Source of the DNA: Chthonomonadales bacterium
GTDB taxonomy: Bacteria > Armatimonadota > Chthonomonadetes > Chthonomonadales > Chthonomonadaceae
Length of the DNA: 16,669 bases
Assembly: GCA_038217285.1 (NCBI GenBank)
Contig: JBBQPO010000130.1
Span: forward strand, 1-16,669
Direction: 5' to 3'
The position numbers and the translations under genes are program-made. This document shows, piece after piece, positions 1 to 16,669 of this stretch (position 1 is its first letter; each line of letters opens with the position of its first letter). The notes beneath the pieces were generated by a model. That model was given only the letters and a program-made list of their open reading frames with translations. It ran no database searches and was not told the DNA's origin.

Positions 1-114
1 ACCCAGGAAGAGATCGCAAAACATATCAAAGCCACGGACCGAACCGTGCGAAATCGGTTGGAGAGCGCAGAGCGTCAGCTCGCAAGCTGGCGGGCCGACG
101 AGCCGCTGCGGTAA
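1..114 (+). CDS. 3' end (partial) of a sigma-70/ECF-like RNA polymerase sigma factor, region 4 HTH
   Basis: Absent from the ORF track. Frame 1 reads TQEEIAKHIKATDRTVRNRLESAERQLASWRADEPLR* (TAA 112-114), matching the region-4 pattern 'xxEIAxxLgxsxxTVrxRLxrAxxxL'. Only 37 residues are visible, so another HTH of the sigma4/LuxR fold cannot be excluded. Confidence 0.7.
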   Translation, partial: TQEEIAKHIKATDRTVRNRLESAERQLASWRADEPLR

Positions 115-131
115 GGGGATCGGGGAACGAA

Positions 132-764
132 ATGGGTACGACCAGAGAAGAGAGCACGATCATGGAGAGAGAGACCCTCTATATGTTGTGGCGTCGAGAC
201 CGGGAGCAGACCGCGCCGCGCCCACTGCAAGGCTGGATCGCGGAGTATCCTGTTTTTGAACACGACTTCGTGACCTGGGCTACGGAACTCCCGCTGATGC
301 AGCTTGCGGAGATTCGGGCGGACGATCCCATCGAGGAGGCGCGTCTGGGTCGGGTCGGTCGGTCGGTCGTGGCCGAGATGAGAGCCCAGTACGGCATGAC
401 GCATCGGCCCCTCACAAGCCTCTTGGAAGCCGCACGGCAGCAAAATCTTCGGCTTAAGGATGTGGCGGAGCGCCTCGGCATCGGGGTTCCTATCGTCTCG
501 AAGCTGGAGCAGCGGCTTATACAGTTCACGACGCTGCCCGAGTCCTTGATTCAGAAGCTGGCGGAGACACTGGACACTGCGACGGAGAACGTGCGCGACT
601 ATCTGCGGCAGCCGCCAACGCTTGCAGCGGGAGCGGCCTACCAGTACACGGGTAAGGCGGCCCCGCAGGTGCAGGCCCCGCAGGACTTTGCCGATGCCGT
701 CCGTACCTGTCCCAGCATGAGCGAAGCGCACAAGCAGGTCTGGCTGGCTGAGATCGAGGGGTAG
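132..764 (+). CDS. XRE/Cro-C1 family HTH protein with additional N-terminal helical and C-terminal domains
   Basis: Central HTH at ~aa 94-160 (AARQQNLRLKDVAERLGIGVPIVSKLEQR...LIQKLAETL). GGGGA SD-like sequence precedes ATG 132; alternative start at ATG 162. It lies 17 bp after the sigma-like gene and 8 bp before the next CDS. Confidence 0.8.
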   Translation: MGTTREESTIMERETLYMLWRRDREQTAPRPLQGWIAEYPVFEHDFVTWATELPLMQLAEIRADDPIEEARLGRVGRSVVAEMRAQYGMTHRPLTSLLEAARQQNLRLKDVAERLGIGVPIVSKLEQRLIQFTTLPESLIQKLAETLDTATENVRDYLRQPPTLAAGAAYQYTGKAAPQVQAPQDFADAVRTCPSMSEAHKQVWLAEIEG

Positions 765-772
765 GGCGAAGC

Positions 773-3700
773 ATGGTCAATCTCCAGTCGATCCGGCAGC
801 GGGCCTGGGAAGCGCACCGCGATTTGCGCCCCGAACTCTCCTCCTCCGACGGGAACCTCCTGCCAGCCGAGACACTGCTGGAACGGGCCTCGGTCGCGAC
901 CGGCCTGTTGCGTTACCCGTTGCCGCCCGGTGACGGACTGCTGGCGGGCGCACGCGCCGTGCTGCTGCGGGACCATGACAGCATCTACTATGCCGAGCCC
1001 GATTCGGACCGCTCCGCCCGACTACAGCGATTTTCGCAGGCGCACGAATTCGCGCATAACTGGCTGCACGATACGACCCGAGATTCGTTCGATGTGGAGG
1101 AGGAGCAACTGGCGCTCCTGCTTCTGCCCTCGCTGCCGCAGATCGCCCAGGTCGCACAGGGTTACAGCCCGGCGGAACGGCGGGAATCGGAAGCGAACGC
1201 GTTTGCCGCCGAGTTTCTGCTGCCGGGGCCGCTGCTGCGGCGAGCGTTCACTGAACAGCGCCTGACGGCCCCGCAGATCGCCGACCTGGTGGGGGTCTCG
1301 GAAGCCTGCGTCCTGGCGCAACTTGCGCAGGCGTTGTTGATACCGGCGATCGACGCTCGTTCGGAGACAGCCCCTGTTCAGCGCGATGCCAGCCTCCTCC
1401 GTTCCGGCGTTCTTGCCCCGATGCCCTCCCCTCTGGACCCGGATCAGGCGGCTGCCGCGTTCCTGAAACAGGGGCCCGCCCTGACGGACGCCGGACCGGG
1501 TACAGGCAAAACCCGCACCCTCGTCGCCCGCGCCGTCCATCTGCTGCAGGATCGGGGCCTGCCCCCGGAGCGCCTCCTCGCCCTCACCTTCTCCAACAAG
1601 GCGGCGGAAGAGATGCGTGCCCGACTGCAGGAGAGCGTCGGAGCGCTCTCCGACCAGGTGTGGATCGGCACCTTTCATGCGTTCGGCTTCGAGATACTAC
1701 GGAAAGACGGCCAGCGTCTCGGCCTGCCGAACACCCCCACACTGCTCCAGACCGCCGATGCGGTCGCCCTGCTGGTCTCCCACCTCGATGAACTCCCGCT
1801 GCAGCAGTTAGAGTATCTCAGCGATCCGACCCTGCCGTTTCCCGACATCCTGCGCTGTATCTCCCGCGCCAAGGACGAATGCATCACGCCGGAAGGCTAT
1901 CTGGCGCTGGCCGACACACAGTTCGCGAAGGCTGAGAACGACGAAGAACGGCTGAAGGCCATCAAGTCGCGGGAAGTAGCCCAACTATACGCCGTATATG
2001 AGGCCTTGAAACGCGAGCAGGGTCTGCTGGATTTCGGCGACCTGCTGATGCGCGCCGTCGAACTGCTGGACCGGGAGCCCGAGGTGAAGCAGCGCTGGCA
2101 GGAGCAGTATACGCATGTGCTTGCGGACGAGTATCAGGATGTCAATCGCGCCTGCGCCTATCTGCTGCAGCGCCTCGTCGGGAGCGGCGAAGGATTCTGG
2201 GCGGTCGGCGACCTTCGTCAGGCGATCTATCGGTTCCGTGGAGCCTCTCCTGCCAATGTGCGCCAGTTCGATCACGATTTCCCCGGCGGGCAGCGGCTCC
2301 GGCTCGGCGTCAACTACCGTTCCCGCGCGCCGATCGTAGCGTTGTTCAGCAGTTTCGCCTCAGCGATGTCGTCGGAGAACCCGAACGCTCCCGCGCCTGC
2401 CGAACGCCTCGTCTTGTGGAACGCCCAACGCGGAGGTGAGGATCTGCCCGCCGTCACCTTCGCGGAGGCAGAAGATGAAGAGGCGCAGGCGGATGGTCTG
2501 AGCGCGCAGATCCTGAGCTTTCAGGAGGCCGGTATTCCGATGCAGCAACAGGCGATCCTGGTCTGTACCAATGCGCAGGCGACCGATCTGGCGGAGCGAC
2601 TGGAAGACCGGGGGATTCCCACGCAGCATCTGGGCAGCCTGTTCGACCGTGCGGAGGTGAAGGATATGCTGGCGCTTCTGGCGCTGATCGCGGAGCCGCA
2701 GGGAACCACCCTGGCGCGGGTGGCGCAGTTCGCGGAATACGCGGTTCCGAAAGAGGATGTCGCCTTGCTGTTAGCCGAGGCGCAGGAACGGCAGCGTCCA
2801 TTTCCCGCAGCGCTGGGTCTGGCGGAGGATCTGCCGGGCCTTTCGGAAGCGGGGCGAACGGGACTGGGAAGACTGTGGCAGCAGATCCGGCCCATCCTTC
2901 ACAGAGGGGATGCCTGGGCGCTGCTCACCCGGTATCTATTCGCGCAGAGCAGCTACCTTCGGCCCCTAATCGCGGCGGAGACTGTGGCGGCACGGCAACA
3001 ACTGCTCGCACTCTCCCAACTGCTGACCTTCGCGCAGGGCCTGACGCAGCGGCTGCAGCCGCAGGAAGGCGAGACGCAGCCGCAACTCTTTCTGCGCCAT
3101 CTGCGGCAGTTGATCCTCTGCGGCGAGGAGCGGTCGGCCCGCACTCCAGGCGGGGTGGAGGACCTTCCCGCTGTGCGGCTCATGACGGTGCACCAGTCGA
3201 AAGGTCTGGAGTTTCCGGTCGTCTACTTGCCGAATCTCAACAAAGGCCAGTTTCCAGCCAGGGGATCCAGCGGTATGGTCGCGCCTCCGCCCGCGCTGCT
3301 CGGCGATGAGGACGAGGCGGATGCGGCTAAATCCGATGGAGCCGACTGCCTGTTCTTCGTGGCGCTTTCTCGCGCGAAAGACCAACTCGTGCTGTCCCGC
3401 CCACTGCGGCGTAACGGCTCGGAGACCAAACCCTCCCCCTTGCTCGAACGACTGGAGCCGGCGCTGAAGGCCTGCGGTGCGGCACGTGTTCAGTGGCAGC
3501 GTGTTCAGGCAGACGGAGAGCCGATCCCAATTAGCCCGGAACTTACCGCACCGCCGGATCTGTCCCTCTGGCAGGTCGATGCGTATCGCGACTGTCCGCG
3601 CCGGTTCTACTACCAGCAGGTGGCGCGCCTTCCCCGGCCCGACGACGCATCGCCTTATCTGCAGTTCCACGGCAGTCTCAAAGAGACGATTCAGTGGGTG

Positions 3701-4261
3701 CAACAAGAGCGAGGCGCCGGGCGCGAACCAGCGCCTGAAGCGGCCCGCCAGCGCCTGCACGAAACGTGGGAGCGGAGGTTTCCGGGAGCGGACACCGCCC
3801 AGAGCCGACTGCTCCGCAGTCACGCCGAAAAAATGCTGGACAACGCCTTCCAGAATCTCTCCCGCCCCGTCTCCGCACCGCCTTCCCTGCGCCTGGTCGC
3901 CGCCCTGGAGCATGGCACCGTCGAAGTCCCCTGCGACGAGGTCGAAACCCTGCCGGACGGCGGCCTGCGCGTGGCACGCCACTTCCGTCGCCGCATCAAG
4001 AAAGACGATCACACCGACGGACGCCTTGCCCTGATCCGCCACGCCGCCACGCAGGCAAACCCCGAACGCCCTGTAAAACTCGAACTGCGTTCCCTCGTAG
4101 ACGGCGAGATCCGCGAAGTGAAGCCAAACCTGCGCTACGAACCAGCCCGCGTCGAAAAATACAACGAGGCATTGCGAGGAATTCGAGCTGGCCAATTCCC
4201 TCCGGAACCAGAAGAGCGCAAATGCGCTCTCTGTCCCTTCTTCTTCCTCTGTCCCGCATGA
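773..4261 (+). CDS. Fusion: ImmA/IrrE (Peptidase_M78) Zn-metallopeptidase + UvrD/PcrA SF1 helicase + C-terminal PD-(D/E)XK-like Fe-S domain
   Basis: Peptidase: RFSQAHEFAH (HExxH aa 91-95), ESEANAFAAEFLLP (E140), then HTH (APQIADLVGVS). Helicase motifs: AGPGTGKT (aa 240-247), LTFSNKAAEEM, GTFHAF, DFGDL, DEYQD, VGDLRQAIYRFRGA, NYRS, MTVHQSKGLEFP, FFVALSRA. C-terminal domain: DCPRRFYY (C941) and CALCPFFFLCP (C1151, C1154, C1160). GAGGGG SD upstream. Confidence 0.92.
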   Translation: MVNLQSIRQRAWEAHRDLRPELSSSDGNLLPAETLLERASVATGLLRYPLPPGDGLLAGARAVLLRDHDSIYYAEPDSDRSARLQRFSQAHEFAHNWLHDTTRDSFDVEEEQLALLLLPSLPQIAQVAQGYSPAERRESEANAFAAEFLLPGPLLRRAFTEQRLTAPQIADLVGVSEACVLAQLAQALLIPAIDARSETAPVQRDASLLRSGVLAPMPSPLDPDQAAAAFLKQGPALTDAGPGTGKTRTLVARAVHLLQDRGLPPERLLALTFSNKAAEEMRARLQESVGALSDQVWIGTFHAFGFEILRKDGQRLGLPNTPTLLQTADAVALLVSHLDELPLQQLEYLSDPTLPFPDILRCISRAKDECITPEGYLALADTQFAKAENDEERLKAIKSREVAQLYAVYEALKREQGLLDFGDLLMRAVELLDREPEVKQRWQEQYTHVLADEYQDVNRACAYLLQRLVGSGEGFWAVGDLRQAIYRFRGASPANVRQFDHDFPGGQRLRLGVNYRSRAPIVALFSSFASAMSSENPNAPAPAERLVLWNAQRGGEDLPAVTFAEAEDEEAQADGLSAQILSFQEAGIPMQQQAILVCTNAQATDLAERLEDRGIPTQHLGSLFDRAEVKDMLALLALIAEPQGTTLARVAQFAEYAVPKEDVALLLAEAQERQRPFPAALGLAEDLPGLSEAGRTGLGRLWQQIRPILHRGDAWALLTRYLFAQSSYLRPLIAAETVAARQQLLALSQLLTFAQGLTQRLQPQEGETQPQLFLRHLRQLILCGEERSARTPGGVEDLPAVRLMTVHQSKGLEFPVVYLPNLNKGQFPARGSSGMVAPPPALLGDEDEADAAKSDGADCLFFVALSRAKDQLVLSRPLRRNGSETKPSPLLERLEPALKACGAARVQWQRVQADGEPIPISPELTAPPDLSLWQVDAYRDCPRRFYYQQVARLPRPDDASPYLQFHGSLKETIQWVQQERGAGREPAPEAARQRLHETWERRFPGADTAQSRLLRSHAEKMLDNAFQNLSRPVSAPPSLRLVAALEHGTVEVPCDEVETLPDGGLRVARHFRRRIKKDDHTDGRLALIRHAATQANPERPVKLELRSLVDGEIREVKPNLRYEPARVEKYNEALRGIRAGQFPPEPEERKCALCPFFFLCPA

Positions 4262-4407
4262 TCAGCCAGGTATCGGGGCAATAGGATCGACGAATAACGG
4301 GCGGACAAGGTTCTCGGGCGAAAACGAAGCCTGCCCCACGGCGCTCACCGAATGGGCGGGAAATCGCACTTCGGATGGTGAGGGAAGTATGGTTCGCGTG
4401 ATATCCA

Positions 4408-5250
4408 TCAGTTCCGCCTTTCGTTATCTTCCTCGGGATCGTTTCCGGTGCCTTTGCGCTTTTTCCACGCCGGGGTGGTCAGGGCGCTATGTTCGGATGC
4501 AAAGGATCGACCGCGCAGACGTGCCGTGAGCGCACGTAACATATCGTAGGTTGGACTGATGCCAGTTGTGCTGCGCAGCAGCGGCGCAAAGGCGGAAGCA
4601 TCGCGATGGCGGGCGGCAGCCAGCAGGATGTCCAACTCTGCTTCGAGATGTTGTTCCTGCGCATGCAGAAAGTCCCGACGACGGAAGTTTGCGTCGGCCT
4701 CGATCATCTCGACCGATGAGACGGATACGAACGCTTCGGGAAGCTTATCGTCCCAGAACTCGTAGTGCAGACTGACCCGGGCGATGTGGAATCGTCCCAG
4801 TCGCTCTGCCAGATGCGCCAGTCCGGGCTGAAAAACGAAGGGCCTCTGCTGATTGGAGAGCATCGCACCCTGCGGTGTCAACCAGAGAGCCCGACGCTGC
4901 CCGCGCAGCAGCCTCTCTGTATAGTCCAGAAACTCCCTCGCTCCTGCCAGACTTGTCCGGTCCACCCCGATCATTCCCAGGTTCGCAAAGAAGCGGTAAC
5001 GCTGCAGTTGTCGTTCGTCCATAACCCCGTACTGCTCCCACCCGAAAAATTCACGTTCGACATGAAACGCCAGCAGGACATCCCACCAACTGCTGTGATT
5101 CAGGCAGACGAGGAGAGGCGTTCGCCCGTCGTCGTCAAATAGGGGCGGCTCGCCGAGCAGATGCACCGCATGGAAACTGCGGCGAAGATAGCGGCGCACA
5201 TAGTGCGTGACGAAAGGTGTGTAGAAGGCCGGTGGGCCAGCGGGTATCAT
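4408..5250 (-). CDS. Lysophospholipid/glycerol acyltransferase (LPLAT, PlsC superfamily; resembles carotenoid-glycoside acyltransferases), 280 aa
   Basis: NHSSWWD (HxxxxD catalytic motif) and WLTPQG block III. The likely start is ATG at 5250 (MIPAGPP...), preceded by GGAGG/GAGG on the minus strand. The ORF track's 233-aa N-terminal extension is treated as an artefact. Confidence 0.85.
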   Translation of the reverse strand: MIPAGPPAFYTPFVTHYVRRYLRRSFHAVHLLGEPPLFDDDGRTPLLVCLNHSSWWDVLLAFHVEREFFGWEQYGVMDERQLQRYRFFANLGMIGVDRTSLAGAREFLDYTERLLRGQRRALWLTPQGAMLSNQQRPFVFQPGLAHLAERLGRFHIARVSLHYEFWDDKLPEAFVSVSSVEMIEADANFRRRDFLHAQEQHLEAELDILLAAARHRDASAFAPLLRSTTGISPTYDMLRALTARLRGRSFASEHSALTTPAWKKRKGTGNDPEEDNERRN

Positions 5251-5311
5251 GGCCTCTATTCTACCTCCAAAGCCCCTGGAACAGGCCCCTGCACTATTTC
5301 TCAACAACGAC

Positions 5312-5340
5312 TTGACAATTCTCGAAAACGCGAATATAAT
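5312..5340 (+). promoter_or_regulatory. Consensus sigma-70 promoter TTGACA-N17-TATAAT driving the HTH-tricorn locus
   Basis: TTGACA at 5312-5317, exactly 17 bp spacer, TATAAT at 5335-5340, within an AT-rich intergenic region of a high-GC genome. Confidence 0.85.
5318..5335. promoter_or_regulatory. Putative operator O1 (ATTCTC-N6-GcGAAT) filling the promoter spacer
   Basis: ATTCTCGAAAACGCGAAT is a dyad with one mismatch in its arms, and is the same motif as the site at 5412-5431. Confidence 0.65.
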
Positions 5341-5362
5341 GACCTGTCGATTCGCTTTCAGT

Positions 5363-5386
5363 GGCCTATTACTTAAGTTATAGGCC
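5363..5386. promoter_or_regulatory. 24-bp near-perfect palindrome (operator or 5' UTR hairpin)
   Basis: GGCCTATTACTTAAGTTATAGGCC has 11 of 12 positions self-complementary, centred at 5374/5375. Confidence 0.6.
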
Positions 5387-5411
5387 GCATTTTGACTATA
5401 TACTCCCTTTA

Positions 5412-5431
5412 AATTCTCGATTATGAGAATT
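5412..5431. promoter_or_regulatory. Putative operator O2 (AATTCTC-N6-GAGAATT)
   Basis: Perfect 7-bp inverted repeat with a 6-bp spacer just upstream of the wHTH gene, plus an extra GAGAAT half-site at 5446-5451. Confidence 0.7.
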
Positions 5432-5454
5432 ACAGTGATGGAAATGAGAATATC

Positions 5455-6015
5455 TTGGCCGTAAGACCGCCCAACGGGGAGACCGTCGCCGCAAAGGCGG
5501 ATATCGTCCTGCATCCCATTCGGTTTCGGATTCTTATGATCGCGTCCGGGCGGCGAGTCTCCGCGCAGCAGATCATCTCGGCACTTCCGGATGTCCCGCA
5601 GGCCTCGGCGTACCGACATATTGCGCGCCTTGTCGAAGCGGGGATACTGCAGGTCGTGGAAGAGGCCACTCTGCGAGGCACGGTTGAGAAGACCTATACG
5701 CTGCCCGATCAGGCTGCCGACCTCAGTCGTGAAGAGATGGCGCCGGTCAGCTCCGAAGACCATATGCGCTATTTCACGGCGTTTGTGACGCTCATGATGA
5801 GCCAGTTTCGCGCCTATCTGGAGCGCAAAGAGCGGGGAGGCAAGGACGGCGGCACCTACTGGTCCGAAGCCGTCTGTCTCACCGATGCCGAATACGACCA
5901 TTTTGTGAAGGCGCTGAAATCTATCGAAGGGCTGGCGGCCTCTCACCAACCCGGCCCAGAGCGACGCAGGCGACTGCTGTTCGCCGCTATCATCCCGGAT
6001 GTCGAGGAGATGTAA
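5455..6015 (+). CDS. ArsR-like (HTH_20) winged-helix transcriptional regulator
   Basis: ADIVLHPIRFRIL...LPDVPQASAYRHIARLVEAGILQVVEE..LRGTVEKTY is a typical wHTH, followed by a helical C-terminal domain. The start is uncertain: TTG 5455 is the first possible start after the in-frame TAA at 5410. Confidence 0.85.
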   Translation: MAVRPPNGETVAAKADIVLHPIRFRILMIASGRRVSAQQIISALPDVPQASAYRHIARLVEAGILQVVEEATLRGTVEKTYTLPDQAADLSREEMAPVSSEDHMRYFTAFVTLMMSQFRAYLERKERGGKDGGTYWSEAVCLTDAEYDHFVKALKSIEGLAASHQPGPERRRRLLFAAIIPDVEEM

Positions 6016-6095
6016 TCCTCATCTTATTTTCGTGCGCTCGACCGTCTTTCGCCGCGGACGCCACTCCGCACCCATTCGCTCATTCAGGAGATGCC

Positions 6096-9000
6096 ATGTC
6101 AACATCAGGTTACTTTCGTTATCCCGCTCTGCACGGAGAGACCGTCGTCTTCGTTTCCGAAGACGATCTCTGGACCGTGCCTGCGTCCGGAGGCGTTGCG
6201 CGACGACTGACCGCCAACCTTGGCACGATCACCTCTCCGTTTCTCTCCCCGGATGGCAAGACCATCGCGTTTACAGGACGCGAAGAGGGGAACAACGAGG
6301 TCTATGTGATCCCGGTGGAAGGCGGCCCTGTTCGTCGTGTGACCTATCTGGGTACCTCCAGCAGTGTGGTCGGCTGGATGCCGGACGGCGAGAAGATCCT
6401 TTTTGCCAGCGATTTCGAGCAGCCGTTTGATCGCCAGCACGACATCTATACGGTTCCCATCACGGGCGGAATGCCGGAGCCGTTGCGCGTCGGCCATGCG
6501 CTGAGCATCTCCGTTCGAGCGGGCAACAAAATCGTACTCGGAAGAAACAACAACGACCCGGCGCGGTGGAAACGTTATCGCGGCGGCACCGCCGGAGACC
6601 TCTGGATCGACGCCGAAGGCCACGGTGAGTTCCGACGCCTGCTCACCCTCAAGGGCAATCTGGCGCGCCCGATGTGGGTCGGGGAGCGAGTCTTCTTTCT
6701 CTCCGACCACGACGGCGTCGCGAATCTCTACTCCTGCACGACCGATGGCCAGGACGTTACGCAGCATACCCACTGCACCGACTATTTCGCGCGCTTTCCC
6801 GCGACCGACGGCAGTCGAATCGTCTACCATGCCGGTGGCGATCTCTACCTTTACGATCCGAAAGCCAACACCGACACAAAGATAGACGTCGCCTACCATA
6901 GCCCGCAGGTCGCCCGACAGCGCAAGTTTGTAGACGCGGCGAAGTACATGGACGGTTACGACCTCGCCCCGCAAGGGCAGGCGCTGGCTATAACGACGCG
7001 CGGCAAGAGTTTCACGCTGGGCAACTGGGAGGGCGCGGTTCTGCAGCAGGGCGGCGACAGTCCCTCAAACCCGGTGCGGTATCGTCTGACGAGCTGGCTC
7101 AACGACGGCAAGCGTGTCATTACCGTGAACGATTCGGATGGCGCCGACACGCTGGAGATTCACTCGACAGCCGATAAGACCGCGCCAAAGCGCCTGGAGG
7201 GGCTCGATCTTGGGCGTCCGATGTCGCTGCTTGTCTCGCCGACCGCCGATCATATCGTGCTCACCAATCATCGCAACGAGCTGCTCTGTGTCGATCTGGT
7301 GGAGGGGACTCTGCAGCAGATTGATCGCAGCGACTTCGCGCGGATTCAGGGTGTCAACTGGTCCCCCGACGGTCGATGGGTCGCGTACGGGTTTGCGGAA
7401 ACCATGTATACGAGCGCCATCAAACTCTGGGAGCGGGCGACCGGAACCAAACAGGCCATTACGGAGCCTATTCTCGGGGACTCGGACCCGGCGTTCGATC
7501 CCGAAGGCAAATATCTCTATTTCCTCGGTCAACGCGAACTGAATCCTGTCTACGACGGCCTGCATTTCGACCTCGGGTTCCCAAAAGGCACACGGCCTTA
7601 CCTCATCACCCTGAAAGCCGATACGCCTTCCCCTTTTATCCCCCAACCGCGTCCGCTGCAGGAAGGGCCGAAGCCCAAAGGGGAGAGCGAAGAGGTGACG
7701 CCGGAGGAGGAGGCGACCGGAGAGGTCCCGGCGAAACCGGCCGAGGCCCTGCCGAATGCGGTCGAGATCGACCTGGAGGGCATCCGGAATAGGATCGTGG
7801 CGTTTCCCGTTCCTGAAGGGCGCTACGGGCAGATCGCGGGCATCAAGGGCAAAGTGCTGTTTACCTCTTATCCGGTCGAGGGCGCGAATAGCCAGGGTGG
7901 CGAACCCGGTCCGAAGGGCGTCCTCGAAGTCTACGACCTGAAAGAGCTGAAGCATGAGCCTCTGATACAGAAGGTCAGCGAATTTACACTCTCGCGGGAC
8001 GGCAAAACGCTGGCCTATCGCTCGGCGCGGAAGCTGCGGGTCGTAGTGGCGGGCGTCAAGCCGGACGACAAGGCCGGACAGGAACCCGGCCGAAAGTCGG
8101 GCTGGATCGATCTCAACCGGATCAAGGTGTCGCTGGAACCCGGCGTCGAATGGCAGCAGATGGCGCACGAGGCGTGGAGGCTGCAGCGCGACTATTTCTG
8201 GACGGCGGATATGTCGCAGATCGACTGGAACGCCGTCTGGGAGCGGTACGCGCCGCTTCTGGCGCGCGTGGGAACCCGCGGCGAGTTCTCCGACTTGATG
8301 TGGGAGATGCAGGGCGAACTCGGCACTTCACACGCCTACGAGATGGGCGGCGACTATCGAACCGAGCCCAGCTATCCGACCGGCTTCCTCGGCGCGAACC
8401 TGACGTTCGATGCCGACGCAGGCGTCTACCGAATCGCCCACATCGTGCAGGGAGCGCCGGGTGAGGCTCGCGCCTCATCGCCGTTGCTTGCGCCTGGCGC
8501 TCAAATAAACGAAGGGGACGCGCTGCTAGCAGTCAACGGCAGAACCCTAACCCCGTCTGTGCTGCCGCAGGAGGCACTGGTCAATCTCGCGGGCAGCGAG
8601 GTGGTTCTGACGGTGCAGGGTCAGGACGGCAAGACCCGCGACGTGACGGTCGTGACGCTGAAATCCGAATTTCCGGCCCGTTATCGCGAGTGGGTCGAAA
8701 CGAACCGCCGCTATGTCCACGAGAAGACCGGTGGGAAGGTCGGCTATGTGCATATTCCCGACATGGGAGCCAATGGCTATGCGGAGTTCCATCGTCTCTA
8801 TCTGGCGGAAGCGGACCGCGACGGCCTGATCGTCGATGTGCGGTACAATCGCGGCGGCCATGTTTCGCAACTGTTGCTGGAGAAGCTGGGGCGGCGGCGT
8901 GTCGGTTACGACATTCAGCGCTGGGGGCAGCCGCAGCCCTATCCGGATCACTCCATTGCCGGACCCATCGTCGCGCTGACCAACCAGTTCGCAGGCTCCG

Positions 9001-9356
9001 ATGGCGACATCTTCAGCCACGTCTTCAAGATCAAGAAGTTGGGTACGCTCATCGGCAAACGAACCTGGGGCGGAGTCATCGGTATCTCACCGCGAAACTC
9101 GCTGGCCGACGGTGCGATGACGACGCAGCCGGAGTACTCCTTCTGGTTCCAGGATGTCGGCTGGGGCGTCGAGAACTATGGCACCGATCCGGACATCGAC
9201 ATCGATATCGCGCCGCACGACTACGCGCGAAAGGTTGATCCGCAGATGGAAAAGGCGCTTGAGGTGATCTTGAGCCAACTGGAGGAGAACCCGGTCCCGC
9301 GTCCCGATTTCGCCAATCGACCGAACCTTGCCATTCCTGGCAGACCACAAGGATAG
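6096..9356 (+). CDS. tri: Tricorn protease (peptidase family S41B), cytoplasmic
   Basis: N-terminal GYFRYPALHGETVVFVSEDDLW and PD40-like beta-propeller repeats (SPDG, WKRYRGG). Catalytic ELGTSHAY (H746) and AGSDGDIF (S968), a PDZ segment, DVRYNRGG, GKRTWGGVIG, VENYGTDPD. CAGGAG SD; no signal peptide seen. Confidence 0.95.
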   Translation: MSTSGYFRYPALHGETVVFVSEDDLWTVPASGGVARRLTANLGTITSPFLSPDGKTIAFTGREEGNNEVYVIPVEGGPVRRVTYLGTSSSVVGWMPDGEKILFASDFEQPFDRQHDIYTVPITGGMPEPLRVGHALSISVRAGNKIVLGRNNNDPARWKRYRGGTAGDLWIDAEGHGEFRRLLTLKGNLARPMWVGERVFFLSDHDGVANLYSCTTDGQDVTQHTHCTDYFARFPATDGSRIVYHAGGDLYLYDPKANTDTKIDVAYHSPQVARQRKFVDAAKYMDGYDLAPQGQALAITTRGKSFTLGNWEGAVLQQGGDSPSNPVRYRLTSWLNDGKRVITVNDSDGADTLEIHSTADKTAPKRLEGLDLGRPMSLLVSPTADHIVLTNHRNELLCVDLVEGTLQQIDRSDFARIQGVNWSPDGRWVAYGFAETMYTSAIKLWERATGTKQAITEPILGDSDPAFDPEGKYLYFLGQRELNPVYDGLHFDLGFPKGTRPYLITLKADTPSPFIPQPRPLQEGPKPKGESEEVTPEEEATGEVPAKPAEALPNAVEIDLEGIRNRIVAFPVPEGRYGQIAGIKGKVLFTSYPVEGANSQGGEPGPKGVLEVYDLKELKHEPLIQKVSEFTLSRDGKTLAYRSARKLRVVVAGVKPDDKAGQEPGRKSGWIDLNRIKVSLEPGVEWQQMAHEAWRLQRDYFWTADMSQIDWNAVWERYAPLLARVGTRGEFSDLMWEMQGELGTSHAYEMGGDYRTEPSYPTGFLGANLTFDADAGVYRIAHIVQGAPGEARASSPLLAPGAQINEGDALLAVNGRTLTPSVLPQEALVNLAGSEVVLTVQGQDGKTRDVTVVTLKSEFPARYREWVETNRRYVHEKTGGKVGYVHIPDMGANGYAEFHRLYLAEADRDGLIVDVRYNRGGHVSQLLLEKLGRRRVGYDIQRWGQPQPYPDHSIAGPIVALTNQFAGSDGDIFSHVFKIKKLGTLIGKRTWGGVIGISPRNSLADGAMTTQPEYSFWFQDVGWGVENYGTDPDIDIDIAPHDYARKVDPQMEKALEVILSQLEENPVPRPDFANRPNLAIPGRPQG

Positions 9357-9378
9357 AAGCGAGAGTGTGAGGCCCCGC

Positions 9379-9482
9379 CGTGACAGCCTGCTTCGTAACC
9401 CGGAGCAGGATGTGGTCCCGACGCGCAGGTACGGCAGTCCGACCTCAATCATTTGCCGACGCGCAGCGCGTCTTTCGTCACG
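9379..9482 (+). other. Potentially structured intergenic leader upstream of the PLP enzyme
   Basis: CGTGAC(9379-84)/GTCACG(9477-82) could close a multi-stem structure containing hairpin CCTGCTTCG-TAACC-CGGAGCAGG (9387-9409), stem CGGCA/TGCCG and hairpin GACGCG-CAG-CGCGTC (9458-9472). There is an 11-bp direct repeat CCGACGCGCAG at 9418 and 9456. Confidence 0.3.
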
Positions 9483-9497
9483 AGAAGGAGAGGGGAG

Positions 9498-10742
9498 TTG
9501 CACGAATTCGATGTCAGTTGGGCGCGGTCCCAATTTCCGGCTTTGGAGTTACACGAAGACGGCCAACCGCTTGTCTTCTTCGACAATCCCGGCGGCACAC
9601 AGGTCACCAGCGGGGTCATTGCAGCGGTATCGGACTACTACCGGCATAGCAACGCCAACATAGGCGGAGCCTTCGCGACCAGTCGTCGCACGGATGCCAT
9701 CCTGCACACAGCCCGGAGTGCGATGGCCGCCATGCTGAACGCCGAAGAAGAGGAGTTGGTTTTCGGCGCGAACATGACCACACTGACGTTCCATCTGGCC
9801 CGGTCCATCGGCGAGACGCTCCGCCCCGGCGACGAAATCGTCCTGACCAATCTGGATCACGACGCGAACATTGCGCCCTGGGCCGATCTGGCAGCCCAGG
9901 GTGCCGTCCTCAAATTCGTCGATTTCAACCCTGCGGACTGTACCCTGGACCCGGCTCGGTTTCAGGCCGCGCTCTCGGACAGAACCCGCCTCGTCGCCAT
10001 CACCCACGCCTCCAATGCTGTCGGAACCGTGCCTGATGTCGCCACGCTCGTTCGGATGGCGCACGAAGTCGGCGCCTGGGTGTTCGTGGACGCCGTGCAG
10101 TATGCGCCGCACGGCACAATAGACGTGCGCGCCCTCGATTGCGACTTCCTCGCCTGCTCCGCCTATAAGTTTTTTGGGCCGCACACCGGGATACTCTACG
10201 GCAAGGCCGCGCATCTTCGCTCCCTCTCTCCACACAAAGTCCGCCCGGCCAAAGACACACTGCCCTATCGCTGGGAGACCGGCACACAGAACCACGAAGG
10301 CATGGCCGGCATTGCGGCAGCCGTAGCTCACCTACAGGAAGTCGGACAACGGTCCGGTCATGCTGCTGTCGATTCCCCGCGCTCCGCGATCGTTGCTGGA
10401 ATGAATGCCATCCGTTCCTATGAAAAAGGTCTGTCTGTTCACCTCCTGCAAGGATTGGCACAGATTCCCGATCTTCAAATCTATGGGCTGACCGACCCGA
10501 ACAGGCTCGACGAGCGTGTCCCGACATTCGCCTTCACCTGGCCGCGTCTTTCACCACGCTCCACAGCGGAATATCTGGGGGCGCATGGCATCTGTTGCTG
10601 GAGCGGCAACTACTACGCACTGCGGTTAATGGAGCGTCTGGGGCTGGAAGTAGAGGGTGGGGCCATTCGTATCGGGCTGGCGCACTACAATACGCACGAG
10701 GAGATTGATCGCCTTCTCAACCTCTTGAGCGACTGCAAGTGA
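9498..10742 (+). CDS. Cysteine desulfurase-like PLP aminotransferase class V (VC1184-type subfamily), 414 aa
   Basis: FDVSWARSQFPAL, FFDNPGGTQV, FGANMTTL, LDHDANIAPW, HASNAVG, FVDAVQYAPH, CSAYKFFGPH (PLP lysine), WETGTQNHE, GNYYA, RIGLAHYNT. Start placed at TTG 9498 after the strong SD AAGGAGAGGGGAG. Confidence 0.9.
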   Translation: MHEFDVSWARSQFPALELHEDGQPLVFFDNPGGTQVTSGVIAAVSDYYRHSNANIGGAFATSRRTDAILHTARSAMAAMLNAEEEELVFGANMTTLTFHLARSIGETLRPGDEIVLTNLDHDANIAPWADLAAQGAVLKFVDFNPADCTLDPARFQAALSDRTRLVAITHASNAVGTVPDVATLVRMAHEVGAWVFVDAVQYAPHGTIDVRALDCDFLACSAYKFFGPHTGILYGKAAHLRSLSPHKVRPAKDTLPYRWETGTQNHEGMAGIAAAVAHLQEVGQRSGHAAVDSPRSAIVAGMNAIRSYEKGLSVHLLQGLAQIPDLQIYGLTDPNRLDERVPTFAFTWPRLSPRSTAEYLGAHGICCWSGNYYALRLMERLGLEVEGGAIRIGLAHYNTHEEIDRLLNLLSDCK

Positions 10743-10752
10743 GTTGAAGCGG

Positions 10753-10863
10753 AACCTTCCCACCGCGTCGGGATTTATCTTGTTGCTTAAGGTTGCCGCC
10801 CCTAAAGGAGCGGCCTGTTGGGGAAGGTTAAGGCCCATAAATGGGCCTGAGAGGGTCTCAGGC
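10753..10863. repeat. Cluster of short palindromes between convergent genes (REP-like and/or bidirectional terminator)
   Basis: AACCTTCCC(10753-61)/GGGAAGGTT(10821-29); CGGGATTTATCTTG (10769-82); GCCGCCCCTAAAGGAGCGGC (10795-814); AGGCCCATAAATGGGCCT (10831-48); GCCTGAGAGGGTCTCAGGC (10845-63). Confidence 0.55.
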
Positions 10864-12615
10864 AGAACCGCCGTTCAAGCTGGTTTTCTGCCGAAATACT
10901 TCGTAGAGCATCAGTCCTGTTGCCACGCCTACATTCAGTGAATCCTGACCTGTGGCCATCGGTATCTGTATCCGCGCGCTACAGACGTCCAGCACCGGCT
11001 GGCTGATACCCGTCTGTTCGTTACCAACCACCACGACAATGGGAGGCTGCATCTTACTTTGATAGAGTGTATGTTCGGCGCCGAGGGCCGCGCCGACGAC
11101 TGCACACCCGCTGTTTTGCAGGCTCCACAGAAACTGTGCGAGAGACTGGCAGGAGAGAAGCGGTAAACGTCCGACAGCTCCACGCGCCGCCCGTACACAG
11201 TTTTTGTGAAAAGGATCCGTGCCCTGCCCGGCGACAATGACGCCTTCCGCGTCGGCGGCGTCCGCCGTCCGTAATATCATCCCCAGGTTATCCGGGTTAT
11301 GGATGTTTTCGGCTGCCAGGAGCGTGGTGGTCTTGCCCGGCGTGAAACGTTCTGCCGCGCGCAGCTGCGCGAAGACGGCCGCTAATACCGGCGGAACAGG
11401 ACGACTTGTCGTCACCTTCGCCAACAAGCCTTCCGTGACAAGATAGTGGGATACGCCCGCCTGACGTGCGGCGTGGAGCAGCATGATCCCGCTCGGCAGG
11501 CTTAAAAGGCTCGACGTATAGAGCAGGTTATCGACGGGCATACCATCGTCGATGGCGCGCTGAACCAACGTGATGCCCTCGGCGACAAACTGGGACCGCT
11601 CTCTTCGGCCCGCAGTGTGAGCGAGGTCGGAAAACTGAACGAGGATCGGATCCTTGCTCGTACTGATTCGTCCGCCTTCGCCGAGACGTTCCGGTTTCGC
11701 GCTTTTCGCGGCTTGTGGCTTCTGACCTGCCACAGTATAAAACTCCCTGACAGGCGTCTCGGTAACTTTACCGCTTCCGCGCTTGATACCCAGGTATGAG
11801 GGCACACGATAGAACGCCTGATAACCTGTTCGCTGGAAAGCCCGTATAGACTCTTCATTGCAGGATAGATTGGCAGTGCACGTGGCGACCTTACCCTGAT
11901 CGACGACTTCGCTCGTGGCCGACGTGATCACGCTTTCTGCATAGGGACGGGCATAGGTGTTTACGGCCTGCAACCCGTGGACTTCGTTCCGCCAGGGCGT
12001 CACTGGCCAGTGAAAGCAGATAGCGCGCAGTTCCTCCGTCTCCTGACAGGCATGAACGCCGTATCCGCCCGCCTGTAGTTCCTGCCATACACTCTCGCTC
12101 CACTGCGACTGCACAAGGTGATAGTCCGGTGCGCCCAGCCTCCTCGCCGGAAAGTCACGACAGGGCACGAGGGTTTCTCCTGTCGCGTAGTATCCTTCCC
12201 GAGACGGCATGCTGCGCCCGTCCAGGATCTCGTTCAGCGCAGGCGTCATCCACGATCCACCCAGGTAAAAGAACCCGACCTTGCCCGGCGGAAAGGCCAG
12301 CAGAAGATCCCGCAAGGCCCGTTCGTTTGTAGCGGCCAGTCCAACGCGGATGTCTGCGTCGAACTCCGTTTCCGGCGTGAGCAGCATGACTCCCTCTAAC
12401 TGCGTCCATCCTGTCGCGAAGACCTGGAATTTCGCCGCCGCTCCCTCGGCAGCCTCGCGAGGAAGGCCAAGATCCAGATAAGGTATCGTGCCGAGAAGGT
12501 TCTGGTCATCGCGCAGGAGATCAGGAATGGCAGGCGTCGGAATAAAGCAGTCCTTTAACTTTGACCGGTTGATAAAGTCAAGAACAGCGGCATAGTCGGT
12601 GGTAGTCGTCGCCAT
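10858..12615 (-). CDS. TrmH/SpoU (SPOUT) RNA 2'-O-methyltransferase with a ~300-aa N-terminal GNAT-like extension
   Basis: C-terminal half from ~aa 317: ISTSKDP...FVAEG (L30e-like substrate-binding domain), ENIHNPDNLGMILRTADA, VVGNEQTGIS, IPMATGQDSLNVGVATGLMLYE (SPOUT motifs 1-3). The N-terminal half has a GNAT-like ending NEESIRAFQRTGY. AGGAGA SD. Confidence 0.85.
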   Translation of the reverse strand: MATTTTDYAAVLDFINRSKLKDCFIPTPAIPDLLRDDQNLLGTIPYLDLGLPREAAEGAAAKFQVFATGWTQLEGVMLLTPETEFDADIRVGLAATNERALRDLLLAFPPGKVGFFYLGGSWMTPALNEILDGRSMPSREGYYATGETLVPCRDFPARRLGAPDYHLVQSQWSESVWQELQAGGYGVHACQETEELRAICFHWPVTPWRNEVHGLQAVNTYARPYAESVITSATSEVVDQGKVATCTANLSCNEESIRAFQRTGYQAFYRVPSYLGIKRGSGKVTETPVREFYTVAGQKPQAAKSAKPERLGEGGRISTSKDPILVQFSDLAHTAGRRERSQFVAEGITLVQRAIDDGMPVDNLLYTSSLLSLPSGIMLLHAARQAGVSHYLVTEGLLAKVTTSRPVPPVLAAVFAQLRAAERFTPGKTTTLLAAENIHNPDNLGMILRTADAADAEGVIVAGQGTDPFHKNCVRAARGAVGRLPLLSCQSLAQFLWSLQNSGCAVVGAALGAEHTLYQSKMQPPIVVVVGNEQTGISQPVLDVCSARIQIPMATGQDSLNVGVATGLMLYEVFRQKTSLNGGSA

Positions 12616-12649
12616 GTCCGTGGTTTTCTCCTGCGCCTGTCATTGTCGA

Positions 12650-14050
12650 TTAGATTCGCGAACGGACATAGGTGTGGAGTTCGGCGATGGGAATACGGTG
12701 CTGCTGCATGGTGTCCCGGTCGCGAATGGTGACGGTGTCCTTCATATCGGTGTCGTCGCCGCGGCCAAGCGTGTCGAAATCGACGGTGACGCAGAAGGGC
12801 GTGCCGATCTCGTCCTGGCGGCGGTAGAGTTTGCCGATACCGGCGGAATCGTCATAGACGGCCCGCATATCGCCGCTGGCCTGGAGATCGCTCTTGATCT
12901 TCTTCGCGATCGTCACGATCCCATCCTCATTCTTCTTCAGGGGCAGGATCGCGACCTTGATGGGCGCGAGCGCAGGCTTCAGGCGAAGCACGGTACGCAC
13001 CTCCCCGTTTTCCAGTGTCTCCTCGTCGTAGGCTTCGCAGAGGGCGGCCAGCACGCCGCGGTCCACGCCCGCCGAGGGCTCGATGACATAGGGAACGATA
13101 TGCCGGTTGTTCGGCTGATCGAAGTAGGTCAGCTTCTCCGTGCTGTGTTCGTTCTGCATCACCTTCGCTGTCAATCCCAGTTTCGCCTGATCCCTGGAAT
13201 GGGAGCCGAGGTCGTAATCGGTGCGGTTGGCGATGCCTTCCAACTCCTCCCAGCCGATGGGAAACTTGTACATGACATCGACGGTGCGTTTGGAATAGTG
13301 GGCGAGTTCCGCCTTCGGCACCTCATACAAGTTCAGGTTTTCGCGCTTAAGTCCGACTTCATTGACCCAGAAATCGACATGATCCTTGATCCACTCTTCA
13401 TGGACCGCCTCGTCTTCTCCAGGACGCACGAAATACTCGATCTCCATCTGTTCGAACTCGCGAACGCGGAAAATGAAGTTGCGCGGCGTGATCTCGTTGC
13501 GGAACGACTTGCCAACCTGCGCGATACCGAAGGGCAGTTTGCGATTCGTCGAGTCCACGACGTTCTTGAAGTTGACGAAGATACCCTGCGCTGTCTCCGG
13601 ACGGAGGTACGCGAAGGAGTCCGGATCGGCGACAGGGCCGACCGCCGTCTTGAACATCATATTGAAGGCGCGGGGCTCGGTCAGCTCGCCCTCGCATTCG
13701 CCAGGGTGCAGCTTCGGATGTTTCAGGCAGGTGCCGTCCTGCAGTTTGTCTGCGCGGAAGCGGGCTTTGCAGGTCTTGCAGTCTACCAACGGATCGACGA
13801 ACGTGTCTTCATGCCCGGAGTATTTCCAGACCCAGCGGTTCATCAGGATCGAACAGTCGATGCCTTCCATGTCGTCGCGTTCGTAGACGTTATGCTTCCA
13901 CCACAGCTTTTTCAGGTTGTTCTTAAGCTCCACCCCCAGCGGCCCGTAGTCGAACGTTCCCTGCAGGCCCCCGTAGATTTCGCTGCCGCCAAAGATAAAG
14001 CCCCGCCGCTTGCAAAGCGAGACCAGTTGTTCCATGTTCTGTGCTGCCAT
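12650..14050 (-). CDS. glyQS: Glycine--tRNA ligase, homodimeric alpha2 type
   Basis: [120 protein letters not shown]. Confidence 0.98.
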
Positions 14051-14124
14051 AGCCGGTGAAGATTCCTTTTCCCGATAAATATTCTGAACTCACACTCTTC
14101 GCGATAGCCCCGGCAGAATCCTTG

Positions 14125-15846
14125 TTATTTCGCCTTGGTGCGCGAATGCCGAGCGGGAGGCGTCAGTGTAAATATGAAACCGATCGACTGTGAACGCAGA
14201 CGGTAGGAGAGGCCAACCTGCATACAGTCGAAGTTGCGCGTGAGCGCGACTTCGGAGTCGTAGAAGCGCGACCGCCCGATATCCAGCTTCGTGATATAGC
14301 CGAATCCGATGGGGCCGCTGACGTGATAGGCCAGCCGCAACTCCTGGCGCACATCCCGGCGGTCGAAGAGGAAAGGCGTCTCTCCGATGTCGGTAAAAAA
14401 GCTATAGCCTGCGTTCAAGTTGGAGGTGCGTGTCATGGCGTAGTTGAACGCCACCTCCGGCGAAAACAGCGTGTAGGCGTCGCCGTTGGAGTAGAAACTG
14501 ACCCAGTCGGTCAGACCCGCGCGCACCGACAGGCGACTGCCCAGCAAGTATGGCGTCGAGGCCAGACTGACCCTGGCTGCGACCCGCCCGGCCACCGTTT
14601 TTGCCGGGAACTCTTCGACTCCGCCGAGCGATGCCGTCATGTCAAGCAAAGGGCGCACATCCCTGGCAAACCCAAACTGGTGCGGGGCCGTGAGCGGGGC
14701 TGCATCCTCCTCCGCATTGACGAAGACGCCGCCCGGCCGACTGGATCCGAGCTGGTTCAGAAGGCGCACGCCGACCTCCGGGAAGCGTGAGACACTCAGG
14801 TCGGTAAATCTTCGGTTATAGAGGAACTGTTGGTTCTGTAAGACTGCGTAAAACGTGGTACGTCTCGCCCCAGGCTCCGGATAGGTGTTTTCGGTATAAT
14901 CACGGAAGGTCGGCGGACTTGTCTCCTCTAAAATACTGCGCAACGGATAGGCGAGAGGCGAAATAATGGATTGCGGAGGCGTGGGATCGGCCGTATGAGC
15001 GAGATCCTTTTCGTAGGCCGCATATCCGGTGGGCGCGCGCCGAAAATTCGCCAGGATATCCAGATGCAGCAGCTCATTGTGGTGGGAGAGCGGGCTGTCC
15101 TGATAGTGCAGGCCGAAGCCGTCGTGCTTGTTGAAGGCCGGGGTCAGCGGAACAGACTGCCCTGTCTTCGTACCCAGGCTGCGTTTGTAGTAGGGCAGGG
15201 TCAACAGGCGGGTTGGACCGGCGAAGAAGGTAATGCCGTGGGCTTTCAGATCTTTACCGGGATTGAGGCGGATATCGCGGGCCGTGATATGATAGTCGGG
15301 ATGCTGGCGCACACAAGTCGTAAACGAACCATGCGTGACCAGATAGATCCCATTGCGAATCTCGATGCGTTCGCCTGTGAGATGGTAGAAATCGGTCTGA
15401 AGGTCGGCGTTTGTCAGTGTGCCGTTGCCGTCCTTAAGGTTGACCGTTAGTTCACGCCCGGTGAAGGCCGCCTCTTCCCGCGTCAGGCGAAAGGGCAGGG
15501 GATGCAGGGGATCGGTCGCATCTCCTTTCGCCGTCAACTCGCCGGTTGCCAGGTTGTAGTCGACGGTCTCGGCCTCGAGCACGGTGGGTGTCGAGGTCTG
15601 AGGGTCGGTGTACTGAACGCGTACCGTTCCTTCGAAGTGAAAGAGGTTGGTCTCGGGCTTCCAACTCCAGGACCGGAACTGATCGATGTCGATAGGCCCG
15701 AGCTTACGAGGCGCCTGGGGCGAACGTGCCGTGAGGGGAACTGCAGTACCGGAATTTTGGGCATGGAGAACAGCAGGAAGTACGCTGAAACCGGTTGCCA
15801 GGGCCGTCAGGGGCAGCAGAGTATTATAAGAAGGACGTTTCTTCAT
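14125..15846 (-). CDS. lptD: LPS-assembly protein LptD-like outer-membrane protein (OstA-like jellyroll + beta-barrel), short form
   Basis: Sec signal peptide (MKKR..., hydrophobic core, VLHA|Q). Jellyroll motifs FEGTVRV, LEAETVDYNLATGELTAKG, GSFTTC...PDYHITARDI, LPYY. Aromatic-rich amphipathic strands and C-terminal TRNFDCMQ. Confidence 0.7.
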   Translation of the reverse strand: MKKRPSYNTLLPLTALATGFSVLPAVLHAQNSGTAVPLTARSPQAPRKLGPIDIDQFRSWSWKPETNLFHFEGTVRVQYTDPQTSTPTVLEAETVDYNLATGELTAKGDATDPLHPLPFRLTREEAAFTGRELTVNLKDGNGTLTNADLQTDFYHLTGERIEIRNGIYLVTHGSFTTCVRQHPDYHITARDIRLNPGKDLKAHGITFFAGPTRLLTLPYYKRSLGTKTGQSVPLTPAFNKHDGFGLHYQDSPLSHHNELLHLDILANFRRAPTGYAAYEKDLAHTADPTPPQSIISPLAYPLRSILEETSPPTFRDYTENTYPEPGARRTTFYAVLQNQQFLYNRRFTDLSVSRFPEVGVRLLNQLGSSRPGGVFVNAEEDAAPLTAPHQFGFARDVRPLLDMTASLGGVEEFPAKTVAGRVAARVSLASTPYLLGSRLSVRAGLTDWVSFYSNGDAYTLFSPEVAFNYAMTRTSNLNAGYSFFTDIGETPFLFDRRDVRQELRLAYHVSGPIGFGYITKLDIGRSRFYDSEVALTRNFDCMQVGLSYRLRSQSIGFIFTLTPPARHSRTKAK

Positions 15847-15865
15847 CGGTTAGGGTGGGCATCTT

Positions 15866-16669
15866 TCATGCGAAATCGAGTTCGCGGTCGCGTCGAAGGC
15901 GTTCGCGCCGCGCCTGCGGGTCTTCGTCCTGTTCGGCCGGAGCCAGTCCCGCCGTCATCGCCTGTCGGAACGCTTCGTCATCGTAGAGGCGCGTCCGCAC
16001 AACAACCGGCATAGGAACAGCATGGCCGAAGATCATCGCCTGCTGGCGCGTCTCCAGGCTTGTCAGAACGCTGCGCAGACTGCTCGCGCCGTTCACGCCG
16101 GTCAACACGGCGTCGATATCTTTCTCATCGTCCAGCAGGCAGCAGATTTTGGTTCCGACCTGCGAGAGCACCTCATCGTCGATCCCGCTGGGCCGCTGAT
16201 CGACAATTAGCAGCGTGACATTGTATTTGCGCATTTCGCGCGCGATCGTTCCAAAGATCGTCTGATCGGCCAGGCCGGGCGCGAGGAACTTATGCGCCTC
16301 TTCGATGGTGATGACCAGCGGATGCGGCTTCGGCCCGCTCTGGCTCAGATACCGCTCTGTCTCTTCGACATAGATGCTGTGGAGCCGCCGGGTCAGAATA
16401 TTCACGACGAGCATATACTGAACCGGGCGGTCGTTCTGCCCGAACTCCAGCACGACATGACGCCCCGCGCGCAGCGTATTCAGGATCTTATCCACGGCAT
16501 CATCCTCGGCGGCGATGTCCGGCACGAGAAAGTCTTTGCACTGTTCGGTCAGGGTGAGCAGCTTACGCTGCAGCGCGGACAACGCGCCCTGATGGGCGTT
16601 GTTCTCTCCGACGAAATCCTTGATGTCTTCGACGCTCATGTCGAGAAACTGTTGCAGCCAGCTTTTCTG
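15866..16669 (-). CDS. HerA/FtsK-superfamily ATPase (HerA-like helicase), C-terminal part; 5' end beyond the window
   Basis: The frame is open to the window edge (QKSWLQQFLDMSVEDIK...). Walker B VITIEEAHKFL, arginine-finger segment IAREMRKYNV and LIVDQRPSGID are characteristic of HerA. Confidence 0.88.
   Translation of the reverse strand, partial: QKSWLQQFLDMSVEDIKDFVGENNAHQGALSALQRKLLTLTEQCKDFLVPDIAAEDDAVDKILNTLRAGRHVVLEFGQNDRPVQYMLVVNILTRRLHSIYVEETERYLSQSGPKPHPLVITIEEAHKFLAPGLADQTIFGTIAREMRKYNVTLLIVDQRPSGIDDEVLSQVGTKICCLLDDEKDIDAVLTGVNGASSLRSVLTSLETRQQAMIFGHAVPMPVVVRTRLYDDEAFRQAMTAGLAPAEQDEDPQARRERLRRDRELDFA

Follow-up and report, generated by a model that had tools for sequence, protein, structure and literature searches.

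A sigma factor, an XRE helix-turn-helix (HTH) protein, and a large protease-helicase fusion are encoded side by side in the DNA of a Chthonomonadales bacterium, and we consider it probable that the three genes constitute one signaling module, in which a helicase-protease that senses DNA would cut an anti-sigma/XRE protein and thereby release a dedicated sigma factor. This model builds on gene content, its conservation, the fold of the sigma factor, a common promoter-like motif, and a predicted contact between sigma factor and inhibitor, all of which were computed. No description of such a sigma, XRE, and helicase-protease trio was found in the literature searched.

The genes lie on the plus strand between positions 1 and 4261 of the window, by which we mean the whole 16,669-nt stretch that was analyzed. 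Read directly from the coordinates, the gaps between them are 17 nt (bases 115–131) and 8 nt (bases 765–772), which agrees with the original prediction of three co-oriented, tightly spaced genes. The first position of the window is also the first base of its contig (C130), and thus the sigma-like gene is truncated by the contig end. The ~230 codons that it lacks are located at one end of another contig of this genome, C197, where residues 4 to 235 of a sigma orthologue map by tblastn to bases 696 to 1, and the end of C197 and the start of the window share an exact 15-bp overlap.

Table 1. Features of the sigma/XRE/fusion locus (window coordinates)
Feature	Coordinates	Strand	Basis
Sigma factor gene, 3′ end, 37 aa, sigma region 4 helix-turn-helix	1..114	+	frame 1, TAA stop
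XRE-HTH protein, 210 aa; read as anti-sigma factor, presumed protease substrate	132..764	+	ATG at 132
N-terminal helical domain, aa 1–92, predicted sigma-binding part	132..407	+	model helices 5–87, predicted interface
XRE helix-turn-helix domain, aa 97–159	420..608	+	HTH_3, fold comparison
Linker aa 160–185 (YLRQPPTLAAGAAYQY...PQV), then two C-terminal helices aa 186–209	609..758	+	alignment, model
Fusion protein, 1162 aa: M78 metallopeptidase + UvrD/PcrA-type SF1 helicase + PD-(D/E)XK-like	773..4261	+	ATG at 773
Peptidase_M78 (IrrE/ImmA/CapP-type), aa 80–183; HEFAH nt 1043–1057	1010..1321	+	Pfam E = 3.5e-11
UvrD/PcrA-like helicase core, aa 222–877; Walker A GPGTGKT nt 1493–1513	1436..3403	+	Pfam
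PD-(D/E)XK-like domain, Cas4/AddB-type, cysteines C941, C1151, C1154, C1160	3560..4255	+	PF12705

Conservation of the trio had been set beforehand as a test that could overturn the original prediction. Among Chthonomonadales (Armatimonadota), the three genes are contiguous and in order in 18 of 20 fetched loci, and the remaining two genomes retain the fusion gene unlinked, elsewhere in the genome. In other genomes, 71 of 80 loci have both the sigma and the XRE gene directly ahead of the fusion gene, with profile matches at that position for XRE in 75 and for sigma in 72; six of the nine loci missing one or both partners have less than 800 nt of upstream DNA. Represented among these 80 loci are Armatimonadota, Chloroflexota, Acidobacteriota, Alpha- and Betaproteobacteria, Planctomycetota, and others, and gene order, orientation, and tight spacing are maintained across phyla down to 33 to 40% protein identity. 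This arrangement is not due to chance.

Gene 1 is a divergent ECF-type sigma factor. The 37-aa piece in the window gave no Pfam match by itself, and each of eight full-length orthologues scanned matched Sigma70_r4_2 and none matched Sigma70_r2. Region 2, on whose presence in the upstream gene the original prediction depended, is missed by Pfam, but a region-2-like domain is present: the family profile spans sigma2 and sigma4 of solved ECF sigma factors among PDB sequences (6in7_B, E = 7e-12, profile positions 71–247), and the sigma model (pLDDT 89) has sigmaE, SigL, SigE, SigH, and AlgU as its top fold matches (1or7_A sigmaE, E = 3.3e-4). The protein differs from usual ECF members by this missing Pfam match and by an N-terminal extension of ~70 aa. 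As in ECF sigma/class I anti-sigma pairs such as sigmaE-RseA, AlgU-MucA, and SigW-RsiW, a protein with sigma2 and sigma4 domains is encoded beside the gene for its presumed inhibitor. Release of ECF sigma factors usually occurs by proteolysis of the anti-sigma factor.

Structure prediction casts the XRE protein as an anti-sigma factor that would act through its N-terminal domain, lending support to the earlier description of this protein as anti-sigma-like. The predicted sigma/XRE complex scored 0.77, 0.77, and 0.76, compared with 0.01 for the best control; the mark used for such predictions is one that 58 of 80 solved complexes and 2 of 110 mismatched pairs attained. Contact agreement between runs was at least 84%, and partner pLDDT was at least 81. 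In the predicted interface, XRE residues 11 to 92 contact sigma residues 84 to 163 and 208 to 238 (numbered after an equally long, 74%-identical orthologue in locus L042), such that the XRE N-terminal domain is placed between sigma domains 2 and 4, the position taken by the inhibitor in class I pairs. Whole-model fold searches, which barely tested this domain, returned no anti-sigma match for it. The putative inhibitor departs from class I anti-sigma factors in being cytoplasmic, with no membrane span noticed, in carrying an HTH domain, and in lacking the HxxxCxxC zinc motif. Likewise, where ECF pairs rely on a site-1/site-2 membrane protease cascade, the trio would use a cytoplasmic fusion of M78 peptidase and helicase. 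The complex score may also owe something to the predictor having learned from solved structures of ECF sigma factors with their anti-sigma partners.

Homologs of the XRE protein are present in 51 of 61 related genomes. Its HTH domain resembles those of regulators that are known substrates of M78 peptidases, namely CapH, ImmR, and DdrO. HTH_3 matched residues 100 to 149 (E = 1.1e-4) with 22.6 bits, just missing the Pfam cut-off of 23 bits. In VIA-align comparisons made with the model (pLDDT 86), the HTH domain matched the N-terminal domain of CapH with Z 7.6 (rmsd 1.6, 61 aligned), ImmR with Z 7.0, and DdrO with Z 6.8, and the XRE profile matched CapH (7t5u) with E = 2.2e-4. In the family alignment, A168 and P178 are invariant, and Y157, L164, F186, A189, and W204 are conserved in at least 90% of members. 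The linker, which is without secondary structure in the model, is a candidate cleavage region.

The third gene was expected to encode an HExxH peptidase fused to an SF1 helicase. Both domains were found, with HEFAH (E92) and GPGTGKT (K246) as claimed, whereas a third, four-cysteine PD-(D/E)XK-like domain had been missed. Pfam UvrD-helicase matches residues 222 to 504 (E = 4e-65), accompanied by UvrD_C (E = 1e-35), and PDDEXK_1 matches residues 930 to 1161 (E = 1.9e-11). The pcrA model TIGR01073 covers residues 221 to 877 with a score far under cut-off, as are all NCBIfam equivalog scores for this protein, and comparison of the M78 domain with PDB sequences reached CapP only at E = 0.5. Full-length homologs of 33 to 80% identity are present in the 80 loci and many phyla. 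Among 67 family members, H91, E92, and H95 of the peptidase site are kept in 66, and E138, the Walker A motif, the Walker B motif (DEYQD), and the four cysteines are kept in all. Motif III, in contrast, reads VARHFRR in the window in place of the canonical DYK; most relatives have RIRTGR or KYKTGK, and DYK occurs only in locus L051. Because this motif is degenerate, the PD-(D/E)XK-like domain is probably not a nuclease, as judged from sequence. AddAB, AdnAB, RecBCD, and Cas4 likewise provide an SF1 UvrD-like motor followed by PD-(D/E)XK with the Cas4/AddB four-cysteine pattern. Compared with AddAB, AdnAB, and RecBCD, however, the fusion consists of one polypeptide, for which no partner subunit was seen, and has its motif III (D/E)xK replaced, and the N-terminal peptidase is a feature of the fusion family alone.

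A two-block promoter-like motif, composed of TTTCCGG, a spacer, and a −10-like box, is located upstream of the sigma gene; for the operon studied here, the site is TTTCCGG-N17/18-GAGT(A/G) on contig C197. Autoregulation is common among ECF/class I anti-sigma pairs, and the trio promoter looks autoregulated as well. The motif was first spotted by eye. When the 5-mer TTCCG alone was counted, in loci that are not independent (L052–L054 and L056, for example, are near-identical), 45 of 60 loci had a site in the last 150 nt 5′ of the sigma gene; in the 150 nt past the fusion stop, sites were present in 22 of 32 loci linked to Bil defense genes versus 15 of 41 others, against a background of 21% of 150-nt windows. 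The strict motif occurs at 16 sites in the window's own genome versus 4 for a reversed control, and in five relatives at 11 versus 2, 10 versus 3, 8 versus 2, 6 versus 1, and 5 versus 3, with about one-quarter of genome-wide matches expected by chance. In the window's genome, it lies 5′ of the trio operon and of a divergent gene of 100 aa with lexA behind it; further candidates include lon and a bleomycin-resistance-like gene. In genomes G000 and G003, the site preceding lon persists, with conserved boxes and a diverged spacer; relatives do not retain the gyrA site, and the motif is absent upstream of the unlinked fusion genes. The original prediction was of a RecA/LexA-independent response; in the window's genus, lexA adjoins the trio locus behind a promoter-like motif of the same type. 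The sigma factor probably also drives the divergent 100-aa gene with lexA and a few scattered genes in the window's genome, and the shared motif strengthens the earlier suggestion that the output of the module is a sigma regulon.

Elsewhere among the phyla, distinct effector operons (Bil or AbiEii) follow the trio and share its promoter-like motif. In operons of BilABCD, a ubiquitin-like (bacterial ISG15-like) defense system, the motif is located past the fusion gene and ahead of bilA, with which these operons begin. BilA-D are encoded directly downstream of the trio in L053, L057, L086, and L095, the last from a species of Collimonas, the genus that supplied the model Bil system. The BilD cluster is represented in 36 of 80 related loci, mostly downstream of the trio and co-oriented. 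The suggested linkage to E1/E2/JAB loci is real in other phyla, in the form of Bil loci. No Bil genes were found in the window or its genome, and a search of 61 related genomes for BilD at E ≤ 1e-20 gave no match (positive control, 3 of 3). Without Bil genes in its genome, the window is not a Bil system; the common part, and hence the kinship with BilABCD loci, is the regulator family. Taken as a whole, the original interpretation is partly supported.

Alternatively, the XRE HTH domain could use the TTTCCGG box as its operator. We regard as unlikely, but as the most serious competitor, a CapH/CapP-like derepression in which the XRE protein is mainly a DNA-binding repressor on TTTCCGG promoters that is removed after DNA damage, and in which the sigma factor is not sequestered and is merely needed to read those promoters. 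The HTH domain is well formed and closest to the DNA-binding domains of CapH, ImmR, and DdrO, and the two inverted boxes (TTTCCGG/CCGGAAA) of the Chthonomonadales promoter region could serve as an operator; in Anaerolineae loci, the −10-like box has short inverted repeats on either side. CapH/CapP pairs are also reported to accompany 15% of type II Bil operons (10.1101/2023.09.26.559546). However, the bilA-proximal copy of the motif is single, non-palindromic, and built of two blocks at fixed spacing, resembling a −35/−10 pair, and it is the additional N-terminal domain, which CapH and DdrO lack, that is predicted between sigma2 and sigma4 with such separation from controls. Repressor and anti-sigma functions of the XRE protein are not mutually exclusive.

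Somewhat more doubtful is the view that the fusion works chiefly in DNA repair or as an effector, attacking foreign or broken DNA as a helicase-nuclease similar to AddA/AdnAB or GajB, with sigma and XRE controlling only its expression and the M78 domain serving self-processing or another target. The strong similarity of the fusion to PcrA/UvrD/AddA, GajB, and DRT-associated defense helicases, its Cas4/AddB-type cysteines, and the lack of a downstream effector in the window, together with the missing BilD in related genomes, would suit such a role. Nevertheless, the degenerate (D/E)xK motif of the window and most of the 67 relatives makes DNA cutting unlikely, the peptidase site is conserved as well as the ATPase site, and the position of the trio before separate Bil or AbiEii operons with the same motif fits a regulator. 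That the trio is a hitch-hiking mobile-element block of unrelated sigma factor, immunity repressor, and helicase is very improbable: neighboring genes do vary from locus to locus and occurrence across phyla is patchy, as in horizontally moved DNA, but the stable arrangement at low identity, the common motif, the predicted sigma/XRE contact, and co-occurrence even when unlinked argue otherwise, and no integrase or transposase was noticed beside the trio in the loci inspected.

In the signaling module that we favor, the sigma factor would drive its own operon from the C197 promoter and would be inhibited by the XRE N-terminal helical domain clamping it between domains 2 and 4. The fusion would be the sensor, with a UvrD-type motor and a Cas4/AddB-like Fe-S domain that has lost its nuclease motif. 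It may load onto abnormal DNA, either ends or single strands arising from damage or an invading phage, whereupon the fused M78 peptidase would cut the XRE inhibitor and free the sigma factor. That DNA is the trigger, that the protease cuts the inhibitor, and which genes make up the regulon are inferred, as are helicase sensing of DNA ends and gating of the protease by the ATPase. In other phyla, free sigma factor would turn on downstream BilABCD or AbiE-like defense genes via the second promoter copy, and in Chthonomonadales the module would stand alone and control a small chromosomal regulon.

CapH/CapP, IrrE(PprI)/DdrO of Deinococcus, and ImmA/ImmR of ICEBs1 likewise have an M78 HExxH peptidase encoded beside an XRE-HTH gene and share the presumed logic, in which a DNA cue acts through a protease to eliminate a negative regulator. 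CapP and IrrE end in a small, GAF-like sensor domain, whereas the peptidase of the trio shares its polypeptide with a helicase of the UvrD type and a PD-(D/E)XK-like Fe-S domain. Relative to CapH/CapP, the XRE protein has an extra, predicted sigma-binding domain, and a dedicated sigma gene belongs to the module. Association with anti-phage operons including Bil is common to CapH/CapP and the trio, but the trio is co-oriented with the operon it would control and the CapH/CapP pairs described for type II Bil are divergent (10.1101/2023.09.26.559546). ECF control of a CBASS/CRISPR defense island is described for DdvS-DdvA of Myxococcus (PMC11506125).

The first three genes of the window are co-oriented and nearly contiguous, and their reading frames confirm the gaps of 17 and 8 nt that were originally described between a sigma-like gene, a gene for an XRE-HTH protein and a gene for a large protein in which an M78 peptidase is fused to a UvrD/PcrA-type SF1 helicase. 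The first of these genes is cut by the window start. The window is the entire contig C130 (16669 bases) of a 6.2-Mb Chthonomonadales genome (G000) that is 95% complete, and the remainder of the sigma gene lies at the end of a second contig, C197, where tblastn with orthologues places residues 4-235 at C197:696..1. The C197 end overlaps the window start by 15 identical bases. In a public sequencing run that contains 94% of sampled words, a contig likewise begins at window base 1, with no bridge between the two. C197 is treated here separately from the window, as locus L123.

Features of the window, of the adjoining contig C197 (locus L123) and of the XRE protein model
Feature	Position	Strand	Remarks
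Sigma-like gene fragment, frame 1	1..114	+	37 codons and stop
XRE-HTH gene	ATG 132 to 764	+	210 aa
Fusion gene	ATG 773 to 4261	+	1162 aa
Acyltransferase-like gene	4408..5949	-	next gene downstream, convergent to the trio
Tricorn-type protease gene	6096-9356	+	PD40 repeats, Tricorn_C1, PDZ_Tricorn, Peptidase_S41
486-aa open frame	12599-14059	+	antisense to the aminoacyl-tRNA synthetase gene; no Pfam match
Class II aminoacyl-tRNA synthetase gene	12650-14050	-	
HerA-like ATPase gene, cut by contig end	15866-16669	-	"anti-phage-associated helicase HerA" NF042943, E=3e-17; PADLOC HerA, E=4e-20
Divergent ~100-aa gene	L123:870-1169	+	behind inverted motif copy
lexA	C197:1274-1996 (L123/L131)	+	directly after divergent 100-aa gene
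N-terminal helical domain	XRE protein, helices 5-87		XRE protein model
HTH domain	XRE protein, residues 97-159		XRE protein model
Conserved stretch without secondary structure	XRE protein, residues 160-185		YLRQPPTLAxGAxY...PQV; XRE protein model
Two C-terminal helices	XRE protein, residues 186-209		XRE protein model

The trio is a strongly conserved unit that occurs in several phyla. Within the order, a homologue of the XRE protein is present in 51 of 61 genomes (38 of the 44 of good quality), and the sigma C-terminus, XRE and fusion genes are adjacent and co-oriented in 18 of the 20 loci fetched. In the other two, from genomes G015 and G025, the sigma and XRE genes are paired and the fusion gene lies elsewhere on the chromosome. 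The flanks of the trio are not conserved among these 20 loci, apart from a short gene (~100 aa) that lies divergently upstream of the sigma gene. At 80 further loci, assigned by record title to Chloroflexota, Acidobacteriota, Alpha-, Beta- and Gammaproteobacteria, Planctomycetota, Desulfuromonadaceae and a bin titled Flavobacteriaceae, the fusion protein has full-length relatives (33-80% identity). Profiles of the sigma-like (A1) and XRE (A2) proteins of the order detect sigma-like open frames directly upstream of the fusion gene in 72 of the 80 loci, XRE frames in 75 and both in 71, counts that overstate independence because some loci are near-identical (e.g. L052-L054 and L056). Among the nine loci without both partners, six have less than 800 nt of upstream DNA, one (L095) has a sigma gene scoring under the profile threshold and one (L108) carries an XRE fragment. 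Only L049 truly has neither gene upstream, despite 5 kb of upstream DNA; its fusion match (5001-8312) starts at residue 31.

Comparisons of profiles and of a predicted fold indicate that the first gene of the trio is a divergent ECF-type sigma factor, with region 2 present at the level of fold and profile and not at the level of Pfam. The 37 aa in the window align to the sigma4 part of orthologues from 16 loci at 45-89% identity. Full-length orthologues measure ~250-270 aa, of which ~70 residues are an N-terminal extension without a match, and all eight of those searched match Sigma70_r4_2 (E 1e-9 to 3e-17), whereas none of the eight gives a Pfam match to Sigma70_r2. When a profile of 19 orthologues is compared with PDB sequences, positions 71-247 align with residues 13-184 of AlgU (6in7_B, E=7e-12) and, over approximately residues 13 to 185, with 8z6g_B, 1or7_A and 5wuq_A (matches include sigmaE, SigW, CnrH and SigK). 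In the profile alignment, a conserved EFWEVRFWxCL segment coincides with the region 2.3-2.4 helix of ECF sigma factors. An AlphaFold2 model (pLDDT 89, 60-row alignment) has its best Foldseek matches in sigmaE (1or7_A, E=3.3e-4), SigL, SigE, SigH and AlgU, over 170-194 aligned columns. The TM-scores of these matches are low (0.2-0.46), as is expected when two domains are oriented differently. Thus, region 2, on which the original assignment hinged, is covered by both profile and fold matches, though it is too divergent for Pfam. We consider it very probable that the protein is a real sigma factor with promoters of its own.

Such sigma proteins may have escaped the published ECF classification. 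In the accessible part of one account, groups ECF130 and ECF201 are noted as "near HTH proteins", and ECF201 is listed as Firmicutes only (PMC7826278). In public annotation, the partners of the fusion gene appear as "sigma-70 family" or "hypothetical protein", and the sigma and XRE proteins match nothing specific in PADLOC or NCBIfam.

A two-block motif accompanies the sigma gene. In Chthonomonadales, the sequence TTTCCGG, 17-18 nt and GAGT(A/G)GG are found just upstream of this gene, and an inverted copy of TTTCCGG lies 40-100 nt further up, with its own GAGTG box on the other strand, facing the divergent 100-aa gene. Loci of other phyla keep the first box (TTTCCGGTTT, or TTCCGxTTTTT in Alphaproteobacteria) and have a lineage-specific second one (CGATTA, CGACT, TCGCTT or CATTTA); the Chthonomonadales-type motif was not found there as such, only with a variant -10-like box. 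The pair of boxes occurs twice per locus in these phyla, before the sigma gene and again in the 90-140 nt between the fusion stop codon and bilA of the BilABCD ubiquitin-like (ISG15-like) anti-phage operon. By a crude count, TTCCG occurs within 150 nt ahead of the sigma gene in 45 of 60 loci and within 150 nt past the fusion stop codon in 22 of 32 Bil-linked loci and 15 of 41 loci without a Bil link, compared with 21% of all 150-nt windows of the loci. The unlinked fusion genes of G015 and G025 have no sigma-type motif upstream.

Because of its single, non-palindromic, two-block form with fixed spacing, the motif looks like a -35/-10 pair, putatively read by the module's own sigma factor. The TTTCCGG box could instead be an operator. 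If the motif is a promoter of this sigma factor, then the module would regulate itself and would directly activate the defence operon downstream. Upstream of the sigma gene in three loci (L053, L057 and L059), the -10-like box is enclosed by short inverted repeats. The arms of these repeats vary between taxa yet stay complementary (CCCTAT/ATAGGG, CACTA/TAGTG and CCCAAT/ATTGGG), and the repeats could be an operator or a hairpin.

Structure prediction suggests that the second gene of the trio encodes an anti-sigma factor that includes an XRE domain. The protein model (pLDDT 86) is divided into four parts, and residues P40, L125, Y157, L164, A168, P178, F186, A189 and W204 are invariant or nearly so in the family. 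The Pfam match to HTH_3 is weak (residues 100-149, 22.6 bits relative to a cut-off of 23), and the family profile matches CapH (7t5u) with E=2.2e-4. The fold of the HTH domain is closest to the N-terminal domain of CapH (VIA Z 7.6, rmsd 1.6 over 61 residues), followed by ImmR (Z 7.0) and DdrO (Z 6.8), in a range where many XRE proteins score similarly. In two whole-model fold searches, by which the N-terminal domain was barely tested, this domain gave generic helical matches only, with no anti-sigma factor listed. Unlike zinc-binding anti-sigma (ZAS) factors, the protein has no HxxxCxxC motif, there being no cysteine in residues 1-190 of its 210 aa.

To the suggestion that this protein is anti-sigma-like, a predicted complex with the sigma factor now adds support. 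Three runs on the cognate pair from a genome of the same genus (L042), for which the two alignments had 60 and 73 rows, scored 0.77, 0.77 and 0.76 versus 0.01 for the best control, with contact agreement of at least 84% and partner pLDDT of at least 81. The mark of the prediction tool is reached by 58 of 80 solved complexes and by 2 of 110 mismatched pairs, a comparison to be read with the caution that the tool may pass families whose solved complexes it has memorised and that the sigma side is such a family. The predicted contacts join XRE residues 11-92 to sigma residues 84-163 (sigma2) and 208-238 (sigma4), which would place the XRE protein's domain between sigma2 and sigma4 as in pairs of the sigmaE-RseA type. 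This predicted complex supports binding of the XRE protein to the sigma factor, and we regard it as likely that the inhibitor does bind its sigma partner.

The fusion protein carries three domains in Pfam: Peptidase_M78 (PF06114; residues 80-183, E=3.5e-11), UvrD-helicase and UvrD_C (222-670 and beyond), and PDDEXK_1 (930-1161). The HEFAH (91-95) and GPGTGKT (241-247) motifs are present; the PDDEXK_1 domain had been overlooked in the original prediction. In an alignment of 67 non-identical family members, the M78 residues H91, E92 and H95 are kept in 66 and the downstream glutamate E138 in all 67, as are the Walker A and DEYQD boxes. In a comparison with PDB sequences, the M78 domain matched CapP at no better than E=0.5. 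In the C-terminal domain, C941, C1151, C1154 and C1160 are invariant in all 67 and form the four-cysteine pattern of Cas4 and AddB, and the protein gives weak NCBIfam matches to TIGR00372 (cas4) and addB. No acidic or lysine residue of the PD-(D/E)XK core is conserved in 90% or more of the 67 members. In motif III, at the position of the canonical DYK, the window has VARHFRR and most relatives have RIRTGR or KYKTGK, with DYK in L051 only, an assignment that depends on the alignment. The domain thus differs from the nucleases of the AddAB/RecB/Cas4 type in having no catalytic D...(D/E)xK while sharing their four Fe-S-type cysteines. We read it as a probable module for binding DNA ends or DNA structures that has lost cutting activity, and the third gene looks, from its sequence, like a sensor rather than a nuclease. 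Its public names are "ATP-dependent helicase", "UvrD-helicase domain-containing protein" and, in one source, "helicase/Zn-dependent peptidase ImmA".

In the mechanism that we propose, the XRE protein would hold the sigma factor through its N-terminal domain. The helicase-protease would always be present at a low level and would engage abnormal DNA through its motor and Fe-S domain, and this engagement would bring or activate the M78 site, such that the XRE protein would be cut, perhaps in its conserved linker. The freed sigma factor would then bind core polymerase and fire its own promoter, creating positive feedback as well as fresh inhibitor for shut-off. It would also fire its targets, which would be bilABCD or abiE-like genes elsewhere and a small regulon in Chthonomonadales. 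The cascade as first envisaged stands with respect to conservation of the trio and the presence of sigma region 2, and it has gained a sigma fold, a predicted contact and a duplicated motif. Its central step, cleavage of the XRE protein by the fused peptidase on a DNA cue, we judge to have about an even chance of being correct.

In combining an M78 peptidase with an intact HExxH motif and an adjacent XRE-family HTH protein, the trio resembles CapH/CapP, IrrE/DdrO and ImmA/ImmR. Proteases of the CapP, IrrE and ImmA type are stand-alone proteins of ~250-330 aa with a small C-terminal sensor domain, whereas the peptidase of the trio is the first 220 aa of a 1162-aa protein and is fused to a motor. 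Also unlike those systems, the XRE protein of the trio has an extra, predicted sigma-binding domain and a sigma gene is part of the unit. Its presumed output is that of ECF sigma/anti-sigma pairs, and the trio is a plain member of neither class. To our knowledge, removal of an anti-sigma factor by a protease that carries its own DNA motor would be the first known case; if true, DNA surveillance would be linked directly to sigma-factor release. We found no description of a sigma, XRE and M78-helicase trio in the open literature searched; the genes may be listed in supplements to the papers on Bil, CapH/CapP and ECF factors.

Clustering of the open frames of the 80 loci revealed further conserved, co-oriented genes 3′ of the fusion gene. 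PADLOC identifies BilA, BilB (Pfam DUF7665), BilC (JAB) and BilD (E1) in L053, L057, L086 and L095, with E values of 1e-48 to 1e-171, so that the link to ubiquitin-like (E1/E2/JAB) loci that had been raised for the trio is borne out in other phyla. In L095 the trio adjoins all four genes (Ubl, E2, JAB and E1), and checks of L053, L057 and L086 showed matching genes. The BilD cluster is found in 36 of the 80 loci; the counts for BilA to BilC are lower only because the crude gene caller often took the wrong strand. An imuA-imuB-dnaE2 mutagenesis cassette had been a candidate for these downstream genes and is ruled out, as Pfam and PADLOC show BilA-D. Acidobacteriota loci instead have, after the trio, either a small gene and an AbiEii-like nucleotidyltransferase gene (14 loci in the cluster; checked in L070) or a gene for a VWA protein (5 loci). 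In ten alphaproteobacterial loci (cluster c11; L074, L085, L086, L089, L114, L118, L120 and others), the gene for an AAA_27/SMC-like (Rad50/LmuB-like) ATPase of ~1130-1170 aa lies immediately upstream of the sigma gene and is co-oriented with it. Since the defence genes downstream differ, the trio behaves like a portable cassette.

L095 is from a Collimonas species, and the experimentally studied model Bil system comes from Collimonas sp. OK412. As described in the portion of that work available to us, it is a four-gene operon expressed from an inducible rather than its native promoter (10.1101/2022.05.11.491447). The trio would bear on the native trigger of Bil. OK412 is represented in the 90%-or-more cluster of the Collimonas fusion protein by pieces of 437 and 330 aa, and its fusion gene may be split, broken or cut by annotation. 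With respect to its target operon, the orientation of the trio differs from that of the CapH/CapP pairs of type II Bil operons, going by the accessible descriptions of the latter.

The module takes another form in its own genome and order. Unlike BilABCD loci, G000 has no match to BilB and no clear BilD, giving for the latter only a weak ThiF-like match (E=1.9e-5) of a kind also seen in E. coli; BilD is found in none of the 61 related genomes at E<=1e-20, with a positive control of 3 out of 3. No co-oriented effector gene lies downstream of the trio within the window. The strict pattern TTTCCGG-N17/18-GAGTR has 16 matches in G000 versus 4 for the reversed control, and in five relatives the matches and controls number 11 and 2, 10 and 3, 8 and 2, 6 and 1, and 5 and 3. 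Each regulon member is only a candidate because roughly a quarter of the matches are expected by chance. Besides two divergent sites on C197, the apparently non-coding matches in G000 precede a glyoxalase/bleomycin-resistance-family gene, lon, a gene for a 183-aa protein without a Pfam match, a DUF4365 gene and gyrA. We dropped gyrA as a regulon member, its site being 227 nt upstream and not kept in relatives. G000 and G003 have the lon site in common, its two boxes conserved and its spacer altered. Matches in relatives lie before glyoxalase/bleomycin-resistance-like genes (G002 and G023), UDG-family genes (G001 and G003), hsdR and cas3 (G002), a Uma2-type endonuclease gene (G019), a DUF1016 gene (G001) and a DUF899/AhpC-like gene (G002). 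The recurring theme of this candidate regulon is DNA damage and defence, insofar as motif matches identify its members.

The divergent ~100-aa gene upstream of the sigma gene is present in 11 of the 20 loci of the order (L022-L041), plus G003 and G000, and could belong to the Chthonomonadales module as its fourth member. Its product has no Pfam match and gave no usable Atlas lead (best score 0.84). The lexA gene that follows it is identified by TIGR00498 (204.6 bits, above cut-off, C197:1364-1975), and this adjacency is confined to the four genomes of the genus. The module may feed into the SOS system or bypass it, and the stand-alone Chthonomonadales form beside lexA would allow its relation to the SOS response to be studied. 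A second, partial LexA-like match lies on contig C20. In G002, a small contig has two promoter-like sites (C265:627-721) that are letter-for-letter those of C197, and the more distant trio proper to this genome is on C5; a second strain may be present in the bin.

We know of only a few regulator families by which anti-phage systems are silenced and switched on. In the accessible text of a 2026 report, CapK+CapS is presented as the third such family, after CapW (WYL regulators) and CapH+CapP (PMC13373217). An ECF sigma/anti-sigma pair controls a CBASS/CRISPR island in Myxococcus, according to the part of that study at hand (PMC11506125). The trio could represent a fourth family beside CapW/BrxR, CapH+CapP and CapK+CapS, a reading that we hold tentatively, at slightly less than an even chance. 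An ATP-driven, DNA-translocating sensor fused to a protease would destroy an anti-sigma factor, and the response would be fired by the sigma factor and not by loss of a repressor. In many phyla the module would be the native on-switch of type I Bil and some AbiE-like systems; Chthonomonadales would have kept it in their absence, for a chromosomal regulon of DNA damage and defence with lexA, lon, UDG, bleomycin-resistance-like, Cas3 and HsdR genes among those touched. As a concrete candidate for testing, the trio supplies a promoter sequence together with a sigma factor, its inhibitor and a sensor enzyme in which E92Q and K246A are obvious point mutants.

Beyond the acyltransferase-like gene, the window encodes the tricorn-type protease, a class-V aminotransferase, a SpoU methylase, the class II aminoacyl-tRNA synthetase, a DUF3769 protein and the cut HerA-like ATPase, any partner gene of which would be situated past the contig end. 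The 486-aa frame antisense to the synthetase gene is most likely a shadow frame in GC-rich DNA. The gene for the tricorn-type protease adjoins the trio in two genomes of the genus as well (cluster c7), and this adjacency is probably plain synteny.
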